Shown here: positions 1 to 44,441 of the stretch, one piece after another
Layout of the letters: each line of letters opens with the position of its first letter
Position numbering within the stretch: position 1 is the stretch's first letter
Source: a virus
Lineage: Duplodnaviria > Caudoviricetes
Reading direction: 5' to 3' (one strand)
DNA: 44,441 nucleotides
Virus record (IMG/VR): IMGVR_UViG_3300040733_000128
Coordinates: 1 to 44,441 of that record
The notes under the pieces: model-generated
Told to the model about the DNA's origin: nothing
Databases searched by the model: none
What the model saw: only the letters and a program-made list of their open reading frames with translations
Translations under genes and position numbers: made by a program

Positions 1-1134
1 TTACCTACGTCTCCGTCTTAAATCAATCACCTTTTCTCTTTCCTTGCCTCTTTGATCCAATAACTCACGCTGGCGGCTCGTGGTCGGCCTGAAATATCTC
101 CTTGTGCTTCTTAAATCAGCGTGACCCATAATTGCCTGTAGTTCGAGCTCACCGGCTCCAGTCTCAGCGAGTTGCGTTGCAAACCCATGGCGGTTGCTGT
201 ATAGCTCATATGGGATCTCTGCGTGCTTTCTCCACAGTACGCGCAGAAATTCCCCGGAATACCGCCGTTTTGTCTTCGGATTAATGAAAACAAAATCATC
301 ACCGATGCGGTCCCCGGATCTTGCCCGTATGATCTCATACGCGCGCGATGATAGCGTACGCCAGGTTTTGTTATGGCCCTTTGTCGTTTCTCTGATCTGG
401 CCCGCGCTCAATGTCCTCTGGATCAGCATCTTGCCGCTCATAAAATTGATGTCCATGATCTTGAGGGCGCAGGCCTCACCGGGCCTCAGACCGCTCTCCA
501 TCAGGAACTCAATAATATCCCTGTGCTCCTTGGGGATCCGAGCCAGGGCGGACAGCTGATCCTCATAGGTCGGCGCTTCTCTTGGTGCGCTATTACCAGG
601 CTCCAGCTCCGGGAACGTTGGCAATTCTTTAATTTCGCCCCACCTGAGAAGCCATCGCAGAAAAGCAAAAAGACACGCCATAATGTTATTCTTGTATTTC
701 CATGAAAGATGAGCGGGCAACTTTCGCCGATAGAAATCATCCAGGTGCTTCAGCTTGATGTCTCGCACATCACGATCCGTAAAATATCCAAGGTGATTGC
801 GATAGTATGTCCGGTATTTGTTGCTCGGGGCGTACTCTGCCTCTTTCTTATCAAGAAATCGATCGAAAGCGTTTTGAAAAAGCCGGTCCTCGATGGTTGC
901 GAGCATGTAATCGTTCGGGTTAAAAATGTGCTCTTGTATCTCGTTGTTAATAGTTATAAGCGTTTGCAATGCAGTTGTATATGTGTATGGTCGCCGGCTC
1001 TTGTCATAAAAAAACCTGTATTCTTTTCCTTCATGCCCGATCCTTATCACACATGCATCATATCCACATTTCGGGCAAGACCTGGATGTCCTCTTTATCA
1101 AACAATTCTGACATGCAACGGTTCCTCTCTCCAT
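1..1134 (-). CDS. int: Tyrosine recombinase/phage integrase
   Basis: GLRPGE (R), TTKG (K), YSNRH, MGH and RRYF catalytic motifs; N-terminal CxxC..CxxC. Start placed at ATG 1134 after RBS AGGAGG (frame open to 1203). Confidence 0.95.
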   Translation of the reverse strand: MERGTVACQNCLIKRTSRSCPKCGYDACVIRIGHEGKEYRFFYDKSRRPYTYTTALQTLITINNEIQEHIFNPNDYMLATIEDRLFQNAFDRFLDKKEAEYAPSNKYRTYYRNHLGYFTDRDVRDIKLKHLDDFYRRKLPAHLSWKYKNNIMACLFAFLRWLLRWGEIKELPTFPELEPGNSAPREAPTYEDQLSALARIPKEHRDIIEFLMESGLRPGEACALKIMDINFMSGKMLIQRTLSAGQIRETTKGHNKTWRTLSSRAYEIIRARSGDRIGDDFVFINPKTKRRYSGEFLRVLWRKHAEIPYELYSNRHGFATQLAETGAGELELQAIMGHADLRSTRRYFRPTTSRQRELLDQRGKEREKVIDLRRRRR

Positions 1135-1199
1135 GGCTAATACCTCCTGGAGAGAATCATATTCTCTTTGTGTTGATCCTGTCAATGGGAGGGGCTTTT

Positions 1200-1481
1200 T
1201 CATTTTTTTCCTTCCGCGTCGATCCTGCGGTTAATCTCGTTCTCTAAGGCCCTCCAGACTGCGTTGCCCTTGCCGCCCTTGAGCTCTATGTCGATCTGAA
1301 TGTTCTGGAGACAATGGATATTGACGTTCCGGATGTTCATATCGATATCTTTTTTTGTCCTGTAATAACACCGAACCTCGTCGCCACTCTGGCGCCACGA
1401 AAATCTGCGGAGGATCTTCTTAAGGTCCTCGACAGGGAAGGGCGAAGGCTCGGTTTTTATCGCTCTGGCCGGTTCAGGCAT
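1200..1481 (-). CDS. Hypothetical phage protein
   Basis: 93-aa ORF tiling with neighbours, GGAG upstream. Confidence 0.6.
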   Translation of the reverse strand: MPEPARAIKTEPSPFPVEDLKKILRRFSWRQSGDEVRCYYRTKKDIDMNIRNVNIHCLQNIQIDIELKGGKGNAVWRALENEINRRIDAEGKK

Positions 1482-1743
1482 AAATCTCCTTCTCGCGGAT
1501 CAGCCCCGCCTTGATTACCGTCAGCGTGCAGAGCTTGTGGTAGCAATTCTCATCTCGATCGTCCTGGACCATGGGGTGACATTGTGGCGCGAGGGGGCAG
1601 TTGTCGGGGCATTTTACGTCTGTATCCCATTTAAGGATGCTATCGTATAATGGTAAAAATCCCCGCGAGGCCCAGCCATGGGGGCCGAACCATATGATAT
1701 GATTGATTCCGGCGGGTCTGTCTATTTTATGTCTTATTATCAT
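1474..1743 (-). CDS. Hypothetical phage protein
   Basis: 89-aa ORF tiling in the early operon. Confidence 0.5.
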   Translation of the reverse strand: MIIRHKIDRPAGINHIIWFGPHGWASRGFLPLYDSILKWDTDVKCPDNCPLAPQCHPMVQDDRDENCYHKLCTLTVIKAGLIREKEIYA

Positions 1744-1758
1744 TATATTTACCGGTCA

Positions 1759-2253
1759 TCACTTCGCCTCGACGCACTGGCTGCATAGATCCTCTTCGAC
1801 CCATGAACACCCCCCAGGACAGGCTGCCATTTTACTACACCCGCATTTTCTGCATATAGGCAGCATTCCCGGGTCCCATCCCTCCAGATCCTCACGGATC
1901 ATTCTTATAACTGCCTCTCCGACCTGGTCTTTACTAAAATATCGTACCGGTTTCCCCTGGGTTTTTGTGTATTCGATCTCATTCGCGGTGCTCTCACCTA
2001 TGTAATGGGTATAATCAACGACAAAGACCTCGTCCGCAAGATCGATCTTCCGGAGATGCAGCTCATCCATCTCGTTCTTGCAGCCTTCATGTTCTGCGAG
2101 GTGATTTTTCGGGACATCAGGATACCACTGGGGCAGAAGATGCAGCCCCATTGCTATAGCCTTTTCGTCACGCTCGATGACCCAGGCGCATACGGCCATA
2201 ATGTCAACAAACCGGGACGATCCGCATAAGACGACTATTTTAGGTTTCATCAC
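1759..2253 (-). CDS. Nucleoside-deoxyribosyltransferase-like (DUF4406-like) protein with C-terminal Cys-rich module
   Basis: IVVLCGSSRF...HLRKIDLADEVFVV...YIGEST..EIEY pattern; C-terminal CRKCGC..CSWVEEDLCSQC. Confidence 0.7.
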   Translation of the reverse strand: MMKPKIVVLCGSSRFVDIMAVCAWVIERDEKAIAMGLHLLPQWYPDVPKNHLAEHEGCKNEMDELHLRKIDLADEVFVVDYTHYIGESTANEIEYTKTQGKPVRYFSKDQVGEAVIRMIREDLEGWDPGMLPICRKCGCSKMAACPGGCSWVEEDLCSQCVEAK

Positions 2254-3953
2254 TTCACCTTCAGTATCTCTTTCGGCACTTTGCCGGCGAGGTCGGCGCC
2301 GCTGTCCAGGAAGAGCCGGATCAGGTCCTTCTTTTTCATGCCGTCCCAGTTCTCCTTTTTCATCTTGAGCGTGCCGGCGGCGAATTCCTTGACCTTCGGA
2401 TCATCGAAGATCTTGAGGTCCTTGCCGATCTTGACGATCTCTGGGATAGTCTTGCACTGCAGGTATTCTTTCGTGAACCTCCAGTCCCGCGCCAGGTCGA
2501 TGCCGAGGTGTTTCGCTATCAGGTGCTTGACCCGCAAATTATCATTATTGTCATTTTGTGCTATCTGCTGCTCATCAAGCGTTCTGTACAATGCCGCCCC
2601 GAAGATCCATGACTGCAACATTAATGTATTCTGCTTTTCGAGTGCCTTCCATACTGGGAGTGACTGCCATGTATCACCAATCTTGTTTGCTTTCAGAAAT
2701 TCAATTTTGATGCCCCCGCTATGGAGCAGTTCGAAGGCCACGAGCCTTAATATTTGATCATTGCTGAGCTGCAAACTGTTAAATAAATTGGTTGCTTGTT
2801 GTCTAATCTCGTTTCGGTAGAAGCGGTCCTGGAACTCCGGGCCGTGGTCCTTCGGCGTTTTTGTCCGGCCCTCTGAGGATCCTCCGGAGCTGGAGACCTC
2901 AAAGGTCTTTTTGAAACAATTCTTGTCCCCGAAGCAGACCCTGCCATTGTGCTCGGTCAGGTCGATATTGATGACTGTCGTGTAATCCTTGCAGAGGGTG
3001 CAGGGGAGGTCTTTTTTCGCTTTTATGTGGTAGTCATAGATAGGCCGATAATCTTCGCCGTATCTTTGATTTTGTATATCCTCTCTGAATTGCCAGCCGG
3101 TCGTCTTATACTTTTTATAAAACTCGGTTGTCTGCCAGTTCTTTGAGAGCCATTCGGCCTGCTTCTTTTTGAAGCATGCAGGGTTCAGGCAACAGCCCTT
3201 TTTCTTCTCGTCTATGGCGAAATCATCACCGAAGAGACCGGCCTGGATCGACGAGTTCATCGTGCAGGCGGCGCACTGCTTCGTGTCGAATTTCGCGCCC
3301 GCCATCTTCGGGGCCATATTGTCGATCTCCTGTTTTAAACCCGCGACAGTCGGAGGGCCGTCGAAGTCCCACTCATCCTCGTCAGTGAGGGTTTTCAGGT
3401 ATTCCAGGATCTGCTCTTTACGGGAGAGCCGCATGAGCTGCTCGCAGTGGCCGTAGAGGATCTTGCCGTCCCTCCAGGCGTCGATGACCTGCTTCGGGAG
3501 CGTAAGGAGCCGGACGCGGCGCCTGATATACTGCTCGCCGATGCCGGTCCGCTGTGCGAGGTCTCCTGCCGCTTCCATGCCTTTCGCGTCGAGATAATGC
3601 TTGAAACATTCCGCCTCTTCGACCTCGTTCAGATCCTCGCGGTGCAGGTTCTCAATCGTCATCACATCGAAGGCCTCTTCATCGGTCATCTCCCGCACGA
3701 TTGCCGGGATCGCCGGCAACGCCGCCTTCTGTGATGCCCTGAAGCGCCGCTCTCCGGCGACGATCTGGAATGTCCCGTTGCCGTTCACGGGCCTCACGAG
3801 GATCGGCTCGAGAACGCCTTTCTGCCGGACCGACTCCACGAGGCTGTCGAATTCCGGGCCCTTGAAATTCTTCCGGGGGTTCAGGGGATTCGGGACTATG
3901 CTGTCTAGGTCGATATTAGCGTAATTTTCATGCTGGTATTTCGGCTCGCTCAT
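2250..3953 (-). CDS. ParB/RepB/Spo0J family protein with long C-terminal extension
   Basis: NPLNPRK, GVLEPILVRP, IVAGERRFRA, IENLHREDL, followed by an HTH. Confidence 0.9.
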   Translation of the reverse strand: MSEPKYQHENYANIDLDSIVPNPLNPRKNFKGPEFDSLVESVRQKGVLEPILVRPVNGNGTFQIVAGERRFRASQKAALPAIPAIVREMTDEEAFDVMTIENLHREDLNEVEEAECFKHYLDAKGMEAAGDLAQRTGIGEQYIRRRVRLLTLPKQVIDAWRDGKILYGHCEQLMRLSRKEQILEYLKTLTDEDEWDFDGPPTVAGLKQEIDNMAPKMAGAKFDTKQCAACTMNSSIQAGLFGDDFAIDEKKKGCCLNPACFKKKQAEWLSKNWQTTEFYKKYKTTGWQFREDIQNQRYGEDYRPIYDYHIKAKKDLPCTLCKDYTTVINIDLTEHNGRVCFGDKNCFKKTFEVSSSGGSSEGRTKTPKDHGPEFQDRFYRNEIRQQATNLFNSLQLSNDQILRLVAFELLHSGGIKIEFLKANKIGDTWQSLPVWKALEKQNTLMLQSWIFGAALYRTLDEQQIAQNDNNDNLRVKHLIAKHLGIDLARDWRFTKEYLQCKTIPEIVKIGKDLKIFDDPKVKEFAAGTLKMKKENWDGMKKKDLIRLFLDSGADLAGKVPKEILKVK

Positions 3954-4552
3954 GATTGCCCGCCCTCCTCGCTATGAGCTTCTTCCAGGAGTTCCTGCAA
4001 GTAGTTCAGGTTATAAAATATCTGGTATTCCACGGGACGGAATTCTCTTTGTGCTTCCACGAGGATTTTCCGCAAGAGATCTTCGTGACCGGCAAAATCA
4101 AGCGTAACCGATGTCGATATTTTTATATCAGCCGCCAGCGCAAGCCCGGTATTCTTACTGATGCGCGCACCCGTACGAGGTGCCCCGGTTTTCCCCTGGC
4201 CTGCGGGCGACCGAGGTTTTTCTTTGTTTTGTGGCTGTGCCGGGGGTTTGTTCGCCTTCTGTGATTTAGCAAAGTTCTTTTTCCCCTGGTTATATTTCCC
4301 TCTCTTTTTTACCGGCACATAAGGGTGTCCGTGTTTTTCCCGGTAATGCCGATAACACATGCCCTCTATGTTGCCCATCCTTTCGCATCCTTCCACCGAA
4401 CACTTCCTCTTTTCGCTCATACCTCCCTCCTTTTCGACCTCTATGATATTCTTACTGCCGCACATAAAACAGTGGCGGCCTATGACGCGGCGACACCTCT
4501 CGTCGTAATCATCTTTAATGTTCCCGGACCCGCAATCAGCACACCTGCGCAT
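3950..4552 (-). CDS. Hypothetical Cys-rich (Zn-binding) protein
   Basis: CADC..CFMC and CSVEGC..C.RH motifs; start at ATG 4552, or at ATG 4420 (strong RBS). Confidence 0.6.
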   Translation of the reverse strand: MRRCADCGSGNIKDDYDERCRRVIGRHCFMCGSKNIIEVEKEGGMSEKRKCSVEGCERMGNIEGMCYRHYREKHGHPYVPVKKRGKYNQGKKNFAKSQKANKPPAQPQNKEKPRSPAGQGKTGAPRTGARISKNTGLALAADIKISTSVTLDFAGHEDLLRKILVEAQREFRPVEYQIFYNLNYLQELLEEAHSEEGGQS

Positions 4553-4967
4553 ATTTGCACCCCGTACAGATAAAGCTCGGCCAGTTCTTGAATGCCGCGT
4601 ACCCGAGGCAATCGTTGTAATGCACACAGTCAATATACCGGAGGCGCGCGACATCCCGGACCTTGAAAATAGCGCCGAAGCGTTTCGGCGTCCCCGGGAG
4701 GTCCTCGTAATTAAGGGACCTCTTCCTGATCTGCTCCTCGAGGTCCGCTTTGCGCTCCGCCTCAGCCGCATCGATCGCCTGCATCGCCAACTTGCTCTCC
4801 GTTTCGCAAATAACGTAATCGGCTTCCCTTTCCTTTCGCGCTATCGAGCCATCCATCTTGCCGATATGCCAGGGATCCTGTTCGAAGGAGGCCCCGGGCC
4901 CCGTGTCAACGGCGGGACCCGGTTCTTTGGGGGTCATATGAGATGCTATGGAGGCGGATAGTTTCAT
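4536..4967 (-). CDS. Hypothetical protein with C-terminal 4-Cys motif
   Basis: 143-aa ORF with DCVHYNDCL..WPSFICTGC. Confidence 0.6.
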   Translation of the reverse strand: MKLSASIASHMTPKEPGPAVDTGPGASFEQDPWHIGKMDGSIARKEREADYVICETESKLAMQAIDAAEAERKADLEEQIRKRSLNYEDLPGTPKRFGAIFKVRDVARLRYIDCVHYNDCLGYAAFKNWPSFICTGCKYAQVC

Positions 4968-4968
4968 A

Positions 4969-5187
4969 TTATGCCGTGGTAAAAAGCTCCCTGAGGTCTT
5001 TCACCGGGCGCAGCGGAAACGGCAGGATCCTCTGAAATGCTTTGTTGACATAGGCGGCATAAATGCCTTTGACCTGAAATTTCAAAACATATATATCGCC
5101 GTACCGGTCTGCGGCAATGAGCGCACAGTTCTTCCTGTCCCTGTAATCCCCTATTTCACGGAATTCACGTATTTCAAGGTCTTTCAT
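4969..5187 (-). CDS. Hypothetical protein
   Basis: ATG 5187 with AGGAG upstream; 72 aa. Confidence 0.5.
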   Translation of the reverse strand: MKDLEIREFREIGDYRDRKNCALIAADRYGDIYVLKFQVKGIYAAYVNKAFQRILPFPLRPVKDLRELFTTA

Positions 5188-5428
5188 ATCTCCTATCCGC
5201 CTTTTTTTCGCTATTTCCCATTTTGGTTGCAGGGGCCGGAATTGAACCGGCGACATCCGGAGTATGAGCCCGGTACGCTGCCTCTGCGTCACCCTGCGAC
5301 AATTTTCCTCGGTCGGCTTTTAATATTTTATTCACTCTCCGGCGGGCGCCATCGTATGCTCCCGTGATATCGAGTATCACCAGGGCAGCCACGATGCACG
5401 CGATGATCACCGGCGTGATGAATTCCAT
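5174..5428 (-). CDS. Small membrane protein whose ORF spans the tRNA-Met gene
   Basis: RBS GGAGAAGGA; ATG overlaps the dnaN stop; hydrophobic N-terminus. Confidence 0.45.
   Translation of the reverse strand: MEFITPVIIACIVAALVILDITGAYDGARRRVNKILKADRGKLSQGDAEAAYRAHTPDVAGSIPAPATKMGNSEKKADRRYERP
5224..5298 (-). tRNA. tRNA-Met(CAT), initiator-like
   Basis: 75-nt cloverleaf CGCAGGG-TG-ACGC/GCGT-CCGGG CTCATAC TCCGG-GCCGG TTCAATT CCGGC-CCCTGCA-ACCA; C1:A72 mismatch; encoded CCA. Confidence 0.92.
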
Positions 5429-6837
5429 CAATCCTTCTCCTTTTTCTTACGCTTCTTCTGTTTCGGTTCTTTGGTCTTATCGCTTTCCCGATCGCCCTCC
5501 GACACGCAGGCGCTGCAGAGGTCCTCCTCTACCCAGTGGCATGGCTCGCCGGTCTTCTCGATGCACTGCGAGCAGTCGTCGTCCGTGCACCCGCATACGC
5601 GGCACCGCCTGGCCTTTGTCCCCGGATCATCCGGACCGGGAGGCTCTTCATGCCCTGTGCCATCCGGTTCCTGCTTTTTATGGAGGAGCGGCGGCACATC
5701 TACCCTGATCGGCATGATGACGCAGATATATTCCCCGGACGCCACAACGTCGTCGAACTGCACGGCCCCGTATGTCTCGTGATAGCGCATAATGACCCTG
5801 TCGCTGTCCAGGCGCTCCAGGGCGTCGAGGAGGAATTTTCCGTTGACCGCGAGATTGAGCGGGACCTCCGAGGAGTATTCGCACTCTATCCGTTCCCTTG
5901 CGTAACCGATATCGGACTCGACGGAGACCGTGATCCCTCCTCCGCCGCGCTGCAGGGCGACCACCGACTCCTTCTTCGCGATCGCCTCGATCCGCTTCAC
6001 GGCCGACAGGATATCGGCGCGGTTCATCGCAGCTACGTTTTTGTTGTTTGAGTCGATGATGCCCTCGTAATCGGGGAACGCGCCCTCCAGCGTCCGCATG
6101 ATCACCGTCACCGCCTCAGTCATGAACTGTACCTTGTTCTTCTCGATCACGACGCCTGCCCGGGCGGTTTCTCCTATGATCTCTTTCAGGATCTTCACGT
6201 TCCGCCCCGGTATGACGATCTGGGGCGTGTCCGGAGGATCTTCCGGCAGCGGCCTGGTCCACAACGCGAGCCTGAATCCATCGGTAGCGCAAACGATGAG
6301 CCTGCCGCGATTGACCTGCATCATGAGCCCGGTGAGGATATAACGGGCCTCGTCGGCGCTCACCGCGTAGAGCGTCTTCCCGATCGCCATCGTAAGCTCC
6401 GCCCCGGTGAGGTGGAAGGCCTCGGATTCGTTCAGCGCCTCTACCTCCGGGAACTCCTCCGGGTCCGCGAGCGAAATGCCCGCCTCGAAATCGCCGGATA
6501 TGATGACGAGCTGCTTCCCGTCGTCGGCGAGCGACAGCGAGACTTCGTCTCTCGTGATCCCGGCGAGGACCTCCGCGAGGATCCCTCCGGAGATGCAGAT
6601 ATTAATCTCCTCGTTGACCTGTGCCGTGAATCCTGTGATCGCGCTAATCTCCAGGTCTGTTGCTCTGATTGACCCTCCAGGCTTCGCGACGACGAGGACG
6701 TTCCGCAGGACCGGCATGAGCGACCGGAGCTTCGTGATCCCTTTCAGGCGGTTGATCCTGTCGAGCAGGTACTGCCGTTTCATCGTTATCTCCATGGTTT
6801 TAAATTCCTCCGCGTTGTATGTTTTTTCATGCGGCAT
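5428..6837 (-). CDS. dnaN: DNA polymerase III beta sliding clamp with C-terminal Cys-rich extension
   Basis: PVLRNVL, ATDLE, DEARYILTG, ATDGFRLA, FPDYE and VIMPIR motifs. Confidence 0.92.
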   Translation of the reverse strand: MPHEKTYNAEEFKTMEITMKRQYLLDRINRLKGITKLRSLMPVLRNVLVVAKPGGSIRATDLEISAITGFTAQVNEEINICISGGILAEVLAGITRDEVSLSLADDGKQLVIISGDFEAGISLADPEEFPEVEALNESEAFHLTGAELTMAIGKTLYAVSADEARYILTGLMMQVNRGRLIVCATDGFRLALWTRPLPEDPPDTPQIVIPGRNVKILKEIIGETARAGVVIEKNKVQFMTEAVTVIMRTLEGAFPDYEGIIDSNNKNVAAMNRADILSAVKRIEAIAKKESVVALQRGGGGITVSVESDIGYARERIECEYSSEVPLNLAVNGKFLLDALERLDSDRVIMRYHETYGAVQFDDVVASGEYICVIMPIRVDVPPLLHKKQEPDGTGHEEPPGPDDPGTKARRCRVCGCTDDDCSQCIEKTGEPCHWVEEDLCSACVSEGDRESDKTKEPKQKKRKKKEKD

Positions 6838-6973
6838 TCCTTATCCGGTTTATCCGCCTGGACCGCCGGGCGATCGCATTTCTCTTTTTTCTTTTCTTAC
6901 GGTATTGAATCAGCCAGGTTGAGGGTCCCTCCTTTTCCGGGGCAATCTCTTCAGGGACACTGCTATCAAACAT
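6827..6973 (-). CDS. Small Arg/Lys-rich protein
   Basis: RBS AAGGAG, ATG 6973; RKKRKKRNAIARRSRRINR. Confidence 0.5.
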   Translation of the reverse strand: MFDSSVPEEIAPEKEGPSTWLIQYRKKRKKRNAIARRSRRINRIRNAA

Positions 6974-6974
6974 A

Positions 6975-7358
6975 TTATTCGTCTCCTTCGTTCTTCCGGG
7001 CGATCTCGGGCAGGCAAATATCCACGATAAATCTCTTCGCCATCGCGCCGAGCTGCGCCGCTTCCTCGAGCATCTTCTCCGGACTCCGGGATTCCGGGTT
7101 CTTTTTGATCTCATCCCAGAGCTCGTCAAGTTCTTCTTTGATCACTGCAATACCTTCGTGCGCGCTATGAAACGGCCCGAACCTGTTCGCCGCTTTATAG
7201 TATTCGTTTACGATGGCGCTCATCGCCAGCGTTCTTCTGTTCTCTATTTCATGCGGCGTGCCATCATAGGTAAGAGGATAAGGTCCGAGCGGAGGAGGAG
7301 AAGGTGGAGGCGGAGGTTTAACTGCATTCGTGGGCTTTATATTTGATTCTTTTTTCAT
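6975..7358 (-). CDS. MazG-like all-alpha NTP pyrophosphohydrolase-like protein
   Basis: HEGIAVIKEELDELWDEIK...EEAAQLGAMA pattern. Confidence 0.6.
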   Translation of the reverse strand: MKKESNIKPTNAVKPPPPPSPPPLGPYPLTYDGTPHEIENRRTLAMSAIVNEYYKAANRFGPFHSAHEGIAVIKEELDELWDEIKKNPESRSPEKMLEEAAQLGAMAKRFIVDICLPEIARKNEGDE

Positions 7359-7705
7359 CTGGCATCTCTATCTTTCTCATTTTTCCGGATCCTGTAATCT
7401 GCGAAGACTCCCTGAAAATCCTTTTGCTCCAAGAACCTCTGCATCTGGAGCTGGCGGTGGAGCTTCCGCTCGCTGTGTTCCTTGTTGAGCATGACCTGTG
7501 AGATCGCACAGAAGAATGTGCCGGCAAGAATGATGACCATCAGGATCCTCTCGAACCTATCGAGGCGCAGCCGGCGGGATAAACGAAGATAGATCGAGGG
7601 AACCGCCGGCAGGCGGGCCCCCTCTTTAACGTATATGGGGCGGTTATAATCGGCCGGGCCGTGACCGCCCTTTTTGATATTCGTTTTTCTATAAGCTGTC
7701 ATCAT
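7355..7705 (-). CDS. Hypothetical membrane protein
   Basis: One hydrophobic segment; overlapping start/stop junctions on both sides. Confidence 0.55.
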   Translation of the reverse strand: MMTAYRKTNIKKGGHGPADYNRPIYVKEGARLPAVPSIYLRLSRRLRLDRFERILMVIILAGTFFCAISQVMLNKEHSERKLHRQLQMQRFLEQKDFQGVFADYRIRKNEKDRDAR

Positions 7706-8163
7706 TTTACCGTTTCCCTGACGAGGGCGATGAGGGCGCCGATCGCACGGAGCGCTTCCTCACCTTCACGTATGATCCTCCCAGCTTCGGCACGGCGTTC
7801 TATCCTGCCGTCAGCCAGAGCCGCCGATGTCGCCTGTACGAGGTCGGAAAATTCTTTGATCGTCTTGATGAGCTCGGTATTGACCACGTCGCCATCGCCT
7901 TTCGGCAGGTGGAAGCATACGAGGTCGAAGCGGTGATTGAGCCAGTAGACAGGGGACAGGGCGTCCTCCTGGCTCACGCCGAGTACCATCGCCGTATCGA
8001 CGATCGCCTCGATGCGGTCCAGCGGATTGTACGCCCCCGAATCCGTAAAGTCGGTATGCGGCTCCTGCCACTTGCCGATCAGGCTCGAGGACTTGCCGAG
8101 CCGTTTCGCGTGCTCCACGGTCTTTCCCTGGATTGCCCTCTGTATTGCTTCGTAGCTCTTCAT
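7702..8163 (-). CDS. Phage regulatory protein, CII-like
   Basis: N-terminal HTH (AKRLGKSSSLIGKW) and C-terminal KEFSDLVQATSAALADGRIERRAE; divergent from the repressor. Confidence 0.75.
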   Translation of the reverse strand: MKSYEAIQRAIQGKTVEHAKRLGKSSSLIGKWQEPHTDFTDSGAYNPLDRIEAIVDTAMVLGVSQEDALSPVYWLNHRFDLVCFHLPKGDGDVVNTELIKTIKEFSDLVQATSAALADGRIERRAEAGRIIREGEEALRAIGALIALVRETVK

Positions 8164-8233
8164 TACAGACCCCCAAATTGTTCATAATTGCCTTTCATGC
8201 AACATGTGACATAATTAGATATGGCGAAAATGA

Positions 8234-8263
8234 TTGACAAAAACCCCCACCGCGTGGCAAAAT
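8234..8263 (+). promoter_or_regulatory. Candidate rightward (establishment-type) promoter toward the repressor
   Basis: TTGACA-18 nt-CAAAAT with TG extension. Confidence 0.4.
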
Positions 8264-8305
8264 CGTTCAAGGGTTCATGGGGGAATTTCACCACGCGTAA
8301 GGGGG
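8239..8305 (-). terminator. Terminator/attenuator-like stem in the lytic leader
   Basis: CCCCC-TTA-CGCGTGGTGAAAT...ATTTTGCCACGCG-GT-GGGGG followed by TTTTT on the minus strand. Confidence 0.55.
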
Positions 8306-8394
8306 CCGAGTTTTTTGATGTGAAGGAAATTGAACGATTAAGCCCTTTCACCCTTCTTTTTCCACAAGTTATTCCATGGAACCCCATAATGGAA

Positions 8395-8446
8395 ATGATA
8401 CGTAATTTAATTACAATATGTCAAGAAGAAAATGTAATTAAATTAA
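8395..8446 (-). promoter_or_regulatory. Lytic promoter with operator palindromes
   Basis: Minus-strand TTGACA(8424-8419)-18-TATCAT(8400-8395); palindrome GTAATT-T-AATTAC (8402-8414) in the spacer; near copy GTAATT-A-AATTAA (8434-8446). Confidence 0.75.
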
Positions 8447-8454
8447 TATAAATT

Positions 8455-8949
8455 ATGATAGGTAATAGAATCAAAGAGTTATACAAGGCATTGCAATTGA
8501 CCCAGTATCAGTTTGCCGATATTGTGGGCGTCAGCCACAGTGCAATATCTCAGATTCAATCGGGAAAAAACAAGCCCTCGAAAAGATTGCTGATTGCGAT
8601 ATATGCAAAATTTCCGAGGATAAATCCTGCATGGCTCGAATCCGGCAAAGGAGAAATGTTCATTAAAGATGAATTCCCGGAGGTGGTTAGAGAAAAGGCG
8701 CCGCGGTACGGGATCCCTGAGAACTGCCCGGCCGATCCGGTGTGCCAACAGATCTGTATATACTGCATGGGTCTCCCGCCCGATGACAGGAAAACAACGC
8801 TCTCGCTTCTTGAGATCCTCACTTCCGGGAGGGAGAGCACGAAAAGTGCGATCCGCCAGAACATCAGTGAATTCCACGAACTCATTAAACGCAGCGACCA
8901 GGAGACCGACTTTAAGACTCTGGAAAGGAAAAGGTCGGGGGGCAAATAA
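8455..8949 (+). CDS. XRE-family HTH repressor (CI-like) without S24 domain
   Basis: LTQYQFADIVGVSHSAISQIQSGKNKPS..INPAWLESGKGEMF; divergent from the early operon. Confidence 0.88.
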   Translation: MIGNRIKELYKALQLTQYQFADIVGVSHSAISQIQSGKNKPSKRLLIAIYAKFPRINPAWLESGKGEMFIKDEFPEVVREKAPRYGIPENCPADPVCQQICIYCMGLPPDDRKTTLSLLEILTSGRESTKSAIRQNISEFHELIKRSDQETDFKTLERKRSGGK

Positions 8950-9057
8950 GGTTTACATTGTTCCAGGGGGCGGGCAAACAAAAAATAATGTACAAAAAAC
9001 CGGTGTTTTTTTTGGTTGTAAATAGCCCCATAGATGATATAGTTCCTAAAGAATATC

Positions 9058-9843
9058 ATGGAAAAAGAATCATCTAACTTAATCGAGTTTTATTCTGGAT
9101 TCTCCTGGGCGGTACCAGCAGCCTTTAAGGATGCACTAAGAAATTGTCATTTCGAACTCGGGGACACATTCTATGACACCCCTAAAGCCTATTGTCTGAG
9201 AGGCGAGACCTGGGGTGAAGTAATTCAATATGTGAATCATAGTATCCAGGTGATATTCCCGACGACCTGTGCATCGCCAGCCTATACGTCCGAGGATGAT
9301 GATAATATATTTATAACCAATTGGAAAACATCTATAAAACTTGAGTACACAAATCATCGCACCGGTAAAATTGAATTAATTAACACCACAAAAGGCCGTT
9401 TATATAATCTGTTATGGAAGGGAGATCTATCAACGCTTGATGTTAATTCTTCAAAACCCCGGCCTCCTTTAATGCTTAGTGCGGCTTCCGGGTATTTAAA
9501 ATTAGCAAAAGATGATAATTTTATACGTAATAAATTCCCCAATCGAACTGTATTTATTATGGCGTTTGATCCCACCAATCCGGTTATTTTTAAAAAATTG
9601 ACAATCCTTAAAATTATTCTGGCTAAAACAAAAACGATCGAGCATGTGAGTATTCAACCGCAAAACATATGTCCGTTTTTAAAAGAAACTCTGTGCCCCA
9701 CGATAAGCCTTGAATGTTTTATAGCGCAACCGAATATGCTTGATAAAATGTATGAAGATTTAAAAACTTCTTTTTATCAAGGAGATAATAAAAAAGTCAG
9801 TGGGTTCCAGGCCAATAGGCATGGGTTGTTATTACGAACGTAA
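9058..9843 (+). CDS. AT-rich accessory (moron) protein of unknown function
   Basis: 261-aa ORF, low GC, same strand as the repressor. Confidence 0.75.
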   Translation: MEKESSNLIEFYSGFSWAVPAAFKDALRNCHFELGDTFYDTPKAYCLRGETWGEVIQYVNHSIQVIFPTTCASPAYTSEDDDNIFITNWKTSIKLEYTNHRTGKIELINTTKGRLYNLLWKGDLSTLDVNSSKPRPPLMLSAASGYLKLAKDDNFIRNKFPNRTVFIMAFDPTNPVIFKKLTILKIILAKTKTIEHVSIQPQNICPFLKETLCPTISLECFIAQPNMLDKMYEDLKTSFYQGDNKKVSGFQANRHGLLLRT

Positions 9844-9899
9844 AGGGAGGATCGATAATCATAGAGAAAATGGAATAAAAAATATCCGGGAGATAAAAG

Positions 9900-10622
9900 A
9901 TGAAGACCTATTTCATTAAAAACTCGCGGTCATCGGGTCTTGATGAACATGGCCAGCCTGTCAATCGCAATTTTAACAGGGCGCGGTTAACAGACCGGAA
10001 TATCGATGAATTGATCGGCATCTGCAAAGGCATCGTTGTCGACCAGATGGTCACCACAGAAGAAGCCTCCTTTTTAACACAATGGCTGAAAATAAATGAA
10101 AATGTGATTGATGAATGGCCTGCAAACATCATAGCGGCTCGCATAGAGGAGATGCTCATTGATACTGTGATCGACGAAAAAGAAAGAAAAGAACTGTTTG
10201 ATCTACTCCAGGAATTCACTGGTGAGAAAGAAGCAAAAAAGGTTTGCGATAACTATTCGACATCCCTCCCGTTTGATCGGCCATTCCCGGAGCTTGTATT
10301 CCCGAACAACATATTTTGTTTGACAGGAAAATTTTGTTTCGGTGCAAGGGGTATCTGCGAATCGGAAATAATGAAAAGGGAAGGGCTTATACAATCAAAT
10401 CCAACTTTAAAAACAAATTATCTTGTCATTGGTATCCTAGGGAGCAGCGACTGGATCCATACAACTCATGGGCGCAAAATTGAAAAAGCGGTCGAATATA
10501 GGGAGAAAGGCCGCCCGATCAAGATTATCCCAGAGGAGCACTGGGCGAATGCACTGATTAAAGATATTTTAAAAAAGAATAAGAGCTTTTTAGATTCGAT
10601 AGACAAGATAGATAAGCAATAA
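9900..10622 (+). CDS. BRCT-domain protein (moron)
   Basis: FCLTGKF..G.R..KTNYLVIG..HGRKIEKAVEY..IIPEEHW; helical N-terminal domain. Confidence 0.85.
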   Translation: MKTYFIKNSRSSGLDEHGQPVNRNFNRARLTDRNIDELIGICKGIVVDQMVTTEEASFLTQWLKINENVIDEWPANIIAARIEEMLIDTVIDEKERKELFDLLQEFTGEKEAKKVCDNYSTSLPFDRPFPELVFPNNIFCLTGKFCFGARGICESEIMKREGLIQSNPTLKTNYLVIGILGSSDWIHTTHGRKIEKAVEYREKGRPIKIIPEEHWANALIKDILKKNKSFLDSIDKIDKQ

Positions 10623-10640
10623 TTTCCCTCCCCATGCAAT

Positions 10641-10672
10641 AAAAACCCCGGGGATTTTTGACGTTTCCGGGG
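10641..10672 (-). terminator. Intrinsic terminator ending the late operon
   Basis: CCCCGGAAA...TCCCCGGGG followed by TTTTT on the minus strand, between convergent genes. Confidence 0.6.
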
Positions 10673-10737
10673 AGAAGAGCTACATAACCCTCATGGTGCC
10701 GGAAGTCCCCGCAGAACGCAAATTCGAAAGGTATGTT

Positions 10738-11376
10738 TTACGACCTGGAGGCCCTGCCCATATAGAACGCCAGATTGTGCATAAAATTTTTCTTGAACTT
10801 TTCGAGCATGGCTTTCTTTACGCCGGCGCGGATCTCTTTCGTCTGCATGATTCCGCCAACTTCAGGACCGAATTTCTCGACAATGGGGGTGCGGGATTTT
10901 CCTTCCCGCTCATATATACCGAGATGTCCGGATGGCATAACTGCAAGGAATGGCTTTTGACCGAATTTAGTGCCCACTTGCTTACGACCGGATGCTTTTT
11001 TAACCCGAACCGTAACAGCTCCCGGACGGCCTCTCCCGCGCACAAGGTATTTTTCTTTGGAATCCTTTGGCCCGGCACGGAGGACCTTGAATCCTTGTTG
11101 CCTTGCGTCAAAATATGTAAGGGCGAGACCCCTGCCTATGCCTGTAATTATCGTATAGAGTGCGGCAGTGGTGGCCTTGAATGTCACCGACAGTTTATCC
11201 CTCACCCGCGCCTGTTTAATATTGTACGTTTTGGTGATCTCTTTCGCTGCCCACGATCGGCCGACGCTGGCTGCTTCGTTCAGGGTACGGGCGGTCGCCT
11301 TCTTTGCCGCCTCGGGCCCGGCTCGCAGCTTCTTTATGATCGCATCGAGCCCTCTTATTTCAACGTTGAAATCCAT
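10738..11376 (-). CDS. gpZ-like minor tail protein, paralog 1
   Basis: Basic protein with ARTLNEAA..EITKTYNIK..FLAVMPSGHLGIYER..R.PI..FGP. Confidence 0.75.
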   Translation of the reverse strand: MDFNVEIRGLDAIIKKLRAGPEAAKKATARTLNEAASVGRSWAAKEITKTYNIKQARVRDKLSVTFKATTAALYTIITGIGRGLALTYFDARQQGFKVLRAGPKDSKEKYLVRGRGRPGAVTVRVKKASGRKQVGTKFGQKPFLAVMPSGHLGIYEREGKSRTPIVEKFGPEVGGIMQTKEIRAGVKKAMLEKFKKNFMHNLAFYMGRASRS

Positions 11377-11399
11377 GATAAAACCCTCCTATTTTATAT

Positions 11400-12437
11400 T
11401 TATACTGATATATCCAGTAATTCTGCTATGTCCTGTGTAATAACGCGCTTTCTGAGCCTCCACGTATCCGCATGTTTTGCGTGCCCCAGCCAGCTCATTA
11501 CAATGGCGCGCAGGTCCTCGATGTGTATGCGGCCTTCAGCATAGCCTTTCATCATTGCCTTTATTTTTCTCTTCATCCTCTTGACATTTCTCTTGCGCAG
11601 CAACCTGTGATCGGGCCATATCCGGTATCCCAAAAAGTCTATGGCCCTTTGTTTCACCGGGAATATCTGCGTCTTCCTGTTCAACGATAGCTTGAGCTTC
11701 TCTCTGAGAAACATGGCGATTTTGTCCAGCAGGTCGTGGAGATAGGATTTTCGCGGGTCAAGGATGATAAAATCATCCATATACCGCACGTAATACCGGA
11801 CACCCAGGCCGTCCTTCATGTAATGATCCAGTTCGTTGAGGTAGATATTTGCAAAGAGCTGGCTTGTCAGATTGCCTATGGGGATGCCCTTTTGTGCTCC
11901 TGTGCTGTCAATGATCTCCGAGATGAGCCAGAGCGTGTCCCGGCAGGAGATCTTTTTGCGGATGATCTGTTTGAGGGTCTCGTGGTCAATCGACGGGAAA
12001 TACTTGCTTATATCGCATTTGAGGCAATAGGCCGGCGGGCATTCCCGCGTTACCGCCCTCAGGAACTGTGTTGTCCTCTTCACACCGGAGAGGACGCCTT
12101 TGCCGATCCTGCAGGCGTAGCTGTCATGAATGAACACCCTCTCAAAGACAGGCTCTATAATATTACACAGGGCGTGATGGACAACCCTGTCGGCAAAAGG
12201 AAGAGCCGCGACCTGCCGCATCTTTGGCTCCTGAACGGTAAAATGTTTGTATGCCCCTGTCTTGTAGGTTTTGGTCATCAGGCGCTTTTGCAGACAGGCC
12301 AGGTTGCCCCCGAGATCCGCTGTAAAGGCGAGCACGTCACCGTGGTAACGCTTGTTCCTGCGCGCCAGGAGATAGGCCCGGTAGATGTTCTCATAATCGC
12401 ATATCCTCTCAAACAGGTAGTTATAAGTCCTTGCCAT
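11400..12437 (-). CDS. DGR reverse transcriptase
   Basis: GIPIGNLTSQ (DGR-type SQ motif), YVRYMDD, IDFLGY, DRVVHHA; adjacent to TR and avd; frame is open back to ATG 12710. Confidence 0.96.
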   Translation of the reverse strand: MARTYNYLFERICDYENIYRAYLLARRNKRYHGDVLAFTADLGGNLACLQKRLMTKTYKTGAYKHFTVQEPKMRQVAALPFADRVVHHALCNIIEPVFERVFIHDSYACRIGKGVLSGVKRTTQFLRAVTRECPPAYCLKCDISKYFPSIDHETLKQIIRKKISCRDTLWLISEIIDSTGAQKGIPIGNLTSQLFANIYLNELDHYMKDGLGVRYYVRYMDDFIILDPRKSYLHDLLDKIAMFLREKLKLSLNRKTQIFPVKQRAIDFLGYRIWPDHRLLRKRNVKRMKRKIKAMMKGYAEGRIHIEDLRAIVMSWLGHAKHADTWRLRKRVITQDIAELLDISV

Positions 12438-12582
12438 CTTATTGTGGACGCGCCCCCTCAGATCGTTCCCTCCGGCGCGCGTCCCCCGTTTTTGTATTTC
12501 ACCTTGCGGTGAGGGCCATGGTTCCAAAGCGACGCGCACTGCGCAGGGAAATCCCTTCCTTGCGTCCGGCGGTTGTGATTGT
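12438..12582 (-). ncRNA. Structured DGR spacer 3' of TR
   Basis: Hairpins TCACC-GCAA-GGTGA (GNRA loop) and GGACGCGC...GCGCGTCC. Confidence 0.55.
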
Positions 12583-12699
12583 GCTTTGCAGGCGCGAAAC
12601 CCGATGTTGTAGTTCGCATTCGACGGCGCGTTGTTCAGGTTCAGATAGAACACCCCCGCGAGCGCAGCATTGTTGAAGTTGCCGCCGCGGATCGCAGCC
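12583..12699 (-). repeat. DGR template repeat (TR)
   Basis: 117-bp ungapped match to 13088-13204 with 13 mismatches, 12 at TR adenines; nine AAY codons. Confidence 0.96.
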
Positions 12700-12714
12700 A
12701 AAACAACCATGCCC

Positions 12715-13056
12715 CTATGTCAACGCTTTGAGCCATCCGCCAAGGAGCTTCCCGATCTCGTCTATCTTTTCACTGAGGAGCCCGAACCTGGCCGGGCTGA
12801 TCATCTTGAGGTCCATGGCGAGCCGGATCAGCATGCGCAGCTTCTCCAGCTCGATATCGATCTCGAAAAGTTTCCCCTTTTTCTGCTTCAGCTTGTTGGC
12901 GTGGACAATCAATTTCCCGATGTCCAGCATCATGTTCTCTATCTGCTGGCCCAATACATACCTTTGGTTCTTCGGAAACCTGCCTATGATCGGGAAGCTG
13001 TAAAGCATCAGGTCATAATGCTTTTGGAATATTATCAGGTTCTTCATGTCCGACAT
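12715..13056 (-). CDS. avd: DGR accessory variability determinant
   Basis: 113-aa four-helix-bundle pattern LIIFQK.YDL..FPK.QRYVLG..I..IDIELEKLR..EIGKLLGGW; located between VR and TR. Confidence 0.93.
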   Translation of the reverse strand: MSDMKNLIIFQKHYDLMLYSFPIIGRFPKNQRYVLGQQIENMMLDIGKLIVHANKLKQKKGKLFEIDIELEKLRMLIRLAMDLKMISPARFGLLSEKIDEIGKLLGGWLKALT

Positions 13057-13080
13057 AAGACAGGTCTCCAGAAAACCAGA

Positions 13081-14211
13081 TTACAGAGCTTTGCAGGCGC
13101 GAAACCCGATGTAGTAGCCCGCATGCGACGGCGCGTAGTTCAGGGACAGATAGAACACCCCCGCGCGCGCAGCACTGCCGAAGTCGCCGCCGCGGAGCGC
13201 AGCCCGCACGGCCGCCTTATCAAAATAGTATCCGTCATTCCCGTATGCAGCCGCACCGGTCGCATCGGCAGTGGCGGGCAGCGCGAAGGGCTTCAGGTCG
13301 GCGTCGCTGTTCCTGAGCGTGAGGATCTTGTGCCCCGATGTCATGCCGGAGGTAATGTCCGTACTGATGTGCTTGACGATGATGAACGTAGCCGCTCCAT
13401 CCCCGGGTGCATCCCCGTTCGACAGAACAATCGTCGTAGCGGTGGTGTCTGTGATCGTGTAGAATGCCCCCGCCCCGGACGCTGCTTCCGCTATATAGAC
13501 CTGCATGCCGTTGAATTCATCTACCGTCCACGCCTTGAGCCAGTTGATACCGCTGCCATCAACGGTGAGCGTGGGCGCTGCGCCGCCGGAGCCGCTGATC
13601 GTCCCTCTCCCGTAGGGAGACTTGGCGTATGACACGTCGAGAGAGCCGGGGACGTCCACGTGGCCGTCGGTCTGCATGAACAGGCCCATATTCCACTGGT
13701 ATACCAGGCCCTGGAGGTCGAAGACCCCCGATGCGAGATGGTTATGCGCCCAGGTGTTGGGCCCTGTGCCGGGCAGGGCGCGATGATAAGATCCGTTTTC
13801 CCCGTGCAGATGTTCGTCCAGGAGCGCGATCTCCGTGGTGTAGGTCACATCGGCTGGAGGGTCCGTATTTGCATTCCCGCCATGCGGCTGCGTGCCGAGC
13901 ATCTTTGCGAGGAAGGCCAGCGACGCCCACTCGAACGGGGTCATGAGGTGCCATCCCTTCCCCTTGTTTGCGCAGGCAATCATGGCCTGGGGCAGCGTGA
14001 TATAATCCCATACCGGCACTCCGGGCCGGGAAATGGCCGGGACCGCTCCGGCGGCGCCGCTGTGTGCGACATCAGGGCTGCCCTGGTCCGGCCGGGCGTT
14101 CGGCTGCGAGCATATGTATTTATCGCATGCAAACCCGCCGAACGTGACGCCGGAAACCTCGGCGGCGTAGGTAAACTTCGGAATGATGACCTGGTGATTT
14201 GTGTGGTTCAT
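13081..14211 (-). CDS. DGR target: Mtd-like C-type-lectin/FGE-fold receptor-binding protein
   Basis: DKY, GWHLMTPFEW, GTGP.TW.H, GVFDLQGLVYQW, and C-terminal RGG...GFR containing VR. Confidence 0.92.
   Translation of the reverse strand: MNHTNHQVIIPKFTYAAEVSGVTFGGFACDKYICSQPNARPDQGSPDVAHSGAAGAVPAISRPGVPVWDYITLPQAMIACANKGKGWHLMTPFEWASLAFLAKMLGTQPHGGNANTDPPADVTYTTEIALLDEHLHGENGSYHRALPGTGPNTWAHNHLASGVFDLQGLVYQWNMGLFMQTDGHVDVPGSLDVSYAKSPYGRGTISGSGGAAPTLTVDGSGINWLKAWTVDEFNGMQVYIAEAASGAGAFYTITDTTATTIVLSNGDAPGDGAATFIIVKHISTDITSGMTSGHKILTLRNSDADLKPFALPATADATGAAAYGNDGYYFDKAAVRAALRGGDFGSAARAGVFYLSLNYAPSHAGYYIGFRACKAL
13088..13204 (-). repeat. DGR variable repeat (VR)
   Basis: Encodes AALRGGDFGSAARAGVFYLSLNYAPSHAGYYIGFRACKA versus TR AAIRGGNFNNAALAGVFYLNLNNAPSNANYNIGFRACKA. 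Confidence 0.96.
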
Positions 14212-14531
14212 ATTGCCTCCTCTTCCGGGGTCAGTTCGAGATCACCGTTGACCCGGAACGTTTTGAAATCGTCTATCGTGCGGCCGCCTGTATACGCCAT
14301 GTCCCCGGCGTCAGAAAGCCACGTGATGCCGAGGGCCTCCGCCTGGGACCGAAGCTCTCCCATGTCGGTACAGGTTATCCGGCAGGCGCATCCCCAGTAG
14401 GCGTAGTTGTCCGGTCCGATGCTGCAATCGTAGCCGCTATGGATCTCAGGGCTGAGATCCCCGGCGGCCGCCATCAATTCCTCGAACTTGTTCACTGCGC
14501 CGGGCAGCATGCCCGTAAATTCTTTTCTCAT
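14208..14531 (-). CDS. Hypothetical protein (possible fibre adaptor/chaperone)
   Basis: RBS AGGAGG; ATGA overlap with the DGR target gene. Confidence 0.7.
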   Translation of the reverse strand: MRKEFTGMLPGAVNKFEELMAAAGDLSPEIHSGYDCSIGPDNYAYWGCACRITCTDMGELRSQAEALGITWLSDAGDMAYTGGRTIDDFKTFRVNGDLELTPEEEAI

Positions 14532-14540
14532 GATATCCTC

Positions 14541-15365
14541 CTATGGTGTGTAGTCGATGAGCTCTATCGTTTCCCGGGCCGTCTGCATCAGGTCGCTCAG
14601 GATCATCCCCGATGCCGACGACACGCCGCCGGACACCACCCCGTTAACGACCGGCGAGGTGAGTGTCTTGTTCGACAGCGTCTGTGTCTTCGTCGTCGTC
14701 ACCTCATCGCCGTAAGCGCTATACCAGATCAGCTCCTTGACGTTCTCCGCCTCTTTGCCGGATGTTGCGATGCATTCCCCGCCGCCGGTTATATCAAGAT
14801 ATGACTCTGTTTTATCGGCGTTGGTGATCTTAAACCTCTTCGAGGCACTCAATTTAAAAACGACATCAGTATTATCAACAGCGACTTCGGAGCCGTTGTT
14901 ATATACATCGTCCATCGATTGGGACCCACTTCCCGGGTCAGGCCAGGTCGAGCGGGCGATACCCCCGAGAGTGATCTGATCAAAATAGCCATGCAACCAT
15001 TTTCTGATAGCTGACCCCAGGGAGTACGTCGATGTAGCCTTCGGGATGATATTTTCCGTTTCAACCTGCCCGGAGAGAGATGATACCTCAAGAGTCGATG
15101 CAAAGATGGCTCCGAACCTGCCTGTCCATCGTTTGATTGCAGACCCCAGCGTACGGGTATTGTCGCCGTCGGGGATAAGATCCGATTCGATACTGTCGAT
15201 TGCAACACGGGCGAGCCATCCCTTATACCACTTTTTTATGGATGATCCGAGAGACCGCGCCCCATCCGTATCAGGAATGATATCCCCAGTGATGGAATTC
15301 GACCCATCACGCTTTACATACCGTACATCATATAATGCATATAACGCGTCGGGGAATACTGACAT
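14541..15365 (-). CDS. Short tail fibre-like protein
   Basis: Three (I/L)IP-x6-LGS-x-I-x2-W repeats and QTLSNKTLTSP; RBS AAGGAGGT. Confidence 0.7.
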   Translation of the reverse strand: MSVFPDALYALYDVRYVKRDGSNSITGDIIPDTDGARSLGSSIKKWYKGWLARVAIDSIESDLIPDGDNTRTLGSAIKRWTGRFGAIFASTLEVSSLSGQVETENIIPKATSTYSLGSAIRKWLHGYFDQITLGGIARSTWPDPGSGSQSMDDVYNNGSEVAVDNTDVVFKLSASKRFKITNADKTESYLDITGGGECIATSGKEAENVKELIWYSAYGDEVTTTKTQTLSNKTLTSPVVNGVVSGGVSSASGMILSDLMQTARETIELIDYTP

Positions 15366-15380
15366 ATTCGCCACCTCCTT

Positions 15381-18300
15381 TTAATCGTACACTTCTTCAC
15401 GATATACTATGCCCCTGATCGTCGAGAACATTGTATCAGGGCTCCTCTTTATCCATTTTGTCCTGTACAGGGTATTGATCTCGCTTGTTTTAGATAGGAT
15501 ATAATTGCATTCATATGGTTTTTCATTATCGACCGCCAGCCCTGTTGGTTTTGATATTTCCTGTATTGTCTCCCCCGTGAGCACGCCCTGCCAAGTGTAT
15601 ATTGCCCCGTCTGACCCCCATACACGCAACCGGTATGTTTCCCCGGAATCGATCGTAATGAGCCTGTCAAGGACGACCTTGTCGCCTGTATTGTTCGTCC
15701 CCTGGATCCTCCCGCTTGCAGCGAAATCGTTGGCCTGGCTCTGAAACGCGAAGACATCGCCGGTCTCTGCTTCGATAGATTCATTACCGGCTTCAAATTC
15801 AATCTCATGATCCACATATCGGTTATACCGGAGCAACCGCCTTAAGTATCTTCGTACCTCTGTTTCACGCGTGACACCTACCAATGGAGATAGTGTCTTA
15901 ATGATGGGATATTCGCCTTCCTGGACGTCCTCCTCGCTGATCGTTTTATCGTCATAATTCAAGTTCTCATCCTTATATGTGACGACGAGTATATTTGCCC
16001 GTTCGCGCCCAGGGATAGGGTACACATGAACGTTCTTTGTGTTTCCTTCCCCAAATATCTGGACCGGGACGCTGACGGCTTTATCGATAATGATCTTGAA
16101 TTTATTCCCATACGGTACTATCTGCGCCTCGGCCTGCTGCGCAATCCGCAGCACCAACCCCCAAAGGTCCTCGCTGAAATCTATCAATGCATCAAATTTG
16201 TGGCGCTGCTCTCCATCAACTATTTCTTTATTATACTCATCGAATTCCGCGAGGGAATCCCAGATAATTTTATCAGCCGTGATCCTGCCATGGGAACCTT
16301 CGAGCATTATCTTTGCAAGCGCCCATGTCAGAGAATCCGTGTCGCCATAATTTTCACAGAATACCATGATCTCCGTGCCGGCGGGGATCGCATCAGTTGA
16401 TTGCAGATATAGGCGTGTCCGGGGGGTTGTGGCCACGTTGCTCGTGATCGTCTGAGCTGCCGGGTGATCCCCGGTATAACCCAGCGTTGCGCCGGCATCA
16501 CTCCCTGTGTGAGTATATGTGAAGGTATGCCCGGCGCCGGCATCGATGTTGAATTTTCTGGTCAAACCATCAAATGTCACCGTTGACGATATGGTAAATG
16601 CCGTGTCAATGGCTGCCTGCAAGGCAAGCGCCAGATCATCGCCCGTGTAGTCACCATCAGGGATATCCACATCCGTCGCAGATCCTCCGTCATAGGAAAG
16701 TTTCAGAATATCGTTTGCGCCGGTGATCACAAAGGAATGCCCCCATGTATGAATACGCTTGTAGAACTTCGTGAGCAACCGGTCCGGCTGAGCATACCCT
16801 TCGGAATCCATAAATACAAGCCAGTAATAAAGTATCGATGAATTCCCCGGTGCCGGCAGGCTATCCTCGACAATGACCTTTCTCATACCATCGACGGTAA
16901 TGGTGTTGACCAGATTGCCCGTGCCGGTCACCAGACCCTCATCCTCTGCGACTTCGGTATCGTAGCGATCCTCCTCATCGGGTATGGATAGTGGCGGGCC
17001 GATGGCAATACTCGTAATAGCGGGCCTTGTGCCTGATAGCCTGTCCGTGGCCATGGCCGATACTCCAATCAGAGCGTGCCCGGGATAGGACAGCTCCTGA
17101 TCTATGATCTCCGAGTATGTATTCAGGAAAATATCGTCGCTCCAGAGCACGGATGTTTTATCTTCCGTGGTGCGCCATATACGAAAATTATATGTATCTT
17201 CCTCCAGATTGAGGAGCTCAATCACCTGCGTAACCGCTTCCAACGGGTTTGACGAATCGCCACTAATAGTATGATCCTCCGATTGTGCCGAGAGATAGAC
17301 ATTATCGATAGCAAAGGCATTGACATTATGCGTGCCTGACGGGTTGGTACAACAATCGCTTGCCCAATCAATGCGCACATCGTATTTATCGAGATCAAGG
17401 CCGGATATTACAATGTCCCAGCTCCCGGCAGCGGAATAACCGTAATAACATGCGCCAATCTCGTATGTGCCGTGCAGGGTCCATGCTGATGCCCCGGATT
17501 TACGATAATAAACACGATACCGGGAAAATGTGAACGTTGTGGAGCCGTCTACAGTTGGATGGCTGATCAGACGAAACTTGATTGCATTTATATCGATATC
17601 GGTATTGAACCCGGTCCATATCCTCCCGGTGAACCCGGTTGTGGAAAACGTAAGATCCCCGTCCTGTATCCTATATACCCCGTCTATAAACGCGCCCGTC
17701 TTGGCAACGCTCCGTCCCGCATCGGTGAATGCATTAAATTGTATCGTTGTCGCATCAAGCGTGCCTGTTTGTGTACAATAATATGTCGATCCTCCAATGA
17801 CAAGCTCGAAGTCGGCGGCGGCCGGGACCTTATCGCTAAAATTAGCATCAGCACCTCCGCCTGATCCGGTGTCGGTCAGCGTGTACGGGTTGGATGTACC
17901 GGAGAAAACCCCCGATGCGCGATCAATGAATGGTATCTCATCTCCCCATGCGGCATCACCGAGGACAAAACTCCATATGCTATCAATATGTTTTTTATAC
18001 TGAAGGCGGCAGACCACGTCACGGGCACAAGGGGTGCTGCCAACTATCTCATAGATGCCTCGCGGGGCGGAAAGAACAAAGCGGCAACCAGTGATATCCT
18101 TTTTTGCAGTGAAGGCAAGGGAGCTATCTGGGTCGTCCAGGCTCGCATCGTAGGGTATTTTTGCTCCGGAGCGGTATTGGGTATAAATCTTATTGAATAT
18201 GTCGATAATCCCCTGCTCATCGTCTCCCGGCCGCATCGCGATCTGAGCCTGGTCATAATAAATATATTCCGTATCATTGATGCGAATATCGTCAAACCGT

Positions 18301-19157
18301 GTGATGCGGTGGCCGACCGGGCATAATAGCATATCGAGATATTCATTGCCTTCAGAGTCATAGCGGGTTTTTTCGGAGATGATCTGCCCGCCGACTTTCA
18401 TCATGCCAAAAAGCCACGGTTTGGCCAAACCGGGGCGTGTATCATTCACAATCCCGTCCCATGTATAGTGCCGGGAATCCTTGAGATTATTATCCCACCC
18501 GGAGAGCGCCGGCGTCTCCGCGGGCGGCAATGGGAAAAGAGCGTCGACGACCATGCTGCCGGCAATAGTAATGGCCATTGATGCACCTATTGCGCCTGCA
18601 AGCGCCCATCCGGATAATGCCGACCATCCAGCCAGGGACCCGCCCATCGTCATGGGCGCCAGGGCAAAAGCCGCGACGGCCGTTAATACCCCACCGATGG
18701 CACGGCCCACATCGCCCTTGCCGGCGACAGGAAGCGTTTCTTCTCCACCCGGCCTATACCGGTAATACGAGAGAATGATATGATCGTAGCGTTTCAACGG
18801 TGATACCACGACACCCTTGCTTGTATCGCAACGCAAAAGCTGCATATCGGGAGTCACCACTCCCAGGTGCAGCCCCTCTACAGAGCGCATGAGGGCAACA
18901 GCATATGGTTCCGGTGCGGGAATTTTAATCCAGTTCTTTCCTTCAGTCTGCACCAGCTCGGCCGTGAGGGCAATCTCACTCCTCAATGGCAGCTCCACAC
19001 TGAGGCTCTTGTAGACCTCGCGGACCAGACCATAGCAATTAAGCCCCACGGTACGATCCTGCCCGCCCAGGGCATAGGCCGTGCCAACCAAATTTTTCCA
19101 ATCCTGCGGGGTCTCCGCAATAATCTCACGCCGGCCTGGGGACGTCTTTCTATACAT
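15381..19157 (-). CDS. Tail-tip protein: NlpC/P60 (gpK-like) + gpI-like + gpJ-like fusion
   Basis: N-terminal GLNCYGLVREVY/HLGV; hydrophobic Ala/Gly segment; PWLFG..VGGQIIS, YPGHALIG, GDVF of gpJ-type hub. Confidence 0.85.
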   Translation of the reverse strand: MYRKTSPGRREIIAETPQDWKNLVGTAYALGGQDRTVGLNCYGLVREVYKSLSVELPLRSEIALTAELVQTEGKNWIKIPAPEPYAVALMRSVEGLHLGVVTPDMQLLRCDTSKGVVVSPLKRYDHIILSYYRYRPGGEETLPVAGKGDVGRAIGGVLTAVAAFALAPMTMGGSLAGWSALSGWALAGAIGASMAITIAGSMVVDALFPLPPAETPALSGWDNNLKDSRHYTWDGIVNDTRPGLAKPWLFGMMKVGGQIISEKTRYDSEGNEYLDMLLCPVGHRITRFDDIRINDTEYIYYDQAQIAMRPGDDEQGIIDIFNKIYTQYRSGAKIPYDASLDDPDSSLAFTAKKDITGCRFVLSAPRGIYEIVGSTPCARDVVCRLQYKKHIDSIWSFVLGDAAWGDEIPFIDRASGVFSGTSNPYTLTDTGSGGGADANFSDKVPAAADFELVIGGSTYYCTQTGTLDATTIQFNAFTDAGRSVAKTGAFIDGVYRIQDGDLTFSTTGFTGRIWTGFNTDIDINAIKFRLISHPTVDGSTTFTFSRYRVYYRKSGASAWTLHGTYEIGACYYGYSAAGSWDIVISGLDLDKYDVRIDWASDCCTNPSGTHNVNAFAIDNVYLSAQSEDHTISGDSSNPLEAVTQVIELLNLEEDTYNFRIWRTTEDKTSVLWSDDIFLNTYSEIIDQELSYPGHALIGVSAMATDRLSGTRPAITSIAIGPPLSIPDEEDRYDTEVAEDEGLVTGTGNLVNTITVDGMRKVIVEDSLPAPGNSSILYYWLVFMDSEGYAQPDRLLTKFYKRIHTWGHSFVITGANDILKLSYDGGSATDVDIPDGDYTGDDLALALQAAIDTAFTISSTVTFDGLTRKFNIDAGAGHTFTYTHTGSDAGATLGYTGDHPAAQTITSNVATTPRTRLYLQSTDAIPAGTEIMVFCENYGDTDSLTWALAKIMLEGSHGRITADKIIWDSLAEFDEYNKEIVDGEQRHKFDALIDFSEDLWGLVLRIAQQAEAQIVPYGNKFKIIIDKAVSVPVQIFGEGNTKNVHVYPIPGRERANILVVTYKDENLNYDDKTISEEDVQEGEYPIIKTLSPLVGVTRETEVRRYLRRLLRYNRYVDHEIEFEAGNESIEAETGDVFAFQSQANDFAASGRIQGTNNTGDKVVLDRLITIDSGETYRLRVWGSDGAIYTWQGVLTGETIQEISKPTGLAVDNEKPYECNYILSKTSEINTLYRTKWIKRSPDTMFSTIRGIVYREEVYD

Positions 19158-19785
19158 ACCCACCTCCGCCAGGTATGCCGGGGAAAGCATTCAGCCGGGC
19201 GATATTCGCGTGGCGTTTACAATCTGCCATGTCATGACTGCATGTATCCGGGGATCCTAAAGTGAAGCCGGCAGGCTGGGTAAATGTCCCATCCGGTTTT
19301 GCAATCCAGCAGCCCTTGCCCTTATAACGATTCCAGCAAAAATCAGTCAAAAACTTTTCTGTCAAAAGCTGCGCCAGATAAGGATTAAAAGCACCCACCG
19401 AAAGCACAATGGTGTCGTGGGTGATATCTTCAATGCCTATGATCTCAAGCGCTTCTTCAAATATTACCGTTTCTGTCTCTACCGAGTATTGTTTGAATAC
19501 TACCGAATAGCCTTCAACCTCGCGGGTCTGCTTGAATTTTTCCGAGAGTGCGCCCTCAACATTGGAAAGGATCAATCTGATAGAAGCAATATCTCCCGAA
19601 GAATCTTCTTTTAGTTCCTCAAGGAGAATAGGAAAAGGATCATATGTGTGGCCATCTGCCTCGATTGCTTCCGGATTCGGGGTTCTATAGTACATACCAT
19701 CATCCAGTTCCACATCAAAAAGCGCAACCCACCTTGATGGTTGATTAAATTTAAGATGCTCATTATCTGGAATGGTGCGCGACAT
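19150..19785 (-). CDS. Minor tail protein, gpL-like
   Basis: CWNRYKGKGC...DTC....DC...FPGI four-Cys C-terminus; synteny. Confidence 0.8.
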   Translation of the reverse strand: MSRTIPDNEHLKFNQPSRWVALFDVELDDGMYYRTPNPEAIEADGHTYDPFPILLEELKEDSSGDIASIRLILSNVEGALSEKFKQTREVEGYSVVFKQYSVETETVIFEEALEIIGIEDITHDTIVLSVGAFNPYLAQLLTEKFLTDFCWNRYKGKGCWIAKPDGTFTQPAGFTLGSPDTCSHDMADCKRHANIARLNAFPGIPGGGGYV

Positions 19786-19795
19786 GCTTCTCCTT

Positions 19796-20218
19796 TTATT
19801 CGTCCGGAGGTGTGCCAATTACCTCCGGGCCTATTGATTCCAAAGTAATTTTGCGATGCCAGAAATATCCAGAGCCGGTAGGCTCCTCAGGGATCTCATC
19901 ATCGATGATTCTGCACCATATACCTATAGGGTATATCTTGCCATCCGGCCGAGGTTTCAGGCTTGTGGGGAGCACGTACCAAAATGGTTCCGATTTATAT
20001 TGATCGATGAAGGCGGACAAAAGATTATTCTCCGCATCGAGCTGCATTTTAAAATCTATCTGGATCTTCTTTATTGCATTCGGGTATTGTTCGCGCTGTT
20101 GGGCATATCCTGCCACTGCTTGAAATCGTACTTTCGGCGCCACGCGAACGGGCTTATATCCATTATATGGCGGAGGTGATACAAAATCATATTCCACATT
20201 ATCAAGGACAATGCTCAA
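19796..20218 (-). CDS. Minor/distal tail protein, gpM-like
   Basis: GYAQQR..LSAFIDQYKSEPFWY; follows the tape measure gene. Confidence 0.7.
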   Translation of the reverse strand: MSIVLDNVEYDFVSPPPYNGYKPVRVAPKVRFQAVAGYAQQREQYPNAIKKIQIDFKMQLDAENNLLSAFIDQYKSEPFWYVLPTSLKPRPDGKIYPIGIWCRIIDDEIPEEPTGSGYFWHRKITLESIGPEVIGTPPDE

Positions 20219-22920
20219 TATGTCTTCCCTCCCCGAAGAGTTTCGCGGAATTTACGATCACTACGGGCTCGGCGGATTATCGTGGTGATGACCATATTCT
20301 CGAAATCAAACCTAATCTCAGGCTGTTCGTCCTGTTCAAGTTGTATACCGGATTCGTTTTTCAACTCGATTTTAACGTTCATTGCGCCTCTGTTCGCCAT
20401 AAGGCCCATGGCCTTCATCTGGCCGGGTGTGAAGATGCCTTCTTCATCAGTGATGACTACGCCCCGCTCGCGGGGGCCTATGCCTGTATGGGCCCGGTCT
20501 GCGTTCATGAACGTCCATGGGGGAAGGGGACGGGTGAAGGTCGGCTCGTAGGGCATGCCGCCGCGATGAAAGCTGAGGCCAAGCGTCCAGTCGCCAACGC
20601 CGGTGCAATATCCGGAAGCGCTCGGTTTGAATAAATTTGCAACCCATCCGATAGCGCTGCCGATTATTCCTCCGGTATCTCCGGATGATGCCTTTTTCAT
20701 CGCGTCGCCGGTATAGAGCCAATTTATCAACATATCGGCGCACATATCATTGAAGACCGACGTTACCTTTTTGCACATATTTATGATGGAATCTTCGAGG
20801 TCGAATGTACTATCCTGCATGTCATCAAGGGAGCTTTTAAAAGAATCCTTCATCTCGGCGGCCGTATCCTTGACAAGCTCTTTGCCGTACTGGAATTCCG
20901 TTTTCATTGTGTAGGCGTATTCTTTGACGCCCCATATAAGACCTTCGCTGAAGATGCCCCCCTGTTCCCTGAGAATCATGTTCTCTTCTAACAGCTTCGC
21001 ATTTGCTTCATCGATCTTGGCCTGCAGGTTTAGGGCAATCAATTTGTCGCCGGCATCGTTGGCCTTCTGTAGATCCGCTGTATAACTTTGGATCAATGTC
21101 TGATATGCTGCCGCTCGGCCGGCGCTTGCCTGATACTGAGGCATATCCATATTTTTCTCTGCGGCGTTCAGCATTGCTATGCGGTGCGAGGTCTCCGCCT
21201 CGAGGATATTGCGGTTTTTCTCATCGATGATATCGAGCTGGCGCTTTCCGGAGGCCTTTTCAAGGGCTTCGATATTCTTCCAGTAATCTTCCTGGTTGAT
21301 CTTGCCGAGGATGAGGAGCTTCGTCAGGTTCGCATACTGCAGGCCTGCGGTCCTTTTCTCCTCCTCGACCCTGTTCTCCCAATCCTGTTTCAGCCGCGTA
21401 TTGATATATGTTTCATTGTCGAGCATGATGGTGGCGCGGTCCTGGGCGCCTTTCAGAGCCTCTTTATTTATCTCGTCGTCGATCCTCTTCCTGAAATCCT
21501 GCAAGGCTTTTAATTCGGAGACCTGCTTTAGCTGCTCCACGGGAGTGAGATCGAGTGTTATATTCTTTTCTTTCATGGTCCGCTGCGCATCGGCAACCGT
21601 TTCATCATATTTCTTCTTGATGTCGATGAGGCTTTTGAAATAACCATCCATATCATACTGGTTTTTCTCGATCTCAGAGCGGACCCCGATCATCCTTTTT
21701 TCCCAGTCGTCAATGGCCTTTTGCTGATCGCCGGTGAGGGGCATAACAAGGGATGATTTTGCATTGGCCGATCCGGCAGCGGATTTAGCGGAGGCCTTAT
21801 TAGTTACATCCCAGAAGCCTTTTATGATGTCACTGTAGCTTTCAATCTTTTTATTTAATTTAGATTTATCTCCTTCTGACAAATCCTGCCAGAATTTCCC
21901 CGTGAACATGCTATTGAATTCTTTCGCCTGCTCGGCAAAATTTTCAGGCCGCAGGAACATACTGTTATAAACATCTTTTTTCCCGCCCTGTGTAATTTTA
22001 TTTATAAACTGCTGTCCCCTGGCGAGGCTTTCACCAATTGCAGTACCCATTATATCAAATGCGGCCGCTACCCCAACTGCTGCAGATGCAACACCTTTTA
22101 GAAAAATTGATATATTTTGAGCCCAGCTTTTGACCAACTCTTCATCTTTGGTAATCTGCAATAGCGCCTTTGATCCGTTATCGAGGGATGGCAGGAGTTC
22201 TCCCATGATGTTCAGGGCGAGGCCCTTTGCTGCCATGCCTATCTTGTCGAACTGATCATTTACCTGAGCGGCAAGTTTAATGGTCTTTTCATCCATAAGG
22301 ATCCCGAGCTGCTCCATTTCCTGATGGATGCTATCGATCCCTTCTTTGCCTTGGTTAAGGAATGGTATCAGTTCTTTCCCGGACCTGCCGAAGAGCTGCA
22401 TTGCAAGGCCGGTTTTGGCAACGCCATCCTCTGTCTTACTGAATTTATCGGCGATCTCAAGAAGCATTTGATCGGTGGATTTGAGCTTGCCGTCTGCATC
22501 CTTCACGTTAAGCCCGAGCGCCTTGAATGCATCGCCTGCGCTTCCTCCTCCGGAGGATGCCTCGAACATATTTTTTGACAGTTTGCCGAGGGCGGCCGCA
22601 AGCTCTTCCCCGCCGAGGCCCGAGAGCTTTGCCTGATATTCAAAGACCTGGAGCATTTCCGTACCGACGCCGATCTTTTCAGAAAGCTCGTCGAGGCGGT
22701 CCATGGTCTCGAGGGATTGACGCGCTATGGAAATAAGACCAACAACCGTAAGAGGGGCGGCTACCATGGCTGTCAACGAGCGCCATTGCCCCTGAATGGT
22801 ATTGGTGACGGATTTCATCTCTGAATCGAATTTCTTTGCCCTGGCGGCGCCGGCGTCGAACGCCTTGATCAATGCATTCGGATCGCCCTTAAGGATTACA
22901 TTTGATATATCGTCGGCCAC
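20215..22920 (-). CDS. Tail tape measure protein
   Basis: 901 aa, helical; AMQLFGRSGKELIPFLNQG; downstream of the G/GT chaperones. Confidence 0.92.
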   Translation of the reverse strand: MADDISNVILKGDPNALIKAFDAGAARAKKFDSEMKSVTNTIQGQWRSLTAMVAAPLTVVGLISIARQSLETMDRLDELSEKIGVGTEMLQVFEYQAKLSGLGGEELAAALGKLSKNMFEASSGGGSAGDAFKALGLNVKDADGKLKSTDQMLLEIADKFSKTEDGVAKTGLAMQLFGRSGKELIPFLNQGKEGIDSIHQEMEQLGILMDEKTIKLAAQVNDQFDKIGMAAKGLALNIMGELLPSLDNGSKALLQITKDEELVKSWAQNISIFLKGVASAAVGVAAAFDIMGTAIGESLARGQQFINKITQGGKKDVYNSMFLRPENFAEQAKEFNSMFTGKFWQDLSEGDKSKLNKKIESYSDIIKGFWDVTNKASAKSAAGSANAKSSLVMPLTGDQQKAIDDWEKRMIGVRSEIEKNQYDMDGYFKSLIDIKKKYDETVADAQRTMKEKNITLDLTPVEQLKQVSELKALQDFRKRIDDEINKEALKGAQDRATIMLDNETYINTRLKQDWENRVEEEKRTAGLQYANLTKLLILGKINQEDYWKNIEALEKASGKRQLDIIDEKNRNILEAETSHRIAMLNAAEKNMDMPQYQASAGRAAAYQTLIQSYTADLQKANDAGDKLIALNLQAKIDEANAKLLEENMILREQGGIFSEGLIWGVKEYAYTMKTEFQYGKELVKDTAAEMKDSFKSSLDDMQDSTFDLEDSIINMCKKVTSVFNDMCADMLINWLYTGDAMKKASSGDTGGIIGSAIGWVANLFKPSASGYCTGVGDWTLGLSFHRGGMPYEPTFTRPLPPWTFMNADRAHTGIGPRERGVVITDEEGIFTPGQMKAMGLMANRGAMNVKIELKNESGIQLEQDEQPEIRFDFENMVITTIIRRARSDRKFRETLRGGKTY

Positions 22921-22921
22921 A

Positions 22922-23322
22922 TCAATCCCCCTTTATCTTCTTTTTGCATTTCGCGCATTTCCATTCTATGAACTCCTCGCCACCCATCTCGTATATACAA
23001 CGCTCGCGGTCGGCATCGGTACAAGTACCTTCGTCCTCGCCGCCGTTGAGGATGTCCAGGACGGCCCCTTCAAATATATTGACCTTTTCGAGGAATTCAT
23101 CATCGATGTCTATCCCTCTCGCCCCGGCTGCCGTAAGTATCACATTGAGATCGAGGCCATAGAACTTCCGACGGATGATCGTGCCGCCCATGGGGACGGT
23201 GGCGCCCATTGTTGTGCATCGCCACTGCCTGGAGGTATATTTTAATATCCGCCATAACTCTGCATTCTCCGGATGTATCTGGCACGCCTCGCCGGTGCAG
23301 TAATGCACGGCGAGGTCTTTCA
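22922..23322 (-). CDS. Tail assembly chaperone GT extension (-1 frame)
   Basis: Open -1 frame (KLKDLAVHYC...) directly after slippery A AAA AAC. Confidence 0.75.
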
Positions 23323-23706
23323 GTTTTTTAGGGCGTCTTTATAGACCTCAATCCCGTCCTGGACCGCCTTGTCCAGAACAAACGTCCAGTTCGAGACCTC
23401 GCCCATCGGGACATCCATCAGCAGGACGGCCTTTTTGTTGTCGAGATTGACCTCCCTTGGCTTGCCGGGCTCTTCATCGAAGCCTTCAAAGCTTTCCAGG
23501 AGATAATCCTGCAGGGCGTCGAGGATCGCCAGTTCGTCGTAGACCTCCACGCCGTTTTCCATCCGCTTGTGCTCTTCCCGTATCTCTTTTGTTACTACAT
23601 TGGTCTTCGGGCGGATCCTGAAACGCACCGGGCACCCGAAAAGCACCCTTTCATACCATTTCCCCTGGACGGTCTTTCTGTCGATTTTCCGAATAATCAG
23701 ACCCAT
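23320..23706 (-). CDS. Tail assembly chaperone, gpG-like
   Basis: Between tube and tape measure genes; ends LKN at the slippery site. Confidence 0.8.
   Translation of the reverse strand: MGLIIRKIDRKTVQGKWYERVLFGCPVRFRIRPKTNVVTKEIREEHKRMENGVEVYDELAILDALQDYLLESFEGFDEEPGKPREVNLDNKKAVLLMDVPMGEVSNWTFVLDKAVQDGIEVYKDALKN
23323..23329 (-). other. -1 programmed ribosomal frameshift site AAAAAAC
   Basis: Canonical X XXY YYZ heptamer immediately before TGA. Confidence 0.8.
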
Positions 23707-23737
23707 ATCGGCTCCTTTCCTATTGCCTGCGGGGCGA

Positions 23738-25006
23738 TTACGCCGCGCACGTCGCTATCTTGTTTGCTACGGTTATGATCGCGCTGCCGTAGGTATCGTC
23801 CTCGAGCACGCGGAGATCTCCAACTTCGCCGATCACCTTGTCTTTCGCACTGATCGGGGCGTCAATAACGGCGCACTTCGGGAAAACATATTCCACGTAA
23901 TAGTTTTTTCCGGTCTCGAATTCCGCGCCCGTGGCCTTCATATAGACGCCAAATGTCTCGTTGGAATAGATGCGCTGTTGAAGGATCGCCTCGCGCATCT
24001 GCCTGTCAAACTTCAATGTCTGGAAGCGGCCGCCTTTTTTCGCATAGTTCGCATATGTGCCGGTGCCACCGACGCGGTATTCTATCGCCATATTGTTATT
24101 GAGGACGTGCTCGATGCTCTCGATCTCTTCGCTGACCGTGCGGCCGCCGAGGAAAGACGATCCGTTCCATTTCCCGCCGTGCTTCACGACGAGGTCCGTC
24201 ACCCGGAGCGGCGATTCCGTGACCCTCGCGGGAAATGTACACCAGGCAGGCTCTGTCGGGACATAGAGGATCTTGTATGTCGTGGACGTTGCGGTCCCTC
24301 CTGGTGCGCTGATCGTGATGACCGCCGGCGTGGCAGCGGATACAGCGCTGAAGGAGACATCAACCCATTCGTTGGTGGTCGGGACCTGGACGCGGATCTG
24401 CTGAACATTGTCGAGACGCAGCGCGGCAGTGGAACCCTGCACCCCGTTTGCGGCCAGGGTAAGGGAAGAGGCGTTGTACATCGCGGTGACACTTTCCTCT
24501 GTGTAATTGTGGGTATGTTTCCCGGTGCCCTTCACGGCGGCAACACATTTGGCCCAAGAATCCTTTGCAAAAGCACTGGTGACCTGGTCGATAAACAGTG
24601 ACGCGCAGAGGCGTTTCAGGATCGTATTGCCAAAGCGCATGCCTCCAGTGATCCCCGGCATGTCGGGGCCTGCTATGGGCGAGATCGTATGCTTGTAGCC
24701 TGTACCCCAGGCCGCAGAAGAAATGGACCCGAAGCTGTAGCCGAGGGCAAGAAGAAAATCCTGCGGCTTTGCCTTGTTGAAATTTAGCGTTATCTCGGAG
24801 AGGTACCCGAGATCATAAATGCTGTCGGGCTCTTCCTTGCCGGTCATCTCGTCCTCGTTCGTCTCGCGGCGCGGTTTGAGCTGCAGGACGTCGCCGCGGT
24901 CCACAAGAAGCGAATGAGAAAGGGTTTGCTCGGTATTGAGCGCCGTCTCTTTGGTAAGGAGCGATACGGCAAAAAGGTTATAGTCGTTCCTGTAATCTCT
25001 GGACAT
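23738..25006 (-). CDS. Major tail (tube) protein
   Basis: 422 aa, beta-rich; between tail terminator and chaperones. Confidence 0.75.
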   Translation of the reverse strand: MSRDYRNDYNLFAVSLLTKETALNTEQTLSHSLLVDRGDVLQLKPRRETNEDEMTGKEEPDSIYDLGYLSEITLNFNKAKPQDFLLALGYSFGSISSAAWGTGYKHTISPIAGPDMPGITGGMRFGNTILKRLCASLFIDQVTSAFAKDSWAKCVAAVKGTGKHTHNYTEESVTAMYNASSLTLAANGVQGSTAALRLDNVQQIRVQVPTTNEWVDVSFSAVSAATPAVITISAPGGTATSTTYKILYVPTEPAWCTFPARVTESPLRVTDLVVKHGGKWNGSSFLGGRTVSEEIESIEHVLNNNMAIEYRVGGTGTYANYAKKGGRFQTLKFDRQMREAILQQRIYSNETFGVYMKATGAEFETGKNYYVEYVFPKCAVIDAPISAKDKVIGEVGDLRVLEDDTYGSAIITVANKIATCAA

Positions 25007-25194
25007 TATTCACCTCCGTTATCGCTGCCGGCGGCAGCAAAGTCAGATTCGAAATCGCGGGCGATTTCTTCGAACCTGTGGGCCTCCTGCGGCGGGACTT
25101 CTTCATAGATCACGCCAGCGGCGAATTTTCTGCCGGCCATGGGCCCGTCTACAATTTCAAATGGTGCTTCGTTGGATTTCAGTCTGTACTGCAT
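25006..25194 (-). CDS. Small hypothetical protein
   Basis: RBS AAGGAGG; 62 aa. Confidence 0.65.
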   Translation of the reverse strand: MQYRLKSNEAPFEIVDGPMAGRKFAAGVIYEEVPPQEAHRFEEIARDFESDFAAAGSDNGGE

Positions 25195-25217
25195 CGATGC
25201 CTCCTTGATCATCTATT

Positions 25218-25664
25218 TTAAAAACTCCACTTTGCGGTCTCGTACTCTATCTCTATCGAGACGGTCACCTTTCCGGTGATCTTCCCGTCCTGGTCGATCT
25301 CTATCTTGTCGCCCTTCGGCTGTGTATCATCCGCGAGACCGCTCCATTGATCGTCCATTCCGATGGCTTTTAACACATCCTCGATCACATCATAACAATC
25401 GGTGATAGTTGCCGTGCCGGCGGCGAGGGATATTTCCAAATCGATGGAGATAGTATTGCGGTATCGTCCGGCGGCCGCCGAAGGAGCCTTCTCATTATCA
25501 TGGTCCAGGATGTTCATACCGGGCGCTTCTGTGTCCTGCAGCGGAGTAGGCCGCATATGGAATATATTGTTCCCCAGATCGGTCTTATAGGAGGCGGTCT
25601 TTTTGATCGTCTTCATGCGGGCCATTACGAGGGAGATGATCTGATAGCGCACAGAATCAGACAT
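25218..25664 (-). CDS. Tail terminator-like protein (gpU position)
   Basis: SVRYQII..D.QWSGLA..V.IEIEY pattern; synteny. Confidence 0.7.
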   Translation of the reverse strand: MSDSVRYQIISLVMARMKTIKKTASYKTDLGNNIFHMRPTPLQDTEAPGMNILDHDNEKAPSAAAGRYRNTISIDLEISLAAGTATITDCYDVIEDVLKAIGMDDQWSGLADDTQPKGDKIEIDQDGKITGKVTVSIEIEYETAKWSF

Positions 25665-25965
25665 TGCCTGCCTCCGGATCTGTTGAAAGGGTGACGAGCG
25701 TCGTGCCGGATCCCTGAGGCATAATGAGTATGGCGTAATATGTCGTCCCGCCGATCGTCATCGTGTCATTGTGCTTTATGCCGGCGATATCCGCATCGAT
25801 GAATTCGTAGACAAGGGCAGCAGTCTCGATGCCGTTGACAATCTTCCAGGGCTCGCTTTTCTTATCGCCCTTGATAGTGACGTCGCTGTATATGACGTCG
25901 TTGCCGATGGTTGCGAATATATCGGCAAGCGCGTCGTTGAAGATCGTGTCGGAGCTGGTCATCAT
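25657..25965 (-). CDS. Head-tail joining protein (gpFII-like)
   Basis: About 100 aa; D..TIGGTTY...PQGSGTTLVTL. Confidence 0.65.
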   Translation of the reverse strand: MMTSSDTIFNDALADIFATIGNDVIYSDVTIKGDKKSEPWKIVNGIETAALVYEFIDADIAGIKHNDTMTIGGTTYYAILIMPQGSGTTLVTLSTDPEAGNV

Positions 25966-26531
25966 TTCCACCTGTATGAGATGTCAAGCATTGCCTTGCC
26001 TTCCGGACGCGTATTGCCTTCGCCATAGAGCGCAAGATGTACAGAACCGATCCGGAAAAAGGTCCAGCGGCCGTACAGATCCCCGCGTTTGCCTTCTATC
26101 GTGTCCAGGCCTGCCCTAATCCCGAACTCTTTCTCGTTCTTGAAAGCAATAAAGGGCAAGGGCTGCTGTTTCGCGATGATCTCCGATGTACCGGCCTGTG
26201 TGTCCATAACCGCCACAACGTTTGTCTTCCCTTCATAGGGCGGAATCTCGCCTGTAGCGGTGATCTGTTTGTTCTGGTCCTGAGCGATATCCTCAGGGAG
26301 CTTGAGCTTTTCTACGATCACGGGCTTCTCGATCGTAACGATCTCCTTCGGCCCTGGGACGTTGACGCGTTTTACCTTGACGACCTCCTTGATCTCCGGG
26401 ACCCTGACATACTCCGTGGTTGTGAGGAAGGCCGGCTTCTTCAACCAGGCGTAGATCGCCGAGGCGATGACCAGCAGGAGGATCCCCGCGAGGCCAAAGA
26501 CCGCTATTTTAAGTTTCGTTTCAAAATACAT
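25962..26531 (-). CDS. Membrane-anchored lysis-region protein (spanin-like)
   Basis: N-terminal TM segment; downstream of the endolysin. Confidence 0.5.
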   Translation of the reverse strand: MYFETKLKIAVFGLAGILLLVIASAIYAWLKKPAFLTTTEYVRVPEIKEVVKVKRVNVPGPKEIVTIEKPVIVEKLKLPEDIAQDQNKQITATGEIPPYEGKTNVVAVMDTQAGTSEIIAKQQPLPFIAFKNEKEFGIRAGLDTIEGKRGDLYGRWTFFRIGSVHLALYGEGNTRPEGKAMLDISYRWK

Positions 26532-26842
26532 AGCTGTCTCACGTTGTTCCATACGATGAAGGTATACCCTCCGCATACATACCCTCCGGTAAAGGCGATT
26601 AAGACAGGGTGGCGGGGGCCGTAATGCCATATGATGACGACCACAATAAGCGTCAGCGCGATCTTGCACGGCGTGAAGATCTTCTTCTCGATGCACCATT
26701 TAATAAACCTGTTCACCTCGGCCCCTCCTGCCTTGAGGACTTTTTTGGTGGTGATATAATCAAGGGCGCTCAGCAGGATCACAAACATGATAATGGGCGT
26801 GAATATAAACAATCTCTCCAGACCGTCGGCAAGATCCATCAT
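26504..26842 (-). CDS. Small multi-TM membrane protein (DUF5658-like)
   Basis: LDYITT....GGAEVN motif, about 3 TM segments. Confidence 0.6.
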   Translation of the reverse strand: MMDLADGLERLFIFTPIIMFVILLSALDYITTKKVLKAGGAEVNRFIKWCIEKKIFTPCKIALTLIVVVIIWHYGPRHPVLIAFTGGYVCGGYTFIVWNNVRQLCILKRNLK

Positions 26843-27435
26843 CGATACTTTTCTCCTTTCTCGAATATCAGATACGGGTATTCGATGTTTACCCGGCACA
26901 TATCGAGGTAACTGCCGGATTTGAGCCGGATGATCTTCCGCCTGCACTGCTGCTCGACGAGATAGTAGTCACAGGATCCCGCGAGCCGGATCTCCTTGTT
27001 GAGATTGCCGCAGCCTCCGTTGTATCCGCGGAACACAAAATACCAGCCGGGACAGGCGACAACTCCGTAAAGCCAGCGGTCATAAAGGATCAGGGCGCGG
27101 ATCGACCACCCGGGGTCGTAAGGGGCAGGCTCAACGGAGATCTCCTGCAGCTCCTCTTCCTTCTCGTGGATCCACCCGGCGGTGGCCGGCATGAACTGCG
27201 AAAGCCCCATGCCTCCGTCAAAGGCGGTAGCACCTTCGTTGCAGCGCGACTCCTGCTCGATCTGTCCCAGGAACAGATAATAGGGCGCGTCCATGCCGAT
27301 GTGATACCGCGCCTCCCTGATCACCTGGGGGCGGTATTTCCTGCAGCGGTCAAGCGCGCTACAGTCCGAGGCACACAGCCAGGATAATAGCAGCGTACAG
27401 AGCGCCGCGAAAAATAAGGATAGACCTTTTGTCAT
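26839..27435 (-). CDS. Endolysin, SLT lytic transglycosylase
   Basis: GQIEQES, GLSQFMPATA, YNGG; N-terminal signal/anchor. Confidence 0.9.
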   Translation of the reverse strand: MTKGLSLFFAALCTLLLSWLCASDCSALDRCRKYRPQVIREARYHIGMDAPYYLFLGQIEQESRCNEGATAFDGGMGLSQFMPATAGWIHEKEEELQEISVEPAPYDPGWSIRALILYDRWLYGVVACPGWYFVFRGYNGGCGNLNKEIRLAGSCDYYLVEQQCRRKIIRLKSGSYLDMCRVNIEYPYLIFEKGEKYR

Positions 27436-27853
27436 AAGACCTTGTCTCCTCGACTTTTCCGAAAACAGATTTAAAAAACAGAATCCATACGACCTCTGCC
27501 AGGATCATGGCGATCAGTACGAGGCAGAGCTTGTACAGGACGACCTCTATGTTGCCGGGCCTGAGTATGATGATTAAAAGCATCAGGGCGGCAAGCGGAG
27601 GGACGAATCGGAGAAGATACTTTTTTGCCGCGCTTATATTGATCTGCGGGATCTCGATGCTTCCCGTCTTCGATCGTATAAGTTTTTCAGCCTGGGCGAG
27701 CTTCTCTTTCAGTTCCTCTTCTGCTTCCTTTTTGCCTTTCAGGTACGCCTCGTTGACCTTCTCGACGATCGCCGGGTTACGCTTCGCGAAAAGAACCCCT
27801 ATGAAAAAACCGATCACAAAAGCGATGATAAATACGACGATATATGGGATCAT
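27359..27853 (-). CDS. Putative holin
   Basis: Several TM segments; VLYKLCLV...RGALYAAIILAVCLGL C-terminus; adjacent to the endolysin. Confidence 0.7.
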   Translation of the reverse strand: MIPYIVVFIIAFVIGFFIGVLFAKRNPAIVEKVNEAYLKGKKEAEEELKEKLAQAEKLIRSKTGSIEIPQINISAAKKYLLRFVPPLAALMLLIIILRPGNIEVVLYKLCLVLIAMILAEVVWILFFKSVFGKVEETRSYDKRSILIFRGALYAAIILAVCLGL

Positions 27854-27855
27854 CG

Positions 27856-28134
27856 TTACCCCTCCCTCCCGGATACTTTATCATCCGGTATTAATTTTGC
27901 TTTGTGCTCAATGATCATCTGCTCGATGAGCGTACAGCGGGTGCCTATGAGCATCTCGACGAATTTTTTTCTTGCTGCGCCGGATGAATGGTCCCAGAAC
28001 ACAAGCCATAATTCAGGATCCTTGAGGGCCGCGGCGACAAAATCCTTTTTCTCTTCCTTGGTGGCTTCCCCCCACGCCTGCAGGATCCTGTTGTCGATAG
28101 AAACAATTATCTTCAGCTCTTCATCCATGCTCAT
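27856..28134 (-). CDS. Hypothetical protein
   Basis: ATGA overlap with the upstream ORF. Confidence 0.55.
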   Translation of the reverse strand: MSMDEELKIIVSIDNRILQAWGEATKEEKKDFVAAALKDPELWLVFWDHSSGAARKKFVEMLIGTRCTLIEQMIIEHKAKLIPDDKVSGREG

Positions 28135-28331
28135 TTCCTCGGGGCCGTGGTGGGGATCACGACGTTGCCCCCGCCGTTGTGATAATGATGGTTCACCCGG
28201 TCCCATACCTCATTCAGACCGTCCTTCATTTCCTTCTTGAAGCTCCTCAGGCTCACAATAAGTATCCCGAGAAGGCAGCACGCTATCGTCGTCAGGATCG
28301 ATAAGAATGCCAGCAGGGCGTGCTCGGTCAT
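28131..28331 (-). CDS. Small single-TM protein
   Basis: ATGA overlaps on both sides; hydrophobic N-terminus. Confidence 0.6.
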   Translation of the reverse strand: MTEHALLAFLSILTTIACCLLGILIVSLRSFKKEMKDGLNEVWDRVNHHYHNGGGNVVIPTTAPRK

Positions 28332-28567
28332 TTATCCTTTCCTGGCTTATCAGGTTTGTCCGCAGGTTTATCCTCGTCGGGTTTGTTCGTACTGAGAAGA
28401 GGCGCTTCCGGTCCCTGCTCGACCGCCGAGGCCTCTTTCCCGATCGACAGCAATGCAGCCGCCTGTTTTTCGTCGATATCCTTTCCGACCGAAAGGACGG
28501 TGCCGGGCGGGATCTGCTTGCCCTCGAATATGACCCAGGCGTTTGTCCTTATCTTTTTTGTCTTCAT
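28328..28567 (-). CDS. Small post-capsid protein (gpFI position)
   Basis: RBS AAGGAG; GK..PPG.V...A..LL..G pattern. Confidence 0.65.
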   Translation of the reverse strand: MKTKKIRTNAWVIFEGKQIPPGTVLSVGKDIDEKQAAALLSIGKEASAVEQGPEAPLLSTNKPDEDKPADKPDKPGKDK

Positions 28568-28630
28568 GGCGTCTCCTTTTTCAGAAGAGGCGGGGTTTGG
28601 TCCCACCTCTTCTGTATTCTTCCGTGCGTG

Positions 28631-29635
28631 TTACTTCGTGGTGATGTTGCTGAACAGGTAGACGCATGCTGAAGCGATGTTGCTCACCACGTTCCCGTCC
28701 TTGTCAAAGGACTTCAGGAGGCACTCATCCGTGTTATGCCGCACGCGGTACACGTCCGACCTGTTGCCTTCTTCCCTGTAGACCTCCACGATCGGGTTCT
28801 GGGGTGAATCCTCGGTCCAGAGGAACGTGCGCCCCACGCAGGGCTCCTGGATATCATTCTGATCCTGGCCTATGCGCACAAGGGCGGCATACTCGTTGTC
28901 CCAGACGTCCGCGAGCGTCGAGGCGACGTTCTTGCCGGTCGAATCGTAGATCGCGCCGCCCACAAGGATGCGCGGCACCCCGAGCACCCGGGCGAGCTCG
29001 ACAGGGCCGATATTGGCGATATCGATCCCCGGGTATGTATACTTTATCCTGTCCTTGATCTCTGCCACGTTCGGGAGCTGCTGGGCCGTTGTCCAGCTTA
29101 TGATCAGCGCGTTGGGGTCCATGCCGGAGGCGGAGCGGAAGGCGATCTTGCCGGTCAGGACGTCGGCGATGGGCGTCGCGTTGGTGAGGTCGTCCCATTC
29201 GTTCGTTACCGCGTGGGCCGTGAAGTTCGAGGCGTTGAACAACTTGTCGGAGACCCTCTTCTCCTGGGATTTCAGGATGATCGTCATGGCCCTCTTTGTC
29301 GCGATCGTGTCCGCGAGCCCGGGCACGCGCCTGTTGAGCTTCGCGGCCTCGCTATCGTCGATAAGCTCTTCCCAGCCGTTCTCTTTCGTGGCGTACAGGC
29401 CCTCTTCATACTTCCAGTCGGACCTGTTGTAATGTCCTCTTGGGGCGCGGGCGGTGTCGGGGAGCTTGAGCAGGACCTCTTTCGGGATGACAGGGAACGT
29501 TGACGACTGGTCGTTGACCTCGTAGATCGGCATGACCTGGAGCCCGATGAGGCCCATGGTCGGGGTCTCGATGTGTTCCATGACGGCGACTCCCAGGTCC
29601 GGCCTGTATATGGCGTTTGTGTTCGATGATCTCAT
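28631..29635 (-). CDS. Major capsid protein
   Basis: 334 aa downstream of protease and decoration genes; W......PIADV and PCVGRTF.W motifs. Confidence 0.88.
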   Translation of the reverse strand: MRSSNTNAIYRPDLGVAVMEHIETPTMGLIGLQVMPIYEVNDQSSTFPVIPKEVLLKLPDTARAPRGHYNRSDWKYEEGLYATKENGWEELIDDSEAAKLNRRVPGLADTIATKRAMTIILKSQEKRVSDKLFNASNFTAHAVTNEWDDLTNATPIADVLTGKIAFRSASGMDPNALIISWTTAQQLPNVAEIKDRIKYTYPGIDIANIGPVELARVLGVPRILVGGAIYDSTGKNVASTLADVWDNEYAALVRIGQDQNDIQEPCVGRTFLWTEDSPQNPIVEVYREEGNRSDVYRVRHNTDECLLKSFDKDGNVVSNIASACVYLFSNITTK

Positions 29636-29655
29636 ATCTCTTTACCTCCTTTTCA

Positions 29656-30633
29656 TTATGCTGTCAGACATTTGCGCGTTACTTCGAGCCACGGGGCGAG
29701 AAGCGCGAAGTCGTCGGTGCCGAGCTGTCCGTCTTTTGGATGCAAAACGACCGTGAGGACCGTGGGCGCTGCCCGCGCGTTGGCCGCGGTGATGGTCAGG
29801 GTCTTTTCCTCAAGGGTGCCGTCAGCGGTGAATTCTCCCGAATCCCCGCCGCAGTCCGTGTCCGCGCCCGGGGCCGCCCCTGCTTCATCGAAGTATGCCT
29901 CCACCGTGACAACGGGGCTGTCCGCCACTTCCGCTCCTGCCTTGATGATCGTGCCCATGAGATGGAGGACAACGTCTTTGGTGTCGTCATAGTCCTGGGG
30001 CATGACAAACTGTGCCATGATGTCTGTCGGATTTGCCCCCGGATTCCACCTGATGGCCATTGCCTTGCTGCTCATCTGGGCCCAGCCGTCGACGGACCCG
30101 TCAACGAACGCGGCGAGGGCGGCGCCGGATTCAAGCCTCATCTCGGACGGCGCGATGGTGTACTGAGCGGTCTTAATGCCTTTCATGATCTCCACGAGGG
30201 CTGCCTCGACGGTGGTGCCGGTGATGATTTCTCCCGTGTCGGCGACGCTGACCGTCCCGGCGGTTGTTGCCTTCACGTTCCACGGCGCCACCTCGATGAC
30301 CTGGCCTTCCGCGGCGGCCTCCAGGGAGATGCCCTGGGCGGTGCCGCTCGAGGCGTCGGAGACCTTGCCGTCGTTTGCGCCGTAGAGGACCGTGCCGCGG
30401 GCGATCGCCGAGTCGACGGTGCATTCGATCTCGAACGTGCCGGGATAATTGGAGAGCCTTACGGCGACATCCTCGGTGATGAGGACGGCGTATTCCGTAA
30501 CGCCGATGTAGTCTTCGCCCGCGTCGGCATAGACGACTTCCGGGGGAGTCGTTGTCGTGCCGCTTTTTATCTTGACCCGGCGGTGCGCCTCGAGGGCCTC
30601 GCCTGCTTTGAATGTTTTGATTCCTGGATTCAT
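29656..30633 (-). CDS. Head decoration/cement protein (DUF2190-like) with extra C-terminal domain
   Basis: AGEALEAHRRVK..IGV..AIARG..G..G.SLEAA.EGQVIEV in the first ~115 aa. Confidence 0.75.
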   Translation of the reverse strand: MNPGIKTFKAGEALEAHRRVKIKSGTTTTPPEVVYADAGEDYIGVTEYAVLITEDVAVRLSNYPGTFEIECTVDSAIARGTVLYGANDGKVSDASSGTAQGISLEAAAEGQVIEVAPWNVKATTAGTVSVADTGEIITGTTVEAALVEIMKGIKTAQYTIAPSEMRLESGAALAAFVDGSVDGWAQMSSKAMAIRWNPGANPTDIMAQFVMPQDYDDTKDVVLHLMGTIIKAGAEVADSPVVTVEAYFDEAGAAPGADTDCGGDSGEFTADGTLEEKTLTITAANARAAPTVLTVVLHPKDGQLGTDDFALLAPWLEVTRKCLTA

Positions 30634-30636
30634 GGT

Positions 30637-32043
30637 CTACCTCCCTCTGCCTGTGTTGGCTTTATTGATGTAATCCGCGTGTTTTGCGGGATGCTTGGTC
30701 CTGATGGCCTGCATGGCGATGAACTTCGAACATTTGTTCGCGGCCATGTGCTCTTCGACAAGGGTCATGAAATCTTTACCGTCGCCTGTTTGATCGGTTT
30801 CGGTGCCGGGATCCCCCGCGCCGGTCTTTTTCAGGCCTGCAAGGATCTCTTCCTTCTTCTTCTCCTCACCGGTCTGCGTGACGGAGACCGCGGGGTTCGC
30901 CGCCCTGAAAGCGGCATACTGCTCGACGGTGGCGCCGCTTTTGACGATCGCGGCGAACTGGTCCGCCTCCTCCTTGCCGAAGTGTGCCCCGGCGAGGCCC
31001 AGGATGCGCGTCCGCTCTGCTTCCGCTGCCTGCGCGCTGGGGCCTTCCAGGTCGACGTCTTTTACTGCCTGCTCGCGTACCGCTGCCGTAAGTTCCGGGT
31101 AAGCGGCGGCGAGCTGTTCGATTGTGGTGATAACTTTATCTGACATGCTCTTCTCCTTCCCGGAGGCTGTCATTCCTCCAGAGTTTTTTATTCCTGCCGG
31201 ATTGCCGGCAAGGTCGATCATAGTATCAAGGGTCATGATGCCGTCGATGAGGCCTGAATCGACTGCCTGCTGGCCGATGAAATAGTCCTTTACGTCAGTG
31301 GACATCCTGGTGAGCACCGTCTCCGGGGTTACCCCGCGATAACGGGCAATGGTATTGATGAAGAGGGAATAGTAGTAATCCACTTTCTCCTCGATGGTCA
31401 TGCGGGCCTCTTCGGTCAGGGGACCGTCGGAGACAAGCCCCTTGTATTTGCCGCGGTAGATCTTCGTGGTGACAATGCCCGCTCCCTGTTCCCTGGCTGA
31501 AGTGTCTCTGTGGACGGCGATCACCCCGATGGAGCCCACTATCGCGGCCACATCGGTCGCATACACCCGGGATGCCGCGGCGCCGATGAGATACGCGGCG
31601 GACGCCATGGTCCCGTACGCGAGGGATATGATGTCTTTTATTCCGCGGGATCCGTAGACCAGGTCCGCGAACTCGAAGATGCCGTCGAGGGAGCCTCCCG
31701 GGGAATCAAGCACGAGGATTATGGTGTGGATCAGCGGGTCCGCGAGCGCGGTCCTGAAATCGGCGGATATCTTTTCGACAGGGATCCCGCCGGAGATCTC
31801 CATGAAGAGGTCCATGCGCTTCGCTATCACGCCGTATGCTGATATTATTGCTACGCCGTTTTTGACCTGGTAGGGCTTCTGCTCGTTGTTGAGAGGCCTG
31901 CCGAGCTGTGCCTCGATGGCCTTGATGTCAGGGGTCTTGCCGTCGCGGTGGTCGGCGTATATGCGGCAGATCTCCTGGAGCATCTCGGGGGTCACCGCCC
32001 AGGGCGTGTTATGGATGAGCGCGCCGGTATATTCAAGCTTCAT
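30637..32043 (-). CDS. S49 prohead protease with C-terminal scaffold
   Basis: DSPGG, MASAAY, GSIGV, GLID. Confidence 0.92.
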   Translation of the reverse strand: MKLEYTGALIHNTPWAVTPEMLQEICRIYADHRDGKTPDIKAIEAQLGRPLNNEQKPYQVKNGVAIISAYGVIAKRMDLFMEISGGIPVEKISADFRTALADPLIHTIILVLDSPGGSLDGIFEFADLVYGSRGIKDIISLAYGTMASAAYLIGAAASRVYATDVAAIVGSIGVIAVHRDTSAREQGAGIVTTKIYRGKYKGLVSDGPLTEEARMTIEEKVDYYYSLFINTIARYRGVTPETVLTRMSTDVKDYFIGQQAVDSGLIDGIMTLDTMIDLAGNPAGIKNSGGMTASGKEKSMSDKVITTIEQLAAAYPELTAAVREQAVKDVDLEGPSAQAAEAERTRILGLAGAHFGKEEADQFAAIVKSGATVEQYAAFRAANPAVSVTQTGEEKKKEEILAGLKKTGAGDPGTETDQTGDGKDFMTLVEEHMAANKCSKFIAMQAIRTKHPAKHADYINKANTGRGR

Positions 32044-33712
32044 CGCCTGCTCCTTTCATGTCGTCGACATCGCTGTCGCCGGTCCTGTTTTCTTTTTCCG
32101 CCCACTGCTCTGATTTTTCGGGTGTGATCTTTTCTTCCGTAAGGCCCCGTTCCCTCATCATTTCCTGTTCTTCCTGGAGCTGGTCAAGGGTGGGCCGCAG
32201 TTCGCCGCCGCGTTCGGCGATAGCCTCAGCGCGGGTCTTGATATTATTCTGGATCGCGAGCGCGTCCGCCTGGACCGCTTTGATTGGCTCGATATCTCCC
32301 TTCGGGGATCCGCGCCAGTCGGCACGGGTAAGGGCATAGATGTTCACGTAAAAATCCGGGACATCGAATTCCCCCTTGAGGTAGGCCTCTTCCTGCAGCA
32401 TCGTATAGATAGGCTGGCAGGTATCTTCGCCGAGCCAGACGCGGTGCATCATGAATACCCGCCAGGCATCGAGCATGGCGGAGCGGAAGCCGGCGAAGTT
32501 GACCCCTTCCACGTCCTTGAAGGCGACAGGGTAGGGGATATTTATCCCCATTGCGATCGCCTTCTTAATAATCTTCGTGAAAGGGTCGAATGTGGTGCCT
32601 GGCCTGTTTGGAGACAGGAGATGAGGCGTCTGGCCCTGCTCGCCATAATAGATATAGCCGCCGAGGACCTTCTGGTACCGGATATCCTGCTCCGTGCCGT
32701 CAGACTTGGTTTCTGTCTCTGTGAGGGAGGCAAGGTTCCGGGCGATCCCGAGAGGATCCTGCCCCGGGGCCAATTCAATAAACATTGAAATCGCAGAGGC
32801 AATGATGTTCGACGTAAGCTCGGTGTCGAGATAATCGTTGAGGTCCCGGAAGAACTTCATGGAGGGTGTCAGAAGCGGCCAGCCCCTGATCTGCTCCGGG
32901 GAACGGGAAATAAAGCGGTGGATCACGTTCGGGCGGTGGCCGGAAAATGCCGGGATCCTGAGGAAATTCTGCGACGTATCGGGGAGCTGGGCGGATAGCG
33001 CAAATTGGGAACTCTTTTTGATCCAGTATGCGACAGGCTCACCATATGCACCGAGTTCGATTCCGTCCTTGATGGACGGGTCGTTAAGCTTGTCTGCAGG
33101 GGTCTTGAGCCGCAGCGGGTTGATGACGCGGCACGCGAGCATATATGGCCGCGAGGGATTGTCAATCATGTGGATAAGAATTAGGTACTCGCCGTACTCG
33201 CAGAGATTCCGGATGCACAGATACTGGATCGCTCCGAATGTCATCCGCGCGGAGGCATCGGCTGAAGCGTGCCAGCGCTGATAGACCGAGCGCTGTTTTG
33301 CCTGTAGTTCCCTGATCTGATCTTTCTTGAGATCGACTACATCTGCATCGAGGGCGGGGATCGGGCGCAGGCCTGGGCCGGCGATCGTTGTCGCGAAGGT
33401 GTCGACCACGCCGGCGGCGTGGGAGTCATTTTGTGTAAGGTCGATAGAGCGGGCGACAATGGCTTCACGTTCCAGTGCCTCCTGCTGACGGGAGAAGAGA
33501 CGCTTCGGGATCCAGTTCTTCATGGAACTGGAGCGCTTTGCAGCGGCATGGCGATAGCTATAATAGGAATCCGGGGAGATCGGTAAGGGGGCCCCATTCG
33601 GCGCATAGAGCACAGGAGTTCTTGCCGCTCCTGCAGCCGCGGCCATCTCTACGGCAAGGGCATTCCTGGCTGCTGTGAAGATCTCGAGTTTTCTTGCGGT
33701 TGCTGAGTTCAT
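32033..33712 (-). CDS. Portal protein, lambda family
   Basis: ARSIDL.QN, DGIE..YGEPVAYW, Q.RG.P, NFAGFRSA, IEPIK. Confidence 0.92.
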   Translation of the reverse strand: MNSATARKLEIFTAARNALAVEMAAAAGAARTPVLYAPNGAPLPISPDSYYSYRHAAAKRSSSMKNWIPKRLFSRQQEALEREAIVARSIDLTQNDSHAAGVVDTFATTIAGPGLRPIPALDADVVDLKKDQIRELQAKQRSVYQRWHASADASARMTFGAIQYLCIRNLCEYGEYLILIHMIDNPSRPYMLACRVINPLRLKTPADKLNDPSIKDGIELGAYGEPVAYWIKKSSQFALSAQLPDTSQNFLRIPAFSGHRPNVIHRFISRSPEQIRGWPLLTPSMKFFRDLNDYLDTELTSNIIASAISMFIELAPGQDPLGIARNLASLTETETKSDGTEQDIRYQKVLGGYIYYGEQGQTPHLLSPNRPGTTFDPFTKIIKKAIAMGINIPYPVAFKDVEGVNFAGFRSAMLDAWRVFMMHRVWLGEDTCQPIYTMLQEEAYLKGEFDVPDFYVNIYALTRADWRGSPKGDIEPIKAVQADALAIQNNIKTRAEAIAERGGELRPTLDQLQEEQEMMRERGLTEEKITPEKSEQWAEKENRTGDSDVDDMKGAGDEA

Positions 33713-33713
33713 A

Positions 33714-33929
33714 TCAATCCCTCTCTAAGAGCCCGCGGTTGAATACGGGCCCGCCGGTGCCCTGCTCTGCCTTGTAGCGGGCGAGAAGGATATCTTCGCG
33801 TTTAGAGAGCTCTCCCAGGTTCGCGCGGCTTAAGCGCTTGCCGTCGATACTCACGTCCTGCCCGGACATGACGGCAGTGATAGCAGCCTGAACCTCTTCG
33901 AGCTGTTCAAGGGTAGTTTTGAGGGCCAC
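33714..33929 (-). CDS. Head completion protein, gpW-like
   Basis: GQ.VSIDGKRLSRANL.EL; directly precedes the portal. Confidence 0.8.
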   Translation of the reverse strand: MALKTTLEQLEEVQAAITAVMSGQDVSIDGKRLSRANLGELSKREDILLARYKAEQGTGGPVFNRGLLERD

Positions 33930-34018
33930 CGTTAGCGGCCCCCAAGGTCTGAAGCGTGGAAGGTATTGTGGAGATTGCTGCTCATTTGAGGAAATTGTAA
34001 CCCCTGATTTTTAGCAAA

Positions 34019-34075
34019 ACCGTGGAATGACCATATCAGACCGTGGAATGACCATATCAGACCGTGGAATAACCA
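34019..34075. repeat. 21-bp tandem repeat (2.7 copies), likely late-promoter element
   Basis: ACCGTGGAATGACCATATCAG x2 plus ACCGTGGAATAACCA. Confidence 0.9.
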
Positions 34076-34111
34076 ATTATTTACTTGACAGGGGTTTTAG
34101 AGGGGAGGAAA

Positions 34112-35401
34112 TCACCAGATTATTTTGCTGTTATTGAGGACTATTTCTTCAACCCCGATATATCCAACATATCGCTCGACGATGACGTCGCAGTAGGCCG
34201 GTGATAGTTCCATCAGGCGGCAGCGGCGAAAGAGTTGCTCACAGGCGATGAGGGTACTTCCGGATCCTCCGAAGGGATCGCAGACGATATCGTTGATGTT
34301 TGACATGAGGCGGATCGCGCGGGATGGCAGGGCCACCGGGAAGCAGGCGAGGTGGTTACCGAGCTGCACCTTTTCCGTGCTCGTATTAATGTGCCAGCAA
34401 TTCGTGACCCCTTTCCCTGTACGCTTATTGAACCAGGCCCTTTTGCTGGTGGTGCTGATGCAGAACAGTTCGAGCTCCTGGTGGATCGATTCCTCATCAC
34501 CGGTAAGAAGGATATCCTCATATTGTCGCGTAAGGGCATCGCTGGTGACGATAGGAAGCCCGTGACCTTTATCCCAGAGGATGAGTTCGAGGAACGTGAG
34601 ACCAGTCTCTTTGACTATCCTGTACATGATTTCAATAAATTCCCAGCGGGAGTTCTTGTTGTAGCTGATATTCCAGAAGAGGTACCCTTTCAGGTATCGC
34701 TGCCAGGCGGTGACCACGCGGAGATTGAAGTCGATATATTCGGTACTTTTCATGTTGTCGGAATATTCCTTGTACATGCCTCCTGCCATGTTGTAGGGGG
34801 GCGATGTGAAGATGAGCTTCGCCACGTCGTGGCTCATGAGGTGGGAGATATCATCCGGGTTTGTCGCGTCCCCGCAGAGGAGGCGATGGGGGCCCAGCTC
34901 GTAGAGATCTCCCGGGCGGGTCCTGGGATCCTGAGGAGGTTCCGGGATCGCGTCCGCATCGGTGAGACCTTTCTTGACGTCGAGGGCAAGGATCTCCTCG
35001 ATCTCGGGCATATCAAAACCCGTTAGCGTCAGGTCGATATCGGTGAATTGAGCGAGGCGCTCGAGGATCGCCTGAAGGTTCTTTTCATCCCATGTACCAG
35101 ATATCCTGTTAAGCGCGAGCCCGAGGATCGTTGCTTTTTCTTTCGAGAGGTTCACTTCAATGCAGGGGATGTTATCTATTTTGAGATCCCTGCACGCCCT
35201 GGTCCTCTGGACGCCGTCTATGACGGTCATGTCATGATTGATGATTACGGGTGCTGGAATCCCGTATTCCTCGATGATTCTTTTCAGTTTGTCATATTCA
35301 ATGAGGTGCATCCGGCGTGGATGCCCTTTTTCGATGGTGAGGTTTTTAACAGGTACCGTCCTGTACTTAAAGAGTACCGGCTGTTTGTTCTCATTCTCCA
35401 T
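34112..35401 (-). CDS. ParB-like domain + DNA methyltransferase (SPPY, likely m4C)
   Basis: VIDGVQR, LALNRISG; FTSPPY; DPFGGSG. Confidence 0.9.
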   Translation of the reverse strand: MENENKQPVLFKYRTVPVKNLTIEKGHPRRMHLIEYDKLKRIIEEYGIPAPVIINHDMTVIDGVQRTRACRDLKIDNIPCIEVNLSKEKATILGLALNRISGTWDEKNLQAILERLAQFTDIDLTLTGFDMPEIEEILALDVKKGLTDADAIPEPPQDPRTRPGDLYELGPHRLLCGDATNPDDISHLMSHDVAKLIFTSPPYNMAGGMYKEYSDNMKSTEYIDFNLRVVTAWQRYLKGYLFWNISYNKNSRWEFIEIMYRIVKETGLTFLELILWDKGHGLPIVTSDALTRQYEDILLTGDEESIHQELELFCISTTSKRAWFNKRTGKGVTNCWHINTSTEKVQLGNHLACFPVALPSRAIRLMSNINDIVCDPFGGSGSTLIACEQLFRRCRLMELSPAYCDVIVERYVGYIGVEEIVLNNSKIIW

Positions 35402-36854
35402 GGAGTGGCCTCCATTCCACGGCACTGCCGTTGAGAGTGATCTCTTTATTACCGGAGGTTCGGACATATCTGTCCACTATGACATCGCAATAGTCGGGCG
35501 TGAGCTCTGTGCCGAAGCAGATCCTTCCTGTGAGTTCGGCCGCGATGAGCGTGGTCCCCGATCCCAGGAATCCGTCATAGACGATATCGCCGGGGAGGCT
35601 GCTGTTCTCGAGGGCCCGGCGCGCAAGCGCCACCGGCTTCTGCGTCGGATGATCGCCGGTATCGTCCCGGCCTATCTCCCATAGATCGTCAGCCCTGTCG
35701 TTGCTCGAGATGAAGATTGTTTGCCCTGGGAGGACCCTCATCGTTCGTACCTTTTTCCCGTTCGGCGCCTTCGGCTCCAGGTAGATCCTTCCTCCGGATC
35801 CGTCAATGAGCACGAGGCCTGTGCCGAGGATAGCCGATGTGCGCTTCGCCGCCTGGATCGTTGCCCGCCATACCGTCGATTGCGAGCGGTCCCCGTAGAA
35901 TGCCGGGACTTTTCCTTCTTTGCTAGCATAGAAACATGGCTCATGCGCCCAGCGGTAGTCGCTATGGCCGAGGATGAATCCCGGCTTTGCCCAGATGATA
36001 TACTGCCTCTCGAGGAGGCCTGCGGCCTTAAGCGCAAAAGAAAAATCTTCGCGCGTGCTCGAGGCATGCCATATGTAGAAGCCAGCATTCGGGAGCGTGA
36101 AGGCGACGGCGACCTTCAGCGCCGGCAGGAGAAGGTTGTTGACCAGGTCGTCCTCTGTCCTGTCGTCGTTGACGATCATGTCGAAGTTCCCTGAAGGCGC
36201 GACGTAGCTCACGCCATAGGGCGGATCCGTGAAGACACATGCCGCGCGTTCCTCGCCGAAGAGGAGGCGGGCTGCCTCGAGGCTTGTTGCATCGCCGCAG
36301 AGGAGGCGGTGGGGGCCCAGCTCGTAGAGATCTCCCGGGCGGGTGCGGGGATCCCCTGGAGGTTCAGGGGCCTCGTCAACGTCCAGGTCCGTGTCCCCGG
36401 CATCGCCGGTGGTCTGCAGGTATTCATCGAGCTTGAAATCCGGGAGGTTGATCTCGAGGGATAGCGCGGGGATATCAAGATTGTTCGCCTGGGCGAAGCT
36501 ATCGAGGCCGCCCTCCGTGATATTCGCATAGATCGACGAATAGAGGAGTACCATGCGGGCGGCATCCGCGCGGTTTTTACACTGGATGAAATTCGCCGGC
36601 AGAAGGTCCGGTATTTCGTATCCTTCCTTCTCGAGAACCTGCATTGCCTTCATGCGGTACTGGCCGTCGAGAATGAGGACCGTGCGGCCGAGCTGCCATA
36701 CATTGAAGGGCTGGACGAAGTTATTCGATACGAGGGATTGTTTCAGTTTTTCGAGTGATTCCCCGGGGAGCTTCTTCAGGTCCGTGTGAAACCACTTGAG
36801 TTCTCTCCAAGATATTAAAGCGGTCTTGATGATGCGGTTCGATATTGTTTTCAA
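35391..36854 (-). CDS. ParB-like domain + DNA methyltransferase (DPPY, likely m6A)
   Basis: ILDGQYR; FTDPPY; HPTQKP; DGFLGSG; TTG start 6 nt after AAGGGAGG. Confidence 0.9.
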   Translation of the reverse strand: MKTISNRIIKTALISWRELKWFHTDLKKLPGESLEKLKQSLVSNNFVQPFNVWQLGRTVLILDGQYRMKAMQVLEKEGYEIPDLLPANFIQCKNRADAARMVLLYSSIYANITEGGLDSFAQANNLDIPALSLEINLPDFKLDEYLQTTGDAGDTDLDVDEAPEPPGDPRTRPGDLYELGPHRLLCGDATSLEAARLLFGEERAACVFTDPPYGVSYVAPSGNFDMIVNDDRTEDDLVNNLLLPALKVAVAFTLPNAGFYIWHASSTREDFSFALKAAGLLERQYIIWAKPGFILGHSDYRWAHEPCFYASKEGKVPAFYGDRSQSTVWRATIQAAKRTSAILGTGLVLIDGSGGRIYLEPKAPNGKKVRTMRVLPGQTIFISSNDRADDLWEIGRDDTGDHPTQKPVALARRALENSSLPGDIVYDGFLGSGTTLIAAELTGRICFGTELTPDYCDVIVDRYVRTSGNKEITLNGSAVEWRPLHGE

Positions 36855-37001
36855 GGAGCTCCTCCCTTGACCTGGACGGATCGCCCTGATAGAATCTTGC
36901 GCAGATGCCGGACAAAGGATCTGCGGATGGTAGCGGGCAACCGTCGTCACGTTCTAGCGTGATGGTCTAAGGGAGGTAGGACTCCCTTCGGACTGCCGTC
37001 C
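36855..37001 (-). promoter_or_regulatory. Structured 5' leader with anti-SD switch
   Basis: Closing stem GGACGG/CCGTCC, several internal stems, CCTCCCTT(A)GACC complementary to the SD region GGTCAAGGGAGG. Confidence 0.6.
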
Positions 37002-37025
37002 GTTTTTTTATTTTTTAAGTTCGGG

Positions 37026-37157
37026 TGTTAGCGGGGCAGGCTTTGAGCTGCGTATTTGCCCACACGTGTAGAGGTAGCTACTCTCTACAATGGCGGCTCC
37101 CGATACTAATTAATCTTGACCCCGGCGTGTCAAGCACTCGCCACCTGCCCCATAACA
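37026..37157 (-). ncRNA. Multi-stem structured element, possibly tRNA-derived
   Basis: Outer stem TGTTATGGGGCAGG/CCTGCCCCGCTAACA enclosing CTTGAC/GTCAAG and TGTAGAG/CTCTACA hairpins. Confidence 0.45.
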
Positions 37158-37171
37158 TTTTTACCGTACCT

Positions 37172-37492
37172 TCACTTTTTTGCTAAAACTTCCTCATTTG
37201 ATTCTTTTCTGTACCATTGACCTTTCTTGCCGTCCCAAGTCCACCCTGCATGGAAATACCATTCACTGTCTTTTGTAGAGTATATCCTTCTTTCACCATC
37301 AACCACTTCCTCATACGTTGGGTTAGGAGGGTTATTGTTCGGTGCATGTAAGCAATGCCAATGGTAGAAGGATTCCGGTCCCGTGGAAGACAATATTTCA
37401 TCTTCTCGAATAGGCTTATTACAGAGAGGACAAATCAATTCTCCTTTTTTAATTTTTTCTCTTATTTCATCAATTACCGGATTATTTTCCAT
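37172..37492 (-). CDS. Hypothetical Zn-binding protein
   Basis: CPLC...HWHC; RBS AAGGAG; AT-rich. Confidence 0.65.
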   Translation of the reverse strand: MENNPVIDEIREKIKKGELICPLCNKPIREDEILSSTGPESFYHWHCLHAPNNNPPNPTYEEVVDGERRIYSTKDSEWYFHAGWTWDGKKGQWYRKESNEEVLAKK

Positions 37493-37510
37493 CGTTTCTC
37501 CTTTTATCTT

Positions 37511-37738
37511 TCATGCTAAATATCTCCAGATCCCGTACATGCTGATTGCCGTATATGCCGCGAAGAGCGCGGCCTGCTCGTAATATCCCCGGCGGGCATT
37601 GAGAATGACGAGGCCCACATTCGCGGGTACCCAGATGACAAATCCCCAGATAGATAAATTACTATTGAAGAGCGCACCGGCGAGGCCTGCGGCAGAAAGA
37701 ATGAGATCAGCGAGTTTAATTTTGCTCAACTTCATCAT
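37511..37738 (-). CDS. Small 3-TM protein, PnuC-like
   Basis: WGFVIWVPAN...LFAAY..S.YGIWRY. Confidence 0.6.
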   Translation of the reverse strand: MMKLSKIKLADLILSAAGLAGALFNSNLSIWGFVIWVPANVGLVILNARRGYYEQAALFAAYTAISMYGIWRYLA

Positions 37739-37982
37739 TTTCCTCTATAACGGGAGACGTACATTTACTGGTAGTAATTTTGAAATAATTACTGATATTT
37801 TCTTTATGAGCATACCAGGTACCCAATATTTGGTTAGCCGGGAATCCTGCATGCTTTACGAGCTGGTAAAATGTTGGTTTCGAAATCCGAGCATATCCGA
37901 TAATCTCCATGACTCCGGTCAGCAGATCATCCATATGCGTACCCGGTCTGTGTAATGGTCCTTTTTGATAATTATCTTTCAC
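37716..37982 (-). CDS. Small HTH DNA-binding protein (excisionase/AlpA-like)
   Basis: EIIGYARISKPTFYQL....FPA..ILGTW. Confidence 0.65.
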   Translation of the reverse strand: MKDNYQKGPLHRPGTHMDDLLTGVMEIIGYARISKPTFYQLVKHAGFPANQILGTWYAHKENISNYFKITTSKCTSPVIEENDEVEQN

Positions 37983-40057
37983 CGTTCGAACCTGTCCAAA
38001 AATCCTTCTCTTATGCTGTCCATATCGGGCCGGCTATAGTCAGCAGACGTTTCATTGGTTTTGTTCCTCGCCCGCGAACTGGTTGATTGTGTCTGTTTCG
38101 TACGAGCGGCCTTGATTGCCGCCTGCATTACTGCCAGCGATGGCTGCCATTCGGCATCCATGGCAGCCATGGCGTACACCGTGCAGTCGAGGTAATGATT
38201 AGCGGTACGGACGCGGACCCATTCCTGTTTCCTTCCTCGAGTGATGCGGCGTTCTTCCGCAAGAAGCTCTCTTATAAAATCATTATCTGTATCGGCATCG
38301 AACAGGATCCTCTGAGTCTCTTCTTCAGAGCGGGTCAACCGCCAGTGAAATAGCTCCTTAAACTGGTCTACATCAATGATGCGTATCTCGAGGCCTCCGG
38401 GGATTGGTTTATTGCTATGGGGGTATTTGTCGATGGTGGCTATTTTTACACGAGGGCCCTGCGCGTGTTTATGGGAAGCGCCCTTTACACCGTAAATGGT
38501 TCCTTCGGGTTGTTTGCGCAGCCATTCATAAACCTCATCCGTCATGCTCTTCTCTGCATTGTTCGCATTCGGACCCGGCTTGTTGCCGCCGGTGTCGATC
38601 GCGGCGCGCCAGATCCCCATGGTGTTTGTTGAATTTTCAACCTGAAACCGGGCATGATAGACGAACGCTTCAACATCGGCTAAACTACCAAGGAGCCCGT
38701 GCCGGATCTTCTGGAGGGTAAAGCCGAGGTCATTCGGGATGCACGCATACAGCACAAAACGATACCCCCAGGTATGAGAATCGATGCCAATGATGAGAGC
38801 GATAGCTCCTGTAGGAACAATATCGGCAGGAAGCATGGTCCTGTGCTCTGCGAGAAGGGCTTCCTCCTTCTTCGTAGGTATGACCTCTTTAAATTCCTCT
38901 GCCTTATGCTGTGTAATATAAACCTTTTTCTTTTCGGGGTTGTCTTCGGCACGCATCCTTGCGACTGCCGGGCCATTTTTATGGGATAGCGGTAAAATGA
39001 CCCCGTACCATGATGGTAGATGGAACGCCACGGCCACCGGCCGCGTCACTGGATCGATCCGTACCCACTCTCCGTCGTCATTAAATTTCCCCGAGATCCA
39101 TCTGCCACGTTCAACGGCCCTCCGCCGCGCATAATCATTCCATAGCATTTTGCATTTATCACAGGAATAGTAGGCAAGATTCTCCTGGATGATAAGACGA
39201 GGATCCTTAATGGTGCGCTTGAGGATAATGTGCTCATCATCCATGATCTGTCTGTGACCGCAAATGGGGCAGGGGACCTCATAGCGGCGGACCTCATCGG
39301 CATCGTAGCGCATGAGGTCGGTGATCGCGCAGGGCGCCTCGCCAGGCGATGAAATAAACAGCGCCTTGCTCGAGTGCGGGAACGAGTTCGCGCGGGCACG
39401 CATGAGATCGATCGGCGAAGGTTCTCTCTTGTTTTGCCCTGAGGCATAGCTGGGAAATTTACTTACCTCGTCGCCGATAAGATAGCGGCGGGGCTCCGAG
39501 GAGATCTCTGCGGCGGACGTGGCCCAGGCCATCATCAGGTCGGCTCCGTTTTTGAAGCGAATAGCGAGCGTGGTCGCGTCGTCACTACGTGGCGTAAGGA
39601 GCTCTGCAATCCTCGGAGTAGCCCTGATGGTAGACAGGATACGTGTCTTGGCGATGCGCTTTGCGGTTTTCTCATCCGGCATGACGTACATGATGCCGCC
39701 GGGATCCTGATCGATCGCGTAAAACATACAATTGAAGGCGATCTGTGTCTTCACGATCTGCGGCGCAGCGCAGACATAGATCTCCCGGATATACGGGTTT
39801 GTCCAGAGGTCCATGATTTCAGTCGCATACGGTGAATTAACATTCTGCCAGCGTCCTTTGAAGTCGCCGTCCGTGACCATGCGATACCGCTCTGCCCATT
39901 GCGAGACAGTAAGCGGACGCCCGGTCCGGGGGTCTATCTCCCTGGAACGAAAGACCCTGCGCTCTCCATCGGTGAAGCGGATCGAGGAAGGAAGGGCCGA
40001 GAGATCGGGTGGGATCTTGAGGGCGGCATTACCGAAGGTAAAAGAGTTATTGATCAC
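37979..40057 (-). CDS. Terminase large subunit, lambda GpA family
   Basis: TVSQWAE.YR, YLIGDEV, ISSP, CPIC..C..C, GID, NHYLDC. Confidence 0.93.
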   Translation of the reverse strand: MINNSFTFGNAALKIPPDLSALPSSIRFTDGERRVFRSREIDPRTGRPLTVSQWAERYRMVTDGDFKGRWQNVNSPYATEIMDLWTNPYIREIYVCAAPQIVKTQIAFNCMFYAIDQDPGGIMYVMPDEKTAKRIAKTRILSTIRATPRIAELLTPRSDDATTLAIRFKNGADLMMAWATSAAEISSEPRRYLIGDEVSKFPSYASGQNKREPSPIDLMRARANSFPHSSKALFISSPGEAPCAITDLMRYDADEVRRYEVPCPICGHRQIMDDEHIILKRTIKDPRLIIQENLAYYSCDKCKMLWNDYARRRAVERGRWISGKFNDDGEWVRIDPVTRPVAVAFHLPSWYGVILPLSHKNGPAVARMRAEDNPEKKKVYITQHKAEEFKEVIPTKKEEALLAEHRTMLPADIVPTGAIALIIGIDSHTWGYRFVLYACIPNDLGFTLQKIRHGLLGSLADVEAFVYHARFQVENSTNTMGIWRAAIDTGGNKPGPNANNAEKSMTDEVYEWLRKQPEGTIYGVKGASHKHAQGPRVKIATIDKYPHSNKPIPGGLEIRIIDVDQFKELFHWRLTRSEEETQRILFDADTDNDFIRELLAEERRITRGRKQEWVRVRTANHYLDCTVYAMAAMDAEWQPSLAVMQAAIKAARTKQTQSTSSRARNKTNETSADYSRPDMDSIREGFLDRFER

Positions 40058-40920
40058 GCCGCACCCTCATCCATGTCCTCTTCTTCCGACTCGTCCTTGC
40101 CGGCCTGCTCGAAGATCTTCTCATACGCGGACACATCGACCTTAAATTCCTCTCTCTGCAGGTACCGGGATAGCCACTGTTCTAAAGCATTGAGGCAGAA
40201 GTCTATAAGCTCCGGGACCTTTATTACGTCACCGCCTACGATGTTCACTATAGCGGGGGCCTGTCCCCTGAAGAAGTTCTCGCCATCGGTACGGAAGATG
40301 GCAGCCCGGGCAGCGAGCTCATTCTCGAATAGATCACGAGGGACAAGCTTCTGCTGCAGGGCGGCTGTTCGTACCTCCCAGTTCGTTGCGCGTGCTATCC
40401 GCTCACGTGTCTCTGCTTCTGCCCTTTCCTTTTGAGCTTTATCGAGTATCTTGGCTGGCGATGGAGACCCATCGGCCAGCTGCAGGTGTGCCTGGGCATA
40501 TTTCTCGACGTCTTTAAGGAGATATTTTCCTTCCTTGTTCGGGCGGATCTTGCCGGTGGTCTTGTGATTGTAGATCGCCGATTTCTGAATCTTGTATCCT
40601 TTCTTCTGCAGGTACTGCATAACGGCATGAAGGTTTTCAAAGTCCTCCGGTTGGGCAGGTGGCTGAGGAGGACCCTGAGGGCTATTTTCAGGTCCTGTGT
40701 TTGTTGTTTTATCGGAGGCCTGGGCGGCGAGCTCCTCAGGCGTATAGATAGCCCTGAGCTCACTGTCCAGTTCATTGAACGTTTCCAGTTCTTTTTTAGA
40801 AAGTATCTGGCCGCTCTGTGCCTTTTTAAGAAGGTTGTTGTACATCTTCGGTTTGATCAGCCTGCCGGCCTCGAGGTTGTTTTTGATGATCTCTTTCTTG
40901 TCTTCGAGTATATCCATCAT
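40054..40920 (-). CDS. Terminase small subunit-like DNA-binding protein
   Basis: wHTH-like segment plus helical KLVPRD..E; overlaps the large-subunit start. Confidence 0.7.
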   Translation of the reverse strand: MMDILEDKKEIIKNNLEAGRLIKPKMYNNLLKKAQSGQILSKKELETFNELDSELRAIYTPEELAAQASDKTTNTGPENSPQGPPQPPAQPEDFENLHAVMQYLQKKGYKIQKSAIYNHKTTGKIRPNKEGKYLLKDVEKYAQAHLQLADGSPSPAKILDKAQKERAEAETRERIARATNWEVRTAALQQKLVPRDLFENELAARAAIFRTDGENFFRGQAPAIVNIVGGDVIKVPELIDFCLNALEQWLSRYLQREEFKVDVSAYEKIFEQAGKDESEEEDMDEGAA

Positions 40921-41390
40921 TGCCTCGTTACCATTTTGATCTGGTTGAATTTGCACCGCCAGAGGCGGACCGTCTCTTCATCGATGTCCAAAATCCCTGC
41001 AATATATTTTGCTGGAAGGTTGAGCCCCAGGAACACTGCAAGAAGGACGATCTCCCGGAAGCCCATGTGCGCCCCGTGGAATATGGTATCTGTAAGAGCG
41101 GTGAACCATTTCCCGCACAGGGGGCACCGGATCCTCTCGTTCTGCCAGAACCGGTCATGGTATTTATCGGGCAGGGTCTCTTTGCATCCCGGGCATTTTG
41201 GACCTTCCCGGTGTAATTGTTCGAGGATCCACGCCCTGCAGGTGCCTTCATCCAAAAACCCCGCACAGAATGCGCGGGACGCCTCCTGGGGCGTCAGATA
41301 AACCGCCGGCCCTCCGGATATCCCTTTATCGTGCCGGTCCGTCACAGAATGCCCTTTTTGCAATATTTTTTGGTCGTTCCATTTTTCCAC
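40917..41390 (-). CDS. IS1595-type Zn-ribbon/HTH protein lacking a DDE domain
   Basis: DEGTCRAWI..H..GPKCPGC...C..C.KWFT..T.TIFHG..IA..L....ETV..W; start uncertain. Confidence 0.7.
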   Translation of the reverse strand: MEKWNDQKILQKGHSVTDRHDKGISGGPAVYLTPQEASRAFCAGFLDEGTCRAWILEQLHREGPKCPGCKETLPDKYHDRFWQNERIRCPLCGKWFTALTDTIFHGAHMGFREIVLLAVFLGLNLPAKYIAGILDIDEETVRLWRCKFNQIKMVTRQ

Positions 41391-41399
41391 TCTTGATTT

Positions 41400-41466
41400 T
41401 TTTCAAAAGTAGTGATTTTTCGCGTCCTTGGTGGTCGTAAGCAAAAAAAGCTCCAGGAAGGACCCG
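41400..41466 (-). other. Lambda-like cos site (cosQ-cosN-I2)
   Basis: GGGTCCT-18 nt-TTACG-ACCACCAAGGA-CGCG-AAAAATCACTACTTTTGAAAA, collinear with lambda cos; upstream of the terminase genes. Confidence 0.8.
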
Positions 41467-41467
41467 C

Positions 41468-42094
41468 TCATTTGTTCCCCGTTTGGTAACGATCAATCCA
41501 GTAATTAAATCGTGATTTAAATTTTTCAGTTATAATTCTGTTCATATTATCAAAGATCTTTTTATTACCAAAAAGCCCTGCCACTCCTGGTCCGAACAGT
41601 TCTTTCAGCGGCAGACGAGCCTTGCCTATTCTCTGAAACACTGCGATGTGCCCTGATTTCGTTTGAGCAATAAACGATCTTGGGTCGGTGACCACTTCTT
41701 TCCTGCCCCCGATCTTGCGGACCAGCACGGTCACCTTGCCGCCATATCTGCGTCCAGTTTTTCTGATGACAGACTTAAACTTCTCTTTCCCGATGCCAAG
41801 TGTCCTTACGCTTTGTCCTTCCTGTTTTGCATCGAAGTATGATAAGGCAAGGCCTCGACCTCTTCCTGTGATTTCTGCTTCGGGTTTGCCTTTCGTTGCT
41901 CTTCCGGTTAATCGAAGATATTGTGATAGCCTGCTGTATTTAATATTATATTCACTGGTTATTTCCCGCTTTGCTTCTGTCATGCTCTGTGCAGCGGCTT
42001 CATTGATAGCCCTATATACTGCTTCTCTAACGTTGTTTGGGTCAAACATTGCGAGCGCCTTATTTACTCCTTCGAGCTTTATGTCAAAGTCCAT
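41468..42094 (-). CDS. gpZ-like minor tail protein, paralog 2
   Basis: Aligns by eye with 10738-11376 (ITG.GRGLAL.YFDA.Q.G; SGH....R.GK.R.P..E.FGP). Confidence 0.75.
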   Translation of the reverse strand: MDFDIKLEGVNKALAMFDPNNVREAVYRAINEAAAQSMTEAKREITSEYNIKYSRLSQYLRLTGRATKGKPEAEITGRGRGLALSYFDAKQEGQSVRTLGIGKEKFKSVIRKTGRRYGGKVTVLVRKIGGRKEVVTDPRSFIAQTKSGHIAVFQRIGKARLPLKELFGPGVAGLFGNKKIFDNMNRIITEKFKSRFNYWIDRYQTGNK

Positions 42095-42099
42095 CTCTC

Positions 42100-43077
42100 T
42101 TACCTCTCGATCTGTGTCTCTTTGTTGCTCATTTTGAATTGCCCTGCCAGGCCCTGTATGATCTGTGTAACCGGTCCTGAGGCCGGGGGTGGAGGTCCTT
42201 CAGCTTTCTTCCGTATATCCTCGGGCACCTGATCTGCAGGGATCAGCTTCCCGTTCAAAAACCATTCCCTCTTTTTTCCCTGGCTATAATATTTTGCCTT
42301 GCTTCCGCCGTTGCTTAGCTTCTTGTCTTTCACGAACTCTTGCGTGAGCCGGTCCCAGTTACGGCGCAGCGCTTCCCCGCTGAGGATGTTCTTGCTCCAG
42401 AAATTATCCTTCAGGGCAGCCCTGATCACTTTCTCGATGACGTCGTAGTTTTGTTTGTCGAGCCTGTTGAGCTTTTCGATGTCTTTTGCCCAGGCTGTAA
42501 TTCTTGCCTCTTTCTGCTTCGGGGTTAAGGCGCATAATCGGCTGTGAGGGTTTGCCTTGATGATCTCCTCGAAGAGCATTCGGGACAAGAGATCTTTCTT
42601 GGGTATTGTTATTGGGTTATACTTCGGGTGACTGTCAGTCACTGGTACCCGTGACTGTGAGTCACTGGTCTGCCGTTCAACTAGTGACTGTGAGTCACCG
42701 GTCGGCTCTTCAACTAGTGACTGTGAGTCACTAGTTTCTGTTTGTGTTTTGTGCGGTAACGTCCATTCGCTTACATCGTTGATTCGATAAACATTGTGTC
42801 GGCCTTGTCCTCGAATAACCTGGATCAAACAATATTTTTCTAATAGCTCGATGCTCCGCATTACCTGACGTGCGCTGATCGCCCATTCTCTTGCGATCGT
42901 TGCAACTGATGGCCAGGTTTTGCGGTCCTTGTCTGCGTGTCGGAGAAGGCTGTTATATACCGCTCCTCCATATACTCCGATCACAGGAGCTGCTTCATCG
43001 ATCATGCGATTGTCGGCAATAAAGAACGACTTTTTCCGCTGGTCCTTTACTTCAATTTCTTCATTTGGTTTTGACAT
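42100..43077 (-). CDS. Replication initiator (lambda O-like, N-terminal wHTH)
   Basis: VY..L.RHAD....TWPS..TIA....S.RQV..LE...LI; internal SDSQS repeats; C-terminal D.FW..NILS...LR..WD.L. Confidence 0.85.
   Translation of the reverse strand: MSKPNEEIEVKDQRKKSFFIADNRMIDEAAPVIGVYGGAVYNSLLRHADKDRKTWPSVATIAREWAISARQVMRSIELLEKYCLIQVIRGQGRHNVYRINDVSEWTLPHKTQTETSDSQSLVEEPTGDSQSLVERQTSDSQSRVPVTDSHPKYNPITIPKKDLLSRMLFEEIIKANPHSRLCALTPKQKEARITAWAKDIEKLNRLDKQNYDVIEKVIRAALKDNFWSKNILSGEALRRNWDRLTQEFVKDKKLSNGGSKAKYYSQGKKREWFLNGKLIPADQVPEDIRKKAEGPPPPASGPVTQIIQGLAGQFKMSNKETQIER
42628..42731. repeat. Four palindromic iterons (putative ori)
   Basis: GTGACTGT(G/C)AGTCAC at 42628, 42651, 42684 and 42717. Confidence 0.85.
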
Positions 43078-43094
43078 TATAAAACCCCTCTATA

Positions 43095-43161
43095 TACGTC
43101 TTACCTACGTCTTACCTACGTCGTTTTAAGGGGCTTGGAATGAGTTAACTGATTGATTTAA
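43095..43161. promoter_or_regulatory. att arm: integrase arm-type repeats and IHF site
   Basis: TACGTC-TTACCTACGTC-TTACCTACGTC (43095-43122); minus-strand AATCAATCAGTTA matches the IHF consensus WATCAANNNNTTR. Confidence 0.7.
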
Positions 43162-43175
43162 TTGAGTTTTAAAAA

Positions 43176-43266
43176 CGGAGAGGGTGGGATTCGAACCCAC
43201 GGTACGCGTGTTAGACGTACAGCCGATTTCGAGTCGGCCCCGTTATGACCGCTTCGGTACCTCTCC
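43176..43266 (-). tRNA. tRNA-Ser(CGA), prophage integration site
   Basis: GGAGAGG acceptor, GCCGA-CTCGAAA-TCGGC anticodon arm, long variable arm, GTGGG-TTCGAAT-CCCAC, G discriminator; CCA not encoded. Confidence 0.96.
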
Positions 43267-43713
43267 TTCTCGTTTTGATTGAAAAAATCTTTGCAAGATC
43301 GCCTGGCATTTCTCCTGCATAACACCGCCTTCTACCTCCAGTTTATGGTTCAGAGGCAGCGCGTTCACATCGATGACTGAACCAAAGGCGCCCCGCTTCT
43401 CGTCGTAACACCCGAAGACAACGCGCCTGATCCGCGCTTCAACGATCGCGCCGGCACACATGATGCATGGCTCCATCGAAACGTAGAGGGTGCAGTCTGT
43501 GAGCCGGTAGTTGTTCAGCATATCTGCCGCCATATGGATGGCAAGTATCTCCGCGTGCGAGGTCGGCCTGTTGGAACGGATCGTCAGGTTGTGCGCCTTG
43601 GCGATAACCTTCTTATCCGGTGATGTGATCACGGCGCCGACAGGCACCTCCTCCTCCGTAAATGCCCTCTCGGCCTCTCTCAGGCACATCGCCATGAAAT
43701 GCAGATCATCCAT
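43243..43713 (-). CDS. tadA: tRNA adenosine(34) deaminase (host)
   Basis: EVPVGAV, HAE, EPCIMC motifs. Confidence 0.95.
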   Translation of the reverse strand: MDDLHFMAMCLREAERAFTEEEVPVGAVITSPDKKVIAKAHNLTIRSNRPTSHAEILAIHMAADMLNNYRLTDCTLYVSMEPCIMCAGAIVEARIRRVVFGCYDEKRGAFGSVIDVNALPLNHKLEVEGGVMQEKCQAILQRFFQSKREGEVPKRS

Positions 43714-43808
43714 GCCAACAATATACCTATCGTACAGGATAAAATCAATTGGAATTCCCTATTGCGCGAAGCCTAAAAAGAGTTTATAACGTTTGGGGAG
43801 AAGAGACA

Positions 43809-44441
43809 GTGGTGTACAGAAAGTCAATGCCTCGCAACGCGATAGACCTTATTCCTTCAGAGCTCAGGGCAATTGAAGATCATAAGTATTACCTTTCTCA
43901 AAAAGAGGGCAGGGAGGTCTCGCTTGAGGAGGCGATCGTGGATTTTCTTATCGATTACGAGGATGATTATCTGAAGCGAAAACAGACCGAAGACGTTGCG
44001 CAGCAGAACGAAGAGATCATGAAATATAAATGGATCGAATCGGAGCGGGAAGGCCACGACATCGGGGCAGAGACGGCGGCGATGGAGTGGGTCGAGAAAT
44101 ACGGCTCTATCTGGCGGGAAGAGAGGGAATCCCTTGAGAAGTATGGCTTCCTTGAGACGGCGCTGGTGGTGGATGACAAGGCGGGGGTCGTTATCGACAT
44201 GATGAAGCTGGCCGACATAGCGTATAAGAATCACTGCGAGCTCTACATCCACAAAGAGAGGATGAAATATTATAATTTCACATTATTCGGCAAAAAAGAA
44301 TACCTGAACGTTAAATCGATCCTCTGCCCGAAGTATATTGAAGCGGTTAAAGGTGAGAGGATCGAATTCATCGCCACCGGTGAGGGTGCGCTAAGCGCGC
44401 TGCCGGAAGTGCGACGTTTTATAAATAGCTCAACTCCGTGA
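43809..44441 (+). CDS. Host protein with duplicated DUF4032-like motifs and C-terminal HPr-like domain
   Basis: HKYYLSQKEGREV and YKWIESEREGHDIG repeats; NVKSIL...KGERIEFIATGEGA..AL; start GTG 43809 or ATG 43827. Confidence 0.65.
   Translation: MVYRKSMPRNAIDLIPSELRAIEDHKYYLSQKEGREVSLEEAIVDFLIDYEDDYLKRKQTEDVAQQNEEIMKYKWIESEREGHDIGAETAAMEWVEKYGSIWREERESLEKYGFLETALVVDDKAGVVIDMMKLADIAYKNHCELYIHKERMKYYNFTLFGKKEYLNVKSILCPKYIEAVKGERIEFIATGEGALSALPEVRRFINSSTP

Follow-up and report, generated by a model that had tools for sequence, protein, structure and literature searches.

A conserved leader of phage DNA methyltransferase genes with a predicted closed ribosome binding site and a predicted cis-antisense cloverleaf RNA

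The window described here is the whole of the viral record IMGVR_UViG_3300040733_000128 (Caudoviricetes; 44,441 nt). Its minus strand carries, in order, a replication gene, a terminase, two DNA methyltransferase genes, a portal and an S49 protease, so that in the window itself the methyltransferase genes sit between terminase and portal. One tRNA lies within the record (nt 5227–5298, minus strand), and a second, together with a tadA-like deaminase gene, is found at the right end (nt 43176–43713, minus strand), which is probably host flank; the tadA gene and tRNA at this end suggest that the record is of prophage origin. Methyltransferase 1 (nt 35391–36854, minus strand; 487 aa) has a ParB-like N-terminus and an N6_N4_Mtase domain according to family matches. 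For methyltransferase 2 (nt 34112–35401, minus strand; probably 429 aa) the probable start codon, ATG 35401, overlaps the final codons of gene 1, and the Shine-Dalgarno (SD) sequence lies within a GGAG-GCCA-CTCC hairpin (nt 35401–35420, minus strand). The overlap and the hairpin suggest that methyltransferase 2 is translationally coupled to gene 1, and a single leader may gate both genes. The two enzymes look like orphan methylases. Further upstream is a 75-aa gene (nt 37516–37738, minus strand) with a weak NMN-transporter (PnuC-like) Pfam match, below cut-off; in close relatives this is the gene directly upstream of the leader.

Methyltransferase 1 is preceded by a structured mRNA leader (nt 36852–37003, minus strand), which is conserved in 63 distinct homologues (see below). 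Its SD, AAGGGAGG (nt 36861–36868, minus strand), serves a TTG start codon (nt 36854–36852). An earlier reading of this stretch, made from the sequence alone (the sequence-only reading), had chosen this TTG and named GTG 36950 as the competing start. Homologue N-termini favour the TTG: the seven closest homologues of methyltransferase 1 start no more than two residues from TTG 36854, and a 32-aa extension, as in the GTG 36950 frame, was seen in none of 38 aligned homologues, which rules out GTG 36950 as the start. The 150-nt minus-strand leader folds at -69.3 kcal/mol (z = -5.3), and 0 of 200 shuffles were equally good. Pairing of CCTCCCTT with AAGGGAGG, and of GACC with GGTC, has a probability of 0.97–1.0, i.e. 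the anti-SD/SD state makes up the ensemble, and the occlusion of the TTG's SD that was central to the sequence-only reading does dominate the predicted fold. The segment responsible, anti-SD 1 (nt 36964–36976, minus strand), was identified from the fold and a swap test, and pairs with nt 36872–36861.

Four other elements of the leader, all on the minus strand, are relevant to its behaviour. Decoy 1 (an anti-anti-SD; nt 36982–36988) is the 5' arm of hairpin H3 and pairs with nt 36975–36969. The variable hairpin H2 (TCACG/CGTGA; nt 36947–36962) has compensatory changes in all five aligned pairs. Segment C, or decoy 2 (nt 36932–36945), pairs with segment D (nt 36873–36891) in both fold and swap test, and segment D, which is the spacer of an antisense promoter (see below) read as mRNA, is predicted by folding to become a second anti-SD when C is covered. 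A conserved stretch at nt 36931–36926 is unpaired in the closed mRNA and paired in the predicted antisense RNA. All complementary segments listed in the sequence-only reading are present, at or within one base of where it placed them, and its stems TCACG and TGCCC (pair probability 0.83–1.0) and GCAGAT (0.98–1.0) form. The junction it drew around them fared less well. The closing helix GGACGG/CCGTCC has a probability of 0, only 5 of the 63 homologues could form all six of its pairs, and in the window CCGTC is partnered by GACGG 36945–36941, not by GGACGG. The junction as a whole reaches -56.6 kcal/mol, whereas the best fold containing only the hairpin reaches -62.0 and the MFE is -69.3 kcal/mol; with the SD-to-start region open it gives -50.9 kcal/mol, against -56.3 for the best open fold. 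The latter contains H3 and a C:D helix, in which GACGG-TTGCCC of segment C pairs with GGGCGA-CCGTC of segment D. The proposed anti-anti-SD hairpin, AAGGGAG/CTCCCTT, has a probability of 0 at equilibrium, but in 58 of 63 homologues it forms in prefixes that stop short of the SD.

The plus strand of the same segment carries a promoter motif and a structured RNA that had been overlooked in the sequence-only reading. A predicted antisense sigma70 promoter, TTGACC-17-TG-n-TAGAAT (nt 36867–36895, plus strand; 10 of 12 plus the TG), would direct synthesis of an antisense RNA of ~108 nt, for which we infer ends at nt 36902 and 37009. Its predicted layout is a variable 5' hairpin followed by a cloverleaf (the stem P1, nt 36923–36932 with nt 36994–37003, plus three hairpins) and a U tail. 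A terminator-like hairpin followed by T7 occupies nt 36989–37009 (plus strand), this short hairpin not being conserved family-wide. The window's predicted antisense RNA folds at -51.8 kcal/mol (z -5.7).

Collection of leader homologues began with protein-based searches, from which three leaders proved informative (L001/L086, L110, and L111 from a Syntrophorhabdaceae MAG). Viral contigs were then scanned with patterns drawn from the motifs conserved among them. There were 81 candidates (77 scan matches and four already known), of which 70 passed a 5' filter. Of those it rejected, three were judged genuine and restored by hand; the other eight were discarded as chance matches, and none of them matches the family model at E < 0.01. 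After identical cores were collapsed, and L132, L178 and L189 left out for want of a usable start codon, 63 members remained. DNA methyltransferases of three different families follow 59 of these 63 leaders. Most are of the D12 class (53 by N-terminal motif and that of L242 by eye), and all five D12 calls tested were confirmed by Pfam, a few of the genes being truncated; ParB-N6_N4 enzymes follow four leaders and a DAM-like-phage1/GNAT fusion one, while four of the 63 downstream genes are without a family match. Of 38 upstream genes tested, 16 matched tail families, i.e. the position is at the end of a late operon.

A model built from the 63 members matches 15 of 96 genomes of the order to which L111 belongs. 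A strict pattern found only one of 401 genomes in a sample of the phylum, and by comparison with the model it is therefore insensitive. A second scan, in which the sequence of P1 was not fixed, gave 57 matches: 50 known members, five new viral leaders, a truncated copy and a chance match. Since the five new members are again methyltransferase leaders with nearly identical P1, the conservation of this stem is not only an effect of the first pattern. Exact-pattern scans returned the closest relative and chance matches only, the loci of distant methyltransferase relatives gave no model match at E < 0.01 except L086, and blastn found nothing in GenBank phages and only short chance matches in plasmids.

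Several family members deserve separate mention. Five solo genome copies (L259, L260, L264, L265 and L266) have no methyltransferase visible just downstream; L264 lies ~280 nt before uvrB, and L259 shows a compensatory change in P1. The strict promoter is absent from L264 and L265, and solo copies may be decayed. A distant copy (L261:1500–1916; 29 bits) precedes a gene whose 99-aa product is hydrophobic at its N-terminus and matches no Pfam family, and L222, which follows a head-closure gene, precedes one for a 72-aa protein. In L254 a deletion just after the core (minus strand) has removed the promoter and segment D, leaving the element and a full D12 methyltransferase.

Pairings within the mRNA were compared in swap tests, in which cognate and swapped partners were scored among the 63 members and among 34 representatives of less than 75% identity. 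By this comparison three pairings covary: anti-SD1:SD (cognate -19.0 vs swapped -14.9 kcal/mol; 0 of 5000 permutations), C:D (-16.5 vs -14.6 kcal/mol; 0 of 5000) and D:SD (-12.3 vs -10.9 kcal/mol; 1 of 5000). Two control pairings showed no cognate advantage (298 and 1936 of 5000 permutations). Covariation between the anti-SD and SD regions, proposed earlier as a check on the leader, is thus present, and the outcome of the swap tests favours a pair of anti-SD segments with a separate decoy for each. Segment D corresponds to promoter spacer and is not part of the antisense RNA, so that the structure of the mRNA accounts for its covariation. The loop of H3 extends the anti-SD1 pairing into the SD-to-start spacer in a subset of members, by at least three bases past the core in 22 of 58 (mean extension 2.3 bases vs 1.1 in permutations). 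The 63-member alignment has two apparent subtypes, one in which the H3 loop pairs with this spacer and another in which the spacer is often GACC, matching segment D instead.

When the full leader is folded, the SD is closed by anti-SD1 in 51/63 members, at a mean opening cost of 11.0 kcal/mol. When the SD is held open, H3 is present in 51/63 folds and C:D in 53/63; similarly, in prefixes ending before the SD, H3 forms in 58/63 and C:D in 50/63. An open ribosome site would thus require both decoys, and it resembles a folding intermediate. Once the part covered by the antisense RNA is taken away, pairing of the D region with the SD appears in 54/63, at an opening cost of 9.3 kcal/mol vs 7.2 for shuffled sequences (higher in 49/63, clearly so in only 18). 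The same removal makes opening cheaper by more than 1 kcal/mol in 35/63 members and costlier in 14.

On the antisense strand the promoter motif TT..-(16-18)-TGn[TC]A occurs in all 63 members, on whose sequences the motif was itself defined; it is found on the sense strand in 3/63 and in 1/59 control segments. Of 19 genome matches inspected, the core could be placed in 14; the motif is carried by 10 of the 12 copies linked to a methyltransferase, some of these being the same phages as in the viral set, and by four of the five new viral leaders. The strict motif is absent from L300 and L253. A conserved methylation site was not found in the promoter region (GATC occurs in only 6/63), and methylation feedback on the promoter is accordingly not supported.

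The predicted antisense RNA spans 86–122 nt before its tail across the members, and at least five of the ten bases after P1 are U in 54/63. The consensus cloverleaf comprises 28 pairs, with 96.7% of cells paired (39–52% in slid controls) and two-sided changes in 12 pairs, values reached by 0–1 of 500 shuffles. Read on the antisense strand, these pairs include 370 G-U cells vs 15 A-C cells, and P1 alone 143 G-U vs 1 A-C of 630 cells, while the MFE of the core is lower on this strand in 63/63. The wobble asymmetry, the better folding of the core and the U-rich tail argue that the cloverleaf is selected on the plus strand. Judged from the alignment, both strands of the cassette are under structural selection, and comparison of the homologues establishes the leader and its link to methyltransferases, as well as the promoter motif and the plus-strand cloverleaf. 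Two hallmarks of cis-antisense control are seen at the level of prediction: a reverse promoter whose transcript would overlap the 5' leader, and a short structured RNA with a U-rich 3' end. A YUNR U-turn in recognition loops is a further feature of such control; it occurs in the H3 loop of 24/63 mRNAs and 14/63 antisense RNAs, counted without a chance control. The sequence of P1 is more conserved than simple antisense pairing requires.

Relative to the close relatives L001, L086 and run X1, the window carries a 520-bp insertion (nt 37010–37529). It includes a 106-aa ORF with a CxxC..HxxC motif, absent from those three relatives and without a Pfam, PHROGs or convincing Atlas match. Directly after the first element is a possible diverged second copy of the cloverleaf, without a promoter of its own (nt 37021–37111, plus strand). 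Model R1 matches it weakly (11.6 bits, E 0.39, the third-best model match in the window), and the order of motifs is that of the cloverleaf. The region nt 37030–37155 folds on both strands, and a CTTGAC/GTCAAG inverted repeat with a minus-strand TTGACA lies at ~37114–37133. No exact match to the second element was found in viral contigs.

When the window and 31 member or match loci were scanned against Rfam 15, at E up to 1–10, only tRNAs or sub-threshold noise resulted, and the SAM-I to VI, SAM-SAH and SAH aptamer models had no match at any of these loci, in line with the earlier statement that no known SAM riboswitch consensus could be recognised. A conserved unpaired core was not found: most invariant columns belong to the P1, H1 and H3 stems or to the promoter, and the loops of the hairpins are variable. 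Among phage RNAs, c4 is excised from the strand that also carries its targets, while the RNA described here is on the opposite strand with its own predicted promoter. As small multi-hairpin phage antisense RNAs, c4 of P1/P7 and the CI RNA of P4 (RF01695) are nevertheless alike to it; the c4 model matched none of five records at E <= 1. The D12-methyl motif (RF02950; a 64-position model) is named for D12-class methyltransferases, the commonest downstream gene here, and gave no match over cut-off in the five records, only three weak matches elsewhere in the contigs. A literature search covering main texts of mostly open-access papers found no description of the cassette. Term searches in the main texts of PMC5737381, PMC10085705, PMC11109978, PMC8632094, PMC2864571 and bioRxiv 10.64898/2026.10.21.760802 gave none either; the motif could be listed in the supplement of PMC5737381 or of another motif catalogue. 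The cassette is a real, conserved regulatory RNA element and apparently an uncatalogued ncRNA family.

The nearest known arrangement in position is com-mom of phage Mu, in which the modification gene ends the late region and its start signals are hidden in mRNA structure (PMC3299994, PMC6483171); related prophages have a DNA adenine methyltransferase in place of mom. The present leaders are likewise predicted to hide the start signals of a DNA-modification gene that closes the late or tail region, tail matches having been obtained for 16 of the 38 genes tested upstream. The long two-decoy leader differs from the short inhibitory hairpin of Mu, and a conserved antisense promoter and cloverleaf RNA are present in addition. 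A Com-like ORF (CxxC..[CH]xxC, <=130 aa, same strand, <=1.5 kb) was found near only one of the 63 leaders, namely the 106-aa ORF of the window. In mechanism, the parallels are rather with 5'-overlapping type I toxin-antitoxin loci such as aapA3/IsoA3 (PMC6733600), symE/SymR and hok/Sok (PMC3874152), where a reverse promoter close to the start codon gives rise to a cis-antisense RNA, there are several anti-SD segments, and metastable folds appear as the RNA is transcribed. The regulated gene is, however, a DNA methyltransferase of 250–490 aa in a phage late operon and not a small toxin, 59/63 of the downstream genes being DNA methyltransferases, and the antisense RNA stops short of the SD. In the EcoRI system the transcript of a DNA methyltransferase is regulated by Rna0 (PMC3874152), an 88-nt antisense RNA that is made from a reverse promoter and is of similar size to the RNA predicted here. 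Rna0 lies inside the endonuclease gene of a restriction-modification system, whereas the present family is intergenic and structured, and precedes orphan-looking methylases. By analogy, the cassette would resemble Mu com-mom in position and role, and would work like a 5'-overlapping antisense system.

On balance we think it probable that this conserved methyltransferase leader, with its ribosome binding site predicted to be closed by default, is locked shut by a small cis-antisense RNA. During late mRNA synthesis, H3 would trap anti-SD1 and segment C would trap D, leaving the SD briefly open, and a coupled ribosome could load in this phase. The mRNA would then refold to the anti-SD1:SD state, which in the window is predicted to be ~13 kcal/mol more stable. 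The antisense RNA, probably made in the lysogen, would pair with the leader and cover both decoys, so that segment D or a local hairpin could close the SD. A long perfect RNA duplex is a likely substrate of RNase III, and the mRNA-antisense duplex would probably be cut; repression may be strengthened further by convergent transcription. Once late mRNA is abundant, it could out-titrate the antisense RNA, giving a capped, late burst of methylase, as Com does for Mu mom.

Repression is the most likely action of the RNA because the open site needs both decoys and the RNA would cover both. It is also favoured by the D:SD pairing that appears in 54/63 leaders once the covered part is removed, still at a cost of 9.3 kcal/mol, by the lack of a Com-like ORF near 62/63, by the position before a methyltransferase (59/63) at the end of a late operon, and by the precedents of IsoA3/aapA3 (PMC6733600) and of SymR and EcoRI Rna0 (PMC3874152). 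Against it, the D:SD lock is modest (9.3 vs 7.2 kcal/mol) and the SD itself lies outside the antisense RNA. The promoter segment is gone from L254, and the strict motif is missing in L300 and L253; P1 is conserved beyond the needs of antisense pairing, and a YUNR motif is present in the H3 loop of only 24/63 mRNAs. The fall in opening cost in 35/63 would also be expected if the RNA were an activator that replaces Com, pairing with anti-SD1 and freeing the ribosome binding site. That possibility, which we regard as unlikely, would explain why the RNA covers anti-SD1 and not the SD, and why the element occupies the position of Mu com (PMC3299994) with a Com-like ORF absent near 62/63. The D region, however, re-pairs with the SD in 54/63 and covaries with it, a constitutive-looking sigma70 promoter would be a poor on-switch for a late, host-harming gene, and the expected RNase III cleavage of a long duplex does not suit activation.

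To a second alternative we attach a similarly low probability: the reverse promoter may act mainly by transcriptional interference, the cloverleaf only terminating or stabilising the transcript, with a phage or host protein opening the leader as Com does in Mu. The promoter is indeed convergent and inside a late operon, reverse promoters repress EcoRI promoters (PMC3874152), and P1 is as unusually conserved as a protein site would be. Three hairpins with covarying stems and variable loops are, on the other hand, more than termination needs, and there is no conserved partner gene, the sole zinc-finger-like ORF (that of the window) being missing from close relatives. A role for the cloverleaf RNA mainly in trans, on the leaders of other phages or on a protein and with methylase adjacency secondary, is very unlikely. 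The P1, H1 and GGGAG sequences are conserved across distant phages, five genome copies have no methyltransferase just downstream, and the window may hold a tandem second copy, but covariation ties the mRNA side to the SD of the gene that it precedes, the loops are not the same from phage to phage, and the solo copies tested (L264, L265) lack the strict promoter and may be decayed. Least probable of all is the metabolite-sensing riboswitch (SAM or SAH) suggested by the sequence-only reading. What stands of that suggestion is an expression platform with exclusive SD states, seen by prediction and covariation, in front of SAM-dependent DNA methyltransferases of three families (59/63). The sensing part does not: no Rfam riboswitch matches, most invariant columns are in helices and the promoter while the loops vary, the wobble asymmetry points to the opposite strand, the junction is not conserved, and there are no SAM-synthesis genes among the downstream genes. 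On present evidence the cassette is probably one of antisense translational control, not a riboswitch, and the best candidate for the trigger is the RNA encoded on the opposite strand.

A wider role can be put forward only tentatively, and we think it unlikely to hold: the 150-nt cassette, found across three methyltransferase families, might be a portable, protein-free replacement for Mu Com that also silences the anti-restriction methylase of an incoming phage. It would then encode a translational gate with two decoys together with a cloverleaf antisense RNA of its own. As the stems of the cassette are conserved across phages, silencing between phages is conceivable, and if it occurs, the RNA of a prophage (or of tandem or solo copies) would expose an incoming phage to host restriction, a form of RNA-based superinfection control. 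Orphan methyltransferases are common in temperate phages and, to our knowledge, Mu com-mom is the main case in which their silencing in lysogens is understood in detail. For phages that have no Com, the leader family offers a concrete, testable, RNA-only answer, in which a single promoter mutation would have opposite outcomes depending on whether the antisense RNA is a repressor or an activator.
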